Shown: piece by piece, positions 1 to 64,000 of the stretch | Layout: each line of letters opens with the position of its first letter | Position numbering within the stretch: the stretch's first letter is position 1 | Origin: an uncultured Actinomycetota bacterium | GTDB lineage: Bacteria > Actinomycetota > UBA4738 > HRBIN12 | Direction of reading: 5' to 3' | Length of the DNA: 64,000 nucleotides | Assembly (NCBI GenBank): GCA_963842295.1 | Contig: CAWJFY010000006.1 | Location: forward strand, 182,109 to 246,108 | Translations under genes and position numbers: made by a program | The notes under the pieces: model-generated | The model's input: only the letters and a program-made list of their open reading frames with translations | Told to the model about the DNA's origin: nothing | Database searches by the model: none

Positions 1-1048
1 CGAGCATCGCCGAGAACGCGAGATACGGGTTGCAGGCCGGGTCCGGCGAGCGGTACTCGATCCGCGTCGCGCCCTCCTTGCCCGGCTTGTACATCGGGAC
101 CCGCACGAGCGCGCTGCGGTTGCGGCGAGCCCAGCACACGTAGACGGGCGCCTCGAACCCCGGCACGAGCCGCTTGTAGGAGTTCACCCATTGGTTCGTG
201 AGGAGCGTGATCTCCTGCGCGTGTTGGAGGAGCCCCGCGATGTAGGACTTCGCGGTCTTCGAGAGGTGGTACTCGTCGGTCGCGTCGAAGAAGGCGTTGC
301 GGTCGCCCTCGAACAGAGACTGATGCGTGTGCATGCCCGAGCCGTTCACGCCCGCGACCGGTTTCGGCATGAAGGTCGCGTAGATCCCGAACTCGTGCGC
401 GACCTCCTTCACGGTCAGGCGGTACGTCATCACCTGATCGGCCATCGTGAGCGCGTCGGTGTAGCGGAGGTCGATCTCGTGCTGGGACGGCGCGACCTCG
501 TGGTGCACGTACTCGACCGGGATCCCCATCGACTCGAGGTAGTGGACGGTCCGCTTTCGGTAGTCCGTCGCGACGTCGAGCGGCGTCTCGTCGAAGTAGC
601 CGCCCTGATCCAGGAACTCGGGATCCTCGAGCGACTTGAAGTAGAAGTACTCGAGCTCCGGGCCGACGTAGAAGGTGAAGCCCTTGTCCGCGGCGCGCGC
701 GAGTTGGCGTTTGAGGACGCCGCGCGGATCGCCGGCGAACGGCGTGCCGTCGGGCTCGAGGATGTCGCAGAACATCCTCGCCACCGCGTGCTCCGTCTTC
801 CACGGGATCAGCTGGAAGGTGGACGGGTCGGGGAGTGCGACCATGTCGGATTCCTGGATGCGGGCGAATCCGTCGATCGAGGAGCCATCGAAGCCCATCC
901 CCTCGGTGAGGGCGCCCTCGAGCTCCTGCGAGGTGATCGTGAACGCCTTCAGGAACCCGAGGACATCGGTGAACCAGAGACGGACGAATCGGATCCCTCG
1001 CTCCTCGACGGTGCGCAGGACGTATTCGGCTTCCGCGGAAAGTGCCAC
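1..1048 (-). CDS. glnA: Glutamine synthetase family protein, GlnA2/GSI-alpha-like (3' end runs off the window)
   Basis: Minus-strand translation from GTG 1048: MALSAEAEYVLRTVEERGIRFVRLWFTDVLG...FDGSSI...HHEVAPSQHEIDLRY...[21 protein letters not shown]. Absent from the ORF track because it has no stop in the window. Confidence 0.93.
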   Translation of the reverse strand, partial: MALSAEAEYVLRTVEERGIRFVRLWFTDVLGFLKAFTITSQELEGALTEGMGFDGSSIDGFARIQESDMVALPDPSTFQLIPWKTEHAVARMFCDILEPDGTPFAGDPRGVLKRQLARAADKGFTFYVGPELEYFYFKSLEDPEFLDQGGYFDETPLDVATDYRKRTVHYLESMGIPVEYVHHEVAPSQHEIDLRYTDALTMADQVMTYRLTVKEVAHEFGIYATFMPKPVAGVNGSGMHTHQSLFEGDRNAFFDATDEYHLSKTAKSYIAGLLQHAQEITLLTNQWVNSYKRLVPGFEAPVYVCWARRNRSALVRVPMYKPGKEGATRIEYRSPDPACNPYLAFSAML

Positions 1049-1055
1049 GTCCTGG

Positions 1056-1098
1056 AGGCTAGAGGCTCGTTGGCTGCGGGCTGTTACGCCGGAGTTAA
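1056..1098 (-). promoter_or_regulatory. GlnR-box-like site (TTAAC-N6-GTAAC) plus -10 TAGCCT; leaderless promoter of glnA2
   Basis: Minus strand TTAAC tccggc GTAAC (1098-1083), 21 nt, TAGCCT (1061-1056), 7 nt, GTG. Same spacing as at glnA1. Confidence 0.7.
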
Positions 1099-1128
1099 TC
1101 TTCGCCTCACCAGGCGCGGGAGGTGGTC

Positions 1129-1488
1129 GTGAGCATCAGGCGGGTGGTCCCTGACATCAGCTGTGACCGACTCGAGGAGAGCCGTGGATTCTTCGTGAAC
1201 GTCCTCGGCTTCGAGGTTGCGATGGACATGGGATGGATCGTGACCCTCGTTTCACCGGAGACTCCGACGGCGCAGATCAGTCTCTTCCCGCGAGGCGACG
1301 GCTCGGAAACGGCTCCGAGCATCACCGTCGAGGTCGACGACGTCGATGCCCTCCACGAGACGGCGGTCCGGATGGGCTTGGATGTCGTGTACCCGCTGAC
1401 CGATGAGGCGTGGGGCGTCCGACGCTTCTTCGTCGCCGAACCGAGCGGCACGATCGTCAACGTGATGTCGCATAGGAACGAGGCGTGA
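1129..1488 (+). CDS. VOC/glyoxalase family protein
   Basis: FFVNVLGFEVAMDMGWIVTL...PLTDEAWGVRRFFVAEPSGTIVNV; RBS GGGAGG. Confidence 0.85.
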   Translation: MSIRRVVPDISCDRLEESRGFFVNVLGFEVAMDMGWIVTLVSPETPTAQISLFPRGDGSETAPSITVEVDDVDALHETAVRMGLDVVYPLTDEAWGVRRFFVAEPSGTIVNVMSHRNEA

Positions 1489-1877
1489 TGGAGCGGCGAA
1501 GGGTGGCCTCGGGTTCGCCTTACGAGCCGGTGATCGGGTTCTCTCGGGCGATCGTGGCCGGACACCACGTGTCGGTGTCCGGGACCGCGCCGATCATGCC
1601 CGAGGGAGCGGAGCCACCGGCAGATGCGTACGGCCAGGCGAAACGCTGCTTCGAGATCATCCTGGAGGCACTGGCCCAGGTCGGCGCCGGGCCCGAGCAC
1701 GTCGCGCGAACCCGTACGTACCTCGTTGACGCGGCGGACTGGGAGGCGGTCGGGCGGGCGCACGGCGAGGTCTTCGCCGACGTGCGCCCGGCAAGCACGA
1801 TGGTCGTGGTCACCGGGTTCCTGGATCCCCGCTGGCGCGTCGAGATCGAAGCCGACGCGATCCTCGACCGGGAGTGA
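1488..1877 (+). CDS. RidA/YjgF family protein
   Basis: SGSPYEPVIGFSRA...VSGTAP...HGEVFADVRPASTMV...VEIEADA. Confidence 0.9.
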   Translation: MERRRVASGSPYEPVIGFSRAIVAGHHVSVSGTAPIMPEGAEPPADAYGQAKRCFEIILEALAQVGAGPEHVARTRTYLVDAADWEAVGRAHGEVFADVRPASTMVVVTGFLDPRWRVEIEADAILDRE

Positions 1878-1920
1878 GGCTCGAGCCGATCGGCCCGGGT
1901 CGCGTGACTACGATGCCGGG

Positions 1921-4560
1921 GTGCTGACGCCCGAGATCCTCGGCCGGACGTTCGCGGACGCTCCGGATCCGGAGCTTGCGCGCGTGGCGTTCTCGCGCGT
2001 GGGCGAGGACGCCCACGCGCGAGAGGTCTTGGGCCGGCCGGAGGTCCTGCCGGTCGCCTCGCGGTTGCTCGGGTTCTCGACCGCGGCGAGCGACCTGCTG
2101 GTCCGCCACCCTGAGGAGATCGACGCGCTCACGGACGTCCGCGCCAGGAACGAGGGAGAGCTCGACGCGGAGCTCGCGGACGACTGCGACAGGCACGGCA
2201 CCACCGCGGGCCTCCGCCGGTTCCGAAGGCGAGCGATGCTCCGCATCGCCGCGCGTGACCTCGCCGCCGCGCCGTACGAGGGTGTGGTCGCAGAGATCAG
2301 TGACGTGGCCGACGCGTGTCTGGGGCACGCGTGTCCCGACGGCTATGCGATCGTCGCGCTCGGCAAGCTCGGTGGCCGGGAGCTCAACTACGCGAGCGAC
2401 GTCGACCTCCTTCTCCTCCACCGCGAAGACGTGGGCGGGGACGTGGCCGAGACCGAGGCCTCCAATCTGATCGCCGATCTGTCCGACCCGACCTCGGAAG
2501 GAGTCGCCCTCCGGGTCGATCTCACCCTTCGGCCGGGGGGTCGTGCCGGCTCGCTCGTGCGCACGCTGGCCGCCACGCTTGCCTACTACGAACGCGAAGC
2601 CGCCACCTGGGAACGCCAGGCGATGATCAAGGCGCGAGCCGCGGTGGGGGACCGGGGGCTCGGCGACGCCTTCGTCGAAGGTGTTGCTGAGTTCGTCTAT
2701 CCCCGGGACCTGCACGAGGCCGCGATCGACGACGTCCGGCGTTCGAAGGTTCGAATCGAGGAGTACATGCGGCGTCGCGGCAAGGAGCTCACCGAGGTGA
2801 AGCGGGGCCGCGGCGGCATCCGCGACGTCGAGTTCGCGGTGCAGCTCCTGCAGATCGTCCACGGGCGGAGGGACGAACGGCTGCGCGAGCCCAACACGCT
2901 CCGGGCGCTCGCCGCGCTCGCGGATGAGGGCTACGTGGCGTATGAGGACGCGGAGGCCCTCGCCGACGCCTACCGGTTCCTGCGGAGACTGGAGCACCGG
3001 CTGCAGATGGTGCGCGACCTCCAGACCCACGACCTCCCGGCCGACCGGCACGCGCGCACCACGGTGGCGCGGTCGCTCGGGCTCTCCGGCGCCGACGCCC
3101 TGCAAGCCGAGTACGACCGGACGACGGGGCTGGTCCGGGGGATCCACGAGCGGCTCTTCTACCGGCCGCTCCTCGAAGCGTTCGCCGGCCCGGTCCAGCC
3201 GAAGCCGGGTCACGACCGCGAAGCCACCGAGGAGCTCCTCGCCGGGCTCGGGTTCGCGCAGCCGCCGCGCGCCTTCGAGTCCCTGCAGCGACTCGTGGCG
3301 CCCTCCACGCGGATCGGCAAGGTCCTGTCGCACGTGTTCCCCGTGATGGCGCCGGCCCTGGCGCTCGCGGCCGACCCGGACGCGGCCCTCGTCCGGCTGG
3401 AGCGGATCGCCGAGGCGGTGGGGGACCGGACCGCGCCCGCCGACGCGCTCGCCGCCGATCCACAAGCGGCTCGGCGGCTCGCCCACCTCGCCGCGGCCAG
3501 CTCGTTCGCGACCGATCTGCTGGTGGCCGAGCCTGATCGGATCCTCGCGCTCTCCGGCAGCCTCTTCGGCGCGCCCGCGGTCGATTCGCAGGCCCAGCTC
3601 GTCGAAGCGGTCGCGCGGAGCGCCGGCCGGGAGCTCACGCCCCGCGAGACGGGGGAGGCGATCGCCGCGGTCGCGTACCGGGTGATCGGGGAGGCGCTCG
3701 CCGCCGCCGAGCCCGGCCTCCCGTTCGCCGTGGTCGGGATGGGCAAGCTCGGCGCCAAGGAGCTGAACGTCGCGAGCGACCTCGACCTGCTGTTCGTCTA
3801 CGAGGGCGAGGGGTCGGACGACCTCGCGCGAGCGACCTCCGCCGCCGAGCGCGTGATGCGCCACGTGCACGAGGCGGGGTGGGAGCCCGATGCCGATCTC
3901 CGGCCGGAGGGGCGAAGCGGCCCGCTGGCTCGTTCGATGGCGGGCTTCCTCGAGTACTGGGAGCGCTACGCGGATCCGTGGGAGTTCCAATCGCTGCTGC
4001 GGGCGCGTCACGTGGCCGGCGACCCGGACCTGGGCCGGCGGTTCGAGCTGAACGCCGCGGACTTCGCGTATCCGCCGGACGGGCTCACCCTCGATCGCGT
4101 GGTCGAGGTCCGCCGGATGCGGGACCGGATCGAACGCGAACGCGTGAAGCCGCCGGAGGCGTCAAGGTTCCACTTCAAGCTCGGCCGCGGGTCGCTCGCC
4201 GACGTGCAGTTCGCGGTGGAGCTGTCCCTGATGCGCTTCGGGGGAGAACATCCCGAGGTGAGGTCCCGCCGAACGCTCGAGGCGATCGAGCGGCTCGCGG
4301 CGGCGCGTCATCTGGAGGACCAGGTCGCGCGCGACCTCGCGGAGGCGTTCGTGTTCCTCTCCGAGGTGAAGAACGTGCTCGAGATGGACAGGCGTGTCCA
4401 TGCGGAGGCGGTTCCGGCGTCGCCGGGCGAGCAAACGGCGCTCGCCCGGCGCCTCGGCTTCGAGGAGTACCCACGACAGGCGTTCCTGGAGCGCTACCTA
4501 CACGTCACTCGGAGGTGTCGCCGAGCGATGGAGCGGGTATTCGCCCAGGCACTCGCCTAG
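1921..4560 (+). CDS. glnE: Glutamine synthetase adenylyltransferase/adenylyl-removing enzyme
   Basis: Two nucleotidyltransferase motifs (ALGKLGGRELNYASDVD; MGKLGAKELNVASDLD), VKRGRGGIRDVEF; GTG 1921 follows -10 TACGAT. Confidence 0.92.
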   Translation: MLTPEILGRTFADAPDPELARVAFSRVGEDAHAREVLGRPEVLPVASRLLGFSTAASDLLVRHPEEIDALTDVRARNEGELDAELADDCDRHGTTAGLRRFRRRAMLRIAARDLAAAPYEGVVAEISDVADACLGHACPDGYAIVALGKLGGRELNYASDVDLLLLHREDVGGDVAETEASNLIADLSDPTSEGVALRVDLTLRPGGRAGSLVRTLAATLAYYEREAATWERQAMIKARAAVGDRGLGDAFVEGVAEFVYPRDLHEAAIDDVRRSKVRIEEYMRRRGKELTEVKRGRGGIRDVEFAVQLLQIVHGRRDERLREPNTLRALAALADEGYVAYEDAEALADAYRFLRRLEHRLQMVRDLQTHDLPADRHARTTVARSLGLSGADALQAEYDRTTGLVRGIHERLFYRPLLEAFAGPVQPKPGHDREATEELLAGLGFAQPPRAFESLQRLVAPSTRIGKVLSHVFPVMAPALALAADPDAALVRLERIAEAVGDRTAPADALAADPQAARRLAHLAAASSFATDLLVAEPDRILALSGSLFGAPAVDSQAQLVEAVARSAGRELTPRETGEAIAAVAYRVIGEALAAAEPGLPFAVVGMGKLGAKELNVASDLDLLFVYEGEGSDDLARATSAAERVMRHVHEAGWEPDADLRPEGRSGPLARSMAGFLEYWERYADPWEFQSLLRARHVAGDPDLGRRFELNAADFAYPPDGLTLDRVVEVRRMRDRIERERVKPPEASRFHFKLGRGSLADVQFAVELSLMRFGGEHPEVRSRRTLEAIERLAAARHLEDQVARDLAEAFVFLSEVKNVLEMDRRVHAEAVPASPGEQTALARRLGFEEYPRQAFLERYLHVTRRCRRAMERVFAQALA

Positions 4561-4588
4561 GCGGATGGCTCGGCAGAGAGGAGAAGCG

Positions 4589-4948
4589 ATGCTGACGGAC
4601 TTCAAGGCGTTCATCTCGCGCGGGGACCTGGTCGAGCTGGCCGTGGCAGTGATCCTCGGTCTGGCGCTCAACACGGTGGTGCAATCGCTGGTCACCGACG
4701 TGATCACACCGCTCATCGCCGCGGTCTTCGGCCAGCCGGATTTCTCGGGCATCAAGATCGACATCGGCGATACCGCCATCAGGATCGGGAGCTTCCTGAA
4801 CGCGCTGATCTACTTCGCGCTGGTGGCGTTCGTGCTGTTCCTGATCATCAAGGCCTACAACCGTGCTCTTCCCAAGGAGGAGAAGCCAGGAGAACCGACC
4901 GAGAGAGAGCTGCTCACGCAGATCAGAGACGAGTTGCAGCGCCGCTGA
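4589..4948 (+). CDS. mscL: Large-conductance mechanosensitive channel
   Basis: FKAFISRGDLVELAVAVILG...GSFLNALIYF...ELLTQIRDEL. Confidence 0.95.
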   Translation: MLTDFKAFISRGDLVELAVAVILGLALNTVVQSLVTDVITPLIAAVFGQPDFSGIKIDIGDTAIRIGSFLNALIYFALVAFVLFLIIKAYNRALPKEEKPGEPTERELLTQIRDELQRR

Positions 4949-4997
4949 TCACTGATTCGGACTGAACTTTCGGGGGTCCGGATACCGATACAAAGGC

Positions 4998-5282
4998 ATG
5001 GAGATCCAGGCGACGTCCGACGCGTTGAAGCTGATCCGAGCGCGTGGCGGGATGCTGTTCGTCTGGATCGAGGCGGGGATGCGAGGACTGCGGTTCCTGC
5101 GGACCTCGACGGAGCCGCCACCCGACGCGTTGGACTGGGAGCGCTACGAGACCCCAGAGGGTTTCATCGTGTTCACGCCACCGCAGATGCGGAAGCCGCT
5201 GACCCTCGGTCTCGAGGTGCGGGGGTTCCTCACGAAGCTCCGCATCAACGCCCTCTGGAACGGCTGCGCCTTCGTCGTCTAG
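4998..5282 (+). CDS. Hypothetical protein (94 aa)
   Basis: Host-like codon usage; no recognised motif. Confidence 0.6.
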   Translation: MEIQATSDALKLIRARGGMLFVWIEAGMRGLRFLRTSTEPPPDALDWERYETPEGFIVFTPPQMRKPLTLGLEVRGFLTKLRINALWNGCAFVV

Positions 5283-5607
5283 GGGTTCGAGCCGGGCATC
5301 ATTCGCGCTTCGACGGACTCAAGCTGCCAGTGGCTCTCGAGTAGCACCTCGGTATCGAGCGATACCCATAGCCAGTTGGCCTCGATAAGAGCTTCGATCT
5401 GGTCTCGTGAGAGACCGCTCGGGCCTTCCAGTTTCGAGCGGATGCTGAAAACGAAGCACGCGGTCAGGTCGACTCTGTACTCCGCTCGACCTTCGCGTGT
5501 CGACACCGCGGAACGGTAGCGATCCAATCAGTGGATCGTCAGATCATTCGATCTGATCGTGACGGATCTCACAGACAACTTGAGCTGATCCCGGTTCGCT
5601 TGGGCTC

Positions 5608-6075
5608 GTGAAATCGGACAGGTCAAAGGATCTAGGTTTTCTGGCGCTGCTTGTTTCGGATGGCATGTCTATCGCCTTCCCGCCAGAGGTCTATCGAGCC
5701 CGACACAAGGCCGAGCGCGAGATGACAAGGTGGGCACAGGCTCTTGAGGCGGTAGCAACGACACCAGCCGTTACTCCCTTCTCGGGAAGGCGCGAGATCG
5801 GCGACTATTGGGTCCGCTTGGTGGATGCAGAGGGCGCGCCGTCGTCCGCATCAGCCCTATGGGTTTGCACGTTTTGGACCCCCGATGGGTATCCGGACCC
5901 TGAGGCATTGCTCGTGCAAGGAAGAGCGCGAGCCAGGGACTGGGTTCGGCAGCCACTTTCCGAGGTTCTTCCGCCAGTCAGTTGGTCGTCCGGTGAGTGG
6001 TCGGAGACTGCGACGTTCATCGACAAGGGAGAGGAGTGCACCGCTGAAGCACATCTCGCCAAGATCGTGACGTGA
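5608..6075 (+). CDS. Hypothetical protein in lower-GC islet
   Basis: 155-aa ORF converging on the GmrSD-like gene; no recognised motif. Confidence 0.45.
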   Translation: MKSDRSKDLGFLALLVSDGMSIAFPPEVYRARHKAEREMTRWAQALEAVATTPAVTPFSGRREIGDYWVRLVDAEGAPSSASALWVCTFWTPDGYPDPEALLVQGRARARDWVRQPLSEVLPPVSWSSGEWSETATFIDKGEECTAEAHLAKIVT

Positions 6076-6077
6076 GG

Positions 6078-7916
6078 CTAAGCCACCCCTACGCTCTCTG
6101 CTAAGGGCTGATCACCGAACTGAACACCCCAATACTCCTCAACCATACGAAGCATCATCAGATGCCGTTCTTCCAGGCTCGCGGAGGTCCAAGCGCGGTA
6201 GGGATGAAGTCCATACTTTTCGACCGTTCGTGTCAGCTTGGTGTTCTTTCCGCCCGAGATTTCTTCGGCAATCGTTCGTGTCAAGTCGTATGGACACTTC
6301 TTGTACCAGCCCAGCTTCGTTGGCCGAAAAGGAGCGTCCTGAGCAGATGAGTTTGGGACGCGATGTAGCAAAGCCAGATTCCCGAGTCGATGAACGTATT
6401 GCGCCGATTCCTGTGATGGGTGAAATTGGTTGATCCATTCCTGAGCAGCAGGTCCTGGCTGGTCCTCGCTCGTGCTCTGGGGGTAGATGTGCTCGATAGT
6501 CAAGTGCTCCGTAAAGTACCGATCGAATCCACCCCCCTTCCCGCATTGCTCTTCGAGATGCTGCGTCAGGGCTGCGAGCATGTATCTCTTGAGCCTGTCA
6601 GGGAGGGTGCTCGTGTCCTCAAGCTTGCTCTTGAAGAGCGGCAGCCGCTCTTTCAGCATCGGACTGATGTGATTGTTGATGAAGTCATCGACATCCTGCT
6701 TCGACCGAGCGGATCGCAGGACTTTGGTCCACGCAGGAAGAGCCTTCTCAATCTCATTCCACTGGGCGCTTGTTGCGGCGAGAACGAATACGAGTCTCTC
6801 GAGTGCCTGGCACACTTCGGCGAAGGCGTTGCCGCGCAGGTGGCGAGCCGCCAAGAGCAGACAGAGATGCTGTCGCACACCGGTTCTTTGATAGTTGATG
6901 GCCTGCAAATATGGGTTGTCGCTCCCGTCAGCGCTTCGGCCCCGGGCAAAGTTTGAATAGGCCTCGGCAGCGTCGAGAAGGTTGTCCGCGAAGGCGCCCG
7001 GGTTCTTCCCATATCCCATCCGCCGCTTGTTCGCGTCGTCGACGATCCAGTCGAAAACACTTGCAGCAGTTGGGACTCTCTCGAACTCATAGGCAGAGAT
7101 GAGGTAATAGCGGAGAAAGCGGATTGGTCGTGTCTCCTGACCGTCTCTGAGAACCCGCAGCAAGTCTCGCCACTTCGCAGCAAGCGAGTTACGGGAGGCA
7201 ACCGGTGTCTGGCGGAACAGCAGATTCTTGAGCAAGTCCATTGCATCGAGGCCAACCCCACGGTCGTTGATGGTCTCGAAGATCGTGAAGGCCGTCCTCA
7301 TGTCCTCCGTATGGATCGTGATCATCTCGACGTCCTTCCACACGAACGTAAAGAAGGCGTCCAGCCGCTCGAAGTCTTCGCCGAATTGCTCCACTAGGAA
7401 GTCGGCACACAGGGCATGTGCAGTTACGAGATTGCGTCGAGGTGATTCACCGCGAGGGAGTTGAATCTGATCACCCTGGCCGTCACCAAGAAGCTGGAGT
7501 ACCTGGGAGATCTCTGGATACTGGAGAACCACGCGGTACTGGTACGCGATGCCTCCGGCTCTTGCCTTGTACGAAGACTTGATCGCGTGGTCGTAGATAT
7601 CCAGATCGGCTTCTGAATCCAGGATCCGTAGTCGATCGCGGATGGCGCTGATCAAGATGAAGAGCGTAGTCATGCGCTGCTGACCGTCAACGAGATGGCA
7701 GATGTCGTCCTCCTCATAGAAGACGATGCTGCCGAGGAAGTAGTTGTCGGTGTCCTTGGCTGTGAACGCGGCGTAGAGATCGCTGAGGAGCTTCTTCACA
7801 TGCCGCTGTTTCCATACGTACTCGCGTTGGAACTCCGGGACTGCAAAGAAGCTCTTGAAGACTTCCTCAACGGGGTGACTGTCTGCGTCGATCCTGTTGG
7901 TTGGGCTCCCTGCCAT
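6078..7916 (-). CDS. GmrSD-type (DUF262 + DUF1524/HNH) putative modification-dependent restriction endonuclease
   Basis: VPEFQREYVW, LVDGQQRMTTL, IFETINDRG; C-terminal TIEHIYPQ...LGNLALL...NSS; RBS AAGGAG before ATG 7916. Confidence 0.88.
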   Translation of the reverse strand: MAGSPTNRIDADSHPVEEVFKSFFAVPEFQREYVWKQRHVKKLLSDLYAAFTAKDTDNYFLGSIVFYEEDDICHLVDGQQRMTTLFILISAIRDRLRILDSEADLDIYDHAIKSSYKARAGGIAYQYRVVLQYPEISQVLQLLGDGQGDQIQLPRGESPRRNLVTAHALCADFLVEQFGEDFERLDAFFTFVWKDVEMITIHTEDMRTAFTIFETINDRGVGLDAMDLLKNLLFRQTPVASRNSLAAKWRDLLRVLRDGQETRPIRFLRYYLISAYEFERVPTAASVFDWIVDDANKRRMGYGKNPGAFADNLLDAAEAYSNFARGRSADGSDNPYLQAINYQRTGVRQHLCLLLAARHLRGNAFAEVCQALERLVFVLAATSAQWNEIEKALPAWTKVLRSARSKQDVDDFINNHISPMLKERLPLFKSKLEDTSTLPDRLKRYMLAALTQHLEEQCGKGGGFDRYFTEHLTIEHIYPQSTSEDQPGPAAQEWINQFHPSQESAQYVHRLGNLALLHRVPNSSAQDAPFRPTKLGWYKKCPYDLTRTIAEEISGGKNTKLTRTVEKYGLHPYRAWTSASLEERHLMMLRMVEEYWGVQFGDQPLAESVGVA

Positions 7917-8005
7917 GGATACTCCTTGGTATAGGGCTACTGACAGTAACCGGTCGGCTGACGAGGCTTCAATGCTGTTCAATGCTCGATCAGGGGGTGG
8001 CGACC

Positions 8006-8428
8006 GTGAATGAGTGGACGGATGTGGTCGGACTCCTAGATCTCGTGGACCGAAGGTCAGTTCGGGTCGTGATCGACGGTCAAGCTGTGCTTGTGCTCAA
8101 GGCCGACGATCAGGTGTTCGCGATCGGGAACCAATGCACGCATCAAGGTGCCGGGCTCGACAAAGGCGTCATCAGGATCGCGGGCTCGGTGCGGACCGTG
8201 ACGTGCCCGGCCCACGGGAGCATCTTCAGACTCGACGACGGCAGAGTCATGCGGCCGCCGGCCACGAAGCCTGTGCCGGTGTATGACGTGAAGGTCGAGG
8301 ATGACCGAGTCTGGGTTCGTTCTCCGAGGGCCCGACTAGCTAGCGGCTCTGAAGCGCTCGTATCGTTCCTCGAGGAGGTCCTCCCTAGGCCAAGCACGGC
8401 GAGCTTCCGGAAGTGCGAGCTTGTTTGA
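8006..8428 (+). CDS. Rieske [2Fe-2S] ferredoxin
   Basis: NQCTHQGA...VTCPAHGSIF; ORF runs 93 nt into the convergent HNH gene. Confidence 0.85.
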   Translation: MNEWTDVVGLLDLVDRRSVRVVIDGQAVLVLKADDQVFAIGNQCTHQGAGLDKGVIRIAGSVRTVTCPAHGSIFRLDDGRVMRPPATKPVPVYDVKVEDDRVWVRSPRARLASGSEALVSFLEEVLPRPSTASFRKCELV

Positions 8429-9253
8429 GTGGATGCCTTGGATGGCGTGCATGAGCGTTGGGCCGTCCTTCTCATCCAGGACGTCTCTTCGAATCTCGAT
8501 GACGTAGTCCGGGCGAATCCCTAGGACGGCGTTGTCGAAGGCTTTGTGGTGGATCGCGCACATCGCCACGCCGTTCGGGACGATGGGTTCGCCGCCATCT
8601 GAGTCCTCCCGAATGTGTGCAGCCTCCAAGAGTTCGGCATGCCGCAGACGGCAGAGTGCGCATTGTCGTGCGTATGCCTCAAGAACGCGCTGGCGAAACA
8701 AGGGTTGATGCACTCGTTGCCTAACAATCGCTTCGACGTATCGGCGTTGGAGGACGGCGTCCTCTGGGTGCACGAAGTCATAGCTCCACGGCAGCCGCAA
8801 GTCAGTGTCGACTGCAACCACAAACTGATGTTCGTCTGGTTCTTCGCCCGAGATCCAAACCGGATTTACCGATTGAAACACGCCCGGTCGAAGTGCGATG
8901 AACCAGATCAGGGGCTTCCCGAGTTGCATCGCGCGACGCAGCGCCTTGTTGTCGTATGCCTCAGGGTCGGTGCCTCTCCATTTGTAGCGCGGCAGACCGT
9001 CGGGCCCGAAGTCATCCGCGTAGGGGCGATCCTCCGGCTTCAGGCGATACGTGGTTCGAATCGTTAACGCGGCATCGAGTCCTGCAACTACACGAATGCC
9101 TCGCATGTGCTGGAGAAGGGAGATTCGCTGTCCTTCGAACTCAAACTGGTCCAGCTCGCGTTGCGAAACGAACCCGCCATTGCGGGTATCCAACTCACTG
9201 ACGTAGGTAATCGCAGAGGCCCGGAGGCGATCGTCGAAGGAGTCCCCTTGCAC
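8336..9253 (-). CDS. HNH endonuclease with SRA/PUA-like N-terminal domain (putative type IV restriction enzyme)
   Basis: FRQRVLEAYARQCALC...LEAAHI...NGVAMCAIHHKAFD; N-terminal YADD...YKWRGTDP...DNKALRRAM...PLIWF. Confidence 0.82.
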   Translation of the reverse strand: MQGDSFDDRLRASAITYVSELDTRNGGFVSQRELDQFEFEGQRISLLQHMRGIRVVAGLDAALTIRTTYRLKPEDRPYADDFGPDGLPRYKWRGTDPEAYDNKALRRAMQLGKPLIWFIALRPGVFQSVNPVWISGEEPDEHQFVVAVDTDLRLPWSYDFVHPEDAVLQRRYVEAIVRQRVHQPLFRQRVLEAYARQCALCRLRHAELLEAAHIREDSDGGEPIVPNGVAMCAIHHKAFDNAVLGIRPDYVIEIRRDVLDEKDGPTLMHAIQGIHSNKLALPEARRAWPREDLLEERYERFRAAS

Positions 9254-9285
9254 GAACGGAGTATGCCCCGTCCCCTACGAGGGAG

Positions 9286-10191
9286 CTAGAGCCGGTCGAT
9301 CGAGCGGGCCTCCATCCGAGGACCGTAGGCGGGTGGAGAGATGTGGCTCGCTTCCAGCAGAAGCTGGACGCGACCTCGCTGTCCCCGGTACGGCTCCAAC
9401 AGCTCCAGCATCCGCTCGTCGGTGCCGCGCGGCTCGCCGGCGAGCGCCCACGTCACGAGGCTCGGCACGTGGTAGTCACCGACGGAGATCGCGTCGGGGT
9501 CGCCGAACGACAAACGGGCCACCTCGGCCGATGTCCAGGGCCCACGCCCGGGATCGCCTCCAGACGGCGCCGGGCATCCTCGGGCGGCACCTCGGCGAGC
9601 GCCTCGAGCGACGCCGCCCGCGCACACACCGCTCGTATCACCTGCGCGCGGCGTCGCTCGACCCCCCACGGGTGGAAACGGAAGTACGGAAGCTCGGCCA
9701 CCCGCGAAGGATCGGGCGGCAGCAACAGTCCACCCTCGCCGGGGGCCGGCTCGCTCACGGCTAGTCGTCATCCGCCGCCACGCTCGGCGGGCCTCGAGCC
9801 CGACGACCTTCTGCTCCAGGATCGCGGCGATCAACGTGCGCACCACGTCCAGCGCCCGCGTGAGTCGCACGCCCGGTGCTCCTTCCACACCCTGCGCCAT
9901 CACATCGTCCCGAGGTGCGAACGCCGACAGGTCGTCCTCGGCACCGATCAACGCCGGAGCGTGATCGAGCGCCCACGCCGCTCCCGGACCCCAGCCGGTC
10001 GCCCGAACCTGCCCGTCGCCCTGCTGCAGCAGCAGCGTCGCCGGCCCCTCGGGCGTACGCGCCGCGCGCCACGCCTCGCGGCCTTCGATCCGCATCGTCG
10101 GGTCGCCCGTCCCTCGTCGGAGAGGGAAGAGCGTCCTCGCCAGGTCGTAGGGCTCCTCGATCGGGATCGACCGCGTCTCTTCGTTCGACAC
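9286..10191 (-). pseudogene. AlkA-family DNA-3-methyladenine glycosylase with compensating frameshifts (probably assembly errors)
   Basis: RRGTGDPT...RTPEGPATL...AILEQKVVG; middle segment lies in the 9453..9758 frame (LEAIPGVGP, HhH motif), then returns to WTSAEVA...GDPDAISVGDYH. Confidence 0.8.
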
Positions 10192-10196
10192 GCCGG

Positions 10197-11658
10197 CTAC
10201 TCCGAGGGGCTCGCGGTCGTCGCGCTCGGCGTCGAAGGAGCCGGCGTCGCAGGGCTCGGCGACAGACCGACGTCTGAGGCGAGATGGCGCTCGATCTGAA
10301 GGCTCCCCGTCTCGGGGAACTGCGTCACCACGTCCCACGCGACGAGCCGCATCCCGCCGTTGCCATCGCCGCCGAAGTAGAGGACCTCCGCCGAGAACGG
10401 CACGCCTCCTTCCGCCGTGAAACCGGTCGGGCCGGCGCCGCCGGTGGTGCCCACGCGGAGGAACAGCGTCCCGTCGACCACCTCGTCGCGGTTCTCGTGG
10501 AAATGGCCCGACAGGACGAGCGGCACCAAGCCCGCCACCCCCTGCGGCCATGCGATCGTCGTGGACGAGCACGATGTCGGGTGGGTCGGGGAGCGCGGAC
10601 ACGTCCGCCGTGACTCGCTCGGCCGCCGCCTCGACCAACGCGACGACGTCCTCGTCGCCGACCGGCGTGCCTCGTTGCTCGTTGAAGTAGGGATGTCCCA
10701 GCCCGTAGATCGTGAAGCCATCGACCTCCGCGGTTTGACCGTCGAGCACGACGGCTCCCTCCGTGCGAGCGACTGCGTCCTGGAAGTCGGCCGAGTCGTG
10801 GTTCCCTCGCACCCATACGTAGGGGAGCTCGAACTCCGGGATCTCGGACAGGATGAACTCCTCGTTGCTCGCGCCGAACGAGGTCGTGTCGCCGGTGTCG
10901 ATCACGAACTCGACGTCGAAGCTCCTGGCGAGCTCGTGTGCGAACCCGTAGCCGAGCGTCGAGAGGTGGATGTCCGAGATGTGCAGGACGCGGACCTCGT
11001 CTCCTCGGCCGAGCGGGTTCGACTCGACGGCCGCGTACGCGCGAGCGGCCCCCGCCACCACCCGGCGCAGCTCGTCCCGGAAGTACCCGACCCGCTCGAT
11101 CGCGCCCTCGACGGGACCGAAGAGCTGCGGCACCAGACGGAGTGAGCCGCTGTAGCTGGGCGCCTGGAAGGCCGCGGCGTCGAACCCGATCACCGTGAAG
11201 CCGACCGAGAGGACCACCGCGACGAGTCCCGCGACGGTGGCTCGCAGGACTTCGAGCCACCGATCCCTGAACGCGAGGAGTCCGAGGGTCGCTGCGCCGG
11301 CGATCCCCACCAGGATCACCCATCCGGCGAACCGACCGACCGCGGCGAAGGTGTTGCGTTCGACCTCGGCGGCAACGGAGTCGACCCCTCGGCGGAGCCC
11401 TTCCTGGAGTTGCTCGACGTCGACCTCACGGAGGGACGCGCGGAGGTGAAGGGGAGCGCCGTGGGTGTCGGCGCGGAGCCTCCCGAGCGGTGGAAGCGAG
11501 ATGTCGGTGACGCTCCGACCGAAGTCGGCCTCGAGCTGGATCTGGAAGGGACCGGCGTCGACCGTCGTCTTCGCGAACGCTTGGAGTGCGAGCGCCGCGC
11601 CCGCGATGCCGACCAGGATCGGGCCGAGAAGCATCGCCCAGCGGGGCATGCGAGCCAT
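10197..11658 (-). pseudogene. Membrane-anchored metallophosphoesterase with one frameshift near 10540
   Basis: LHISDIH, DTGD, GNHD in one frame; LSGHFH...GTTGGAG continues in the 10197..10721 frame. Confidence 0.78.
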
Positions 11659-11702
11659 GCCGGGGACCGTAGCAGTGGACCGGCGTGAGTCGGAAACCCT
11701 TC

Positions 11703-12632
11703 TCAGCCCGGAACGCTTGCTGGTTCAGAGTCCGCGAATTCCCGCGCGACTTCCAGGAACGGATCCACGAACGGGGACGGGTGGGCGTCGGCCCACGCTA
11801 CCCCGTAGCTGATGAGCGGAGTCGGCTCCTGGAAATGGCGGAAGACGACTCCGGGTGCCTCGGGTTCCATCCCGCGGGGAAGGACCGCGATCCCGATCCC
11901 CTCCCCGTTCGCGACGCGCTCGAGTCGACGAGCCTCTTCGAGCTCGGGAACGTGAACCATCCGGGGATGTTCGGACTCGCCGAAGAGGATGCGGTGGATA
12001 TGGTCGATCATCTCGGGATTGATATTCCGAGGCCAGCCGAGGAATGGCTCCTTCAATAGCTCGGCTCGCGGCACGCGATCGAGCTCGGCGAGCCGATGTC
12101 CTTCCGGAACCATCGCCACGAGCTCGAACGTGCTCAGCTGCTCGTAGTGAGGCGGGGGATCCACCGACTTGAAAGGGGAAAGCACGACCGCCACGTCCAG
12201 CGAATGATCGGCGACGCCTTCGATCAGCGCAGGGTCGAGGCGAGGGTGGATCTCGACGTCGACATCCGGGACGCGGCCCGCGAACTCCTGCAGCACGGCT
12301 TCCGCGACCACGGGGATCCCGAGGATGGGCGTGCCCACTCGCAGGAGGCCCTTCTTCCCGCCCTCGGCCATGACGGCACTGGTCACCGCCCGATCGGCGA
12401 GCTCGAGCGTCAGACGGGCGTGGTCGAGGAACACACGTCCAGCCTCCGTGAGCTGGACGCCTCGCCTGTCACGAACGAAGAGCTGTACCCCGATGGCCAG
12501 CTCGAGCTGTTTGATCTGCTGCGAGAGGCCCGATTGGGCGATGCGGAGTCGGTCCGCCGCCTTGCTGAAATGAAGCTCCTCGGCGACGGCGACGAAGTAT
12601 CGGAACTGGCGGAGTTCTACGTTTGCGGTCAC
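11703..12632 (-). CDS. LysR family transcriptional regulator
   Basis: VELRQFRYFVAVAEELHFSKAADRLRIAQSGLSQQIKQLE...LFVRDRRGVQLTEAG; start approximate. Confidence 0.92.
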   Translation of the reverse strand: MTANVELRQFRYFVAVAEELHFSKAADRLRIAQSGLSQQIKQLELAIGVQLFVRDRRGVQLTEAGRVFLDHARLTLELADRAVTSAVMAEGGKKGLLRVGTPILGIPVVAEAVLQEFAGRVPDVDVEIHPRLDPALIEGVADHSLDVAVVLSPFKSVDPPPHYEQLSTFELVAMVPEGHRLAELDRVPRAELLKEPFLGWPRNINPEMIDHIHRILFGESEHPRMVHVPELEEARRLERVANGEGIGIAVLPRGMEPEAPGVVFRHFQEPTPLISYGVAWADAHPSPFVDPFLEVAREFADSEPASVPG

Positions 12633-12707
12633 AACCTGAACACGCCTTCGTCGACAGCCACTGTCCGCCCCCTTTCGAGCACCAATCTTCTCGCCCGCTG
12701 AAGGTGT

Positions 12708-12732
12708 CGTCAAATGACGCTGTCATATGACA
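12708..12732. promoter_or_regulatory. Tandem palindromic operator-like sites
   Basis: CGTCA-AA-TGACG (12708-12719) and TGTCA-TA-TGACA (12721-12732) between divergent regulators. Confidence 0.55.
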
Positions 12733-12782
12733 TAGTCAGCGCTTGTCAGGTAGGACCCGAGGGATAGGGGTACTGAACCGTC

Positions 12783-13535
12783 GTGGCATCCCGGATCGCC
12801 GAATCCTTGAAGGCCGCTCGAACACGCGTCGGGTGGAGCCGTGAGACGCTCGCGCATCACTCGGGGGTGAGTTGGTCGGCGATCGCGCAGATCGAATCGG
12901 GGAGGCGGAAGGACGTTCGCCTGGGCAGCCTGTCGGCCCTCGCGGGCGCGTTGGGAGTGAGCGTCGACTATCTGATCGGGGCCACGGCAGCGCCTCCGCT
13001 TCTGGAGCATCGTCTCCTCACGTACGGGTCCGACGAGGAATACCTCGCGGCCGTGGTCCCATTCTTCGCCGAGGGGAGGGAGCGGTCGGAGGCTCTCTTG
13101 GCGGTCACGACGAAGGAGCAGACAGAGCTCCTGCGTGACTCGCTCGACGACCGCGCAGGCCACGTCGAGTTCGCGGAGTCGGCGGACTGGTACCGCTCTC
13201 CCGGCACGGCGATGCACGGCTATCGCGCGTTCGTGAACGAGAAGCTCGATGCCGGAGCGGCCTGGATCCGGATCGTGGCCGAGATCGCCCCGGAGAGCCG
13301 GTCCGATGACGAGGTCGCCGCGTGGTCGCGCTACGAATCCTTCGTCAACCTCGCGTTCGCGTCGTCGCCGACGACGTTCATCTGTTCCTACGACGACAGA
13401 TCGTGGCCCGACGATGGCATGACCAACGCGCGACGGACCCATCCCGTGGTCGTCCACGGGGATGAGGTGGGAGCGAATCCTGAGTATCGAGCGCCCGAGG
13501 ACATGCTGATCGATCCGCCGATCCCCGACCTCTAG
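12783..13535 (+). CDS. XRE-family HTH regulator fused to a MEDS (DcmR-like) sensory domain
   Basis: LKAARTRVGWSRETLAHHSGVSWSAIAQIESG; HRLLTYGSDEEYLAAVVPF...DWYRSP...WSRYESFVN...ICSYD...RTHP. Confidence 0.8.
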   Translation: MASRIAESLKAARTRVGWSRETLAHHSGVSWSAIAQIESGRRKDVRLGSLSALAGALGVSVDYLIGATAAPPLLEHRLLTYGSDEEYLAAVVPFFAEGRERSEALLAVTTKEQTELLRDSLDDRAGHVEFAESADWYRSPGTAMHGYRAFVNEKLDAGAAWIRIVAEIAPESRSDDEVAAWSRYESFVNLAFASSPTTFICSYDDRSWPDDGMTNARRTHPVVVHGDEVGANPEYRAPEDMLIDPPIPDL

Positions 13536-14758
13536 TCACTCAATCGAGCAGCACGGAGAGCGAGGTATCGCTGCTCCGGGATGCTCGCGGTCCTCCGAGC
13601 GGCGCGTCGGTACGCCGCTCTCGCCGCGACCGGATCGTCCGCGAGCTCGAGGAGATGGGCGCGCACGGCGTCGACCCGATGGTTCTCGGCCATCCGCTCG
13701 TCGTCGTCGAGGGTTCCGAGCAGGGCGAGCCCGGCTCGTGGCCCGTGGACCATCGCGAGCGCGACCGCACGGTTGAGCGTGACCACCGGCCCGGGTGAGA
13801 CGCGATCGAGGACTTGGTAGAGCGCCAGGATCTGCGGCCAGTCCGTCTCGTCGGCGCTCGGCGCTTCGTCGTGCAGTGCGGCGACCGCCGCCTGGAGCTG
13901 GTACGAGCCGATCGTCGCGGTGCCGAGGGTCCGGTCGACGAGGGCGACCCCCTCTTCGATCTGCTCTCTGTTCCAACGAGCACGGTCCTGTTCGGCGAGA
14001 GGCACGAGGGAGCCGTCGACGTCCGTCCGAGCGTCCCTCCGGGCATCGGTCAGCAACATGAGGGCGAGCAGACCGGCGACCTCGCCTTCCCCCGGCATGA
14101 GTTGGTGGAGCATGCGAGCCAGCCGGATGGCCTCACTCGTGAGGTCGGCTCGGTGCAGCGTGGCGCCGGCGCTCGTCGTGTACCCCTCGTTGAAGATGAG
14201 GTAGAGCACGTGGAGCACGACGCGGAGGCGGTCGGCTCGATCCGGCTCCGGCGGGAGGTCGAACCGGAGGCCGCTGCTCTTGATGCTCTGTTTGGCGCGG
14301 CTGATGCGTTGCGCCATCGTGGCTTCGGGAACCAGGAACGCGTGTGCGATCTCCGCCGTGGTCAGCCCGCCGACCGCGCGCAGCGTGAGGGCCAGCTGCG
14401 AGGGCACGGAGAGCGAAGGATGGCAGCACAGGAAGAGGAGCGTGAGCGTGTCGTCCTGCCCGGAGAGCTGACCCGGGACGGGCAGATCGAGAGCCGTGGT
14501 GGTTTCCTCGCGCCGCCGCCGGGCGCTCTCGCTGCGCCAGTCGTCGACCAGGCGCCGAGAGGCGACGGTCAGGAGCCACGACCGCGGGTCGCCGGGCACG
14601 CCCTCTCGGTCCCACTGCAGCGCCGCGGCGAGAAGGGCCTCCTGGACGGCATCCTCGCAGGCGTCGAACTGTCCGTGCCGCCGCACGAGCGTGCCGAGGA
14701 CCTGCGGCGCGAGCTCGCGCAGCAGGTCCTCGGCTGTGTGCCCGTCGTCCCGCGCCAC
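13532..14758 (-). CDS. ECF sigma factor with C-terminal TPR-like extension (ECF42-type)
   Basis: EDAVQEALLAA...DDTLTLLFLCCHPSL...TMAQRISRAK...YLIFNEGY...TDWPQILALY; adjacent to DGPF gene. Confidence 0.9.
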   Translation of the reverse strand: MARDDGHTAEDLLRELAPQVLGTLVRRHGQFDACEDAVQEALLAAALQWDREGVPGDPRSWLLTVASRRLVDDWRSESARRRREETTTALDLPVPGQLSGQDDTLTLLFLCCHPSLSVPSQLALTLRAVGGLTTAEIAHAFLVPEATMAQRISRAKQSIKSSGLRFDLPPEPDRADRLRVVLHVLYLIFNEGYTTSAGATLHRADLTSEAIRLARMLHQLMPGEGEVAGLLALMLLTDARRDARTDVDGSLVPLAEQDRARWNREQIEEGVALVDRTLGTATIGSYQLQAAVAALHDEAPSADETDWPQILALYQVLDRVSPGPVVTLNRAVALAMVHGPRAGLALLGTLDDDERMAENHRVDAVRAHLLELADDPVAARAAYRRAARRTASIPEQRYLALRAARLSD

Positions 14759-14775
14759 CGACAGCCGTCGCCTCC

Positions 14776-15273
14776 CTAGGCGGCGTCGGCCGCGTGCTCC
14801 ATGGCCGCGATGTCGATCTTCTGCATCTGGAGCATCGCCTTCATCGCGCGCTCCGCCCGGCCGGGATCGGGGTCGCCGAGCAGCTCGTGCAGGCGCGTGG
14901 GGACGATCTGCCAGGAAAGGCCGTACCGATCCTTGAGCCAACCGCACTGGCTCTCCTCGCCGCCATCGGTGAGCGCCTTCCAGAAGTAGTCGACCTCGTC
15001 TTGGTTCTCGCAGCTCACGTGGAACGAGGTCGCCTCGGTGAACGCGAACTCGGGCCCGCCGTTGAGCGCCGTGAACTCGAGCCCTTCCAGCACGAACGAG
15101 GCGGTCATCGCCGAGCCCGGTGTGCCCGGCCCCGCCTCGCCGTAGCGGGCGACGCTCAGGACTTTCGACTCTCCGCCTTGGGAGCCCGGTCGCGCGTTGA
15201 AGACGGAGACGTAGAACTCTGCCGCCTCCTCCGCTTGGTTGTCGAACCATAGGAACGGGGTGACCTTCTGCAT
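14776..15273 (-). CDS. VOC family protein (PhnB/3-dmu-9-like)
   Basis: MQKVTPFLWFDNQAEEAAEFY...ALNGGP...CGWLKDRYGLSWQIVP. Confidence 0.9.
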   Translation of the reverse strand: MQKVTPFLWFDNQAEEAAEFYVSVFNARPGSQGGESKVLSVARYGEAGPGTPGSAMTASFVLEGLEFTALNGGPEFAFTEATSFHVSCENQDEVDYFWKALTDGGEESQCGWLKDRYGLSWQIVPTRLHELLGDPDPGRAERAMKAMLQMQKIDIAAMEHAADAA

Positions 15274-15321
15274 CGTCGGTTCCTCCTTCTGTCGGGTGAA
15301 GCGATCTCGATGGTCTGGAAA

Positions 15322-15681
15322 TCAGACCTCGGGCGGTGCGTCCGCGACTTGACGGACCTCGACTGGCTCTCCCGTGAACGCGACGCACCGGGAGGCGAGG
15401 TCGATCGCGCGCGCTTCGTCCGCGTCGATGATCCACCAGCCCGCGAGGGACTCCTTGGCCTCGGCGAAGGGACCGTCGGTCGCGACCGCGACCCCGTTCT
15501 CGAGGCGGACGGTCTTCGCCTCGCTCGGATCGACGAGTCCCTGCCCGTCGACGAACTCGCCCGCGTCCTTGATCTCCTGATCCATCTTCCCCATGAACCC
15601 GATCATGTCTCGGATCCACTCGGGCGTTCGGGTCTCCATCATCGTGTTCTGGTCCCCGAACATCATGATGATGTATTTCAT
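15322..15681 (-). CDS. YciI/DGPF family protein
   Basis: ATDGPFAEAKESLAGWWII...VEVRQV. Confidence 0.9.
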   Translation of the reverse strand: MKYIIMMFGDQNTMMETRTPEWIRDMIGFMGKMDQEIKDAGEFVDGQGLVDPSEAKTVRLENGVAVATDGPFAEAKESLAGWWIIDADEARAIDLASRCVAFTGEPVEVRQVADAPPEV

Positions 15682-15816
15682 CTCTCACTCCCTCCTGGCG
15701 CCATCCGTGGCGCTCTCACCCGTTGGTCGGAGCGACCGGGCCGTTCTCGACATCCGATCGAGGAAGGCCGCGGGCGAGGAAGTCACCCTAGCTCGCCGCA
15801 TGAGGAAGCCGAACGC

Positions 15817-15846
15817 GAACGAGCGGGCCCGAGGGCCCGCTCGTTC
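15817..15846 (-). terminator. Stem-loop downstream of glnA1
   Basis: GAACGAGCGGGCCC-GA-GGGCCCGCTCGTTC, perfect 14-bp inverted repeat 23 nt after the stop. Confidence 0.7.
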
Positions 15847-15869
15847 ATGTTCCTTGGGGCGCGCAGCGT

Positions 15870-17312
15870 CTAGCAGTCGTAGTACATGTGGAATTCGTGC
15901 GGGTGCGGCCTGAGCCGGATCGCGTCCACCTCGTGGGCCCGCTTGTACTCGATCCAGGTGTCGATCACGTCCTGGGTGAAGACACCGCCCTCCAGCAGCC
16001 ACTGGTGGTCCGCCTCGAGCGTGTCGAGCACCTCCTCGAGCGCGCCGGGCACCTGCTTCACCGACGCCTTCTCCTCGGGCGGCAGGTCGTAGAGGTCCTT
16101 GTCCATCGGCTCGGGCGGCTCGATCTTGTTCTTGATCCCGTCGATCCCCGCCATCAGCATCGCGCTGAACGCGAGGTACGGGTTGCATGCCGCGTCCGGC
16201 GTACGGAACTCGAGCCGCTTCGTGGCGGGCAACCGCGAGAAGACCGGGATCCGCACGCAGGCCGATCGGTTCCGCTGGGAGTACACGAGGTTGATCGGCG
16301 CCTCGTAGCCGGGGACGAGCCGACGGTAGGAGTTCGTCGTCGGGTTCGTGAACGCGAGCAGCGACGGCGCGTGCTGGAGCAGCCCCCCGATGTACCAGCG
16401 GGCCATGTCCGAGATCCCCGCGTACCCGACCTCGTCCCAGAACAGGTTCTCGTCGTCCTTCCACAGGCTCTGGTGGGTGTGCATCCCGGAGCCGTTGTCC
16501 TGGAAGATCGGCTTCGGCATGAAGGTCACGGTCTTGCCGGCCTCCCACGCCGTGTTCTTGACGACGTACTTGTACTTCATGACGTTGTCGGCGGTCCGGA
16601 GCAGCGAGTCGTAGCGCATGTCGATCTCGGCCTGGCCGGCGGTGCCGACCTCGTGGTGATGCACCTCGATCTTCACGCCGACCTGCTCGAGGTTCAGCAC
16701 CATCTGCGAGCGGAGGTCCTGGTAGTGATCCATCGGCGGGACGGGGAAGTAGCCCTCCTTGTACCGGGGCTTGTAGCCGAGGTTGGGGGTGTCATCGGCG
16801 TTGCGCTCCCGCCCCGAGTTCCAGACACCCTCGGCCGCATCGATGTGGTAGTAGCCCTCGTGCTGGTTCTGGTCGAAGCGGATCGAGTCGAAGATGTAGA
16901 ACTCGGCCTCCGGTCCCCAGTTCGAGACGTCCGCGATGCCCGTCTGCTTCAGATAGAGCTCGGCTTTGCGGGCGATGTACCGCGGGTCGCGGGAGTACCA
17001 CTCGCCGGTGACCGGATCTTTCACGTAGCAGTGGATGTTCAGCGTCGTGTGCTTGGTGAACGGGTCCAGGTAGGCGGTGTCGGGGTCGGGGACGAGGAGC
17101 ATGTCCGACTCCTGGATCTCCTGGAACCCGCGGATCGAGGATCCATCGAACCCGAGTCCGTCCTCGAAGACCCCTTCGGTGAGCTCGGCGACGGGGACCG
17201 AGAAGTGCTGCGTGAGACCCGGCAGGTCGCAGAACCGCAGGTCGACGATCTGGACGTCGCGCTCCTTCGCGAGCGCGACGACATCCTTCGCCGTTCTTGG
17301 CGGTGTGGTCAC
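15870..17312 (-). CDS. glnA: Glutamine synthetase type I (GSI-beta, adenylylatable)
   Basis: [49 protein letters not shown]; adenylylation loop [10 protein letters not shown]. Confidence 0.97.
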
Positions 17313-17375
17313 GTGCGATGCACCCCCTGTGCTGGTCGTTGGACGGCTCCGGCGGCCGGTTGACTGTCGCGGCCA

Positions 17376-17429
17376 AGAGTAGGCGACGGCAACGAGGGGG
17401 CTGTTTCTCGGGCGTTAACTCTGCGTGAA
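17376..17429 (-). promoter_or_regulatory. GlnR box array plus -10 TACTCT of glnA1
   Basis: Minus strand TTCAC-N6-TTAAC-N6-GAAAC (17429-17403), 21 nt, TACTCT (17381-17376); fits gTnAc-N6-GaAAc. Confidence 0.8.
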
Positions 17430-17440
17430 CTCGGACATGG

Positions 17441-17568
17441 CCCGGGCCGACGACCGCGGGGCGAGGGGTCCCGCCGCGGGCGCCGGCCCGAGACTGCGAG
17501 CGGGACCGGAGCCGCGACCGAGGGGATGAGGCGTCCCGAGGGGAGGGACTGAGCTGGCTCCGTGCCCT
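17441..17568 (-). ncRNA. Candidate 6C-like small RNA (two GC-rich hairpins with C-rich loops)
   Basis: -10 CACAAT (17580-17575); hairpin 1 CGGAGCC/GGCUCCG enclosing UCCCUCCCCUC and AUCCCCUC; hairpin 2 CGGGCCGGCG/CGUCGGCCCG with loop GGACCCCU. Confidence 0.45.
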
Positions 17569-17732
17569 GCTCTTATTGTGTCCGAGTCATCGGCGCGCCG
17601 AACCGTTGCGGCGCAGGGCCCGGTTGAGTCATTTCCCCCTACGTCACGCGGCTAGGTCTTCCGCCGAAGCGCTGCCGGAAGGCCTCCCCCGTGGGAGCCG
17701 ACGCGCCGTTCGCTCAGGGCGGCCACGTTCGG

Positions 17733-18398
17733 TCAGGCGTCCTGTTCGGCCGCCCGGTATCCCACGCTGCGTACGGTTTCGATCAGCTGCTCGTGCTCGG
17801 GGCCGAGCTTGGCGCGGAGGCGTCGCACGTGCACGTCGACGGTGCGCGTGCCCCCGTAGAAGTCGTAGCCCCACACCTCGCGGAGCAGCGACGGCCGCGT
17901 GAAGACCCTCCCCGGGTGTTGCGCGAGGAAGCGGAGGAGCTCGAACTCCTTGAAGGTGAGGTCCAGGGGGCGTCCGGAGACGGTCACATGGTAGGTCTCG
18001 GTGTCGAGCGACAGGGCACCGAGACGGATCACGGTCCCGTCGCCGGTCCCGGCGCGCCGGCGGAGCATGGCCAACCGCACGCGGAGCTCGGCCGCCGGCG
18101 CGCCGGGGTACACGAGCTCGTCCGCGACCTCGTGCCAGGGGTAGCGCTCGAGCTGGTCCCGTTCGAGGACGATGGCCGCCGGGACGCGAGCGTCTCGCGC
18201 CCGCAGCGCCGTCAGCACCGACCAGGCCTGCGGGGGGTTCTCTCCGGCGTCCACGAGGATGGCCTCTGGCTCGAGCTCGAGGGCGTGCTCGAGCGATGCG
18301 ACCGAGAGCGGCTCGAGCTTCAGATCCGGGGCAACCTCGAGCAAGGCCGGGAGGGCCACCTGAGGCGATCGGTCGCTGAGCAACGCAAGGAACGGCAT
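17733..18398 (-). CDS. glnR: Nitrogen response regulator GlnR (orphan OmpR family)
   Basis: LDLTFKEFELLRFLAQHPGRVFTR...VWGYDFYGGTRTVDVHVRRLRAKLGPEHE; next to glnA1 and a moaD-like gene. Confidence 0.88.
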   Translation of the reverse strand: MPFLALLSDRSPQVALPALLEVAPDLKLEPLSVASLEHALELEPEAILVDAGENPPQAWSVLTALRARDARVPAAIVLERDQLERYPWHEVADELVYPGAPAAELRVRLAMLRRRAGTGDGTVIRLGALSLDTETYHVTVSGRPLDLTFKEFELLRFLAQHPGRVFTRPSLLREVWGYDFYGGTRTVDVHVRRLRAKLGPEHEQLIETVRSVGYRAAEQDA

Positions 18399-18464
18399 CG
18401 TCTGATCCTCCTCCGCACGATATCGGTTCGGCACCGTCCTCGATACGCTTGACCTGCGATGACG

Positions 18465-18725
18465 ATGGTGAAGGTGCGGCTGTTCGCAGCGCTCCGGGAG
18501 CTGGCGGGCTCTCCGCACGTGGAGGCCGAGGGGCGGACCGCCGGCGACGTGGTGGACATCCTCTCTTCGCGCTACGGAGAACGCTTCGCTCAGATCGCGG
18601 CCGTGGGGTCCCTGGTCGTGAACGGCGAGCGTGCGGCCCGTTCCACGCCGCTCACCGCCGGAGACGAGGTCGCATTGCTCCCTCCCGTCTCCGGCGGTTC
18701 CCGCATGCGCTCCTCGTCCGCCTGA
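18465..18725 (+). CDS. MoaD/ThiS-family sulfur carrier
   Basis: VKVRLFAALRELAG...GDEVALLPPVSGG followed by tail SRMRSSSA. Confidence 0.85.
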   Translation: MVKVRLFAALRELAGSPHVEAEGRTAGDVVDILSSRYGERFAQIAAVGSLVVNGERAARSTPLTAGDEVALLPPVSGGSRMRSSSA

Positions 18726-18744
18726 GGCATACTGCCTGGACCTC

Positions 18745-19659
18745 ATGCGCTTCCATCGGGTCCTTCTCATCGTCAATCCCGTGGCACGCACCTACTCCAA
18801 GCCGGTGCTGGCCGTGATCGAGAAAGCACTGTCTGCTGACTTCCGGCTCGAGGTTGCGGAGACCAAGGGGCGCGGGCACGCGCAGGAGCTCGCTGCGCAG
18901 GCCGCCTCCGAGGGCGTCCACATGGTCGCCGTGCTGTCGGGGGACGGGACGATCAACGAGACGGTCAACGCCTTGGCCGGGACCGAGACCGCGCTGGCAC
19001 CGCTCCCGGGGGGCGCGACCAACATCTTGGCGCGGGCCCTCGGGTTGCCGCTGGATCCCGTCGAGGCGACCGGCATGCTGATCTCGAAGGCGCTCGACGA
19101 CGAAACCTTCAAGCTCAACCTGGGTCGGGCGGACGGGCGCTACTTCGCCGTCAACTGCGGGGCCGGCGTGGACGCGGCCGCGATGAAGCGCCTCGATGCG
19201 AAGTTCCCGAGGACGAAGGAGAAGTTCGATCGGGTCGCCTTCCGAGTGGTCGCGTGGGAGTTGCTTGTCGGCTACGCCGGCCGCCGACCAGACTTGCGAC
19301 TGTCAGTGGACGGGGGAGAGCCAACGCCATCGCTCTCCGTGATGGTGGGTCGGACCGATCCCTACACCTACTACAAGGGTGTCGGCCTCCGGATGACACC
19401 GGACGCCTCACTGGACGCGGGCCTCGACGTGCTCTCCGTGCGCAAGCTCGCGCGCCGGAGTATCCCGAGGATCGCATGGCAGGTGTTCGGATCGGCGCGG
19501 CACGTGCACGGGCGCGACATCGACTACGTCCATGACGCGTCGAGCGTGGTGGTGACATCGGACACGGCGTTCCCGGCGCAGGTGGACGGCGACACGTACG
19601 GGGAGCATCGCCGGCTCGAGATGACCCTGGCTCCCGAGGCGCTCTGGGTCGTCGCCTGA
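18745..19659 (+). CDS. Diacylglycerol/lipid kinase family protein
   Basis: LIVNPVA, SGDGTINE, LPGGATNILARALG, QVDGD. Confidence 0.9.
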   Translation: MRFHRVLLIVNPVARTYSKPVLAVIEKALSADFRLEVAETKGRGHAQELAAQAASEGVHMVAVLSGDGTINETVNALAGTETALAPLPGGATNILARALGLPLDPVEATGMLISKALDDETFKLNLGRADGRYFAVNCGAGVDAAAMKRLDAKFPRTKEKFDRVAFRVVAWELLVGYAGRRPDLRLSVDGGEPTPSLSVMVGRTDPYTYYKGVGLRMTPDASLDAGLDVLSVRKLARRSIPRIAWQVFGSARHVHGRDIDYVHDASSVVVTSDTAFPAQVDGDTYGEHRRLEMTLAPEALWVVA

Positions 19660-19679
19660 GGGCGACGGCAGCCTCGGAG

Positions 19680-20429
19680 TCAGGAGCTTGACGGGTTGGT
19701 GGCCGCTTGGTTCGCGGTCTCGCCGACGTGGATCCCGCACTCCCACTTGGCGATCCCGGCCCACCGTCCCGCCCGCTCCGGCTCGCCCGCGAACCGGAGC
19801 CGCGTGCACGGCGCGCAGCCGATCGAGGAGTAGCCCAGGTCGTAGAGCGGGTTGTGGGGGAGCTCGAACTCGTTCAGGTAGCGCCAGACCTGGGGTTTGG
19901 TCCAGTTGGCCATCGGATTGATCTTCACGATGTCGTTCCCCGGCTCCAGCTCGTAGCGCTCCACGATCGGAGTGGTCGCGCGGGTCGGTGAGGAGTCTCG
20001 GCGCACCGACGTGATCCAGGCGTCGAGTCCGCGGAGCGCTTCGAACATCGGCCGGACCTTGTTGATCTCGCAGCACATCTCCGGGTTGCTCTCGAACAGG
20101 CGCGCGCCGAACTCGGCCTCCTGCCGGTCGTTCGTGTACTCGCCCACCAGGTCCACGACGTGCAGACCGAGCCGCTCGGTCAGCTGTTCCTTGAAGGCAA
20201 GTGTCTCCGCGAACTGGAACCCGGTCTCCAGGAAGAGGATCGGGACGTCCGGCTGGATCTGTGTCGCCATGTGGATCACGACCGTGCCCTCGGTCTGGAA
20301 CGCCGACGCGATGGCGATGTGCTCCAAGCCGCTCTTCTCGAGCGCCCACGCCAGGATGTCGCTCGGTTGTGCTCCCTCGAAATCGAGGTTCAAAGAAGCG
20401 ATCTCGTCATCAGAAAGGAGGGTCTTCAT
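19680..20429 (-). CDS. cysH: APS/PAPS reductase, [4Fe-4S]-type
   Basis: [39 protein letters not shown]. Confidence 0.92.
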
Positions 20430-20625
20430 AGGCACCGGCGCCTGGATCGGAACCGGCAGTCTACCCCGCCTCGCGCCAGGGAGCGCCCCGAGACCGCCTG
20501 GAAAGGGCTGCGCGGCCAAGGATCAGGCAGGTGGTCAACCCGTATCCTGGGGTTGTGCCCCGGTGTGCTTGGCCCGCCGCGGGTGCTCGCTCTCAACGGC
20601 CGATCGATCGAAAGGAAGAACGTCC

Positions 20626-21789
20626 ATGTCCACCATCGATCCGCACGGGGGGACCCTCGTGCAGCTCCTCGCGGAGGGTGCAAACGCGGACGCCCTCCGA
20701 GACGAGGCCCGCAACCTGCCGAAGCTCAGCGTCTCCGAACGCGAGCTCTCCGACCTCGAGATGCTCGCCGTTGGGGCACTTTCACCACTCACCGGCTTCC
20801 AGGGTGAGGCCGACTACCACTCGGTCCTCGAGACGATGCACCTGCAGAGCGGCCTGCCGTGGTCGATCCCCGTCACCCTCTCGGTCGACGAGGAGGGGGC
20901 GCATCGGCTCGGTGGCGCCGACGCCGTGGCCTTGACCGCATCCGAGGGGAGTGAGCCGCTCGCCGTCCTCCGGATCACCGAGATCTTCAAACGGGATCGG
21001 TCGAAGGAGTCACAGGCGGTGTTCCAGACCGAGGACCTCGAGCATCCGGGCGTGAAGGCGCTGCGCGACGCCGGCGACCGCTGCGTGGCCGGCACCCTCG
21101 AGGTGATCGCCCTGCCGCCCCACGACGACTTCCTCGAGTACCGGCTCCCACCGGCGGAGACTCGGGCGGAGTTCGACCGTCGTGGATGGCGGACGGTCGT
21201 CGGCTTCCAGACACGCAACCCGATCCACCGAGCCCATGAGTACATCCAGAAGTGCGCGCTCGAGATCGTCGACGGCCTGCTGGTGCATCCGTTGGTCGGT
21301 GCGACGAAGGCCGACGACGTGCCGCCAGACGTACGGATGCGGTGCTACGAGGCTCTGTTCGAGGGCTACTACCCGAAGGACCGGGCGATGGTCTCGGTGT
21401 TCCCGGCGGCGATGCGCTACGCGGGTCCGAAGGAGGCGATCTGGCACGCGATCTGCCGGAAGAACTACGGGTGCACCCACTTCATCGTCGGGCGCGATCA
21501 TGCCGGCGTCGGCGACTACTACGGGACCTACGACGCGCAGAAGATCTTCGAGCGATTCGAGCCGGGCGAGCTGGGGATCACCCCACTGATGTTCGAGCAC
21601 TCCTTCTGGTGCAACCGCTGCGAAGGCATGGCGTCCCCGAAGACCTGTCCTCACGACGAGGGCGAGCGCGTCTCGTTGTCGGGCACGAAGGTGCGGGACA
21701 TGCTCCGGGCCGGGGAGCGGCCGCCACAGGAATTCTCGCGGCCCGAGGTGGCGGAGATCCTGATCGCGGCGATGCGGGGCGAGGGTTAG
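20626..21789 (+). CDS. sat: Sulfate adenylyltransferase
   Basis: [40 protein letters not shown]. Confidence 0.96.
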
Positions 21790-22337
21790 CCTTCCCCGCC
21801 CTCGGCGACCAGATCGCCGGGGAGCAAGCCCATCACGAGGTGGTCGACACGGCCACCGTGGACGAAGGCCGCCTCCCGGAGGCGGCCTTCGTCCACGAAG
21901 CCGACCTTCTCGTACGCCTTGATGGCCTGCGCGTTGTTGGCGTTCACGAACAGGGTGATGCGATGCAGGTTCACGTGCTCGAAGCCGAAGCGGCAGAGGG
22001 TCCTGACGGCGTCGGTGCCGTAGCCGCCTCGCCACCAGGGCCGGGCCACCCAGATCCCCAGCTCGGCCGTCCGCGTGGGCGCCTCGATCTTCATGAGGTC
22101 GCACATGCCGATGGGTCCCGGTTCCTCGAGCCGCTCGATCACCAGGTTGAGGTGGTCCGGGTTCTTCCTCGCCGACGAGATCCACGCGTGGAACGACTCG
22201 ATCGACTGGGGGAAGGGCATCCCCAGGCCGCTCCGCACGCCGTGGTCGTTGAACAGCTCGTTCAGGGTGTCGTCGGCCGGCTCGGGCGCTCGGAGGCGCA
22301 CGAGCCGGCCGGTCAAGAAGGGAGGGTGCAGCTCCAC
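21786..22337 (-). CDS. GNAT acetyltransferase (RimJ/RimL family)
   Basis: AELGIWV...[11 protein letters not shown]...[21 protein letters not shown]. Confidence 0.9.
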
Positions 22338-22482
22338 ACGCGCCAGGATAGAAGGGAGGGGCGGACAGACCGCGCGACGAGTCGAGTTGAGCGCCTCCAG
22401 GGCTCACTGGTAGCCTCGTCGCGCCGTCGATGCCGATAGGGAGGCACCCGCAACGGCCACTCCCCGCACCCTCATACGACCC

Positions 22483-23460
22483 GTGTTCGCCCTCCTGCTG
22501 GGGGCCGCCGCGCTGAGCTCGATCCCCGCGTGGGCGCAGGAGTCGAAGCTCGACGCGGCGAAGAACCGACTGGAGTCCGCGCGATCCGAGCTCGATCGGG
22601 TCACCGGGCTCTGGCAACAGACCGAGTCGCGACTCGCTCAGGCGAAGGATGCCGCCGCGGACGCGCGCACCCGGATCGTCGGGCTCGAGGGCCAGCTCGC
22701 GGGGATCCAGAGGAGCCTGAACGATCGGGTCGCGGCCGCCTTCATGTCGGGTGGCTCGTTCTCGATCGGCGCGCTCCTCACGGCCGATTCGATCCAGGAC
22801 GCGGCCGACCGGCTCCAGTACACACAGAGCGTGGTGCAGGGGGATGCTGACCTCGCGACGCGGGTGGCGGTCGTCGCCGAGGAGCTCCGGCGCCAGGAGA
22901 CGCGGCTCCGAGGTGCCGCCCGACAGGAGGCCGAGGCGGCGGCCGAGCTCGAGTCGCAGCGAGAGCAGATCGGCGCCAAGGTGCAGCAACTGAACGACGT
23001 CGTCGAGGAGCTGGAAGCGCAGCTCGAGGCCGCCGACGAGCAGCAGCTCAACCTCGGCGGTGGGGTCTCGCTCACCGGGACCGGCGCGATCCAGACCTGC
23101 CCGGTGGCCGGGAACACCTCGTTCGTGGATTCCTTCGGCGATCCGCGCCCGGGTGGTCGGAGCCACGCAGGGATCGACCTGATCGCGGCGTACGGCACCC
23201 CGGTCGTCGCCGTGGCGTCGGGCGTGGCGGGACCGGCGGGGAGCATCGGCGGGCTCGGCGTGACCCTGCAGCACGACAGCGATGGGGACTGGACGTTCTA
23301 CGCGCACCTTTCGAGCTACGGGGCGAGTGGGCACGTCTCCGCAGGGACGGTGATCGGCTACGTCGGGCCGGGCAACGGCGTGAACCACCTCCACTTCGAG
23401 TACCACCCGAGCGGCGGCGCGGCCGTGAATCCTTATGCGGCCCTGAGGGCCGTCTGCTGA
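22483..23460 (+). CDS. Secreted coiled-coil M23 peptidase
   Basis: Signal peptide (AWA), coiled coil, HAGIDL, YAHL, HLHFEYHP; start uncertain. Confidence 0.88.
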   Translation: MFALLLGAAALSSIPAWAQESKLDAAKNRLESARSELDRVTGLWQQTESRLAQAKDAAADARTRIVGLEGQLAGIQRSLNDRVAAAFMSGGSFSIGALLTADSIQDAADRLQYTQSVVQGDADLATRVAVVAEELRRQETRLRGAARQEAEAAAELESQREQIGAKVQQLNDVVEELEAQLEAADEQQLNLGGGVSLTGTGAIQTCPVAGNTSFVDSFGDPRPGGRSHAGIDLIAAYGTPVVAVASGVAGPAGSIGGLGVTLQHDSDGDWTFYAHLSSYGASGHVSAGTVIGYVGPGNGVNHLHFEYHPSGGAAVNPYAALRAVC

Positions 23461-23489
23461 GCCTCGATGCCGGTAGTAGCATCGCCGCC

Positions 23490-24020
23490 GTGAGTGAAGG
23501 TCAGCCGGCGAACCGCCGCATCGACCGGATCCGCGATCCCTCGTACATCGAAGGCATCGACACGATGCCGCTCGAAGACGTTCGGGCTCGCCGAGACGAG
23601 AGCATGGCCGAGCGCGAGTACCTCTCGCTGCTCCGGCGCCTCGTCCAAGGGCGGGCGGAGATCCTCAAGGCGGAGCTCGCATCCCGCAGCAACGACGACC
23701 ACCGGCCGCTGGTGGACCGTCTCTCGGAGATCCTCGCCTCCGATCAGCCCTCCACCTCCCGGGGAGAGGCGATGCGCATCTCGTTGCCCGAGGAGGAGAT
23801 GATGCTGGCGCGCCGGAGGATCGAGCGGCTCGTCGCCGACGCCGGTATCAGCGATCCCTCCGCGCTGGATGACACCAGGCTGCGGGAGGCGGTGGAGGTG
23901 CTGGCCGGCGAGGAGCGCGAGGTGTCCGCCCAGCGCGGGGACGTCCACCGCGTGCTCGACGCCCTCCAGGACGAGCTCAAACGGCGGTACAAGGAGGATC
24001 CGAGCCTCGCGCTGAGCTGA
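23490..24020 (+). CDS. rsiG: RsiG/AmfC-family c-di-GMP-binding anti-sigma factor
   Basis: Two motif-like segments R-EYL-S-LL-R-RLV-Q-GRA-E and E-REV-S-AQ-R-GDV-H-RVL-D; ELKRRY C-terminus; asparaginase II nearby. Confidence 0.82.
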   Translation: MSEGQPANRRIDRIRDPSYIEGIDTMPLEDVRARRDESMAEREYLSLLRRLVQGRAEILKAELASRSNDDHRPLVDRLSEILASDQPSTSRGEAMRISLPEEEMMLARRRIERLVADAGISDPSALDDTRLREAVEVLAGEEREVSAQRGDVHRVLDALQDELKRRYKEDPSLALS

Positions 24021-24138
24021 GCACCTCCCGCACGCGGCATCCCCCGTCACCGGTAGCGGATTCCCCCGGTCGCCCGATACCCCCACCGTGGATCCCCTGC
24101 CAAGGTGACGGCCACTTCTCCGAGGATGGGGCGAACCA

Positions 24139-24921
24139 TTGAACGATCACGAAGACGGGGGATCCGGGGCAGTGGCACGGCAACTCTCGGGAGATCCCGG
24201 GGCGGAATCCCTGCATGACCAGCTGAAGGTATTCGCGCGCGAGGTCGGGGTGCTCTACTCCGCCGAGCGGGTGCGCACGCGTGAGCTCGAGCACGCGCTG
24301 GAGAGCGCTCGGGAGATGTACTTCGCCACGATGAAGTCGCTCGCCCACGTGGTGGAGGCGAAGGACCCCACGACCAGAGGTCATCTGGACCGAACGGCCC
24401 ATTACGGCCTCACGCTCGCTCGCAGGGTCGATCCCGAGCTCGCGGCCCAGCCAGAGGTCGCCTACGGCTTCTTCCTCCACGACATCGGGAAGGTCGGGAT
24501 CCCCGAGTCGATCCTCTGCAAGGCCGGTCCGCTGACCGAGCTGGAATGGGTCGTGATGCGGTCCCACCCCAACCAGGGGGCGAGGATCGTCGAGCCCATC
24601 CCCTTCATGGGCGAGGCCGTCGACATCGTCCGCAGTCATCACGAGAGGTTCGATGGCGCCGGCTATCCCAGGGGACTGCGGGGCGAGGAGATCCCGCTGG
24701 CGGCGCGGATCTTCTCGATCGCGGATTCCTTCGATGCGATGACCAGCGATCGCCCGTACCGTTCGGCGCTCTCGACCGAGGAGGCCGTCGCCGAGATCCG
24801 CGCCGCCAGCGGCACCCAGTTCGATCCGCGCTGTGTCGAGGCGTTCGAGACCCTCGCCGAGGAGGACGCCGGCTTCGTGCTCCACGACAAGCGTTTCATC
24901 CCGACGTTCGCCGCGAGCTGA
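24139..24921 (+). CDS. HD-GYP domain protein (putative c-di-GMP phosphodiesterase)
   Basis: EAKDPTTRGH, LHDIGK, HHERFDGAGYPRGLRGEEIPLAARI, DAMTSDRPYR. Confidence 0.92.
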   Translation: MNDHEDGGSGAVARQLSGDPGAESLHDQLKVFAREVGVLYSAERVRTRELEHALESAREMYFATMKSLAHVVEAKDPTTRGHLDRTAHYGLTLARRVDPELAAQPEVAYGFFLHDIGKVGIPESILCKAGPLTELEWVVMRSHPNQGARIVEPIPFMGEAVDIVRSHHERFDGAGYPRGLRGEEIPLAARIFSIADSFDAMTSDRPYRSALSTEEAVAEIRAASGTQFDPRCVEAFETLAEEDAGFVLHDKRFIPTFAAS

Positions 24922-24966
24922 GCCGGGGCGGCCGTTTCGGGTCGGTGTCGCTAGGCTTCGGCCCCG

Positions 24967-25932
24967 ATGACTGCGCCCGCCGAGCTCGTCCATGTGGTGC
25001 GCAACGGTCTCGTGGAGTCCGTGCACACCGGCGACGTGGCGGTCTGCACCGCCGACGGACGGCTCCGCGCGTTCGCGGGCGACCCCGATCGCATGCTGTT
25101 CGGCCGCTCCTGCGAGAAGCCGTTGCAAGGCGCGGTCTCGCTCTCCTCGATGGACGAGCCGGATCTCCCCGACGACGAGATCGCCGTGATGTGCGCTTCC
25201 CACTCGGGGGAGGCGATCCACGTGGCCACCGTCCGCCGTCTGCTGCGTCGAGGTCCCGTCGCCGTCTCGGCGCTCCTGACGCCGCGCGACCGTGCGACGA
25301 AAGGCGCGCGGTCGCGCATCTGGGACGGGTGCTCCGGGAACCACGCGGGGCTGCTGGTGGCGTCGGCTCGCCGGGGATGGGACCTGGGCAGCTACCGAGC
25401 GCCGGGTCATCCCGTCCAGCGCCGTGTGCTCCGGGCCGTCACGGCCGCAACCGACGTCGAGCGGCCGAGGATCGGAGTAGACGGCTGCGGGATCCCGGTT
25501 CACGGCGTTCCTCTCCGCGCGATGGCCATGATGTTCGCTCGTCTCGGGGAGCCGGACCGACTGGGGCGGCTCGCCCCCGCGGCCGACCGGGTCGTTCGCG
25601 GGATGCTCGCCGCCCCGCACATGGTCGGCGGCACCCGGCGGCTGGACACCGACGTGATGATCGCGGGCGCAGGGCAGGTGATCGCGAAAGAGGGAGCCGA
25701 GGGGCTCGTGTGCGCGACCTCGCTGCCTCAAGGGGTCGGGATCGCGCTCAAGGTCACCGACGGGAACTGGCGGCGCCTGGCCCCCGCCGTGGTCAAGGTG
25801 CTCCGTGACCTGGACGTGTTCCCCGAGCCGAACGCCGAAGAGCTCCTGCCCCACGAGCGACTTCCCGTCCTGGGCGGCGAAGAGCCACAGGGCGCCGTCG
25901 AGGCTGTCGTCCGGCTCCGGCGTGGCCGGTAG
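24967..25932 (+). CDS. L-asparaginase II family protein
   Basis: VRNGLVESVHTG, RSCEKPLQ, CASHSGE, CSGNHAG, DGCGIP, AKEGAEG. Confidence 0.85.
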   Translation: MTAPAELVHVVRNGLVESVHTGDVAVCTADGRLRAFAGDPDRMLFGRSCEKPLQGAVSLSSMDEPDLPDDEIAVMCASHSGEAIHVATVRRLLRRGPVAVSALLTPRDRATKGARSRIWDGCSGNHAGLLVASARRGWDLGSYRAPGHPVQRRVLRAVTAATDVERPRIGVDGCGIPVHGVPLRAMAMMFARLGEPDRLGRLAPAADRVVRGMLAAPHMVGGTRRLDTDVMIAGAGQVIAKEGAEGLVCATSLPQGVGIALKVTDGNWRRLAPAVVKVLRDLDVFPEPNAEELLPHERLPVLGGEEPQGAVEAVVRLRRGR

Positions 25933-25968
25933 CCGTCAAGGGAGCTTCTCGTCCGTACCATCGACGGG

Positions 25969-26007
25969 ATGAAAAGGGACCCGATCCGAGGTTGTACTGG
26001 TCCGTGA
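25969..26007 (+). CDS. Candidate leaderless 12-aa leader peptide (MKRDPIRGCTGP) coupled to mshA
   Basis: TACCAT (25956-25961), 7 nt, ATG; TGA overlaps the mshA GTG. Confidence 0.3.
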   Translation: MKRDPIRGCTGP

Positions 26008-27251
26008 GCACCACAACGCAGCACCCACGCGTCGCCGTCCTCGCCGTGCACACCTCTCCGGTCGATCAGCCGGGAACCGGCGACTCGGGCGGGATGAACG
26101 TCTACATCCGCTCGGTGGCGGAGCGTCTGGCAGGCCAGGGGGTCGAGGTGGATCTCTTCACGAGGTGCCGTGGCGGGGCCACGCACGATGTCCGTGAGAT
26201 CGCGCCGGGGATCCGAGTGGTGAGCACGAAGGGTGGTCCCTGTCATCCGCTGCCGAAGTCCGCGGTGCAGCGCTACCTGCCGGAGTTCCTCGGCGGGGTG
26301 CTGCGCGTAGCGAGAGAGGAAGGCAACCGCTACGACGTCGTTCACAGCCACTACTGGCTGTCCGGCTGGGTCGGCCGGGCGACGAAGGAGATCCTCGGCG
26401 TCCCTCTGGTGGCCTCGTTCCACACGCTCGGCAAGGTGAAGAACTACTCGCTCGCTCGGGGGGAGCTCCCGGAGCCCGCCGAGCGCCTCCGAGGGGAAGA
26501 GCGGGTGATCGGCGAGGCCGACATGATCCTGGCGCCGACGCCCGAGGAGGCAGGTCAGCTCGTGGGGCTGTACGGGGCGGATCCCGAACGGATCCGGATC
26601 GTTCCCCCCGGCGTCGATCACTCGATCTTCGTGCCGGCCGACCGGGCAGCGGCTCGCGCGCGGCTGCACCTGTCGGGTCTTCGGCTCGCCCTCTTCGTGG
26701 GTCGGTTGCAGTCCCATAAGGGTCCGGACGTCGCGATCCGCACGCTCGCGGAGGTGGTCGCCCGGGGCGGCGAGACGGCGGAGGACCTGGTGCTCGCGAT
26801 CGTCGGCGGTCCAAGCGGTGAGAGGGCCGGCGCCGAGGTCGCCCGGCTGATGGAGCTCGCGTCGGCTCTCGGCGTCGCCGACCGGGTGATGCTGTTCCCG
26901 CCGCAGCCGCACGCCCGTCTCGCGGACTTCTACTCGGCCGCCGACGTCGTGCTCGTGCCTTCGCGTTCGGAATCGTTCGGGCTCGTCGCCCTCGAAGCCC
27001 AGGCATGCGGCACACCTGTCGTGGCCTCGGCGGTGGGCGGGCTGCGGACGGTCGTCCGGGGCGGCGGGCTGCTCGTCGAGGGTCACGATCCCGCCGACCA
27101 TGCGGACGCGGTGCTCGCGGTCCTCGGCGATGCGGCGTTCGCGACGGCGCTCGGCACCGCGGGCGCTCGGGAATCACTGGGGTTCACCTGGGACGCCACC
27201 ACCGCGGAGGTCCGCGCCGTCTACCGCGAGCTCCTCGAGGCCGCCGCGTGA
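26004..27251 (+). CDS. mshA: D-inositol-3-phosphate glycosyltransferase (mycothiol biosynthesis)
   Basis: VHTSPVDQPGTGDSGGMNVY, HSHYWLSG, HTLGKVKN, ESFGLVALEAQACGTPVVA. Confidence 0.9.
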   Translation: MSTTTQHPRVAVLAVHTSPVDQPGTGDSGGMNVYIRSVAERLAGQGVEVDLFTRCRGGATHDVREIAPGIRVVSTKGGPCHPLPKSAVQRYLPEFLGGVLRVAREEGNRYDVVHSHYWLSGWVGRATKEILGVPLVASFHTLGKVKNYSLARGELPEPAERLRGEERVIGEADMILAPTPEEAGQLVGLYGADPERIRIVPPGVDHSIFVPADRAAARARLHLSGLRLALFVGRLQSHKGPDVAIRTLAEVVARGGETAEDLVLAIVGGPSGERAGAEVARLMELASALGVADRVMLFPPQPHARLADFYSAADVVLVPSRSESFGLVALEAQACGTPVVASAVGGLRTVVRGGGLLVEGHDPADHADAVLAVLGDAAFATALGTAGARESLGFTWDATTAEVRAVYRELLEAAA

Positions 27252-27799
27252 TCCACGGGGTTCGCGTGCTCCTCCGTCCTGTGGAGGAGCACGACTACGC
27301 CCTGATCCATGCCTGGCAGAACGACCCCGAGGTCTGGTGGCTGATGGACTACGAGGGGCCGTTCTCGATGGAGGACATCGTCGAGAGCGAGAAGCGTGCT
27401 CGCGAGGAAGGGCACCCGTACGTGATCGAGGTCGACGGGACGCCGATCGGACGGATCGGACTCAACGCCTTCCGGCGCCGCGACCGCATCTGCGCGCTGT
27501 ACATCCTCATCGGGGAACGTTCGGCCTGGGAGCAGGGGCACGGGACCGATGCGGTCGCGGCACTCGTGGACGAGGCGTTCGATCGCTTCGACCTCCATCG
27601 GGTGGAGCTCTGGTCGACCGCGGACAACGAGCGAGCGATCCACGTGTACGAGAAATGCGGTTTCGCCGTCGACGGGCGGCTTCCGGAGCGATCGTGGAAG
27701 GGCGGCGCGTGGGTCGACCGGGTCGTGATGTCGGTGACGCGCGAGGGCTTCGGAGCTTCGGCAGCGGCGACCGACCTGCGACGTCACCGGAACACCTGA
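27248..27799 (+). CDS. GNAT acetyltransferase (RimJ/RimL family)
   Basis: VLLRPVE...WQNDPEV...GHGTDAV...NERAIHVYEKCGF. Confidence 0.88.
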   Translation: MIHGVRVLLRPVEEHDYALIHAWQNDPEVWWLMDYEGPFSMEDIVESEKRAREEGHPYVIEVDGTPIGRIGLNAFRRRDRICALYILIGERSAWEQGHGTDAVAALVDEAFDRFDLHRVELWSTADNERAIHVYEKCGFAVDGRLPERSWKGGAWVDRVVMSVTREGFGASAAATDLRRHRNT

Positions 27800-27847
27800 A
27801 TCCTTCTCCCTTTTGTCACTTTTCCTTCCAGGGCGTCTACCTGCACA

Positions 27848-27905
27848 TTCGCGTCTGACCTGGGCGAACGCGAAGTTGACCTGCCTCGAGGCCGCCGGGT
27901 AGGTT
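27848..27905 (+). promoter_or_regulatory. SigA-like promoter (TTGACC-N18-TAGGTT) with upstream inverted repeat
   Basis: TTGACC 27876-27881, TAGGTT 27900-27905; TTCGCGT-N13-ACGCGAA at 27848-27874. Confidence 0.7.
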
Positions 27906-27912
27906 TCGCCTC

Positions 27913-28300
27913 GCTCCAAGCAGTCGAAGTGATCGACGCGAGAGGGCCGGACGAGCGGCCGAGACACCGCAAGGTGGACCGGACGCGAGGGACCCAGGAG
28001 GATCCGCGAGGATCCGAGCGGGACCCCGACCGCCGGAGAAGGTCGCGAGACCGGACCCGGAGGGCCCCGCCGGGAACATCGAAAGGTGAACCGGGCGGGG
28101 GGTCCGCGGAGGAAGGAGCGCCGCGAGGCGATCCGGAACCCGCGAATGGCGGAGGTGAGCCGCAAGGCGAACCATCGTCGGCGGTCCGGCAGCCGCGCGA
28201 AGAGAGCGGAGGTTGCTTGGGGCACCAGAGCCCGAGAGGCTGAAGGTGGTTGGGAGCTTCGGTTCCCAGCGAGCCGGAGGTCTCTCGGGTTCTCTCTTTT
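27913..28300 (+). ncRNA. Unidentified large structured non-coding RNA with six GNRA-capped arms
   Basis: 13-bp closing helix 27913-27925/28211-28223 with three G-U pairs; inner helix GCCGGAC/GUCCGGC; six GNRA hairpins; UUCG hairpin; terminator; no credible CDS. Confidence 0.78.
28271..28300 (+). terminator. Intrinsic terminator-like hairpin with U-rich tail
   Basis: GAGCCGGAG-GTCT-CTCGGGTTC (one mismatch) followed by TCTCTTTT. Confidence 0.55.
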
Positions 28301-28373
28301 CCGATCTCTTTCGCCCACACCTCATCCGGCTCGTCCCGCTCGTGGGCTCTTTTCCGCTAGCTTCCCTTGCGCC

Positions 28374-28994
28374 ATGACCGAGACGCCGAGCCGGCGCGAC
28401 CGGATCCTCGAGGCCGCGATGCGGGCCTTCGCGGAGCGCGGCTACCGAGGGACCCGTGTGGAGGACATCGCCACCGAGGTCGGCATCGCGAAGGGCACCG
28501 TCTTCCTCGACTTCGGGTCCAAAGAGGGACTGTTCCTCGAGGCTTTCAAGCGAGCCGTCTCCTCGCTCCCGGCATGGCTGGACGCGCCCGCCGATGTGGT
28601 CGACCAAGGGTTCTGGGCGGTGCTCGATTGGTGGCTGCAGCGCGCGGAGGAGCTCGTTGCCTCTGATCCGGTGCCGAACCGGGTCGCGCTCATCGCCCGG
28701 TACGACACGGGACTCGACATCCGCCGGCCGGTGGACCGGTTCATGCGGAGCGAAGATCCGTACGGGACGCTCGAGTTCGTCGAGTTCGGCGTCGGGCGCG
28801 GGGAGATCCGGGACGACGTGGATGCAGAGATGATCGCATCCACCCTGGATTGGATGGCCGAGCGCTTCCAGGACGCGCTCGTCTCCGAGGACTTCGATCC
28901 CGGGTTGATCCATCGGCGTCCCGAGCGGCGCCCGATGCGGATCAAGGAGTTCGTCGAAGTCCTCCGAGGCGGCATCGCGCCCCAGCCGGAATGA
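28374..28994 (+). CDS. TetR family transcriptional regulator
   Basis: RRDRILEAAMRAFAERGYRGTRVEDIATEVGIAKGTVFLDFGSKEGLF. Confidence 0.92.
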   Translation: MTETPSRRDRILEAAMRAFAERGYRGTRVEDIATEVGIAKGTVFLDFGSKEGLFLEAFKRAVSSLPAWLDAPADVVDQGFWAVLDWWLQRAEELVASDPVPNRVALIARYDTGLDIRRPVDRFMRSEDPYGTLEFVEFGVGRGEIRDDVDAEMIASTLDWMAERFQDALVSEDFDPGLIHRRPERRPMRIKEFVEVLRGGIAPQPE

Positions 28995-29019
28995 AGCCCG
29001 GCCTCGCTATCCTCGATCG

Positions 29020-29952
29020 ATGTCGCTCTCCGAGTCGGTCCTGCGACCATCGATCCTCCGGATCGCGGAGCATCCGTGGTCGCGCAGGGTCGTCACCGGG
29101 AGCCGGCCGGGACGAGCGGTCGCCTCCCGGTTCGTCGCGGGAGAGTCCCTCGAAGACGCGATGCGGGCGGCGGCGTTGCTGGATCGCCGGCGGATCGCGT
29201 CCATGCCCGACTTCCTCGGCGAGAACGTCCGGACGGAAGCGCAGGCAGAGGCGGCACGGGCCGCGTATCTTCAGGCGCTCGCCGCGATCGCGAACGCGAA
29301 GGATCTCGACTGCGCCATCTCGCTGAAGCCCACCCAGCTGGGGCTCGACATGTCGCTGGAGGCGTGTCTGGCCAATGTCGAGCCGATCGTCGATGCGGCC
29401 AGGAACTCGGGAACGGTCGTGATGATCGACATGGAATCCGTCGGATACGTCGATCCGACCTTCCGCGTGTTCCGGGAGGCGCACGCTCGCTACCCGAAGG
29501 TCGGCATCGCCCTGCAGTCCTACCTCCGTCGCACCGAGCGCGATCTCGCAACGCTGCCCCCGGGGTGCCGGGTCCGTCTCGTGAAGGGTGCGTATCTCGA
29601 ACCACCCGAGGCGGTCTTCACCAGCAAGCGCGAGGTGGACGCCAGCTTCGCGCGGCTGTTCACCACCCTCTTCGCCCGCGGCCACGCGATCGACGTTGCG
29701 ACGCACGACCCGCGGCTCCTCGAGGGCGTACGAAGGCGGGTGGACGCATCCGGCGAGGGCTGGTCACGGGTCGAGTTCCAGATGCTGTACGGTGTCCGCC
29801 GCGACCTGCAGGGCAGGTTCGCGGGGCAGGGATATCCGGTCCGGGTGTACATCCCGTACGGCACGGAGTGGTACCCCTACCTGACCCGTCGGCTCGCCGA
29901 GCGGCCGGCCAACGTGTGGTTCTTCCTTTCGAACCTGTTGAGGACAAGATGA
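29020..29952 (+). CDS. Monofunctional proline dehydrogenase
   Basis: RFVAGE, ISLKPTQLGL, IDME, VRLVKGAY, ATHD, EFQMLYG, YLTRRLAERPAN. Confidence 0.93.
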   Translation: MSLSESVLRPSILRIAEHPWSRRVVTGSRPGRAVASRFVAGESLEDAMRAAALLDRRRIASMPDFLGENVRTEAQAEAARAAYLQALAAIANAKDLDCAISLKPTQLGLDMSLEACLANVEPIVDAARNSGTVVMIDMESVGYVDPTFRVFREAHARYPKVGIALQSYLRRTERDLATLPPGCRVRLVKGAYLEPPEAVFTSKREVDASFARLFTTLFARGHAIDVATHDPRLLEGVRRRVDASGEGWSRVEFQMLYGVRRDLQGRFAGQGYPVRVYIPYGTEWYPYLTRRLAERPANVWFFLSNLLRTR

Positions 29953-30776
29953 CGGAACGTTCGATCGCATTCCTTGGCGGGGGCAGGATGGGCGAGGCGC
30001 TCATCGCAGGCTTGCTCCGCTCCGGCGGGCGGTCCACCGAGGAGATCCTCGTGACGTGCAGGCGGGAAGAGCGCGCCAGGGAGCTCACCGAACGCCACGG
30101 CGTCAGCGCGACGCTCGACAACGCGGAGGCCTGTCGGTTCGCGAAGGTCTTGGTCCTGATGGCGAAGCCTCAGGACTTCGAGACGCTCCTGCAACAGATC
30201 GCGGATCACGTGACGGTCGAGCATCTGGTGGTGAGCTTCGCGGCCGGGATCCGGACCTCCTTCGTGGAGCAGTCACTCGCGCCTGACGTCCCCGTCGTGC
30301 GCGTGATGTCCAACGTTCCCGTCATGGTGGACGAGGCCATGTCGGTGATCGCGCCTGGCAAGCACGCGGAGGACAAGCATCTGGCGGTGGCGGAGGAGCT
30401 GCTCGCCTACGTCGGCAAGGTCCTTCGCCTCGAGGAGCGCTACTTGGATGCCGTGACCGCCACGAGCGGCTCGGGGCCGGCTTACTTCTTCCTCCTCGCC
30501 GAGGCCATGATCGAGGCGTGCATCCTGCTGGGCCTCTCGCGCGACGTCGCGACGGAACTGATCATCCAGACGATGCTCGGTTCGGCCAAGATGCTTCGCG
30601 ACACCGGGACGCACCCGGTGGAGCTGCGTGAGATGGTCACCTCACCAGGTGGCACGACGATCGAGGCGATCCGCCACCTGGAGGAGGCCGGCGTGCGCGC
30701 CGCGTTCCTGAACGCGATCGATGCGGCTCGGAAACGAAGCGAGGAGCTCGCGCGCGGCGGCGACGACGACATCTAG
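29949..30776 (+). CDS. proC: Pyrroline-5-carboxylate reductase
   Basis: FLGGGRMGEAL, VRVMSNVP, TATSGSGPAYFF, VTSPGGTT. Confidence 0.95.
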   Translation: MTERSIAFLGGGRMGEALIAGLLRSGGRSTEEILVTCRREERARELTERHGVSATLDNAEACRFAKVLVLMAKPQDFETLLQQIADHVTVEHLVVSFAAGIRTSFVEQSLAPDVPVVRVMSNVPVMVDEAMSVIAPGKHAEDKHLAVAEELLAYVGKVLRLEERYLDAVTATSGSGPAYFFLLAEAMIEACILLGLSRDVATELIIQTMLGSAKMLRDTGTHPVELREMVTSPGGTTIEAIRHLEEAGVRAAFLNAIDAARKRSEELARGGDDDI

Positions 30777-30798
30777 CGAGGACCGGGGGGAGAGGAAG

Positions 30799-30921
30799 AT
30801 GGGACGAGGCGATCTGGCCAAGGTGCGCTCCGCGCATGACCGAGGACGGAAGAAGAAGGACCGCGAGAAGCGGCAGGCGGCCGAGCGCGCCGCCGCGCGG
30901 AAGGCGGCGAAGAAGAAGTAG
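30799..30921 (+). CDS. Small highly basic protein (40 aa)
   Basis: MGRGDLAKVRSAHDRGRKKKDREKRQAAERAAARKAAKKK; purine-rich RBS; host-like codons. Confidence 0.65.
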   Translation: MGRGDLAKVRSAHDRGRKKKDREKRQAAERAAARKAAKKK

Positions 30922-30943
30922 CGCGAGGCGGCCGATGCGGGTC

Positions 30944-31765
30944 TCAGCCGGCGGGAGGTCGCTGTCCCAGTCGGTTCCTGAGGGTTCCGATCCCCTCGGC
31001 TGCGAGCTCCACCGTCGCACCGGGCCACAGCCGCCGTGCCGGATCGTCGTCCCTCGTCGGGAAGGGACCCAGGGCGAACGCGTCTGCGCGCTCGAGCGTC
31101 GTCCCGCGCGATGCGAATGCGACAAGCTCGAACAGGCTCCGCGCCGCGCCGTTCAGGTTCCCTTTCGCCATCTCGTGTCCCTCGACCTTGGCCTGCAGGA
31201 ACATCGCCTGCGGGTCGCACTCGTCCGTCGTGACCACGCAAGGACCGATCGCGAGCGGGACGCCTTCGGATGTCCCCAGGGGGTCGCCCGATCCGTCCTT
31301 CGCCACCCAGTCGCTGACGAGCGTGTAGCCGAACACGTGCCCGAGGACATCCTCGAGCACGACGTCCGCGGTTTCGAGACCGAGCACCGCGGCCACCTTC
31401 GGCTCGTAGTCGAGCCACGCGGCTCCGGAGGGCCATGGGATCTCCTGCTCAGGTCCCGCGATCCTGCGCTCGAGCCCGGTGCCATCCTCGCCCGCGAGGC
31501 TTCCGGGAGCGGTGGGGATCAGCAGCGAGCGAGGGAACAGCGGTGGCAAGACGCGCGCCTGTTTGACGACGTGCTGGGTCACGTCTTCACGAGCGAGGGC
31601 TGCGCGGGCGGCGTCCATCACCGTCCCCCGGCTGCTCTGCACGAACGCCTCGAGGGTGGTGGGAAAGGCCGGGTGCCCGATGGCGTCGGGCAGATCGACC
31701 ACCCTCCCATCGAGGATCGCCCCCAGACGCCGGTGCCCCCTCCGGTCGTAGGTTACGAGCCTCAT
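30944..31765 (-). CDS. Fumarylacetoacetate hydrolase family protein (divergent)
   Basis: MRLVTY...LDYEPKVAAVLG...GYTLVSDW...IGPCVVT...GIGTLRN. Confidence 0.75.
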   Translation of the reverse strand: MRLVTYDRRGHRRLGAILDGRVVDLPDAIGHPAFPTTLEAFVQSSRGTVMDAARAALAREDVTQHVVKQARVLPPLFPRSLLIPTAPGSLAGEDGTGLERRIAGPEQEIPWPSGAAWLDYEPKVAAVLGLETADVVLEDVLGHVFGYTLVSDWVAKDGSGDPLGTSEGVPLAIGPCVVTTDECDPQAMFLQAKVEGHEMAKGNLNGAARSLFELVAFASRGTTLERADAFALGPFPTRDDDPARRLWPGATVELAAEGIGTLRNRLGQRPPAG

Positions 31766-31916
31766 CTTTAGGGAGCCCGAGCATACGCCCGGCCATCCCG
31801 AGAATCTCCGGTTCGACCGGCGAACTTCGGCCTCAGACGGTGGCGTGCGCGCTCGTCGCGCGCGGCGATACCATCCATCCGTCCCTCACGCCGCGAGAAG
31901 GCAAAGGAGTCACCCG

Positions 31917-33482
31917 ATGGCCGAGAAGTTCCGGATCACCTACGCGACCCTGTCCGCCGACAACGAGGACCTGCAGCGCAACTACGACGAGGCGGTGGAG
32001 CGGGCTCGCGCCGAGCTCGGCAAGGAGTGGCCGTTCGTCGTCAACGGCGAGGAGCGATGGACCGACGAGAAGTACGAGGAACCCTCGCCGATCGACTCCG
32101 ACGTCATCATCGGCAGGTTCTCCCAGGCCACCCCCGAAGACGTGGACGATGCGGTCGCCGCCGCCAAGGGCTTCTCCCTGGAATGGGAGCGGATGGGCTG
32201 GAAGGAGCGGGTCCGGATCCTCCGCAACGTCGCCGATGTGATGGAGGATCGGCTGTTCGACTTGGCAGCCCTGATGGCATTCGAGGTCGGCAAGAACCGG
32301 CTCGAAGCGCTCGGCGACGTCCAGGAGACGGCCGAGCTGATCCGGTGGAACTGTGACGAGGTCGAGAAGCACGACGGGTTCCGGGTGCCGATGTCCGGTC
32401 TCGGCGCCGCAGGCGAGTACTACGACGTGATGCGTCCCTACGGCGTCTGGGCCGTGATCAGCCCGTTCAACTTCCCGTTCGCGCTGGCCGGCGGCCCTTC
32501 CTCGGGCGCGCTCGTGGCCGGGAACGCAGTGGTGTTGAAGCCCTCGAACCAGGGCGCCCTCATGGGCTACAAGCTCTATGAGTGCTACCGCGACGGGGGC
32601 GTGCCGCCCGGTGCGTTCCACCTGATCCTCGGGCGTGGCTCCCTGGTGGGCGAGCACCTCTGGCGTCATCCCGACGTGAACGGAGTCACGTTCACCGGCT
32701 CCTACGCCGTCGGGATGGACATCCTCAAGAACTTCGTCCAGGACGTCCCGAAGCCCGTGATCGCCGAGATGGGTGGGAAGAACCCCGCGATCGTGACGAA
32801 GAACGCCGATCTCGACGTCGCGACCGACGGTGTCCTTCGCTCCGCGTTCGGCTTCGGTGGGCAGAAGTGCTCGGCGAACTCCCGCGTCTACGTCGAGCGC
32901 GAGGTCTACGACGACTTCGTGAAGCTGCTCAAGGACAAGACCGAGAAGCTGAAGGTCGGGAACCCGGTCGAGCGCGACGTGTTCATGGGCCCGGTCGTCA
33001 ACGAAGAGGCGATGAACACGTTCGAGCAGGCGGCCGGTGAGGCGAAGAAGAACGGCAACGTGATCACCGGCGGCGAGCGGCTCACCGAGGGCGACCTCGA
33101 GCGCGGGCTCTTCGTGCAACCGACGATCGTGGAGGCGCCGGACGACAGCTGGCTGTGGAAGAAGGAACTGTTCGTGCCCTTCCTGGCGGTGGCGCCGTTC
33201 GACGAGCTCGACGAGGCGATCGGCAAGGCGAACGACACCGAGTACGGGCTGACGGCCGGCTTGTTCAGCAAGGACCGCAAGGAGATCGAGGACTGGCTCG
33301 ACAAGATCCAGGCCGGCGTCGTGTACGTCAACCGGCGTGCGGGAGCCACGACCGGCGCCTGGCCGGGCGTCCAGCCGTTCGGCGGCTGGAAGGGGTCGGG
33401 GACGACCGGCAAGGCCGGCGGGGGTCCCTACTACGTCACCCAGTACCTCCGCGAGCAGTCTCGGACGGTGATCGAGGAGTGA
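31917..33482 (+). CDS. Aldehyde dehydrogenase, P5C dehydrogenase (RocA/PruA)-like
   Basis: ISPFNFP, FTGS, AEMGGKNP, FGFGGQKCSA, ELFVP, QPFGGWKGSG. Confidence 0.88.
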   Translation: MAEKFRITYATLSADNEDLQRNYDEAVERARAELGKEWPFVVNGEERWTDEKYEEPSPIDSDVIIGRFSQATPEDVDDAVAAAKGFSLEWERMGWKERVRILRNVADVMEDRLFDLAALMAFEVGKNRLEALGDVQETAELIRWNCDEVEKHDGFRVPMSGLGAAGEYYDVMRPYGVWAVISPFNFPFALAGGPSSGALVAGNAVVLKPSNQGALMGYKLYECYRDGGVPPGAFHLILGRGSLVGEHLWRHPDVNGVTFTGSYAVGMDILKNFVQDVPKPVIAEMGGKNPAIVTKNADLDVATDGVLRSAFGFGGQKCSANSRVYVEREVYDDFVKLLKDKTEKLKVGNPVERDVFMGPVVNEEAMNTFEQAAGEAKKNGNVITGGERLTEGDLERGLFVQPTIVEAPDDSWLWKKELFVPFLAVAPFDELDEAIGKANDTEYGLTAGLFSKDRKEIEDWLDKIQAGVVYVNRRAGATTGAWPGVQPFGGWKGSGTTGKAGGGPYYVTQYLREQSRTVIEE

Positions 33483-34813
33483 GCCCCGAGGGCCTCGAGG
33501 GGGCCGAGGCGCCCAGGCTGGTCACGGAGCTTCCCGGGCCGAAGGCCCGGGAAGTCCTCGAACGGGATGCGCGCACGACGTCGCCGTCGCTGCCGCGCGT
33601 CTACCCGTTCGTGCCCGCGCGCGGTGCCGGTTCTGTGGTGGAAGACGTCGACGGCAACGTGTTCCTGGACGTGAATGCGGGCATCGCGGTCACGTCCACG
33701 GGGCACTGCCACCCCACGGTGGTGGAGGCCATCCAGCGACAGGCGACCGAGCTGATCCACTACTCGGCCTCCGACTTCTACCTGCCGATCTACTCGGAGC
33801 TGACGGAACGTCTGGCGGAGATCGCGCCGATGTCCGGCGCCGTCCGCTCCTTCCTCACCAACTCGGGTACCGAGGCCGTCGAAGCGGGGATCAAGCTGGC
33901 CCGGTGGGCCACGGGCCGCCAGTACGTGATCGCGTTCTACGGCTCCTTCCATGGACGTTCCTACGGGGGCATGTCGCTCGGCGCGTCGAAGGCACGCTAT
34001 CGAGCGGGCTTCGGGCCCCTGCTGCCGGGCGTGATCCACGCCTACTACGGAGATGGACGGGACATGCCCGTCCCGCCCGCCGCCGACGCGGAGGGCTTCC
34101 CCACGCTCGAGCACATCGAGGGGTTCCTGATGAAGAAGATCGTGGCGCCCGAAGAGGTGGCCGCGATCGTCGTCGAGCCCGTGCTCGGGGAAGGCGGGTA
34201 CATCGTGCCGCCGGACGGCTGGCTCCGGGCGCTTCGCGAGCTCTGCGACAGGCACGGCATCCTGTTGGTCTGCGACGAGGTCCAGTCGGGGATGGGCCGC
34301 ACCGGCAAGATGTGGGCGGTAGAACACTTCGACGTGGAGCCGGACATCCTGCTCTCGGGCAAGGGGATCGCGAGCGGGATGCCGCTCGGCGCGACGATCG
34401 CGAAAGATTCCGTGATGACGTGGACGACCGGCACGCACGGCTCCACGTACGGGGGGAACCCGCTCTCGTGCGCGGCGGCGATCGCGACGCTCGACGTCAT
34501 CCGGAGCGAGGAGCTGTTGGAGAACGCGGCGAAGGTCGGTGAGCTGCTGATGAACGGGCTGCGCGACGTCCAGAGTCGCAACGACGCGATCCGCGAGGTC
34601 CGCGGACTGGGGCTGATGATCGGGATCGAGCTGCCCGATCACGAGACGGCGGCCGCGGTCGAACGCGCCGCGTTCGACCGCGGCCTCCTGATGCTCGGGT
34701 GCGGCGAGGCATCCATCCGGATGTCCCCGGCCCTCGTGTTCCGCGAGGATCAGGCCCGCGTCGCCCTCGAGCTCTTCGAAGAGGTCGTCGCCGAGACCGC
34801 TCCCGGGGCGTAG
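33479..34813 (+). CDS. Class III aminotransferase (GABA/ornithine-type)
   Basis: NSGTEAVE, FHGRSYG, EPVLGEGGY, DEVQSGMGRTG, GKGIASG, STYGGNP. Confidence 0.9.
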   Translation: MSPEGLEGAEAPRLVTELPGPKAREVLERDARTTSPSLPRVYPFVPARGAGSVVEDVDGNVFLDVNAGIAVTSTGHCHPTVVEAIQRQATELIHYSASDFYLPIYSELTERLAEIAPMSGAVRSFLTNSGTEAVEAGIKLARWATGRQYVIAFYGSFHGRSYGGMSLGASKARYRAGFGPLLPGVIHAYYGDGRDMPVPPAADAEGFPTLEHIEGFLMKKIVAPEEVAAIVVEPVLGEGGYIVPPDGWLRALRELCDRHGILLVCDEVQSGMGRTGKMWAVEHFDVEPDILLSGKGIASGMPLGATIAKDSVMTWTTGTHGSTYGGNPLSCAAAIATLDVIRSEELLENAAKVGELLMNGLRDVQSRNDAIREVRGLGLMIGIELPDHETAAAVERAAFDRGLLMLGCGEASIRMSPALVFREDQARVALELFEEVVAETAPGA

Positions 34814-34820
34814 CGCCACC

Positions 34821-35204
34821 GTGGCATCGCTCGTCGAGACCCTCACGGTCGACTGCGCCGATCCGCGCCGGGTGGCCGAGTTCTGGTGCGGCGTCCTCGG
34901 GTACGAGATCGCCGACGAGGACGAGGAGGACGTCGAGATCCGCGACCCGGCGGGCAAGGGGTGGCCGCTGCTGTTCCAGGTGGTTCCCGAGGGAAAGACC
35001 GTGAAGAACCGGCTGCACCTCGACCTGTCGCCCCCGTCCACGATGCGCGAGGAGGTGGAGCGGGTCTCGGCGCTCGGCGCCACGACGTTCCGGTTCGTGA
35101 AGGAGGACGGCAGCTTCTGGACGGTGATGCTCGACCCGGAGGGGAACGAGTTCTGCGTCCTGCGGGGTCCGAACGACGACCCGCCCAAGGAGCGACCGTC
35201 GTGA
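34821..35204 (+). CDS. VOC family protein
   Basis: DCADPRRVAEFW...VPEGKTVKNRLHLDL...DPEGNEFC. Confidence 0.9.
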   Translation: MASLVETLTVDCADPRRVAEFWCGVLGYEIADEDEEDVEIRDPAGKGWPLLFQVVPEGKTVKNRLHLDLSPPSTMREEVERVSALGATTFRFVKEDGSFWTVMLDPEGNEFCVLRGPNDDPPKERPS

Positions 35205-36121
35205 TCTCCAAGGTGGCGACGATGAAGGACGCCGTCGCGGACCTCGTCCGCGACGGCGACACGGTCGCGATCGAGGGGTTCACGCATCTGATCTGCTTCG
35301 CGGCCGGCCACGAGATCATCCGGCAGCGCAAGCGCGACCTGACCCTCGCCCGGATGACGCCCGACGTCGTGTACGACCAGATGGTCGGCGCCGGCGTCGC
35401 CAAGAAGCTGATCTTCTCCTGGCTCGGCAACCCCGGCGTCGGCTCGCTGCACGCGGTCCGACGCCGGATCGAGGATCAGAACCCGGGACCGCTCGAGATC
35501 GAGGAGTACTCGCACTTCGGGATGGTCTGCCGGTACGTCGCGGGTGCCTCGAACCTCCCGTTCTTCCCGATCCGCAGCTACTACGAGTCCGACATCCCGA
35601 AGGTGAACCCGAAGATCGTGCCGATGACGTCGCCCTACGACGACGCGACCGAGGTCTACGCGGTCCCGCCGCTGAAGCCCGACGTCACGATCGTGCACGC
35701 GCAGCGTGCCGACCGCGAAGGGAACGCCCAGATCTGGGGGCTGCTCGGCTGCCAGAAAGAGGCGGCGTTCGCCGCGGAGCGAGTGATCGTCGTCGTGGAA
35801 GAGCTCGTGGACGGCGACGTGATCCGCCGCGATCCCAATCGGACCGTGATCCCCGGCATCGTCGTGGACGCGGTGGTCGAGGAGCCGTTCGCGTGTCATC
35901 CCTCGTTCGCCCAGGGTTACTACGACCGCGACAACGCGTTCTATCTCGCGTGGGACGCGATCGCGCGCGACCCGGCCACGCTGGACGCCTGGTTGCAGGA
36001 ATGGGTGTACGACCTCAGCTCGCACGGCGACTACGTCCAGAAGTGGGGCGCGGACCACTGGGCGTCGCTGAAGCCCGGGCCCGCGCTCTCCGGCGAGGTC
36101 GACTACGGGAGCTACGCGTGA
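35201..36121 (+). CDS. CoA-transferase subunit A (glutaconate/3-oxoadipate type)
   Basis: VAIEGFTHLICFAAGHEIIRQ, SWLGNPGVGSLH, HAQRADREGN, GYYDRDN. Confidence 0.88.
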   Translation: MISKVATMKDAVADLVRDGDTVAIEGFTHLICFAAGHEIIRQRKRDLTLARMTPDVVYDQMVGAGVAKKLIFSWLGNPGVGSLHAVRRRIEDQNPGPLEIEEYSHFGMVCRYVAGASNLPFFPIRSYYESDIPKVNPKIVPMTSPYDDATEVYAVPPLKPDVTIVHAQRADREGNAQIWGLLGCQKEAAFAAERVIVVVEELVDGDVIRRDPNRTVIPGIVVDAVVEEPFACHPSFAQGYYDRDNAFYLAWDAIARDPATLDAWLQEWVYDLSSHGDYVQKWGADHWASLKPGPALSGEVDYGSYA

Positions 36122-36882
36122 GCGAGTACTCGAAGAACGAGCTGATGATCGCAGCGAGCGCGCGCCTGCTCGCCGGGGTCGAGAACTGCTTCGTGGGCGT
36201 GGGGCTGCCGAACATCGTCTGCAACCTCGCCCAGCGTACGGTCGCCCCCGAGCTCCAACTGGTCTACGAATCCGGGGTGTTCGGCGCCCGGCCCCGCCGG
36301 CTCCCGCTGTCGATCGGCGATCCTACCCTCGCGACGGGCTCCACGGCGGTCACGTCGATGTTCGAGCTCTTCGCCTTCTATCTCCAGGCGGGGCTGATCG
36401 ACGTGGCGTTCCTCGGCGGTGCGCAGATCGACCGCTTCGGGAACCTGAACACGACGGTGATCGGCGACTACGACAGCCCGAAGGTGCGCCTCCCCGGCTC
36501 GGGCGGCGCATGCGAGATCGCGATCCACGCCCGGAAGATCCTCGTGATCATGCGGCAAGCCGAGCGGTCGTTCGTCGAGAAGCTGCACTTCCGGACGTCC
36601 CCGGGCCACAGCGGCGATCCCGAGCACGACCGGGCTCGAGGCTGGTCGGGGAGTGGTCCGACGGATGTGGTCACTGACCTCGCCACCTTCGGCTTCGACG
36701 AGGAGACCGGCGAGATGACGCTGGGGACGCTGCACCCCGGCGTCAGCCTCGAGGACGTGAAGGCGAACATGGGGTGGGACCCTCGGGTCGCACCGGACCT
36801 CTCCGAGACCCCTCGGCCCGGCGCCGACGAGCTCCGACTCCTGCGCGAGGAGCTCGACCCCGAGGGCATCTACACGAAGTAG
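36118..36882 (+). CDS. CoA-transferase subunit B
   Basis: FVGVGLP, LVYESG, GGAQIDRFGNLN, RLPGSGGACEIA. Confidence 0.88.
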   Translation: MSEYSKNELMIAASARLLAGVENCFVGVGLPNIVCNLAQRTVAPELQLVYESGVFGARPRRLPLSIGDPTLATGSTAVTSMFELFAFYLQAGLIDVAFLGGAQIDRFGNLNTTVIGDYDSPKVRLPGSGGACEIAIHARKILVIMRQAERSFVEKLHFRTSPGHSGDPEHDRARGWSGSGPTDVVTDLATFGFDEETGEMTLGTLHPGVSLEDVKANMGWDPRVAPDLSETPRPGADELRLLREELDPEGIYTK

Positions 36883-36891
36883 CCTGAGCTC

Positions 36892-38202
36892 GTGACCCAT
36901 GTGTTCTCGCGGGCGCCGACCCGGGACCTGCCGGTGGCCGTGTCCGCGGACGGCGTCTGGATCACCGACGCAGAGGGCAAGCGCTATCTGGACGGAGCCG
37001 GCGGCGCGATCGTCGTGAACGTCGGACACGGCGTCGCCTCCGTGATCGACGCGATCGGCGAGCAGCTCGAGCGCACGCAGTACGTCCACCCGACGGCGTT
37101 CACGACCGAAGCGGTGGAGTCCTACGCCGAGGAGGTCGCCGCGATCCTCCCGATGGAGGACGCGCGCATCTACCCCGTGTCCGGCGGGTCCGAGGCCGTC
37201 GAAACGGCGCTGAAGATGGCGCGCACCTACCACCTCGCGAAAGGACGTGGCGGGCGTTCGATCGTGATCGGGCGCAGGAACTCCTATCACGGGAACACCC
37301 TAGGAGCCCTCGACGCGTCCGGGAAGGCACCGCTCCGCAAGCCCTACACGCCGTGGCTGGGAAGGAGCCTCCACGTCTCGGCCGCCTACGAGTTCCGTTG
37401 CGAGAACCCGCAGCACCCGCACGGGTGCGGTGCCTGGCACGCGGCCGAGCTCGACAAGATGATCGAGTCCTACGGCGAGGACACGGTGGCCGCGTTCATC
37501 GCGGAACCCGTGTCGGGCGCCACGCTCGGGGGCGCCGTCCCATCCGAGGACTACTGGCCCGCGATCGTCGAGGTGTGCCGGCGCCACGACGTCGTGCTCA
37601 TCGCCGACGAGGTGATGACCGGGTTCGGGCGCACGGGCTCGTGGTTCGGCGTCGACCACTGGGATGTGCAGCCGGACATCCTCGTCGCAGGCAAGGGAGC
37701 CACCAGTGGGTACGTGCCGTTCGGGTTCGCGGCCGCGTCGGGCCGCGTCTACGAGGAGATCGCTGCAGGACCGGGGTTCGTCCATGGCTTCACGTGGTCG
37801 CACCACGCGCTCGGCGCCGCGGCCGGGCTCGCCGTGCTGCGGGAGCTGAAGGCGGGTCTCGTGGACAGGAGTCGCGAGCTGGGCGAGCGGCTCCTCTCCG
37901 GGTTGCGGACCGAGCTCGAGGACGCGCCGACGGTGGGAGACGTGCGGGGTCTCGGGATGCTGATCGGGATCGAGCTGGTTCGGGAGCGGGAGACGAACGA
38001 GCCGTTCATGAGGTCCGCCCAGGTAGCCGAGCGCGTGCTGACCGCCGCGCGCGAAGCCGGATCGCTCCTCTACTCCTCGACCGGCCACGTCGACGGCACG
38101 AACGGCGACCTGGTGATGCTCGGCCCGCCGTTCTCGATGTCGGACGAGGAGGCCGCGACGCTCCTCGAGCGGACGGCCGCCGCCGTTCGCGGCGTCTCGT
38201 GA
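36892..38202 (+). CDS. Class III aminotransferase
   Basis: SGGSEAVETALK, SYHGNT, ADEVMTGFGRTG, GKGATSGY, HGFTWSHH. Confidence 0.9.
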   Translation: MTHVFSRAPTRDLPVAVSADGVWITDAEGKRYLDGAGGAIVVNVGHGVASVIDAIGEQLERTQYVHPTAFTTEAVESYAEEVAAILPMEDARIYPVSGGSEAVETALKMARTYHLAKGRGGRSIVIGRRNSYHGNTLGALDASGKAPLRKPYTPWLGRSLHVSAAYEFRCENPQHPHGCGAWHAAELDKMIESYGEDTVAAFIAEPVSGATLGGAVPSEDYWPAIVEVCRRHDVVLIADEVMTGFGRTGSWFGVDHWDVQPDILVAGKGATSGYVPFGFAAASGRVYEEIAAGPGFVHGFTWSHHALGAAAGLAVLRELKAGLVDRSRELGERLLSGLRTELEDAPTVGDVRGLGMLIGIELVRERETNEPFMRSAQVAERVLTAAREAGSLLYSSTGHVDGTNGDLVMLGPPFSMSDEEAATLLERTAAAVRGVS

Positions 38203-39341
38203 GCGGAGACGTCGGGTTGGTCCGGTGCCCTGAGGCCCGGATCTACGACCACGGGCCGGGCCATCCGCTCAGGCCCGACCGGGTTCTGCTGACCTGGGAC
38301 CTGATCGCCGCGACGGGTCTCGACGCACGTCCGGGTGTCGCGGTGCTCGGCTGCGAGCCGGCGTCGGACGAGGTGCTCGGTCTCGTGCACGCGGCGGACT
38401 ACATCGAGGCGACGAAGGCCGCCGGGAACGGTGAGGTCGGCGACTGGACCCGGTTCGGCTACGGGCCCGGAGACAACCCGATCTTCGACCGGATGCACGA
38501 TGCGGGGGCGCTGGTCGCCGGCGCGTCCGTGGACGCCGCCCGGGCCGTGTGGCGCGGCGAGAGACTCCACGCGTTCAACGCCGCCGGCGGGCTGCATCAC
38601 GCGATGCCCGCAAGGGCCAGCGGCTTCTGCGTCTACGACGACCCGGCGGTCGCGATCGCCTGGTTGCTCCAGGAAGGCGCCGAGCGGATCGCCTACGTCG
38701 ACGTCGACGTCCATCACGGCGACGGCGTGCAGGCGATCTTCTGGGACGAGCCGCGGGTCCTGACGATCTCGATCCATCAGTACCTGCCGGGGTGGTTCTT
38801 CCCCGGGACCGGCGCGATGTCCGAGCGAGGAGGCCCGGGGGCCCGGGGCTCCGCGATCAACGTGCCGCTGCCCCCCGACACCGGCGACGACGCGTGGCTC
38901 GACGCCTTCCGGGCCGTGATCCCGCCGGCGGTCTCGGGCTTCGGCCCCGACGTTCTGGTGACCCAGCTCGGGTGCGACACCCACGCCTCCGATCCCCTCG
39001 CTCAGCTCCTGCTGACCACCCGGACCTACCGCGAGTGCGCGAAGGAGTTGCACACGCTCGCGCATGCCGCCGCCGCCGGTCGCTGGGTGGCGACCGGCGG
39101 CGGCGGCTACCAGTGGGCGCGGGTCGTCCCGCGCGCCTGGACCCTCTACTTCGCCGAGATGGCCGACGCCCTCGACGACCTGCCCGATGAGCTCCCGGAG
39201 GGGTTCGTCGAAGAGGCGGAGCGCAAGTCGGGCGGTGCCGTCCCCACGACGTTCTCGGAACCCGATCTCGGGCCAGGACCTGCCGATGACGGCGCGCGCG
39301 CCGTCATCGAGCAGGTCCGTCGCCTCGTCCTCGAACCATGA
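38199..39341 (+). CDS. acuC: AcuC-like histone deacetylase family protein
   Basis: HPLRPDR, GGLHHA, SGFCVY, DVDVHHGDGVQ, FPGTG, GCDTH, GGGGY. Confidence 0.85.
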   Translation: MSGDVGLVRCPEARIYDHGPGHPLRPDRVLLTWDLIAATGLDARPGVAVLGCEPASDEVLGLVHAADYIEATKAAGNGEVGDWTRFGYGPGDNPIFDRMHDAGALVAGASVDAARAVWRGERLHAFNAAGGLHHAMPARASGFCVYDDPAVAIAWLLQEGAERIAYVDVDVHHGDGVQAIFWDEPRVLTISIHQYLPGWFFPGTGAMSERGGPGARGSAINVPLPPDTGDDAWLDAFRAVIPPAVSGFGPDVLVTQLGCDTHASDPLAQLLLTTRTYRECAKELHTLAHAAAAGRWVATGGGGYQWARVVPRAWTLYFAEMADALDDLPDELPEGFVEEAERKSGGAVPTTFSEPDLGPGPADDGARAVIEQVRRLVLEP

Positions 39342-40753
39342 GCTCGCGGACGAAGCTCGTCTGCACGCTCGGGCCGGCGAGCGCCACGCCCAAGATGGTC
39401 CGGGGGCTCGTCGAGGCGGGGGCGTCCGTCTTCCGCATCAACTGCTCGCACGGCACGCCGGACGACCACGCTCGTGGCGTCTCGATCGTGCGGGAGGTGG
39501 AGCAGTCGACCGGCCTCGCGTTGGCGATCCTCGCCGACCTGCCGGGTCCCAAGGTTCGCCTCGCCGACGTGGATCCCGATCCGTTCGCGTTCCGGCCCGG
39601 GCAGGGGTTCGAACTGCGCCCGGGGGGCTCCGGTGACGCGAACGGTGCCTCGACGACCTACCCGGGCCTCGCCGGGGACCTCCGTGAAGGGGACCGGATC
39701 CTGCTCGCCGACGGAGCCGTGGAGCTCACCGTCGTTGGGATCGTCGGCGACGTGGTGCACACCGAGTGCGTGCGCGCCGGCGCGGTGCACAGCCACCAAG
39801 GGGTGAACGTCCCCGCCGAGCGATTGAGCCTTCCCCCCGTCACCGACCGCGACCGGGAGATGCTCCGCCACGTGCTCGACCTGGGGGTCGACCTCGTGGC
39901 GCAATCGTTCGTCCGGGACCCTTCGGACATCGAGGAGCTCAGGACATCGATGGGGGACCGGCCGGTTCCGATCGTCGCGAAGATCGAGACGCGGCCTGCC
40001 GTCGAGGACTTCGAACGGATCCTGGAGGTGGCCGATGCCGCGATGGTCGCCCGCGGAGACCTCGGCGTGGAGCTCCCGATGGAGGAGATCCCGCTCGTGC
40101 AGAAGCGGCTCCTGCGAGCGGCGCAGATCGCGAGCCGTCCCGTGATCGTCGCCACGCAGATGTTGGAGTCGATGATCCGATCGCCGCGTCCCACCCGCGC
40201 GGAGGCGAACGACGTGGCCACCGCGGTCCTGGACGGCGCGGACGCGATCATGCTCTCGGGCGAGACCGCGATCGGCGACTACCCCTTCGAGGCGGCCTCG
40301 GCCGCGACGCGGATCGCGAGGGCGGTCGAGTCACAGGGCGCCGAGTACCGGGCGGCGCAGCCACCCTGCATGCACGCGGGGGAGGCCGCCGCCGTCGCCC
40401 ACGCCGCCGCCTCGATCGTCGAGGGCGACTCCGACGTCGTGGCGATCACGTGCTACACGACCACCGGCCGGACCGCCGCGCTGCTCTCCGAGGAGCGTCC
40501 GCGGGTCCCGATCCACGCGTTCATCCCCGACGCCGACGTCCGGAGGGCGAACGGACTGCTGTGGGGCGTGGAGACGCACCCCGCCAGTCGACCGGAGGAC
40601 ACCGACCAGATGATCGCCATGATGGATGAGGCTCTGCGCGCCGCCGGGCTCGCCGCCGAGGGAGATACGGTCGTGATGGCGGCGTCGATGCCCGCCGGGC
40701 GAACGACCACGAACATGCTCAAGGTGCACCAGGTCGGCCTGACGGAGGTCTGA
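39338..40753 (+). CDS. pyk: Pyruvate kinase
   Basis: RTKLVCTLGPAS, DLPGPKVR, MVARGDLGVE, ATQMLESM, PTRAEANDV, MLSGETA. Confidence 0.96.
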   Translation: MSSRTKLVCTLGPASATPKMVRGLVEAGASVFRINCSHGTPDDHARGVSIVREVEQSTGLALAILADLPGPKVRLADVDPDPFAFRPGQGFELRPGGSGDANGASTTYPGLAGDLREGDRILLADGAVELTVVGIVGDVVHTECVRAGAVHSHQGVNVPAERLSLPPVTDRDREMLRHVLDLGVDLVAQSFVRDPSDIEELRTSMGDRPVPIVAKIETRPAVEDFERILEVADAAMVARGDLGVELPMEEIPLVQKRLLRAAQIASRPVIVATQMLESMIRSPRPTRAEANDVATAVLDGADAIMLSGETAIGDYPFEAASAATRIARAVESQGAEYRAAQPPCMHAGEAAAVAHAAASIVEGDSDVVAITCYTTTGRTAALLSEERPRVPIHAFIPDADVRRANGLLWGVETHPASRPEDTDQMIAMMDEALRAAGLAAEGDTVVMAASMPAGRTTTNMLKVHQVGLTEV

Positions 40754-40812
40754 GAGGAGGAAAGGGCGATCCGGCCGTTGTGCCATGCGGCGAACGCGCG
40801 TAGCGTGGATGT

Positions 40813-40992
40813 ATGGGCAGAGCGCCGAACGAGGTACCCGGCCGACCGGTCAGCACGGTCGTCCCGATCTGGAGTGACAACGAGGACCCCGCCGGGAAGG
40901 CGCAGCGCCGGCGCGCGGCGGTCGCGTGGCGCCGCCGTCATCCTTCGTGGTGGCAACGCGTGGTGCTGCGGAAGTCACCCTCCGACGACTGA
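40813..40992 (+). CDS. Candidate leaderless small protein (59 aa)
   Basis: TAGCGT (40801-40806), 6 nt, ATG; MGRAPNEVPGRPVSTVVPIWSDNEDPAGKAQRRRAAVAWRRRHPSWWQRVVLRKSPSDD. Confidence 0.45.
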   Translation: MGRAPNEVPGRPVSTVVPIWSDNEDPAGKAQRRRAAVAWRRRHPSWWQRVVLRKSPSDD

Positions 40993-41472
40993 ACCCGGCT
41001 TCCCCGGCTCGCCGAGCGCTCGCAGCATCCGATCTTGCAGCCACGTCAAGTAGACGTAGACCTGGAACGCGTCGTGGTTCGCGTCTCCCTCCGGGTAGTC
41101 GCGCTCCGTCGACTCCTCCGAGATGTCGATCCGCGTTCCGAGCAGCAGACGGAAGTCGTTCACGGCCCCCATCCATACGAGCAGTTCCTCTTCGGTGAGC
41201 TCCGACGCCTCGACCGTCCGTTCCAACGTCTCGATCGCCGCGAGCTTGCCGGTCCTCGGTGAGTCGCCGAGGTTCGTCTCGAACTCGAGGCTCCGCAGCG
41301 GATCGTCCTTGTACGCAGCGGGGAACAGACGGGCGATCGACGGATCGCTCGAGGGGTCCTCCTCCTCCAAGAGCTCACGGGACTGACGGCAGAGCTCGGC
41401 GAGGAGCTCGCGCTCGCCGCTGCCGAGATTCACGATGAATCTGCCTCGCCGCCGGCGGAACGGGCCCGCCAC
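40975..41472 (-). CDS. DUF2017 family protein
   Basis: DPSIARLFPAAYKDDP...WMGAVNDFRLLLGTRI...YLTWLQD; follows clpS. Confidence 0.85.
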   Translation of the reverse strand: MAGPFRRRRGRFIVNLGSGERELLAELCRQSRELLEEEDPSSDPSIARLFPAAYKDDPLRSLEFETNLGDSPRTGKLAAIETLERTVEASELTEEELLVWMGAVNDFRLLLGTRIDISEESTERDYPEGDANHDAFQVYVYLTWLQDRMLRALGEPGKPGSVVGG

Positions 41473-41473
41473 G

Positions 41474-41776
41474 TCACGCATCCTTCTGAAGCGTCGCCCA
41501 CAAGCCGTGCGCATGCAGGCGGGCGACGTCGGACTCCGCCTTCTCCCGTGACCCGTTCGACACGACCGCCTTCCCTTTCGAGTGCACGTCCCACATCAGG
41601 CGCTCCGCCTTCTCCCGGGGGTAGCCGAAGAGCTTCATGAACACCCACGTCACGTACGTCATCAGGTTGATGGGGTCGTTCCACACGATGACGATCCACG
41701 GGAGGTCGGGCTCGTGGACCTCCTCACCCACCGGACGGTCGACATGGACGGGCGCCGTCGTGGTGCCCGTGCTCAT
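41474..41776 (-). CDS. clpS: Clp protease adaptor ClpS
   Basis: [21 protein letters not shown]...[13 protein letters not shown]...LHAHGLWAT. Confidence 0.95.
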
Positions 41777-42054
41777 CGGTCTCGCTCCCTCGGCTCGTCG
41801 TCGACGGACATCGTGATCGTCACGGTGTCACCGGCCGCTCGCCCCGCGGCCCGCAGGGTCGCCTTGTGAACGCCGAGGACCAAGCGCCCGCCCATCGAGG
41901 CGACGTTGCTCCGGTACTCGGTCCCGTCGAGCGTCCCGCGCACGCGCGTCATGTGCCTTGCTCCGATCCGCTCGGCGAGCGCACGGCCGACTTCGACCGC
42001 GTGCCCGCCTCCCTTCGCGGACTCCACGACGGCCTTGAATCTGACAGAGGTCAT
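41773..42054 (-). CDS. DUF1905-like small protein
   Basis: FKAVVE...[15 protein letters not shown]...[21 protein letters not shown]. Confidence 0.75.
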
Positions 42055-42836
42055 GACGATGGTTTGGCGGGGCGCGCCCGACGAACCCGCCGGACGCCCC
42101 AACGATAGAGGGGCGGTGTGGCGATCCGGAAGAGCTGCAGGGGGCTCAGCCACCGGGGGATCGAGTACTCGGGAGCGATCTCGTCGCGAACCACCTTCAC
42201 GATCGCATCGGTCACGGTGCGCATCTTGAGCACCGCCCAATCCGGGAGATCCCCCTGAGGGAATCCCTCCGTGTCGACGAAGCCCGGGTTCACCGAGGTC
42301 ACGTGGACGTTCCGACCCTCCGTCTCGTAGTTCATCGCCTCCGAGAACGCGACGACCGCGTGCTTGGTGGCGCCGTAGATCGGGTTGCCCGGTGTCGCGA
42401 AGCGCCCTGCCATCGATCCGATGTTGACGACGTGTCCCTTCCCGCGCGCGAGCATGCCCGGGAGGAACGTGCGGGTGCCGAACATCACGCCCAGGACGTT
42501 CAGCCGGACGTGCTCCTCGATCCGGTCGTAGTCGAGCTTCGTGAACTCGCCGCCGCCGCGCATGCCCGCGCTGTTCACGAGCACGTCGGTCGGACCGAAC
42601 GCCTCTTCGGCCACCACTCGGAGGGTCTCGAGCTGGTCGGGACGGGTGACGTCGCAGGTGGCGGCGAGCGCTCGCCCCCCGGCCTTCTCGATCCGATCGA
42701 CGACGGCGTTCAGCCGCTGGGTGCGCCTGGCCGCGAGCACGACGCGCGCGCCTCGCTTCGAGAACGCGAGCGCGGTCGCCTCGCCGATCCCGGACGAGGC
42801 GCCGGTCACGACCACGACGGCTCTCTCGATGTTCAG
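42051..42836 (-). CDS. Short-chain dehydrogenase/reductase
   Basis: VTGASSGIG, LVNSAG, YGATKHAV, VNPGFVDT; possible CTG start after GAGGGGG. Confidence 0.9.
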   Translation of the reverse strand: MNIERAVVVVTGASSGIGEATALAFSKRGARVVLAARRTQRLNAVVDRIEKAGGRALAATCDVTRPDQLETLRVVAEEAFGPTDVLVNSAGMRGGGEFTKLDYDRIEEHVRLNVLGVMFGTRTFLPGMLARGKGHVVNIGSMAGRFATPGNPIYGATKHAVVAFSEAMNYETEGRNVHVTSVNPGFVDTEGFPQGDLPDWAVLKMRTVTDAIVKVVRDEIAPEYSIPRWLSPLQLFRIATPPLYRWGVRRVRRARPAKPSS

Positions 42837-42864
42837 GAAGACCCCCTCGTACGATGGTGATGCC

Positions 42865-43689
42865 TTGGACGTTATCGAAGCCCACGCGAGCCGTCTGCCG
42901 GTGCTCGATGAGCGCTGGGACCCGCGGCCGTACCCGCGCGAGGAGTTGACGCGGGCGTTGGTGGCAGGCGGCGTCGCCGGGCCCGCGGGGCACCCGCACC
43001 ACAACGTCTTCGGGAACATCCGGATGCTCGTCGAGCACGACCCGGACAAGCTCTTCGGCCTGTCGGACATGCCCGAGCCGTTCGGGTTCGAGGACATCGT
43101 CCGGATCGTCGGCGAGGCGGCGGGCGTGCCGATCGACGCGCTCGCCACCGAGGGAGCGCCGGACATCGATGCCGGCGCGGTGCTTGACGCCTGTGCCGCG
43201 ATGGGGGAGCGATTGGCGGAGGCCGCGCGCCGCCGCGAGCGGATCCTGTTCGCCACGGGTCACCCGGGAGATCTCGACCCGCTGTACGGGTCGATCGCGG
43301 AGCTCGCGGCGGCGCGCGGCGCCCGGATCGTCAGGCCCGCGGAGGGTGGATCGTGGAGCGACACGCGCGCAGGACACGACTGGACGATCGCGTACCACGG
43401 AGCGGTGGGGATGGTGACGGACGGTGAGCGCCCGCGACACACACACCGACCGGACGCGATCCAGCGGATGCTCGAGGAGGAGCGCCCCGACCTCGTGGTC
43501 GCCGATCACGGGTTCGCCGGTGCGGCGATCGAAGCCGGTGTCGAGACCCTCTCGATCGCGGACGTGAACGACCCGGCTTTGATCGTGGCGAAGGCTCAGG
43601 GCCGGACGGAGGTCGTGGTCGTGCTCGACGACCACGTGCCGCCAGAGGCCTATTGGCCCTGCTTCCAGGCGGTCGCGGCGAGCCTCTGA
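42865..43689 (+). CDS. Actinobacterial 'phosphatase' family protein
   Basis: LFATGHPG, HTHRPD, PDLVVADHGFAGAA, ADVNDPAL, LDDHV; start approximate. Confidence 0.8.
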   Translation: MDVIEAHASRLPVLDERWDPRPYPREELTRALVAGGVAGPAGHPHHNVFGNIRMLVEHDPDKLFGLSDMPEPFGFEDIVRIVGEAAGVPIDALATEGAPDIDAGAVLDACAAMGERLAEAARRRERILFATGHPGDLDPLYGSIAELAAARGARIVRPAEGGSWSDTRAGHDWTIAYHGAVGMVTDGERPRHTHRPDAIQRMLEEERPDLVVADHGFAGAAIEAGVETLSIADVNDPALIVAKAQGRTEVVVVLDDHVPPEAYWPCFQAVAASL

Positions 43690-43827
43690 GCCGTCGCGAC
43701 CCGACAGGTCCGATCACTTCGTAGCGACGCGGGTCCCGAGAAGCCCTCTGGCACAAAGTTCCGTGAGGGGTCGCCGATGGCAGGGCTATCCCATCCCGAG
43801 GGGCCTGGGGTACCATCGCCACACGGA

Positions 43828-44028
43828 ATGGTGATGCCAGAACCCTTCACCGAGGCTCGGCTGCTGACCGCGACTGAGGTCGCGGACCTGATGCGCGTGT
43901 CCAGGATGACCGTCTACCGATTGATCAAGTCCGGCGAGATGCCTTCGCTCCGCGTGGGCAAGGGCTACCGCTTCCGAGAGGAAGACGTCCACGACTACCT
44001 GAGGGGGCGTTACACGGAGGCCGGCTGA
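43828..44028 (+). CDS. Excisionase-family (HTH_17) DNA-binding protein, Rv0500A-like
   Basis: LLTATEVADLMRVSRMTVYRLIKSGEMPSLRVGKGYRF. Confidence 0.9.
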   Translation: MVMPEPFTEARLLTATEVADLMRVSRMTVYRLIKSGEMPSLRVGKGYRFREEDVHDYLRGRYTEAG

Positions 44029-44093
44029 CGCCGGCCAACGAAGGGCGCCCAACACGCGCGCAAGCCGAACCTCCGCGAAGGGCGGGGGGCGCG

Positions 44094-44984
44094 ATGAACG
44101 AGCACGACCGGCTCGTCGACAGGGCCGCACGCGAAGCGCGGGCCGTCCTGTTCGTCGGCGGGCTCGATTCAGGGAAGAGCTCGATGGCGCGCGCGACGGC
44201 GGCGTTCGCGCTCCATGTGGGGAGATCCGTCGCCTACCTCGATGCCGACGTCTCACAGAAGACGGTCGGGCCGCCGGGCACGGTCGGTCTGAAGCACATC
44301 CGCGAGCCCGACGACCTCACGCACGAGCGGATGGCCATCGCCGATGCGATCGGGTTCGTGGGGTCGACATCGCCGCAGGACCACCTGCTCCCGCTCGTCG
44401 GCGCGCTCGCGCGTCTGCGCGAGCGCGCCCACGACGAGGGTGCCGACCTCGTGGTCGTCGACACGGGCGGCGAGGTCTCGGGGATCCGAGGTCAGCTCGT
44501 GAAGTACTACAAGGTCGACACCTTGGAGCCCGACCTGGTGGTCGCGCTCCAGCGCGGGGAGGAGCTCGAGCCGATCGTCGGGGTCGTCGAACGCTTCTTC
44601 GGCGTGGAGGTCGTCCGGCTCGGCATCCACCCGGCCGTGGTTCCCACGACGGTCGACGAGCGGATGGCGCAGCGCGAGGAGGCTATGCGCAAGTACTTCG
44701 ACCAGCCGCTGCAGCGCTTCCGCGTCCGCCCGACCGTGTTCATGCCGACGCTCCCGCCTCTTTTCGACCTCTCGCAGCTCGATCGTCTGCTGGTGGGCCT
44801 GTCCGACGGCGAGGGCGGCTTCACCGGCATCGGCTACCTCGAACCCGTGTCGGCCAACGGGGGCCTTCGTCTGATCTCGCCGGTCGCAGACCCGCCCAAA
44901 GCGCTTAGACTGGGCTCCGTTCGTCTGGAGGAGAGCTTCCGAGCGAAGCGGGTCGACCTCCGGAACCTCTTCGGAACCGAATGA
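44094..44984 (+). CDS. Clp1/Grc3-family polynucleotide 5'-hydroxyl kinase
   Basis: P-loop VGGLDSGKSS, LDADVSQKTVGPPG, FVGSTSP, VVDTGG, K...LEPDLVVALQRGEEL. Confidence 0.8.
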   Translation: MNEHDRLVDRAAREARAVLFVGGLDSGKSSMARATAAFALHVGRSVAYLDADVSQKTVGPPGTVGLKHIREPDDLTHERMAIADAIGFVGSTSPQDHLLPLVGALARLRERAHDEGADLVVVDTGGEVSGIRGQLVKYYKVDTLEPDLVVALQRGEELEPIVGVVERFFGVEVVRLGIHPAVVPTTVDERMAQREEAMRKYFDQPLQRFRVRPTVFMPTLPPLFDLSQLDRLLVGLSDGEGGFTGIGYLEPVSANGGLRLISPVADPPKALRLGSVRLEESFRAKRVDLRNLFGTE

Positions 44985-44997
44985 AAGGCTTGGATCT

Positions 44998-45099
44998 GTG
45001 CCGTCCCTCGTGAAGAAGCGCCGGAAGAAGATGCGCAAGAAGAAGCACAAGAAGCTGCTCAAGCGCACCCGGCACCAGCGCCTCAAGCTGGGTAAGTAG
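44998..45099 (+). CDS. 30S ribosomal protein bS22 (AURKAIP1/COX24 family)
   Basis: MPSLVKKRRKKMRKKKHKKLLKRTRHQRLKLGK; below the ORF-track cutoff. Confidence 0.92.
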   Translation: MPSLVKKRRKKMRKKKHKKLLKRTRHQRLKLGK

Positions 45100-45115
45100 C
45101 GGCGGGAGTCTCGGC

Positions 45116-45883
45116 GTGCACACGCCGATCCACGGGAGGGCCGTTCGAACACTTGCGGTCGTGGCACTGCTCCTTTCCGCGTGTGGAGGCGACGCCCCGG
45201 AGGGATCGACGGCGGGTTCGAGGGACATCACGTTCGAGTCCTCCGACGGCGTCACGCTCGCCGGCCGCCTGTTCGGGCCGAACGAGGGCACCGCGGGCGT
45301 CGTGCTCGCGCATATGGCTCCCTCCGATCAGAGCGGTTGGTACTTCTTCGCGAACCGCTTGGGCCAGCGCGGCTATCGGGTCCTGACGTTCAACTTCCGC
45401 GGCTACTGTCCGGGAGGCGACGCGGGCTGCTCGGAGGGCGAGAAGGACCCCGCACTCATCTGGCAGGACGTGCAGGGGGCCATCGAAACGCTCCGGGGCG
45501 AGGGGGCGACGCGGATCGGGCTCGTCGGTGCCAGCATGGGAGGGACGGCGTCGCTCGTGATCGCGTCGAAAGAGGGGAAGGGCATCGACGTCGTGGTCAC
45601 GCTCTCGGCACCGACTGCCTTCGAAGGGCTCGAAGCGGGGAACGAGGTGCTCACCCAGGTGACGGCGGCGAAGCTCTTCATCGCCGGACACGAGGACGTG
45701 GGCGCGGTGCAGGCGGTGGACACCTTCTACGCGCAGAGCGTGCAACCGAAGCGGCCGGTGATCCTCACGACCGGCGATCACGGGACGGACATCCTCACGG
45801 GCAACCAGGCGGGGATCGCGAGTACGGAGATGATCGGGTGGCTCGAGCGCTACCTGCCCATCTCCGGGCCGGCCAACGGATGA
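45116..45883 (+). CDS. Alpha/beta hydrolase lipoprotein
   Basis: Lipobox LLSAC; FNFRGY; GASMGG; DHG. Confidence 0.85.
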   Translation: MHTPIHGRAVRTLAVVALLLSACGGDAPEGSTAGSRDITFESSDGVTLAGRLFGPNEGTAGVVLAHMAPSDQSGWYFFANRLGQRGYRVLTFNFRGYCPGGDAGCSEGEKDPALIWQDVQGAIETLRGEGATRIGLVGASMGGTASLVIASKEGKGIDVVVTLSAPTAFEGLEAGNEVLTQVTAAKLFIAGHEDVGAVQAVDTFYAQSVQPKRPVILTTGDHGTDILTGNQAGIASTEMIGWLERYLPISGPANG

Positions 45884-46674
45884 CGCGTCCGATCGTCTTC
45901 CTCTCCGACTACGGGCGCAGCGACTCGTTCGTCGGGATCTGCCACGGGATCATGGCGAGGATCGCAGCGGACGTGCGGATCGTCGACCTCACGCATTCCG
46001 TCCCGCGCCAGGACGTCCTCCGTGGAGCCGTGGAGCTCGCCCGCGCGATCGCCTACATGCCCGCGGACGCGGTCTACGTCGCGGTCGTGGACCCGGGGGT
46101 CGGGTCCGACCGGCGTGCCGTGGCGGCGGCCGCGGGCTCATCGCTCCTCGTCGGGCCGGACAACGGGCTGCTCTCCCTGGCGTGGGAAGTGCTCGGAGGT
46201 GTCGATGCCGCCGTGGAGATCGAGAGCGAGGCGGTCGTGCTGGCGCCCGTGTCGCGGACGTTCCACGGCCGGGACATCTTCGCCCCGGCGGCCGCCCATC
46301 TGGCTGCGGGCATGCTGCTCGAGGATCTCGGACCCGCCGTGGACGTGGCCACCCTGGAGCGGTTGGACGTGCCGGGTCCGATGGTGGCGGAGGGAGCCGT
46401 GGGCGCCCGGGTGACGGGGACGGACGGCTACGGGAACGTGCAGCTGAACGCCACCGAGCTCGACCTGGATGCTGCGGGCGTCACCGACGGTCGGGTCCTG
46501 GTCGTGAACGGCCGGAGGCTGCCCCGTGCGGGGACCTTCGCCGAGCTTCCCGAACGAGAGCCCGGGTTGATCGTGGATTCGGACGGACACCTCGCCATCG
46601 TGGTGAACCACGGGAACGCGGCGGGGATGCTCGGTCTGGCCGCCGGCGACGCCGTCGTGGTGGAGGGTCCCTAG
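45880..46674 (+). CDS. SAM hydroxide adenosyltransferase / chlorinase-fluorinase family (DUF62)
   Basis: FLSDYG, DLTH, VVDPGVGSDRR, GPDNGLL, SRTFHGRDIFAP. Confidence 0.92.
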   Translation: MTRPIVFLSDYGRSDSFVGICHGIMARIAADVRIVDLTHSVPRQDVLRGAVELARAIAYMPADAVYVAVVDPGVGSDRRAVAAAAGSSLLVGPDNGLLSLAWEVLGGVDAAVEIESEAVVLAPVSRTFHGRDIFAPAAAHLAAGMLLEDLGPAVDVATLERLDVPGPMVAEGAVGARVTGTDGYGNVQLNATELDLDAAGVTDGRVLVVNGRRLPRAGTFAELPEREPGLIVDSDGHLAIVVNHGNAAGMLGLAAGDAVVVEGP

Positions 46675-46817
46675 GGGAGCGGGCTCGGCAGCTCCCCGGG
46701 GCTGGTGGGGCCTCGCAGGGGTCCGTGGTCCTGGCCCGAGAGCTGCAGCTGCCAGATGGTGGCGCCCACGAGCAGTGAGCACAACACGATGAGCACGATC
46801 AGGGTGGGGCGTCGCAC
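46671..46817 (-). CDS. Candidate leaderless single-TM small protein (48 aa)
   Basis: TAGCCT (46830-46825), 7 nt, GTG; MRRPTLIVLIVLCSLLVGATIWQLQLSGQDHGPLRGPTSPGELPSPLP. Confidence 0.6.
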   Translation of the reverse strand: MRRPTLIVLIVLCSLLVGATIWQLQLSGQDHGPLRGPTSPGELPSPLP

Positions 46818-46835
46818 GCGGGCGAGGCTACCGGC

Positions 46836-47639
46836 TCACCGCGCCGTTCGCCCCGCCGACGCCAGCGCCAGCTCCGTTCGCTCCCTCATCTGCACCATCG
46901 TGGTCGCGAGGCGATCCTCGTGACCCAGCGCGGGTCGCAGATCCACCTCGAGTGACACGGCACCGTCGAATCCCGACACGGCGAGGTCCTCGAGGAACGC
47001 GTCGAGGTCGAGCACGCCGTCTCCGGGCGGCAGGTGGGAGTCCCATCCCTTCCCCGCGTTGTCGGACAGATGCACGTGTCGCAGTCGATCCCCGAAGAGC
47101 CGGCGGACCTCGATCAGATCGTGCTTCGCCACGGCCGCGTGCGAGGTGTCGAGCACCAGGTGAGGGAGGCCGTCGAGCGCCGCGAGATCCTGGTTCGAAT
47201 GGAACGTCACGTCCCTGCCGGCCACGCGGACCGGGAACATGTTCTCCACCGCCACGGCGACGCCCGTCCGTTCCTCGAGGCTGGGAAGGTCCTCGACGAG
47301 CCACCGACGGAACGCCCGCTGCCACCGATAGGGCGGATGCACGACCACCACCGGGACGTCCGCGTCCGCCGCCACCTCCACGGAGCGATCGATCTTCCCG
47401 ATCGGATCCGTGCCCCAGACCTTCCTGGTGAGCAACAGGCACGGCGCGTGCATCGCGCCCACCGCAAGCCCGAACTCCTCGGCGAGCGCTCGGATGCGCA
47501 CCGGATCCTGGCTCTCGGGATCCTTCGTCACCATGACCTCGACGCCGCGATAGCCGCACTCGGCTGCGAGCCGGAAGGTCCAGGGAAGTGGCCGCGCGAA
47601 GAAGGCAGCCGATGAGAACAGGACTGGGGGGGAAGCCAT
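46836..47639 (-). CDS. Sugar phosphate isomerase/epimerase (TIM-barrel) family protein
   Basis: GYRGVEVM, HAPCLL, VVVHPPYRWQ, AVENMFP, LDTSH, HVHLSD, HLPPG. Confidence 0.88.
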   Translation of the reverse strand: MASPPVLFSSAAFFARPLPWTFRLAAECGYRGVEVMVTKDPESQDPVRIRALAEEFGLAVGAMHAPCLLLTRKVWGTDPIGKIDRSVEVAADADVPVVVVHPPYRWQRAFRRWLVEDLPSLEERTGVAVAVENMFPVRVAGRDVTFHSNQDLAALDGLPHLVLDTSHAAVAKHDLIEVRRLFGDRLRHVHLSDNAGKGWDSHLPPGDGVLDLDAFLEDLAVSGFDGAVSLEVDLRPALGHEDRLATTMVQMRERTELALASAGRTAR

Positions 47640-47705
47640 CGCCTCCGATGCTACCGGCCGAAGCCCTCGTCGGAACGCACGAGGGCGGTGCGTATCCTGG
47701 GGTCC

Positions 47706-48410
47706 ATGTGGGTCTTCCCGCTCACCGCCGCGGTGGTGGCGTTGGTGTTCGCGGCGTCGCTCGGGCGGCGGTTCGCTCGGAGCCGGCGGATCCACCTGGC
47801 CATGTGGTGCGGGGCGCTGCTCATGTACGGCGTTGCTTCCCTGGCGGTCGCGGCTGGCGCCGCCGGCGACTGGAGCCGGACGCTCTTCGAGGTGTACTGG
47901 ATCCTGGGCGCGGTGCTCAACGTCCCGCTGCTCGCCGCCGGTGAGGTGCACCTGCTCGGGCGACACTGGATCCTTGACCTGATCGTGTGGGCCGCCTTGG
48001 CGTTCGTGTTCGCGTACACGATCGCGGTGACGCGAGGGGCCCCCATCGATCCGGCGGCGCTCCGGGAACAGCTGCCGTCCGGCAAGGAGGTCTTCGGGGA
48101 TGGCTCGGCCGCTCATCGACTCCCGCAGCTCATCTCGATCCCCTCGTATCTGATCCTCGTCGGGGGCGCGGCGTGGTCGGCGTGGCGGATGCGCGGCCGG
48201 CCCGATCTCCGCGATCGCTTCACGGGGACGCTGCTCGTGGCGGCGGGCGCGACGATCACGGCCGCCGCGGGCTCGGCGTTCGCCGCGGTGGGGAACCTGC
48301 CCGCGTTCTCGCTCGCGTTGCTGGCCGGTGTCGCCGTGATGTTCCTGGGCTTCCTGAGGGCGACCCGCTCCCGCCCGGCGTCCGAACGCATCGAGCTCCC
48401 GGCACACTGA
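47706..48410 (+). CDS. Integral membrane hypothetical protein
   Basis: About seven hydrophobic segments; YWILGAVLNVPLLAAGEV. Confidence 0.75.
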   Translation: MWVFPLTAAVVALVFAASLGRRFARSRRIHLAMWCGALLMYGVASLAVAAGAAGDWSRTLFEVYWILGAVLNVPLLAAGEVHLLGRHWILDLIVWAALAFVFAYTIAVTRGAPIDPAALREQLPSGKEVFGDGSAAHRLPQLISIPSYLILVGGAAWSAWRMRGRPDLRDRFTGTLLVAAGATITAAAGSAFAAVGNLPAFSLALLAGVAVMFLGFLRATRSRPASERIELPAH

Positions 48411-48434
48411 GTGCGGCACAACGTCGCTCCCGGA

Positions 48435-49901
48435 TCACGCCGCAGCGATCAGGTTCCGGAGCGTCTGTCGAGCGATCGGCGCCTGGAGCGGATCGAACGC
48501 CGAACCGAGTGAGAGGGACCTGTGGAGCTGATCGCGTGCCAGGTCGTCTGCGCCGAGCGCGGCCGAGATCATCCCCGCGTGGTACCAGAGCCTCGGATCC
48601 GGTGTTCCGAAACGCAGCGCTTTCTCCGAGGCGGCACGTGCCTCCTCGAGTCTGCCTGACTTGTAGAGCGCCCACGCGTACGCGTCGTAGCCGTAGATGT
48701 CCCTGCGGATACGGAGTTCGCCCCTCGCGATCGCAACCGCTCGATCGACATGTACGTCGTGATCGGCGTAGAAGATCGCGAGCTGGCGGTCATAGACCTG
48801 GCGGTTGACGCTGGCGATGGTGGCGATCGCCTCGACGACCGCGTATTGCTCCTCGGCGAGCTGCCGTTCTCCACGGATCGCATACAGGTCGCCGAGGGCT
48901 GCCAAGGATTCGGGCTGGGGGACGGCCGCGATCGCACGCATGTAGAGGCGGATCGCGTCCTCGGTTCGCCCCTGGGCGGCGCGTGCCTTCGCGAGCATCG
49001 CCCGCGCGACGTAGTAGTCGGGGGCGACTCGCAGCGCATCCTCGTAGTGGGCCGCGGCCTCGTCGTATTCGGCTGCGTCGAATGCCAGCTGCCCCTGGAG
49101 GATCGAGTAGAAGGACAGCTCGGCGCCGAATGCCCCCGCCTCCCGCGCTTGCGTCTCGGCGATCGCTGCCAGCCGTATCGCCTCCCCGCTGTCTCCCCCC
49201 AGGAACGCCATCCGGGAGCGGCGGGCTTGAACGGCGCCTGCTCCCGGCACATCCCGAGCGAGCCGAGCAAACGTCGTCGTCGCCTCGTCGTAGCGCCCCA
49301 GCTCCATCTGCGCGTCTCCGATCACGGCGAGCGCGCCGTACTGAGTCTGATCCTGCGCGTAAACACCGGATGCGAGATCCAGGGCACCCGCGAAGTCGTG
49401 GGTCGTGTAGCGAACGACGGCGAGCAGCGCCGCCGCCTCGGGATCGTCTGGATAGATGTCCAGAGCTTTCGTGAGGTCGCCCCGGGCCTGCGCGTACGCG
49501 GCGACGTCGCCTGTCAATCGGCCACGGAGCAACCCGAGGCGGCCGAGGAAGGTGTAGTCGAGTGCGTTCGGCCGGGCACGCACCCGCCTTCCGAACGCGC
49601 GGATCAACCGCTCGATCTCTTCGATCTGCGAACGTCCAGGCGCCTGGCTCAGCCCGGCCGGGCCTCCCGGCGTCTGGATCTCCGCGGCGCGGGTCGCGGG
49701 CGCCGGTCGGACATCGGATCCGGACAGCGCTCGCACGACGTACGTGGCTCCGGCAAGCAGCGTCGCGACGAGGACGAGGACCACTCCACGGCCGATGGAA
49801 CTTCGGTGCTGGTGGCGCCTGGGAGCCACGGTGGGGGGTCCGCCTCGTGCCGGGCCCCTCAGGGATGGACCGGGCCGGATCGCGGATCCGCGTCTGCTCA
49901 T
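48435..49901 (-). CDS. Membrane-anchored TPR repeat protein
   Basis: N-terminal TM, repeats such as GDAQMELGRYDEA and DAYAWALYKSGRLEEA. Confidence 0.85.
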   Translation of the reverse strand: MSRRGSAIRPGPSLRGPARGGPPTVAPRRHQHRSSIGRGVVLVLVATLLAGATYVVRALSGSDVRPAPATRAAEIQTPGGPAGLSQAPGRSQIEEIERLIRAFGRRVRARPNALDYTFLGRLGLLRGRLTGDVAAYAQARGDLTKALDIYPDDPEAAALLAVVRYTTHDFAGALDLASGVYAQDQTQYGALAVIGDAQMELGRYDEATTTFARLARDVPGAGAVQARRSRMAFLGGDSGEAIRLAAIAETQAREAGAFGAELSFYSILQGQLAFDAAEYDEAAAHYEDALRVAPDYYVARAMLAKARAAQGRTEDAIRLYMRAIAAVPQPESLAALGDLYAIRGERQLAEEQYAVVEAIATIASVNRQVYDRQLAIFYADHDVHVDRAVAIARGELRIRRDIYGYDAYAWALYKSGRLEEARAASEKALRFGTPDPRLWYHAGMISAALGADDLARDQLHRSLSLGSAFDPLQAPIARQTLRNLIAAA

Positions 49902-49922
49902 CGTGCCGCCCCTTCTCCTCGC

Positions 49923-49970
49923 GCGGGAGGCCCGCGGAGCGCGAAGCGCTCCGCGGGCCGATCTTCCCGC
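49923..49970 (-). terminator. Intercistronic stem-loop (terminator or mRNA stabiliser)
   Basis: GGCCCGCGGAGCGC-GAA-GCGCTCCGCGGGCC (UUCG loop on minus strand), extended by GCGGGA/TCCCGC. Confidence 0.55.
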
Positions 49971-49975
49971 TGTGT

Positions 49976-51076
49976 TCAGTGAGGCTCCCCGAGGTACGGG
50001 AAGCGATGCAGGTAGTCGGTGTGCGCGTCCACGCAGTCCGTGCCGATCGCACCGGCGCCGTCGCGTCCCGGGAACGGGAAGCCGCCGGTCACGATGTTGA
50101 GCTCGGCGTCGATGACGTCGTCGGCAAGCGCACGGCCGTTCAGCGGACCCTGAGCCGACGTCGACGTGTCATAGGTGACCACGTCGGGCAGCAGAACTCC
50201 GGCGAGCGTGTTCAGCTGTCTGTTGGAGTAGGCACCCTCGCCGTCGAGCGCGGAGAACGCGGCCAGCACGTTCTTCACGTTGCTGCTGAAGCGCGCCACG
50301 TCGTTGGCCGGCTGGCCGTGGTTGAAGGCGTTCTTGTCCTCACCGCTGTTGAACACCGTGTTGATCGCAGGACGGGCCATCCGGTCGATGCGGTTGGAGA
50401 CCCCAGAGCCTGTGTCCGTCGTGGCCCAGACACCGATGCGGGAGCCGAGCGCCGAGTCCCGGACCTCCAAGACGATGGCGTTCGTATTGAGGGATTCGAA
50501 GAAGTCGATCCCCGCTGTGCCACCATCCTGGTCGCAGAAGCTCCGGCCGTTCGGTGCCCCGAGGACGCTCCCCTGGAACGCCGCGAGATCGAAGAAGAAC
50601 GGGTCCGAACGGAGCCCGGCGAAGGCTCGCCCGCCACCTGCGAGTGACGTCGAGGAACCTGTCTTGCCTCTGCCGATCACGTGGCCATCGGCGTCGCCTC
50701 GTTTCCGAGAGATCCGATATTTCTGCACACCGTCGTCGTTGGCCGGCCCGAAGCGGACGCGGTACACGATGTCCGCGACGGCGTCGCTGTTGCGATCCAC
50801 CCTGACCTTGTACGCGATGTCGGTCGCGTACTCCAACGGCGAGATCGCGCCGGCGGCCGGGTGCGTCGTCACGGCGATGACGGTCTTGGAACGGTTGTTC
50901 CCTTCGAAGACGTAGACGTCGTTGATGTCCCCGTCGTTTCGGCCCGATGGCGACATCGTGCCGGGCGCATCCAGATGGTCCGCCCCCATGGACAGCAGTG
51001 GCACCGCGCCCAGAGCGAGCACGAGCGCCGACGCCACCACGGAGGGGACGATCCGGGATCGTTTCCTTGAGGCCAT
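49976..51076 (-). CDS. Secreted DUF4331 family protein
   Basis: Signal peptide then ADHLDAP, DINDVYVF, FAGLRSDPFFFD, IDRMARPAIN, NGRALADDVID, FPYLGEPH. Confidence 0.9.
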   Translation of the reverse strand: MASRKRSRIVPSVVASALVLALGAVPLLSMGADHLDAPGTMSPSGRNDGDINDVYVFEGNNRSKTVIAVTTHPAAGAISPLEYATDIAYKVRVDRNSDAVADIVYRVRFGPANDDGVQKYRISRKRGDADGHVIGRGKTGSSTSLAGGGRAFAGLRSDPFFFDLAAFQGSVLGAPNGRSFCDQDGGTAGIDFFESLNTNAIVLEVRDSALGSRIGVWATTDTGSGVSNRIDRMARPAINTVFNSGEDKNAFNHGQPANDVARFSSNVKNVLAAFSALDGEGAYSNRQLNTLAGVLLPDVVTYDTSTSAQGPLNGRALADDVIDAELNIVTGGFPFPGRDGAGAIGTDCVDAHTDYLHRFPYLGEPH

Positions 51077-51221
51077 GCGTTCACGTCCTTCCTTGGATCC
51101 GGTCCTGTTGGATAGGAAGCGGCAGCCGGAACGGTCACCGCGGGCCGCGGACGGGGCGCTTGATCGGGACCACCACCCCCCTCCCTTTGTTTCGGGGTCT
51201 GGCCCATCCGGACGCAGAGGG

Positions 51222-51247
51222 TTCGCGTTCCGGACCGCGCCGGATCA
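51222..51247 (-). promoter_or_regulatory. Putative SigK-type ECF promoter for DUF4331-TPR
   Basis: Minus strand TGATCC-N16-CGAA, resembling the GATCC...GAA SigK pattern. Confidence 0.45.
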
Positions 51248-51349
51248 CCGGTCCTCGATTCCGAAACCTAGACCGGAGCGCCCCGGACGCAGTCGGCTGA
51301 GGCGCCCCGAAAAGGGCTCGCGGCACTGAGGTATTGCGCCCGCGGGAGG

Positions 51350-52069
51350 CTAGGCCGCCGCCTCCCACAAAGCGTCTCCCGGCTCGCTCGGTATCGTGCC
51401 CTCGACCTCCAGAGTGATCAGGACGCGATCGAACCTCGATCGATCGAAAGGCACCTCCACCACGGTGACGCCCGTGCTCGGGACGAACGTCTTCGCGAAC
51501 ACGGTGTTCACGCCGTCGGAGAGCCAGATCCCGTACACCTGACCTGCAGGCGGTGGCGGCACGTCGTCGCCGAGCAGGTAGAAGCGATCGACGTCGGGAG
51601 CGGTGACCTCCGACACCGGAGCTGGGTCCGCGGCATCGGCTCCGACCAGCCGCGCGCTGTCGGCGTCGGGAAGCTGCGAGTACCGCAGAGCCCGCGCGAA
51701 CAGATCGTTCCGATCCTGGAGGTCTCCGGCGCGGAGCAACTGTGAGACGGCCAGGCCACCGGCGACCAGGACCACCGCCATGCCTGCCGCGAGGCCCGCC
51801 CAGCGGGCGGCCGCGGGACGACCGGTCCGGGGTTCGAGCTCACGATGGAGGCGGGGAAGCAAGGTCTCGGGGGGCGCGATCGGATCCGCTGCGAAGGCGA
51901 GGTCGGCCACGGTGTCGCTGAACGCAAGCAGGGTCTCGCGGCACCTCTCGCAGCCCGGAACGTGGTCTGAGAGCAGCCCGTCGGCCTCCGTCGCATCCTC
52001 GCCGGAGAGGCTCCGCAAGGCGTAGCCCGCCATCAGCTCGTCGATACGGTCGTGCTCGTGCGGGTCCAT
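51350..52069 (-). CDS. Anti-sigma factor, RskA-like with zinc-binding HxxxCxxC
   Basis: AGYALRSL...HVPGCERC; TM; PPPAGQVYGIW...ITLEVEG. Confidence 0.82.
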   Translation of the reverse strand: MDPHEHDRIDELMAGYALRSLSGEDATEADGLLSDHVPGCERCRETLLAFSDTVADLAFAADPIAPPETLLPRLHRELEPRTGRPAAARWAGLAAGMAVVLVAGGLAVSQLLRAGDLQDRNDLFARALRYSQLPDADSARLVGADAADPAPVSEVTAPDVDRFYLLGDDVPPPPAGQVYGIWLSDGVNTVFAKTFVPSTGVTVVEVPFDRSRFDRVLITLEVEGTIPSEPGDALWEAAA

Positions 52070-52108
52070 CGGCGACCCCGACCTCGATCCCGGCGGCTCC
52101 AAAGGCCT

Positions 52109-52675
52109 TCAGTCCTCCTGCTCGAGGGCGCGCCGGAGCTTCCGGAGCGCCGCGAACGTTCTGGTCTTCACGGTGCCGAGGGGGATGCCGAGCTCCTCGG
52201 CGATCCGTACCTGGGTCATGCCTGCGAAGTAGGCCATCTCCAGCACCTGCCGTTGCTCTGCTGAGAGGTCTGCGAGCGCATCCCGGACCTCGCGGCGACG
52301 CCGTGCGACGAAGTCCTCGTCGACGACGCGTTCAGAAAGGTCTTCGCCCGCGACGGGCTCGAGGTTCGCCGCTCGATCGTGTCGCGCGCGCAACCGCTCC
52401 TCGCGTCGGATCGTATCGACCGCCCGATGATGGACGAGCGACAGGAAGAAGCTCCTGAAGGCGCCACGGGCCGCATCGAACGCCTCGGGTGCGCGCCAGA
52501 GCGCGAGGAACGCATCGTGGACCGCATCCTGTGCCAGCAAGCGTTGTCCCGTGAGCCGATACGCGATCCCGTAGGCGGTGGGCGAATATCGCCGGTAGAG
52601 CTCGTCGAACGCCCCTCGGTCGCCGGCGGAAAGGCGCCGGTGAAGTTCCAGATCCTCCCGGTCGCCGTCTCTCAT
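52109..52675 (-). CDS. ECF sigma factor, SigK-like
   Basis: GDRGAFDELYRRY, DAVHDAFLALWR, HHRAVDTIR, LEMAYFAGMTQ, IPLGTVKTR; start uncertain (52675-52708). Confidence 0.88.
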   Translation of the reverse strand: MRDGDREDLELHRRLSAGDRGAFDELYRRYSPTAYGIAYRLTGQRLLAQDAVHDAFLALWRAPEAFDAARGAFRSFFLSLVHHRAVDTIRREERLRARHDRAANLEPVAGEDLSERVVDEDFVARRRREVRDALADLSAEQRQVLEMAYFAGMTQVRIAEELGIPLGTVKTRTFAALRKLRRALEQED

Positions 52676-52706
52676 GCTCTTGGCGCGGGAAGCTACCATC
52701 GCCTCC

Positions 52707-52970
52707 ATGCAACGGCGCCCCATGTATCGCCGCCCCATGCACCGGGTCGTCCTGTACTCCCGCGCGGGGTGTCATCTGTGCGACGTGGCTCGCGAAACGA
52801 TCCTGTCGGAGCGGACGCGGCTCGGATTCGAGTTCGCGGAGGTCGACATCGAAGGCGACGACGACCTCGAGTTGGAGTATGGGATCCGGATCCCCGTGGT
52901 CGATGTCGACGGGGAAGAGGCCTTCGAGATCAGCGTCGACCCTGGAAAGCTCGCGCGGTTGGTGGGATGA
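52707..52970 (+). CDS. Glutaredoxin-like protein (DUF836)
   Basis: VVLYSRAGCHLCD...YGIRIPVV; start 52707 (after TACCAT) or 52737. Confidence 0.88.
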   Translation: MQRRPMYRRPMHRVVLYSRAGCHLCDVARETILSERTRLGFEFAEVDIEGDDDLELEYGIRIPVVDVDGEEAFEISVDPGKLARLVG

Positions 52971-53059
52971 ATGCGCCAGTCCGCAAGGCTCGTGCACTTG
53001 TGAATGCTGCGGCCGATTTCGGCTAGGCTCATGGAGATGAGCACGGGATCGCATCGGCC

Positions 53060-53743
53060 GTGACGGATCGGTCGATACCCGAGGCGACGGTCGGACGGCT
53101 GCCGAGGTACCTCCAGGCGCTCGGCGGGATGGCCGCGGAGGGGATCGTGGTCGCCTCCTCCGAGGACCTGGCTCTCGCCGCCGGGGTCACGTCCGCCAAG
53201 GTCCGCAAGGATCTCTCGCATCTGGGCTCGTACGGCACTCGCGGGGTGGGCTACGACGTGGCGTACCTGATCCACCAGATCCGTCGGGAGCTCGGACTCA
53301 CCCAGGACTGGGCCATCGCGATCGCCGGCATCGGGAACCTGGGACACGCCCTCGCCAACTACAAGGGCTTCGGTGCCCGCGGCTTCCGCGTCGCGGCTCT
53401 CGTCGACATCGATCCGGGAAAGATCGGCGAACGGGTGGGCGACATCGAGGTCCTCCATGTCGACGCGCTCCCGGAGCTGGTGCGAGAGCGGGGGATCGCG
53501 ATCGGCGTCATCGCGACTCCCGCGACAGCCGTCCAGGACGTCGGCGATCGCATGGTCGCCGCGGGGATCCGGTCCATCCTGAACTTCGCGCCCGCCCCGC
53601 TCGTCGCCCCGGCCGGGGTGTCGGTCCGGTCGGTCGATCTTGCGGTGGAGCTCCAGATCCTCGCCTACTACGAACAGCGCAAGGCGGCGTTGGCCGACGT
53701 TCGGCGAGGCGGCGGGACGGTGGCGTTCGCCCCGACCCGGTGA
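53060..53743 (+). CDS. rex: Redox-sensing repressor Rex
   Basis: IPEATVGRLPRY, VRKDLSHLGSYGTRGVGY, GIGNLGHAL, ILNFAP. Confidence 0.96.
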   Translation: MTDRSIPEATVGRLPRYLQALGGMAAEGIVVASSEDLALAAGVTSAKVRKDLSHLGSYGTRGVGYDVAYLIHQIRRELGLTQDWAIAIAGIGNLGHALANYKGFGARGFRVAALVDIDPGKIGERVGDIEVLHVDALPELVRERGIAIGVIATPATAVQDVGDRMVAAGIRSILNFAPAPLVAPAGVSVRSVDLAVELQILAYYEQRKAALADVRRGGGTVAFAPTR

Positions 53744-53776
53744 GGGTGCGCACAGGGCAGCGGACCGACGATCGCG

Positions 53777-53884
53777 CTACTTCGCGATCGTGATCCAGAG
53801 CACGAAGAGGACGACCAGGATCATCACTCCGAGGAGGATGAATTGGATGCTTCCCTGATCGAGGAGTGGTACCTGAGCTAGCAC
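53777..53884 (-). CDS. Small single-TM protein (35 aa) ending the cytochrome bc operon
   Basis: RBS GAGGAGG; MLAQVPLLDQGSIQFILLGVMILVVLFVLWITIAK. Confidence 0.7.
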   Translation of the reverse strand: MLAQVPLLDQGSIQFILLGVMILVVLFVLWITIAK

Positions 53885-53918
53885 GCTCCCACCTCCTCTC
53901 CCGATCGCCGGTCGCCCA

Positions 53919-54650
53919 TCACGCGGGTCCGTACCAGGGCGGGGCGGCCCCGCCGGTGAGGAAGTCCTTGCGCTTGCGCTCCGCGGCGTCGAGCAGCGGC
54001 AGATGGACCGCGAACAGGATCACCGAGCCGGCGAGGAACATGTAGGAGTACTTCGGGACGCTCCCCTCGTCGTAGTACAGGGACACCGTCCAGAGCGGCC
54101 CCCCATCGAGGAAGTGGGCTTGCGCGACGGCGAGCCGGGCGCCCCCTGACGTCGCGAAGTGAAGGTCGTCCACGGCGAAGTCGACGCCGGTGACCGCCCT
54201 CGGGTCCGTACCCGGGATCTCGAGTTCCAGATTGGCCTCTTCGGCGAGGAAGTCGGTCACGATGCCGCCCACCGACTGCACATCCGCGGTCTGCCCCTGT
54301 TCCGGCTCCTTCCAGGGCTCGCTCGGGTAGCTGCGGAAGGCCTCGTACCGATCGCTCGTCTCACCGGTGGATGCGAGGATGGGGACCCAACTGGGCTCCG
54401 CTCCGCGCGGTCCGAGATTGACGGGCGTGTCGGGACCCTGCGAGTAGAAGCCGAAGGCCCAGAGGGCGGAGAGGACGATCATCCACCCTGAGAATGCGAC
54501 CATCACGACGAGGTAGCTCATCCAGCGGCCGAGGACGGCGGTCAGGATGAGATACACGCTCCCTATGAAGAGCGTGAGCGCCATGAGGACCACGCCAGCA
54601 CCCTTGGCGAGGACCCCGCAGTCGACGTTGAAGCCGAGGCAGGTGTCCAT
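53919..54650 (-). CDS. Membrane protein of the cytochrome bc operon
   Basis: Two N-terminal and one C-terminal TM; coupled to the cytochrome c gene. Confidence 0.75.
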   Translation of the reverse strand: MDTCLGFNVDCGVLAKGAGVVLMALTLFIGSVYLILTAVLGRWMSYLVVMVAFSGWMIVLSALWAFGFYSQGPDTPVNLGPRGAEPSWVPILASTGETSDRYEAFRSYPSEPWKEPEQGQTADVQSVGGIVTDFLAEEANLELEIPGTDPRAVTGVDFAVDDLHFATSGGARLAVAQAHFLDGGPLWTVSLYYDEGSVPKYSYMFLAGSVILFAVHLPLLDAAERKRKDFLTGGAAPPWYGPA

Positions 54651-55354
54651 CAAGGGTCCCTGGGGTTGCTGGTCGGGTTCTCGAGCGCCCGGGCGGACGC
54701 CTCCTCGTTCAGACAGACGTTGTCCTCGAACGGCACGTTCTTCGAGGAAAGATCCACCAGGTACACGACGATGTCGTTGATCTGCTGGTCGTCGAGGGCG
54801 CCTTCGAATCGGATGCTCCACGAGGGCATGACGGGCGGCCGGCCCTCAGAGATGACTTGATAGATGTCGTCGACCGAATAGATCGCCGGGTGGCCCGTCG
54901 AGGCGCCGCCGCAGACCGTCGTCAGGTCGGGCGGGAACGCGAACGTGGCTCCCGCTTGCACGATGCCGCCGGTCAGATCGGGTCCGTGGCACCGGACGCA
55001 TCCCACCCCAAGCTGATTCTCCTCGGAGAACGGAAGGACCGCCCTCTCGCCGCGGTCGAGGGCCAGCTCCTTCAGCTCGTGCTCCTGGTTCAGGTTGGTC
55101 GAGGGCTCGAAGATCCACGTCGCCGGGAGCCAGACGACGAAGAACGCCAGCATGACCACGCTCCAGCCTTGAAGCTTCTGGAGTAGGGGAGTCTCGAGGG
55201 CGGCGTCGGACGGACCTGGTTTCAGCGCGTCGGGGATGTCCGGTCCCGTCTCGCGGGTGCGTTGCCGGAGCGCCAGCCCGGCGATGGCCGCGACCGTGAT
55301 GAGCGCCCCCGCGATCGCGAGCCCTATCCCCGCCGCCGTCGACAGTGCGAGCAT
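54650..55354 (-). CDS. Membrane-anchored monoheme cytochrome c
   Basis: Single CVRCH; candidate axial Met in GRPPVMPSW. Confidence 0.88.
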   Translation of the reverse strand: MLALSTAAGIGLAIAGALITVAAIAGLALRQRTRETGPDIPDALKPGPSDAALETPLLQKLQGWSVVMLAFFVVWLPATWIFEPSTNLNQEHELKELALDRGERAVLPFSEENQLGVGCVRCHGPDLTGGIVQAGATFAFPPDLTTVCGGASTGHPAIYSVDDIYQVISEGRPPVMPSWSIRFEGALDDQQINDIVVYLVDLSSKNVPFEDNVCLNEEASARALENPTSNPRDP

Positions 55355-55369
55355 CGCTCTCGTCCGCCC

Positions 55370-56101
55370 CTATCCCGGCGCCACGCAGAAGGCGCCCTGC
55401 GGAGGTTGGTCGATCGTGTCGGTGCCGCGGGGAGGTCCGAGGACGACCTCGGAGGTGTCGACCATCACGCGGCCTCCCGAGATCTCCATGTGGAAGCGAT
55501 CCATCCCGCGTGGGGCCGGGCCGAGCTGGTACTCACCGGCCTGGTTGTACTTCGAGCCGTGGCACGGGCACTCGAACCACTTCGACTGGCCGCAGAACGG
55601 CACCCGGCAGCCGAGGTGCACGCACCGCTGGTAAAGCGGCATGATCCCCTCGCCGGCCACACCCTCGTTCGCGTAGTCGATGCCGCCCTTCGGGGTGCCG
55701 TTGTACGGCACGATATAGAAGCGGCCCGTTCCGACGTAGAACGGCTCACCCGAGCTGACGGCGGCCCTGATCTCGTCCAACGGGCCCGCGTCGATCAGCG
55801 CGCCGAAGCCCCCCTTGAGGCTGGGCCACAGGAACGCGATCGACGCGCCCCCGAAGTCGGCGGCGAACACGAGGAGCGACGTGATCAAGGACTTCCGGAA
55901 GAAGTCTCGACGCGACACGGCCGGCGCCCGTGTGGGAGGCGTGGGGAGGCCCGCGGCTCGCGCCCGGGTGGCGGCGACGGCATCCTGTTGCCGCTGGTAG
56001 GACCGGAGGGAGATCACGAAGAACGCGATCGCGAAGATCAAGACCGCCAGGAGAGCGGCGATCGCAGCGACGAGTCCGGCAGACACGGCGAGCGTCCTCA
56101 C
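55370..56101 (-). CDS. Rieske iron-sulfur subunit of the cytochrome bc complex
   Basis: Tat-like [28 protein letters not shown]. Confidence 0.92.
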
Positions 56102-56934
56102 AGCTCGAAGAACACCCCCTGGGCCCACGGCCAGATCCAGTTGTAGCCAGGGCCGCGGAAGAACGAGCCGATGATCGTGAGCACGGCGCCGAACATGAAC
56201 ATCATCGTGAACAGCGTGAGCGCGATCTTCCTATCGCCAGGGCGGGTGCTGGGGTTCCTATCGACGAACGGCACCGCCGCGAGTCCGACGAGGATGAAGG
56301 TCGGGATCGAGATCCCCGCGACCATCGGGTGGAAGTAGCGCAGCAGCTCCTGGAGTCCGAGGAAGTACCAGGGCGCCTTCGACGGGTTCGGCGTGAGGTT
56401 GGCGTTGGCCAGCTCCCGCAGCGGGGCGTTCACGAAGGTGGAGAAGACCACCAAGCCCACCGAGAGCACGAACATCGCCACGAACTCTTCGATCAGCAGG
56501 TGGGGCCACACGTTCACCCGGTCGCCCTGCTCGCGCTCGACCCGCTGGATGCCTTCCGGCGGCACCAGCGCCAGCAGCCGGTGCTTGTCCGGTGCTCCCT
56601 TCTTCGGCGTCGGGATATTGCCGGTCGGGAGCGGCGCGGTTCTCGTCGGGGCGCTCACGGGTGCGGCTGCCACCATGGCGGCCTGGCCGGCCGGCGCAGC
56701 GGCCGCCGGTACGGCAGCAGCCGCCGCGGGCGCCTGCACCGGAGCCTCTCCGTTGCCACCGGCGGCCGCCGCGGGCGGAGCGCCTTCCTCTTCGGGATGC
56801 GCAGCCTTGTAGGCCCGCACGGCGGCCGACCGGGCCCGACCGTCGGCCACGCGCCGGTCCGTGCCGGCGTCGAGCTGCTCCTTGAGGACGCGCTCGAAGA
56901 CCTCCTGATCGAGTGGGGTGTCGTCGCGTGCCAT
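56098..56934 (-). CDS. Cytochrome b subunit IV (PetD-like) with N-terminal extension
   Basis: [43 protein letters not shown]. Confidence 0.85.
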
Positions 56935-56944
56935 CACCGGCCTC

Positions 56945-57715
56945 CTAGAGCGGTCCCGAGATCCCGCCGTCCTTGCGGATCCGCCAGAAGTGGACCGACA
57001 GGAACAGCACCAAGACGAACGGAAGGGCGAGGACGTGGAGCGTGTACCAGCGCAGCAGCGTCTCGGGTCCGACGACCACGCCGCCCAGCAGCAGGAAGTT
57101 CGCCTGTTTCGCGATGAACGGCGAGTAGCCCGCGAGCGAGGTGCCCACGGTCACGGCCCAGATCGCCAGCTGGTCCCACGGGAGCAGGTAACCCGTGAAC
57201 GACAGGCCGAGCGTGAGGAAGAGCAGGATCACGCCAACGACCCAATTGAACTCGCGCGGGGGCTTGTAGGCACCGGTGTAGAACACGCGCGCCATGTGCA
57301 GCGTGACGCTGAAGACCATCAGGTGCGCACCCCATCGATGGAGGTTCCGTACGAAGTCGCCGAAGAACACCGTCGTTCGGATGTTCTGCATGTCGGCGTA
57401 GGCCGGCGCGCCACCGATGTCGGCCATCGGCCGGTAGAAGAACATCAGGAAGATCCCGGTGACTGTGAGCAGGATGAAGAGGAAGAACGACAGGCCGCCC
57501 AGGCAGAACGTGTAGGTCAGCTTCAGCCCGTGACGCTTCACCTTCACCGGGTGGAGGTGGTACAGCACGTTGTTCATCGTCGCGAGCGCGCGGTCGCGCG
57601 ACGTGTCCTTGTAGCCCTTCCGGAAGATCGAGCCCGGCCGGAAGATCGACTTCCATACCTCGGTCTCCCGGAGACGATCGCCGAGCTCGCTCGGCGACGG
57701 GGGCTTCAGCTTCAA
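56945..57715 (-). CDS. Cytochrome b6-like subunit (PetB-like)
   Basis: [18 protein letters not shown]...[17 protein letters not shown]-x14-H, ends GGISGPL. Confidence 0.92.
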
Positions 57716-57743
57716 CGGGTTCCCCCTCTCGCGGTCGGCACGA

Positions 57744-58139
57744 TCACTCCTCGGCCGCCTGGGACGTCGGAACCTCGGCCATCGTCCGTTTGCCGCCGGA
57801 ACCCTCCGGCAGCCGCGCATAGTACAGCGTGTCCGTGGGGCACCGGTCCACGCAGACGGAGCACCTCGTACACGCGTTGTCGTCAACGACGAAGATCGCG
57901 GACGAGGTGAGCACCTCGGCCTCCGAGGCAGGCGTCTCGGAGTCCTCGACGATGTCGGGTGAGAGCATGAAGATGCAGTTCCACGGACAGACGTCCTCGC
58001 ACGCCCGGCACAAGATGCAGTTGTCGGGATCCAGCATCAGGTGCTTCGGCGACTTCACGCCTTGTGCGAGCCAGGCAGGGTCGACCGCCTCGAGCGTGTA
58101 ATCCTCGTGGATGTCGACTTCGGTCTTGGTGAACGGCAT
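57744..58139 (-). CDS. 2x[4Fe-4S] ferredoxin
   Basis: [12 protein letters not shown] and [12 protein letters not shown]. Confidence 0.92.
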
Positions 58140-58157
58140 CTTTCTTCCCGTGGCCTC

Positions 58158-58598
58158 CTACCGGTATCCACCGGTGGGTCGGACGTTGCCGGACTCTCCG
58201 CGCAGCTTGCGCCGCCAGTTCTGCAGCAGGGCTGAGACCACGAGCACCGAGATGATCGGGCCCGTCGTGAGGCCCATCGCGATCGCGTCCCGGAGCATGA
58301 GGTGCGCTTCGTAGGAGAGCCAGAGGAACCCTTCCGCCGAGAGGAACGGCGCGCTCGTGCTGACCGGATCCCGCAGGAACGCCTCGAGGTCCGTCGGGCC
58401 CTGCCAGCCGAGCTTCTGCTCCGCGTAGTACATCCACCACGACGGCATCACGGAGCTCGTGATCAGCAGGAAGAACAGCAGCGCCATCGAGAAGAGCACG
58501 GCGTTCGTCCAGGACCACTCGAAGTCCCTCAGGAACGACTCGACATGGCGCTTGACGGTCTGGACGGGCGATCTGGCTGTGGTCTCGACCTGGCTCAT
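58158..58598 (-). CDS. Membrane protein, first gene of the bc operon
   Basis: Two hydrophobic segments; ends RPTGGYR. Confidence 0.7.
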   Translation of the reverse strand: MSQVETTARSPVQTVKRHVESFLRDFEWSWTNAVLFSMALLFFLLITSSVMPSWWMYYAEQKLGWQGPTDLEAFLRDPVSTSAPFLSAEGFLWLSYEAHLMLRDAIAMGLTTGPIISVLVVSALLQNWRRKLRGESGNVRPTGGYR

Positions 58599-58677
58599 GC
58601 GCTCGCTTGCTCCATGGGCGGGCGAATCATAACCGGGCCTCGGGGGGCCTTGCCCTGCTCTCGGCTCCCGCTCCCCA

Positions 58678-58697
58678 CTCGTGAAGGTTTTCACGAG
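58678..58697. promoter_or_regulatory. Rex operator-like palindrome
   Basis: CTCGTGAA-GGTT-TTCACGAG versus consensus TTGTGAA-N4-TTCACAA, between the divergent bc and ccdA operons. Confidence 0.75.
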
Positions 58698-58772
58698 CGG
58701 CTCCACACTAAGTCGCGGTCGGAGCAGAGACAACTCAACTCGTGGTGGCGGCGGTGGGAGACTGAGCCCCGG

Positions 58773-59501
58773 ATGCTGGCCGGACTGGTCGACACGGGGC
58801 TCTCGTCGTGGTGGGCGCCGGCCCTCGCCTTCGCGGCCGGGGTCGTGTCCTTCGCCAGTCCGTGCGTCTTACCGCTGGTGCCCGGCTACATCTCGTTCGT
58901 GACCGGGAGCCGCGCGACCGAAGGCGAGGGCCGGCGCCCACTCCTACCGATCCTGCTGTTCATCCTCGGGTTCACGATCGTGTTCACGCTGCTCGGCGCG
59001 TTCGCGGGAACCTTCGTCCGATTCTTCCGGGACGCCTGGTTCCAGCGAGCGGCGGGGCTGGTGGTGATCGTGCTCGGTCTCCTGATGCTCGGCTACGCGT
59101 TCGGCCGTGGCTCGCCGAGCCTTTACGCGGAACGCAGGCCGCTCCTCGAGCGGGTGCGCCCCGGCACGGCCGGGGCGCTCCCCCTCGGGATGGCCTTCGC
59201 CGCCGGCTGGACGCCCTGCATAGGACCCGTGCTCGGAGGCATCCTCGCGATCGCGGCCGGCGGCGGCACCGTCAAGGGTGCAGCGCTGCTCGTCGTGTAC
59301 TCGCTGGGCCTCGGGCTCCCGTTCCTGCTGGTCGGCATCGGCGCCGACCGGCTGGTGCGGAGCCTCGGCTGGGTTCGTCGGAACTACCGGGTCATCGCGG
59401 GGGTCTCGGGAGGGCTGCTCGTGACCGTCGGTGTGCTGCTGACCACGGGCCACTTCCAGCGGATCATCGCGCCGCTCGCGCGCTTCGGCCCGGGGCTCTA
59501 G
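58773..59501 (+). CDS. ccdA: Cytochrome c biogenesis protein CcdA
   Basis: SFASPCVLPLVPGYIS, FAAGWTPCIGPVL, YSLGLGLPF. Confidence 0.94.
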   Translation: MLAGLVDTGLSSWWAPALAFAAGVVSFASPCVLPLVPGYISFVTGSRATEGEGRRPLLPILLFILGFTIVFTLLGAFAGTFVRFFRDAWFQRAAGLVVIVLGLLMLGYAFGRGSPSLYAERRPLLERVRPGTAGALPLGMAFAAGWTPCIGPVLGGILAIAAGGGTVKGAALLVVYSLGLGLPFLLVGIGADRLVRSLGWVRRNYRVIAGVSGGLLVTVGVLLTTGHFQRIIAPLARFGPGL

Positions 59502-59545
59502 GCCGTGGACGGGTGCGGGAGGTGCTCCCTAGCATCGGGGCGAAG

Positions 59546-61093
59546 ATGACATCCTCACCACCCGGTCCCACGGTTCGCCAGTCGGTCGCTTTGGTCTGGC
59601 GAAGCCTGCGGTCGATGCGCACCGCCCTGATCCTCTTGTTGGTCCTTGCCGCCGGCTCCGTGATCGGGTCGCTGCTGCCACAGATCCCGAACTCGCCGGA
59701 GCGGGTCGGGCAGTACCTCGACGATCACGGGTTCTGGGGACCGATGTTCTTCCGGGCGGGCTTCTTCGACGTCTACGGTTCGTGGTGGTTCGTCCTGATC
59801 ACGACCCTGCTCTTCGTGTCGCTGGCCGCGTGCCTGTTCCCGAGGACCCGCGCGATGATCCGGGCGATGCGCCAGCGGCCGCTCCAAGCGAAGGAGTTGG
59901 ACGGGTTCCGCCACCATGCGGAGGTTCGGGTGGGCACCGGACCCGATGAAGCGGCGTCGAGCGCCGCACGTTATCTGCGGAGGAAGCGATTCCGCGTCTC
60001 CCGCGAGGGCCTGGGCGTCGCCGCGGAGAAAGGGGTTCTTCGCGAGGCCGGGAGCCTGCTCTTCCATTGGGCGTTCTTCCTCCTCGTCGTCGGTGTGATC
60101 GTTGGCAAGGGGACCGGGTTCACCGGACGGGCTGTCGTGACCGAGGGGGAGTCGTTCGTGGACGCGCGCTCCAACTACGCCGGTCAGATCCGAGTCGGCC
60201 GGTACTTCGGCGGCGGGTTCACGGGTGTCGGGATCCGCCTGACCGACTTCGAGGCCACCTATCGACGGAACGGGCAGCCGAAGGACTTCGTGTCGCGTGT
60301 CGCGTTCTCCGATCGGCAAGGGGGCGCCATCCGGACCGAGGAGGTTCGGGTGAACCACCCCGCCTCCGTCGAAGGGCTCCGCGTCTTCCAGGAAGGGTTC
60401 GGCTGGGCACCCGTCGTGAAGGTCGAGTTGGGCGGCGCGACGATGTGGTCCTCACCTATCGTCGCGGTGCGTGACCGAGCGCCGGATGGCGTTCCCGCGA
60501 CGGCGATGCCGTGGCGGGGGGCGATCAAGCTCTCGGCGACGGAGCCGGACGTCATGATCACGGTCGAGCTGTGGTCCGACTTCAGGGCCTATGCCAACTT
60601 CCAATTGACCGGCGAGCCGACCCCGATGTTCGTGCAGTTCGACCCGTACATCCGCTATTCGGTCTTCATGGGACGGATCGACGATCCGTCGTTGTCGACG
60701 ATGGACACGAGCGGCCTCCGGCGCGTCGGCGGAGGTGATCTCCACGCCGCCGGGACCAGCGACATCGATGTGCCCGGAGCCGGCGAGCTCCGACTGTCGT
60801 TCCCCGAGCTGCGCCAGTACAGCGTTCTCCTCATCAGCCGCGACGTCGGCATCCCGGTGGTGCTGGCCGCCGCTATCCTCGTCCTCGTGGGACTGATCCC
60901 CTCGCTCTACGTCTCCCGGCGGAAGATCTGGATCCGAGCGGAGGCCGCCCCCGGCGGCGCTCTCGTGAAGATCGGGGGCTTCGCCCTCCAGCACAAGGAC
61001 GCCTTCGACGAGGAGTTCGATCGGATCGTCCGGGGCATCGGGGGACCCGAGGCCGTCGCGATGCACACGGAGGAGAAGGTGGGGACGTCGTGA
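59546..61093 (+). CDS. resB: Cytochrome c biogenesis protein ResB
   Basis: LRSMRTALILL, GSLLPQ, FDVYGSWWF, GSLLFH, VNHP. Confidence 0.92.
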   Translation: MTSSPPGPTVRQSVALVWRSLRSMRTALILLLVLAAGSVIGSLLPQIPNSPERVGQYLDDHGFWGPMFFRAGFFDVYGSWWFVLITTLLFVSLAACLFPRTRAMIRAMRQRPLQAKELDGFRHHAEVRVGTGPDEAASSAARYLRRKRFRVSREGLGVAAEKGVLREAGSLLFHWAFFLLVVGVIVGKGTGFTGRAVVTEGESFVDARSNYAGQIRVGRYFGGGFTGVGIRLTDFEATYRRNGQPKDFVSRVAFSDRQGGAIRTEEVRVNHPASVEGLRVFQEGFGWAPVVKVELGGATMWSSPIVAVRDRAPDGVPATAMPWRGAIKLSATEPDVMITVELWSDFRAYANFQLTGEPTPMFVQFDPYIRYSVFMGRIDDPSLSTMDTSGLRRVGGGDLHAAGTSDIDVPGAGELRLSFPELRQYSVLLISRDVGIPVVLAAAILVLVGLIPSLYVSRRKIWIRAEAAPGGALVKIGGFALQHKDAFDEEFDRIVRGIGGPEAVAMHTEEKVGTS

Positions 61094-62040
61094 ACTGGGC
61101 GCGGATCTCGAGCACGGCGTTCGACGTCACGATCTGGCTCTACCTCGGCGCCATGGTGCTTTCCTTCGCCTATCTCGCCGCCCGCCGCGAACTGCTGTGG
61201 ATGCTGGCTCGCGTCGTCGCGATCGCCGGCGTGACGGCCAACCTGATCTCGATCGTCGCCCGAGGGATGGCCGCCGACCGTGTGCCCTGGGGCAACATGT
61301 TCGAATACTCGACGGTCCTCGCGTTCCTTGTGGTCGCCGGCACGCTCGTCTTCGTCGAGGGTATTGCGAAGATCAAGACGCTCACGGGCTTCTCGCTGAT
61401 GTTCTCGGTACTGACGCTCGCGGTGGCGGCGATGTTCTTCCCGGTCGAGCCGAGCCCGCTGCAGCCGGCGCTCAACTCGTACTGGATCAAGATCCACGTG
61501 GTGGCCGCGATCACCGGGTCCTCGCTCTTCGCGATCGGCGGGATCGCGACGATCCTGTTCCTGATCAAGGACCGATCGGAGCGGCGCGCACTCACGGTCC
61601 TCCGCGAGCGCGCGCCCGCTCCGATCATGGGCGGGGCGGTCGAGGTCGACACGCCGCACGATCTCCTCCCCGACCCTGAGGAGCCGGGAGTCACGGCCGG
61701 CGAGCCGCGGCGCGGCGGAGTCCTCCCGTCCGCCGCCGCGCTGGATCGCGTGGCGTATCGAGTCATCGCGTTCGCGTTCCCCATCTGGACGTTCGCGGTC
61801 ATCGCGGGCGCGATCTGGGCACAGGAGGCATGGGGCCGCTACTGGGGATGGGACCCGAAGGAGACCTGGTCGTTCGTGACCTGGACGATCTTCGCGGGCT
61901 ACCTGCACGCTCGATCGACGGCCGGATGGAAGGGCCGCCGTGCCGCGATCATCGCGGTCGTGGGCTTCATCTCGCTGTTGATCACCTACTACGCCGTCAA
62001 TCTGTGGATCGTCGGACTGCACTCATACGCGCGCGGATGA
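61090..62040 (+). CDS. ccsB: Cytochrome c biogenesis protein CcsB/ResC
   Basis: PWGNMFE, LNSYWIKIHV, GAIWAQEAWGRYWGWDPKETW, GLHSYA. Confidence 0.94.
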   Translation: MNWARISSTAFDVTIWLYLGAMVLSFAYLAARRELLWMLARVVAIAGVTANLISIVARGMAADRVPWGNMFEYSTVLAFLVVAGTLVFVEGIAKIKTLTGFSLMFSVLTLAVAAMFFPVEPSPLQPALNSYWIKIHVVAAITGSSLFAIGGIATILFLIKDRSERRALTVLRERAPAPIMGGAVEVDTPHDLLPDPEEPGVTAGEPRRGGVLPSAAALDRVAYRVIAFAFPIWTFAVIAGAIWAQEAWGRYWGWDPKETWSFVTWTIFAGYLHARSTAGWKGRRAAIIAVVGFISLLITYYAVNLWIVGLHSYARG

Positions 62041-62129
62041 GGCGTCAGGTCGCCAGAGACCCCGGTGATACAGTGCGCGCGGGCTCGCCGAGCCCGTCTT
62101 CGAGGGAGTTCCGGGAGACCCAAGGAACC

Positions 62130-63233
62130 GTGCGGAAGAGGTTGCTCTGGGCGGCGGTCGCCATCGGCCTGCTCCTGCTGTTGGGCGCCTGCTCTCCCGA
62201 TGCGACGCAGAGCACGCTCGAGCCCAAGGGTCCCTACGCCGAGGAGCCGTACGACCTCTTCATCGCCGTCTTCTGGGTTGCGGTCTTCGTCTTCATCGTC
62301 GTCGAGGGTGGCATCATCTGGATCACGATCCGGTATCGCCACCGGAAGGGGAGAGACCGGATCCCCGCCCAGATCCACGGCAATACCCGTCTCGAGATCG
62401 GCTGGACGATCGCCCCCGCGCTGATCCTGGCCGGTGTGATGGTGCCAACGGTCGCGGGCATCTGGGACCTCGCTCGGCAGCCACCGGAGGAGGCGCTCAA
62501 CGTCACCGTGGAGGGCTTCCAATGGTGGTGGGGCTTCAAGTACACGGACGGCGACATGCGAACGAACTACGGAGACCGGGCGCCGATCCGGACGGCGGAC
62601 GTTCTCGTGATCCCCGAGGACAGGGTCGTGTACCTCTCCCTCGAGGGCGCGGGTGGAGACATCGTCAAGGACGATCCGGCCGCGACCGACTACATGGTGA
62701 TCCACTCCTTCTGGATCCCGGAGCTCGCCGGCAAACAGGACGTCGTTCCGGGTCGAACGAACCACATCCTGATGCAGGCGGACGACCCGGGGATGTACGA
62801 AGGCCAGTGCGCCGAGTTCTGCGGATTGCAGCACGGGCGGATGCTCGTCCGCGTGCGTGCGCTCTCCGCAGAGGATTGGGACGCGTGGGTGACCAACCAG
62901 AAGGCTCGGGGGGTCACGTCCTCCGATCGGCTCGCTACCCAGGGGATGGATCTGTTCCTGGAGCCGCTCTCGGGAGGGCGGGGGTCGTGCGTCGAATGCC
63001 ACGCCGTGGGTGGTACGGACGCGGCCGGCCAGGCCGGGCCGGAGCTCACGCACTTCGCCGATCCGACCCACGAGTGTTTCGCGGGCTGCAACTGGGAAAC
63101 AACCGACCGGAAGGCCCTGGAGGCGTGGCTGCGGGATCCCGAGGCCGTGAAGATGGGCTCGAAGATGCCCAACTACCACCTGACCGAACAGGAGATCGAC
63201 GCCCTGGTGGCGTACCTCTACAGCCTCAAGTGA
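62130..63233 (+). CDS. coxB: Cytochrome c oxidase subunit II with fused cytochrome c (caa3-type), lipoprotein
   Basis: Lipobox LLGAC; QWWW; VIHSFWIP; CAEFCGLQHGRM (CuA); C-terminal CVECH...KMP. Confidence 0.92.
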   Translation: MRKRLLWAAVAIGLLLLLGACSPDATQSTLEPKGPYAEEPYDLFIAVFWVAVFVFIVVEGGIIWITIRYRHRKGRDRIPAQIHGNTRLEIGWTIAPALILAGVMVPTVAGIWDLARQPPEEALNVTVEGFQWWWGFKYTDGDMRTNYGDRAPIRTADVLVIPEDRVVYLSLEGAGGDIVKDDPAATDYMVIHSFWIPELAGKQDVVPGRTNHILMQADDPGMYEGQCAEFCGLQHGRMLVRVRALSAEDWDAWVTNQKARGVTSSDRLATQGMDLFLEPLSGGRGSCVECHAVGGTDAAGQAGPELTHFADPTHECFAGCNWETTDRKALEAWLRDPEAVKMGSKMPNYHLTEQEIDALVAYLYSLK

Positions 63234-63250
63234 CCTGGAGTGAGTGATCG

Positions 63251-64000
63251 ATGGCGACCGTGAGCACGACCGCGAGGCGGCAGGGGATCCTCCGTCGCCC
63301 GACGGCCACGACCGGCTTCTGGAGCTGGTTCACGACCATCGACCACAAGAAGATCGGGATCCTGTACGGGGGCACGGCCTTGCTGTTCTTCCTGATCGGA
63401 GGGCTCGAGGCGCTGTTGATCCGCGCCCAGCTCGCGCAGCCCAACGGCACTTTGTTGAATGCCGACCAGTACAACCAGATCTTCACGATGCACGGCGTCA
63501 CGATGATCTTCCTATTCGTGATGCCGATGTCGGCCGCGTTCTTCAACTACTTCATCCCGTTGATGATCGGCGCCCGAGATGTCGCCTTCCCACGCCTGAA
63601 CGCGTACAGCTACTGGTTGTTCCTGCTGGGCGGGCTCTTCCTCTATTCGAGCTTCTTCCTCGGGGGCGCGCCCAACTGCGGGTGGTTCTGCTACGCGCCG
63701 AACTCGATCTTCGATCCGTCGGTCGGTCCCACCTTCTACGCGCTCGGTCTGATCATCACCGGCATCGCCTCGACCGCCGGTGCGGTGAACCTCGCCGTCA
63801 CCGTCATCAACATGCGTGCGCCGGGGATGTCGCTGTTCCGGGTTCCCGTCTTCGTGTGGATGGGACTCGTGGTGCAGTTGCTCCTGGCGTTCTCGTTGCC
63901 GATCATCACCGTAGCTTTGTTCCAGCTGCTGTTCGATCGCGAGTTCGGAACCCATTTCTTCGATCCGACGGCGGGCGGGGATCCGATCCTGTGGCAGCAC
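63251..64000 (+). CDS. ctaD: Cytochrome c oxidase subunit I (runs off the window)
   Basis: TTIDHKKIGILY, YNQIFTMHGVTMIF, IGARDVAFPRLN, GGDPILWQH. Confidence 0.95.
   Translation, partial: MATVSTTARRQGILRRPTATTGFWSWFTTIDHKKIGILYGGTALLFFLIGGLEALLIRAQLAQPNGTLLNADQYNQIFTMHGVTMIFLFVMPMSAAFFNYFIPLMIGARDVAFPRLNAYSYWLFLLGGLFLYSSFFLGGAPNCGWFCYAPNSIFDPSVGPTFYALGLIITGIASTAGAVNLAVTVINMRAPGMSLFRVPVFVWMGLVVQLLLAFSLPIITVALFQLLFDREFGTHFFDPTAGGDPILWQH

What the first reader, a model, noticed from the sequence alone, without database searches (positions are those of the whole stretch)
27848..28300. Large, ornate, unidentified ncRNA with six repeated GNRA-capped arms
Seen in sequence: a 570-bp gap between a GNAT and a TetR gene holds a near-consensus promoter (TTGACC-N18-TAGGTT). 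The predicted 5' end GCUCCAAGCAGUC (27913-27925) pairs fully with GGUUGCUUGGGGC (28211-28223), including three G-U pairs, which points to RNA-level structure on the + strand. Inside are a purine-rich bubble, helices CGCG/CGCG and GCCGGAC/GUCCGGC (27946-52/28184-90), and a junction with six arms. Each arm is stem, purine-rich internal loop, then a GNRA hairpin: CACC-GCAA-GGUG (27965-76), GGAUCC-GCGA-GGAUCC (28000-15), GGUC-GCGA-GACC (28041-52), CAUC-GAAA-GGUG (28077-88), CGCC-GCGA-GGCG (28119-30), GCC-GCAA-GGC (28159-68). Internal loops are similar (AGA/GAC, AGGA/GAGC, AGAA/GGAC, GA/GA). A further arm, a C(UUCG)G hairpin and a U-tailed terminator follow. Stem sequences differ while the architecture repeats. 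Inference: a multivalent protein sponge/scaffold (about 20 GGA motifs, CsrB-like in number but not loop-displayed), a 6S/Ms1-like RNA polymerase-binding RNA (closing stem plus bubble), or a self-assembling RNA. It lacks RNase P, tmRNA and SRP signatures. Best candidate for an undescribed system.
Basis: partly seen in the sequence, partly recalled or inferred. Interest (0 to 1): 0.9.

Follow-up and report, generated by a model that had tools for sequence, protein, structure and literature searches.

The report
New multi-armed actinobacterial noncoding RNA
This intergenic stretch encodes a real, expressed and apparently undescribed structured RNA with six near-identical hairpin arms, one variant of an RNA family kept by almost every genome of an uncultured soil actinobacterial lineage, whose function is still unknown.

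Summary
Window 27913-28223 (+) folds into a 13-bp closing stem, a stalk and six GNRA-capped arms, followed by a UUCG-capped hairpin with a U tail (MFE z -5.74; opposite strand -1.03). It matches no Rfam 15 family, shows no coding signal, and occurs once in the genome.

It belongs to a larger family. A model of the 3' module hits 140 of 151 genomes of the order (90 of 91 high-quality genomes, all 8 families), at a syntenic mshA-(GNAT)-RNA-(TetR)-proC locus.

The promoter, closing stem and 3' hairpin are conserved, but the core comes in two forms:
- Type B is a roughly 200-nt unbranched rod. It is also found in other classes of the phylum.
- Type A is multi-armed, with 3-10 arms (mode 6). The arms are copies of one hairpin of the type B rod.

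Both forms show covariation. Metatranscriptome contigs from four studies carry the RNA body.

My best reading is a trans-acting, multivalent protein-binding scaffold or sponge with an unknown partner (confidence 0.4). A 6S/Ms1-like role became less likely, because sister families carry probable 6S RNAs alongside this RNA. A CsrB-like role is rejected: no CsrA was found, and the GGA motifs are not in hairpin loops. RNA-only self-assembly remains open.

The parts
27813..27819 (+). Conserved upstream box TTGTCAC
   Evidence: Invariant in a MAFFT alignment of 60 distinct upstream regions of family members. The same box stands upstream of a second small RNA elsewhere in the genome.
27836..27863 (+). 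Two conserved boxes (TCTACCTGC and TCTGACCTGG), about 20 bp apart. They resemble the -35 region.
   Evidence: Columns are conserved at 80-95% or more across 60 upstream regions. The boxes are also present in a genome of another family of the phylum (L183). Their role was not tested.
27876..27905 (+). Putative promoter: TTGACC, 18-nt spacer, TAGGTT
   Evidence: Both hexamers are conserved across the family. The E. coli-type consensus scan does not call it. The transcription start is inferred, not mapped.
27913..27925 (+). 5' strand of the 13-bp closing stem
   Evidence: MFE fold. All 13 pairs are kept in 21 of 21 genus sequences. Six of the 13 pairs show changes on both sides in the type B relatives.
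27929..27952 (+). 5' strand of the stalk: short helices, purine-rich internal loops, CGCG and GCCGGAC
   Evidence: helices 2 and 3.
27955..27986 (+). Arm 1, GCAA loop. It is homologous to the single GUAA hairpin of the type B relatives.
   Evidence: helix 4 has 2 pairs with changes on both sides. The homology is shown by alignment A6.
27989..28026 (+). Arm 2, GCGA loop, with an AGGA/GAGC internal loop
   Evidence: helix 5.
28030..28063 (+). Arm 3, GCGA loop, with an AGAA/GGAC internal loop
   Evidence: helices 6 and 7; 3 pairs with changes on both sides.
28065..28100 (+). Arm 4, GAAA loop
   Evidence: helices 8 and 9; 2 pairs with changes on both sides.
28105..28144 (+). Arm 5, GCGA loop
   Evidence: helices 10 and 11.
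28148..28179 (+). Arm 6, GCAA loop
   Evidence: helices 12 and 13; 3 pairs with changes on both sides.
28184..28207 (+). 3' strand of the stalk
28211..28223 (+). 3' strand of the closing stem
28227..28293 (+). Conserved 3' hairpin: 15-bp base, GAA/GGA internal loop, 3 bp, bulge, 9 bp, UUCG cap
   Evidence: helices 14 and 15; 4 pairs with changes on both sides. It is the most widely conserved module: model R1 hits 140 of 151 genomes of the order.
28294..28303 (+). U-rich tail, the probable site of intrinsic termination
   Evidence: Sequence. The simple terminator scan does not call it. This is inferred.

Best explanation
Shown: window 27913-28223, together with the 3' hairpin to about 28300, is the gene of a stand-alone structured RNA of about 310-390 nt on the + strand. 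It has its own conserved promoter region and a terminator-like hairpin. It is the multi-arm form (type A) of a previously uncatalogued RNA family that nearly every genome of an uncultured actinobacterial order keeps at one syntenic locus.

The family has a constant handle: the promoter boxes, the 13-bp closing stem and the 3' hairpin. The core is exchangeable. The ancestral core is a rod of about 200 nt carrying one GNRA hairpin flanked by purine-rich strands (type B). In type A that one hairpin has been amplified to 3-10 arms, six in this window, and the rest of the rod has been lost.

Inferred: the arm is the working unit and its copy number matters. On this reading the RNA acts in trans as a multivalent platform. 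It would bind several copies or subunits of one partner, most likely a protein that recognises the shape 'purine-rich symmetric internal loop, 3-4 bp, GNRA cap'. It would sequester or scaffold that partner, in the way repeated-hairpin sponge RNAs do. The handle would provide stability or 3'-end processing. The partner is unknown. RNA polymerase is one candidate among several.
For: Real RNA on the + strand:
- MFE z is -5.74 on the + strand and -1.03 on the - strand.
- In 21 genus sequences, 99.5% of cells are paired, against 33-47% when partners are slid. 16 of 113 pairs change on both sides, against 6.7 +/- 1.7 in shuffles (0 of 500 shuffles reach this).
- There is no codon periodicity (44/45/44 variable columns by codon position), and 54 of 64 pairwise indel runs are single bases.
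- The RNA is single-copy in the genome.

Expression:
- Metatranscriptome contigs identical to the window cover 27932-28221 in run X15 and 27933-28192 in run X17.
- Contigs with 0-2 differences in runs X18 and X19 lie within 27929-28224.
- The flanking genes are represented only by low-depth, mismatched contigs. These are 4 runs from 4 studies.

Housekeeping-like conservation:
- Model R1 hits 140 of 151 genomes of the order and 90 of 91 high-quality genomes, across all 8 families.
- Synteny is kept. MshA is upstream in 70 of 75 loci and TetR is downstream in 65 of 75 loci, by my count of the rows.

Modularity:
- 54 distinct type A RNAs carry 0, 3, 4, 5, 6, 7 or 10 arms (1, 1, 2, 11, 33, 5 and 1 RNAs respectively).
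- 309 arms give the consensus GG-R-R-n-GCC-GCRA-GGC-G-R-R-M-C.
- Hairpin caps in 60 RNAs are GCAA 126, GCGA 81, GAAA 22 and GUAA 6.
- Arm 1 aligns with the single GGGAAA-GCC-GUAA-GGC-CRAC hairpin of type B.
- Within the genus, arm stems covary freely, while the GNRA fold and the purine-rich loops are kept.

Valency logic:
- Type B carries one module plus an apical 9-nt loop. Its central 4-mer is self-complementary in 27 of 34 sequences (GGCC, AGCU, GAUC).
- This would allow dimers. Type A lacks that loop and multiplies the module instead.
Against: - No partner has been identified and no binding has been shown.
- The tetraloop letters (GCAA, GCGA, GAAA) and the internal-loop letters vary within the genus. 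That fits generic structural capping as well as it fits specific recognition.
- GC-rich organisms use GNRA and UUCG caps and GA-rich loops simply for stability, so the arms could be a neutral or structural elaboration of a variable domain. In that case the conserved handle would carry the function.
- The arm counts come from my own pattern and MFE scripts, not from a curated alignment.
- The contigs cannot give the strand, the ends or the expression level.
Confidence: 0.4

Rival explanations
1. It is an RNA-polymerase-binding global regulator. On this reading it is the lineage's functional counterpart of 6S RNA, Ms1 or CoRP, binding RNA polymerase core or holoenzyme and tuning transcription capacity.
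For: - The own genome has RNase P RNA, SRP RNA and tmRNA elsewhere, but no 6S match even at E<=10.
- In family f1, 0 of 79 genomes have a 6S match at E<=0.001.
- In the phylum sample, 6S is found in 56 of 151 genomes. Among carriers of this RNA, only one sub-threshold hit was seen (G200).
- Type B is an unbranched rod with large conserved internal loops. 62 pairs are predicted and 34 change on both sides. That is the gross shape described for 6S and Ms1 (PMC4191392, passages read).
- Actinobacteria are known to have lineage-specific, non-homologous RNA-polymerase-binding RNAs of 300-516 nt (PMC11077062, passages read).
- RNA-library contigs of the body reach high word depths. This only hints at abundance, because contig depth cannot rank genes.
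Against: - Families f8 (12 of 27 genomes) and f6 (5 of 9) of the same order have 6S-like matches just under the Rfam cut-off (28-42 bits against 46.4), at other loci than this RNA.
- One of these folds as a 186-nt rod (z -4.88) and carries the 6S consensus motifs. So a probable 6S RNA coexists with type B.
- The six-arm form has no bubble larger than 5x4 nt in its stalk.
- The primary sequence of the type B loops is conserved across classes, unlike 6S.
- Model R2 found nothing at E<=1 in 5 named Actinomycetes genomes, among them a Streptomyces, a genus reported to carry Ms1.
- The Ms1 synteny (a HAD-IB hydrolase next to an oxidoreductase; PMC9130861, passages read) is not seen here.
Confidence: 0.2
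2. It is an RNA-only architectural or self-assembling RNA, in the manner of the ornate RNAs ROOL, GOLLD and OLE. The GNRA caps would dock into purine-rich loops or helices, within one molecule or between molecules, to build a compact or oligomeric particle.
For: - There are six GNRA caps and six purine-rich symmetric loops in one molecule.
- The GNRA fold is conserved while the loop letters vary.
- The apical loop of type B is self-complementary in 27 of 34 sequences, with three different palindromes. This suggests kissing-loop dimers in the ancestral form.
- Natural ornate RNAs form homo-oligomers (PMC12286853; I saw only the start of the abstract in the listing).
Against: - No recognised tetraloop receptor was identified.
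- No tool here models RNA tertiary or quaternary structure.
- A copy number varying from 3 to 10 is hard to reconcile with one fixed closed assembly.
- The palindrome evidence concerns type B, not the RNA in this window.
Confidence: 0.15
3. It is a cis-acting leader, either a riboswitch or an attenuator, that controls the downstream TetR-proC genes through the 3' terminator hairpin.
For: The RNA lies 5' of TetR and ends in a terminator-like hairpin 70 nt before the TetR start codon.
Against: - TetR is missing downstream in 10 of 75 loci, while the RNA and its hairpin are unchanged.
- No convincing antiterminator pairing was found. I inspected this by eye on the sequence and saw only a 6-bp alternative.
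- A second small RNA elsewhere in the genome shares the hairpin base.
- Only low-depth, mismatched contigs were laid on the flanking genes, while identical contigs were laid on the RNA body.
- The core is swapped between two unrelated architectures, which a ligand-binding aptamer would not tolerate.
Confidence: 0.04
4. It is not a functional RNA. It would instead be a protein-coding region, a repeat array or a mobile-element remnant.
For: High-GC DNA gives long open frames on both strands, for example 27929-28243 (+) of 104 aa.
Against: - Variable columns by codon position are 44/45/44, and single-base indels are common.
- It is single-copy and held at one syntenic locus.
- It shows strand-specific folding and compensatory changes.
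Confidence: 0.01

Closest known systems
CsrB/RsmZ-type sponge RNAs
   Same: They are stand-alone RNAs built from a variable number of repeated hairpin modules. They act by multivalent sequestration of one protein.
   Different: In those RNAs the GGA motif sits in hairpin loops and the partner is CsrA/RsmA. Here the loops are GNRA, the GGA motifs lie in internal loops, the arms are nested in a closing stem around a junction, and no CsrA gene was found.
6S RNA (Rfam RF00013)
   Same: It is an abundant stand-alone RNA with paired 5' and 3' ends. The rod shape matches the type B relatives. No 6S is detected in this genome or in family f1.
   Different: There is no match to the 6S model, the six-arm form has no central bubble, the RNA is longer (about 310-390 nt), and probable 6S RNAs coexist with type B in sister families.
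Ms1 and CoRP, the RNA-polymerase-binding RNAs of Actinobacteria
   Same: They belong to the same phylum. They are 300-516 nt long, lineage-specific, have sigma-A-type promoters, and are not findable across lineages by sequence (PMC4191392, PMC9130861, PMC11077062; passages read).
   Different: The synteny differs: Ms1 lies by a HAD-IB hydrolase and an oxidoreductase, CoRP lies between tRNA genes, and this RNA lies between mshA/GNAT and TetR/proC. Model R2 gave no match in 5 named Actinomycetes genomes. Ms1 is described as a rod with a bubble, not a multi-arm junction. The Ms1 and CoRP sequences are in supplements, which are closed, so I could make no direct comparison.
Ornate large RNAs: ROOL, GOLLD, OLE and raiA
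   Same: They are large, highly structured bacterial RNAs with many GNRA-type caps and unknown or structural function. Some form RNA-only oligomers (PMC12286853; start of the abstract seen in the listing).
   Different: This RNA matches none of their Rfam models. That those families are in Rfam is recalled, not checked. It also has a different architecture, a different host lineage and a single chromosomal syntenic locus.
HIV-1 Rev response element (an architectural analogy only, recalled and not tested)
   Same: It has a long closing stem with purine-rich internal loops leading to a multi-branched junction. Its arms carry purine-rich loops that bind several copies of one protein.
   Different: It is viral, it is unrelated in sequence, and its arms are not near-identical modules. 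No evidence here bears on any such protein.

Membership tests
Any Rfam 15 family | A covariance-model match at the family's gathering score | tested here: not met
   There were 0 matches in the 64-kb window at gathering score. At E<=10 on 27700-28450 there were 7 matches, all at 19.4 bits or less and far under their cut-offs, and none spans the body. There were 0 matches at E<=1 in 5 loci of relatives.
6S RNA | A match to RF00013 | tested here: not met
   There was no match in the own genome at E<=10 and none in the region.
6S RNA | A rod of about 180-200 nt with a large central bubble | tested here: not met
   The six-arm form is an 8-way junction on a stalk whose largest internal loop is 5x4 nt. 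The type B relatives are rod-like with large internal loops, so the result is inconclusive for them.
6S RNA | Binds the sigma-A/70 holoenzyme and templates a product RNA | not testable with these tools
   This needs biochemistry.
Ms1 | Detectable homology to Ms1 genes of Actinomycetes | tested here: inconclusive
   R2 gave 0 matches at E<=1 in 5 named genomes: Streptomyces, Amycolatopsis, Nocardioides, Arsenicicoccus and Actinotalea. There was no positive control, and the Ms1 sequences are in closed supplements.
Ms1 | Synteny with a HAD-IB hydrolase and an oxidoreductase (PMC9130861) | tested here: not met
   The flanking genes are MshA (TIGR03449, 464.7 bits against a cut-off of 462.5), a GNAT (PF13302), a TetR regulator and ProC.
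Ms1 | Binds RNA polymerase core through a central bubble | not testable with these tools
   This needs biochemistry. No bubble is predicted in the six-arm form.
CsrB/RsmZ | GGA motifs displayed in hairpin loops | tested here: not met
   The hairpin loops are GNRA and UUCG. The 20 GGA motifs lie in stems and internal loops, and their number is only mildly above shuffles.
CsrB/RsmZ | A CsrA/RsmA partner encoded in the genome | tested here: not met
   PF02599 gave 0 matches at E<=0.01 in the 96.16% complete genome. The controls E. coli, B. subtilis and T. maritima were detected.
Bacterial Y RNA | A Ro60/Rsr (TROVE) partner encoded in the genome | tested here: not met
   PF05731 gave 0 matches.
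RNase P RNA, SRP RNA and tmRNA | Being the genome's copy of that RNA | tested here: not met
   All three are found elsewhere over their cut-offs: contig C2 at 211.2 bits, C11 at 74.1 bits and C7 at 111.3 bits. ARAGORN finds nothing in 27000-29000.
Riboswitch or cis-acting leader | A constant association with the regulated downstream gene | tested here: not met
   TetR is absent downstream in 10 of 75 loci while the RNA is unchanged.

The most novel reading that the evidence does not exclude
This is a previously unrecognised class of abundant bacterial RNA whose functional unit is a copy-number-variable array of 3-10 GNRA-capped, purine-loop arms mounted on a conserved handle. It would have evolved by amplifying one hairpin of an ancestral rod-shaped RNA that itself dimerises through a palindromic kissing loop. 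The RNA would work as a multivalent hub, organising a higher-order RNA-protein or RNA-only assembly with no counterpart among known bacterial RNAs.
Probability: 0.3. Interest if true: 0.85.

Novelty: new variant of a known kind. Interest (0 to 1): 0.8.

Why it matters
Apart from rRNA and tRNA, few bacterial RNAs are kept by nearly every genome of a class-level lineage. The known ones are RNase P RNA, SRP RNA, tmRNA and 6S RNA. This RNA behaves like a further such RNA in an abundant, uncultured group of soil Actinomycetota. It is present in metatranscriptomes from soil, lake water and ice.

It also offers a natural experiment. The same handle carries either a conserved rod or an array of amplified hairpins. 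This bears directly on how multivalency evolves in RNA, and on whether valency by dimerisation can be traded for valency by tandem amplification.

Finding the partner would add a new regulatory or architectural ribonucleoprotein. Finding that there is no partner would add a new RNA-only assembly. Either way, a covariance model for the family would improve the annotation of hundreds of MAGs.

Tried and rejected
1. 6S replacement. I expected a complementary distribution of 6S and this RNA. The phylum sample looked that way. The order-wide search then found sub-threshold but convincing 6S candidates in families f8 and f6, which also carry the RNA. I downgraded this reading.

2. Uncovered ends in the RNA libraries. 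No contig was laid on 27847-27923 or on 28232-28308 in any of the 4 runs, and one contig ends in adapter sequence at 28224. This might mean that the 3' hairpin is removed. Equally, the most conserved stretches may break the assemblies. No DNA run was laid for comparison, so I make no claim.

3. Sequencing-run search. It listed 14 DNA runs from 7 studies and 6 RNA runs from 4 studies holding a third or more of the sampled words. Only X15, X17, X18 and X19 were laid. The best DNA holder may be the source sample.

4. Wide alignment. MAFFT on 40 six-arm RNAs from several genera kept only the handle and the six caps (47 pairs). The basal arm stems were misaligned. I therefore used the genus alignment for covariation and per-sequence folds for the arm counts.

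5. E. coli-type promoter and terminator scans found nothing.

6. Taxonomy. The record titles say only uncultured Actinomycetota, Actinomycetes or bacterium (titles were listed only up to L112). The class-level draw returned only the same 8 families. I could not name the lineage.

7. Ms1 and CoRP sequences and structures are in supplementary files, which are closed. No direct comparison was possible.

8. Literature. Searches gave no paper describing this RNA. I saw listings only. This is not proof that it is unpublished.

9. A full-length covariance model of about 400 nt was not attempted because of the calibration limit.

11. Unpublished genomes.
- The tallies include the unpublished genomes G002, G005, G010, G029, G037, G052, G055, G056, G064, G074, G077, G099, G110, G155, G186 and G334.
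- Presence in family f52 rests on G334 alone.
- Three of the 18 sub-threshold 6S hits are in G037, G052 and G077.
- No alignment (A1-A6) and no model (R1, R2) contains sequence from these genomes.
- L028 (G029) was read and folded.
- L028, L171, L178 and L190 were counted in the classification, but not.
Full report
THE OBSERVATION

The GNAT gene ends at 27799 and the TetR gene starts at 28374. TTGACC (27876-81), an 18-nt spacer and TAGGTT (27900-05) precede a 13-nt strand (27913-25). That strand pairs with 28211-23 through 13 pairs, three of them G-U.

An unconstrained fold of 27905-28300 on the + strand gives the proposed architecture. It has the closing stem and a stalk with purine-rich internal loops. 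A multi-way junction bears six arms, each built as basal stem, purine-rich internal loop, 3-6 bp and a GNRA cap. A long UUCG-capped hairpin and a U-rich tail follow.

The energy is -219 kcal/mol against -184.1 +/- 6.1 for shuffles (z -5.74; 0 of 100 shuffles as good). The opposite strand gives z -1.03. GGA occurs 20 times against 13.2 +/- 3.0 expected.

The simple E. coli-type scans call neither a promoter nor a terminator. Those two features are therefore inferred from conservation, not from consensus matching.

NOT A KNOWN RNA AND NOT A PROTEIN

- Rfam 15 gives no match at gathering score in the whole window. At E<=10 in the region it gives only chance-level matches of 19.4 bits or less.
- ARAGORN finds nothing.
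- The genome's RNase P RNA, SRP RNA and tmRNA lie on other contigs.
- The element is single-copy.
- In 21 same-genus sequences the variable columns fall 44/45/44 on the three codon positions of the longest + strand frame, and 54 of 64 pairwise indel runs are single bases. No frame is conserved.

CONSERVATION AND COVARIATION

- By BLAST, 23 of 24 same-genus genomes carry the full element at 83-92% identity.
- On alignment A1 (21 sequences, none unpublished) RNAalifold recovers 113 pairs. 99.5% of cells pair, against 33-47% when the partners are slid.
- 16 pairs change on both sides, against 6.7 +/- 1.7 in shuffles (0 of 500 shuffles reach this).
- These sequences are close kin, so the shuffle figure overstates significance. 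The slid controls and the strand asymmetry point the same way.
- The closing stem never varies within the genus. In the more distant relatives, 6 of its 13 pairs change on both sides.

A MUCH LARGER FAMILY WITH TWO CORES

Outside the genus, BLAST matched only the last 95 nt. Reading upstream of those matches showed the same promoter, the same closing-stem strands and the same 3' hairpin around a different core of about 180 nt.

By my scripts, 53 of these are family members and the rest are chance matches in coding DNA. All members whose titles were listed are MAGs called uncultured Actinomycetota, Actinomycetes or bacterium.

The searches with covariance models gave the following:
- Model R1 of the 3' module hits 140 of 151 genomes of the order and 90 of 91 high-quality genomes. 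By family: f1 78/79, f2 3/3, f3 2/2, f4 1/1, f5 2/2, f6 7/9, f7 25/27 and f8 21/27.
- The class-level draw contained only these families.
- In a phylum-wide draw, R1 hits 19 of 151 genomes. Outside the order these are f11 1/1, f18 7/10 and one weak hit in f14.
- Model R2 of the alternative core (203 positions) hits 15 of 151 genomes: f2, f6, f7, f8, one of five f1 genomes, f11, f18 8/10, and f52 (unpublished G334 only).
- R2 also matches f3 and f5 loci, but not the f4 locus. The f4 locus carries a multi-arm core.

The rod-shaped core (type B) is therefore widespread and reaches other classes. The multi-arm core (type A) occurs in several f1 genera (g1, g15, g16, g17, g19, plus g29 from an unpublished genome) and in f4. 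Other f1 genera (g18, g20, g24) keep type B.

Type B has 62 predicted pairs with no branch point. 96.4% of cells pair and 34 pairs change on both sides, against 16.2 +/- 2.0 in shuffles. That alignment was fitted to the model, which favours the model's structure.

THE ARMS ARE AMPLIFIED COPIES OF ONE ANCESTRAL HAIRPIN

- Type B has a single small hairpin, GGGAAA-GCC-GUAA-GGC-CRAC.
- In an alignment of three type B and three type A RNAs, this hairpin aligns with arm 1 of type A.
- 309 arms from 54 distinct type A RNAs give nearly the same module, GG-R-R-n-GCC-GCRA-GGC-G-R-R-M-C.
- Arm number runs from 3 to 10. It is six in 33 of 54 RNAs, and total body length runs from 225 to 446 nt.
- Caps in 60 RNAs are GCAA 126, GCGA 81, GAAA 22 and GUAA 6.
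- Within the genus the cap letters change among GNRA variants and the stems covary, while the loops stay purine-rich.

CONTEXT

- Upstream lie MshA (TIGR03449, 464.7 bits, just over its cut-off of 462.5) and a GNAT of the Acetyltransf_3 type. Downstream lie a TetR regulator and ProC.
- No proline dehydrogenase domain was found in the first 308 residues of the long frame 29076-30776.
- The order MshA-(GNAT)-RNA-(TetR)-ProC is kept. By my count, MshA is present in 70, GNAT in 46 and TetR in 65 of 75 loci.
- A GNAT also precedes the RNA in a genome of family f18.
- The upstream region is unusually conserved: a TTGTCAC box, two boxes resembling the -35 region about 20 bp apart, then the two hexamers.

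EXPRESSION

Six metatranscriptome runs from four studies hold a third to a half of the sampled words. Four runs from four studies were laid on 27000-29300.
- Contigs identical to the window cover 27932-28221 (X15) and 27933-28192 (X17).
- Contigs with 0-2 differences lie within 27929-28224 in X18 and X19.
- Word depths reach 15402 (X18), 563 (X15) and 554 (X19).
- The flanking genes have only contigs of depth 1-15 with many mismatches, that is, from relatives.
- The tool warns that contig depths do not rank genes and that contigs show neither strand nor ends.

I take this as evidence that the RNA body exists as RNA in nature and is not DNA carry-over. I do not take it as a measure of abundance.

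WHAT IT DOES

All housekeeping RNAs except 6S are accounted for in this genome. Actinobacteria are known for lineage-specific RNA-polymerase-binding RNAs, namely Ms1 and CoRP (PMC4191392, PMC9130861 and PMC11077062; passages read). I therefore tested a 6S-replacement reading.
- In the phylum sample, 6S is found in 56 of 151 genomes. It is found in none of the carriers of this RNA, apart from one sub-threshold hit.
- Across the order, however, 18 of 151 genomes have 6S-like matches at 28-42 bits: f8 12/27, f6 5/9, f7 1/27 and f1 0/79.
- These matches lie at other loci. One folds as a 186-nt rod (z -4.88) and aligns to the 6S consensus motifs.
- A probable 6S RNA thus coexists with type B in sister families. 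The family as a whole is therefore not simply 'the 6S of this lineage', although f1 may have lost 6S.
- The six-arm form also lacks a bubble.
- R2 finds nothing in five named Actinomycetes genomes, and the Ms1 synteny is absent.

CsrA and Ro60 genes were not found.

The strongest clue is evolutionary. One hairpin was amplified while the rest of the core was discarded, and the handle was retained. In addition, type B carries an apical loop whose central four bases are self-complementary in 27 of 34 sequences, with three different palindromes. This suggests that multivalent display of the hairpin is what selection acts on, by dimerisation in type B and by tandem copies in type A.

I therefore rank the readings as follows:
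- a multivalent protein-binding scaffold or sponge with an unknown partner: 0.4;
- an RNA-polymerase-binding RNA: 0.2;
- RNA-only assembly: 0.15;
- a cis-acting leader: 0.04;
- a non-functional or coding region: 0.01.
The remainder is for functions not considered here.

NOVELTY

No Rfam family matches, and three literature searches (listings only) gave no description of this RNA. The family is new to the catalogues I could consult.

Its probable mode of action, a repeated-hairpin trans-acting RNA, is a known kind. I therefore file it as a new variant of a known kind. I keep a 0.3 chance that it is something without precedent.

Noticed in passing
Own genome, outside the window: G000:C4:310369-310465 (locus L153:1501-1597): A second, short RNA candidate matches the 3'-module model R1 weakly (34.1 bits, E 9e-5). 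It shares the base of the hairpin and the upstream TTGTCAC box with the RNA studied here. Most same-genus genomes also show two R1 matches.
   Followed up: partly
Type B relatives, apical hairpin loop (alignment A5, columns 125-133): The central four bases of the 9-nt loop are self-complementary in 27 of 34 sequences (GGCC 19, AGCU 7, GAUC 1). GGCU, AGCC and AGCG look like possible intermediates. This suggests kissing-loop dimers.
   Followed up: partly
L200:1501-1620, L201:598-769 (-) and L202:1501-1672, plus 15 further genomes of families f8, f6 and f7: Probable divergent 6S RNAs score just under the Rfam cut-off (28-42 bits against 46.4). One folds as a 186-nt rod with z -4.88. No such match was found in 79 genomes of family f1.
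   Followed up: partly
window 27813-27905: The upstream architecture is highly conserved across the family and in another family of the phylum. It comprises a TTGTCAC box and then three similar GACCTG-type boxes about 20 bp apart, the last overlapping the -35 hexamer. This may be a binding array for a regulator.
   Followed up: no
window 29076-30776: The long open frame carries ProC domains only in residues 297-558.
   Followed up: partly
L204 (G027, family f4), minus strand about 296-621: A multi-arm variant with at least four GNRA-capped arms occurs in a second family of the order. The arm array is therefore not confined to family f1.
   Followed up: partly
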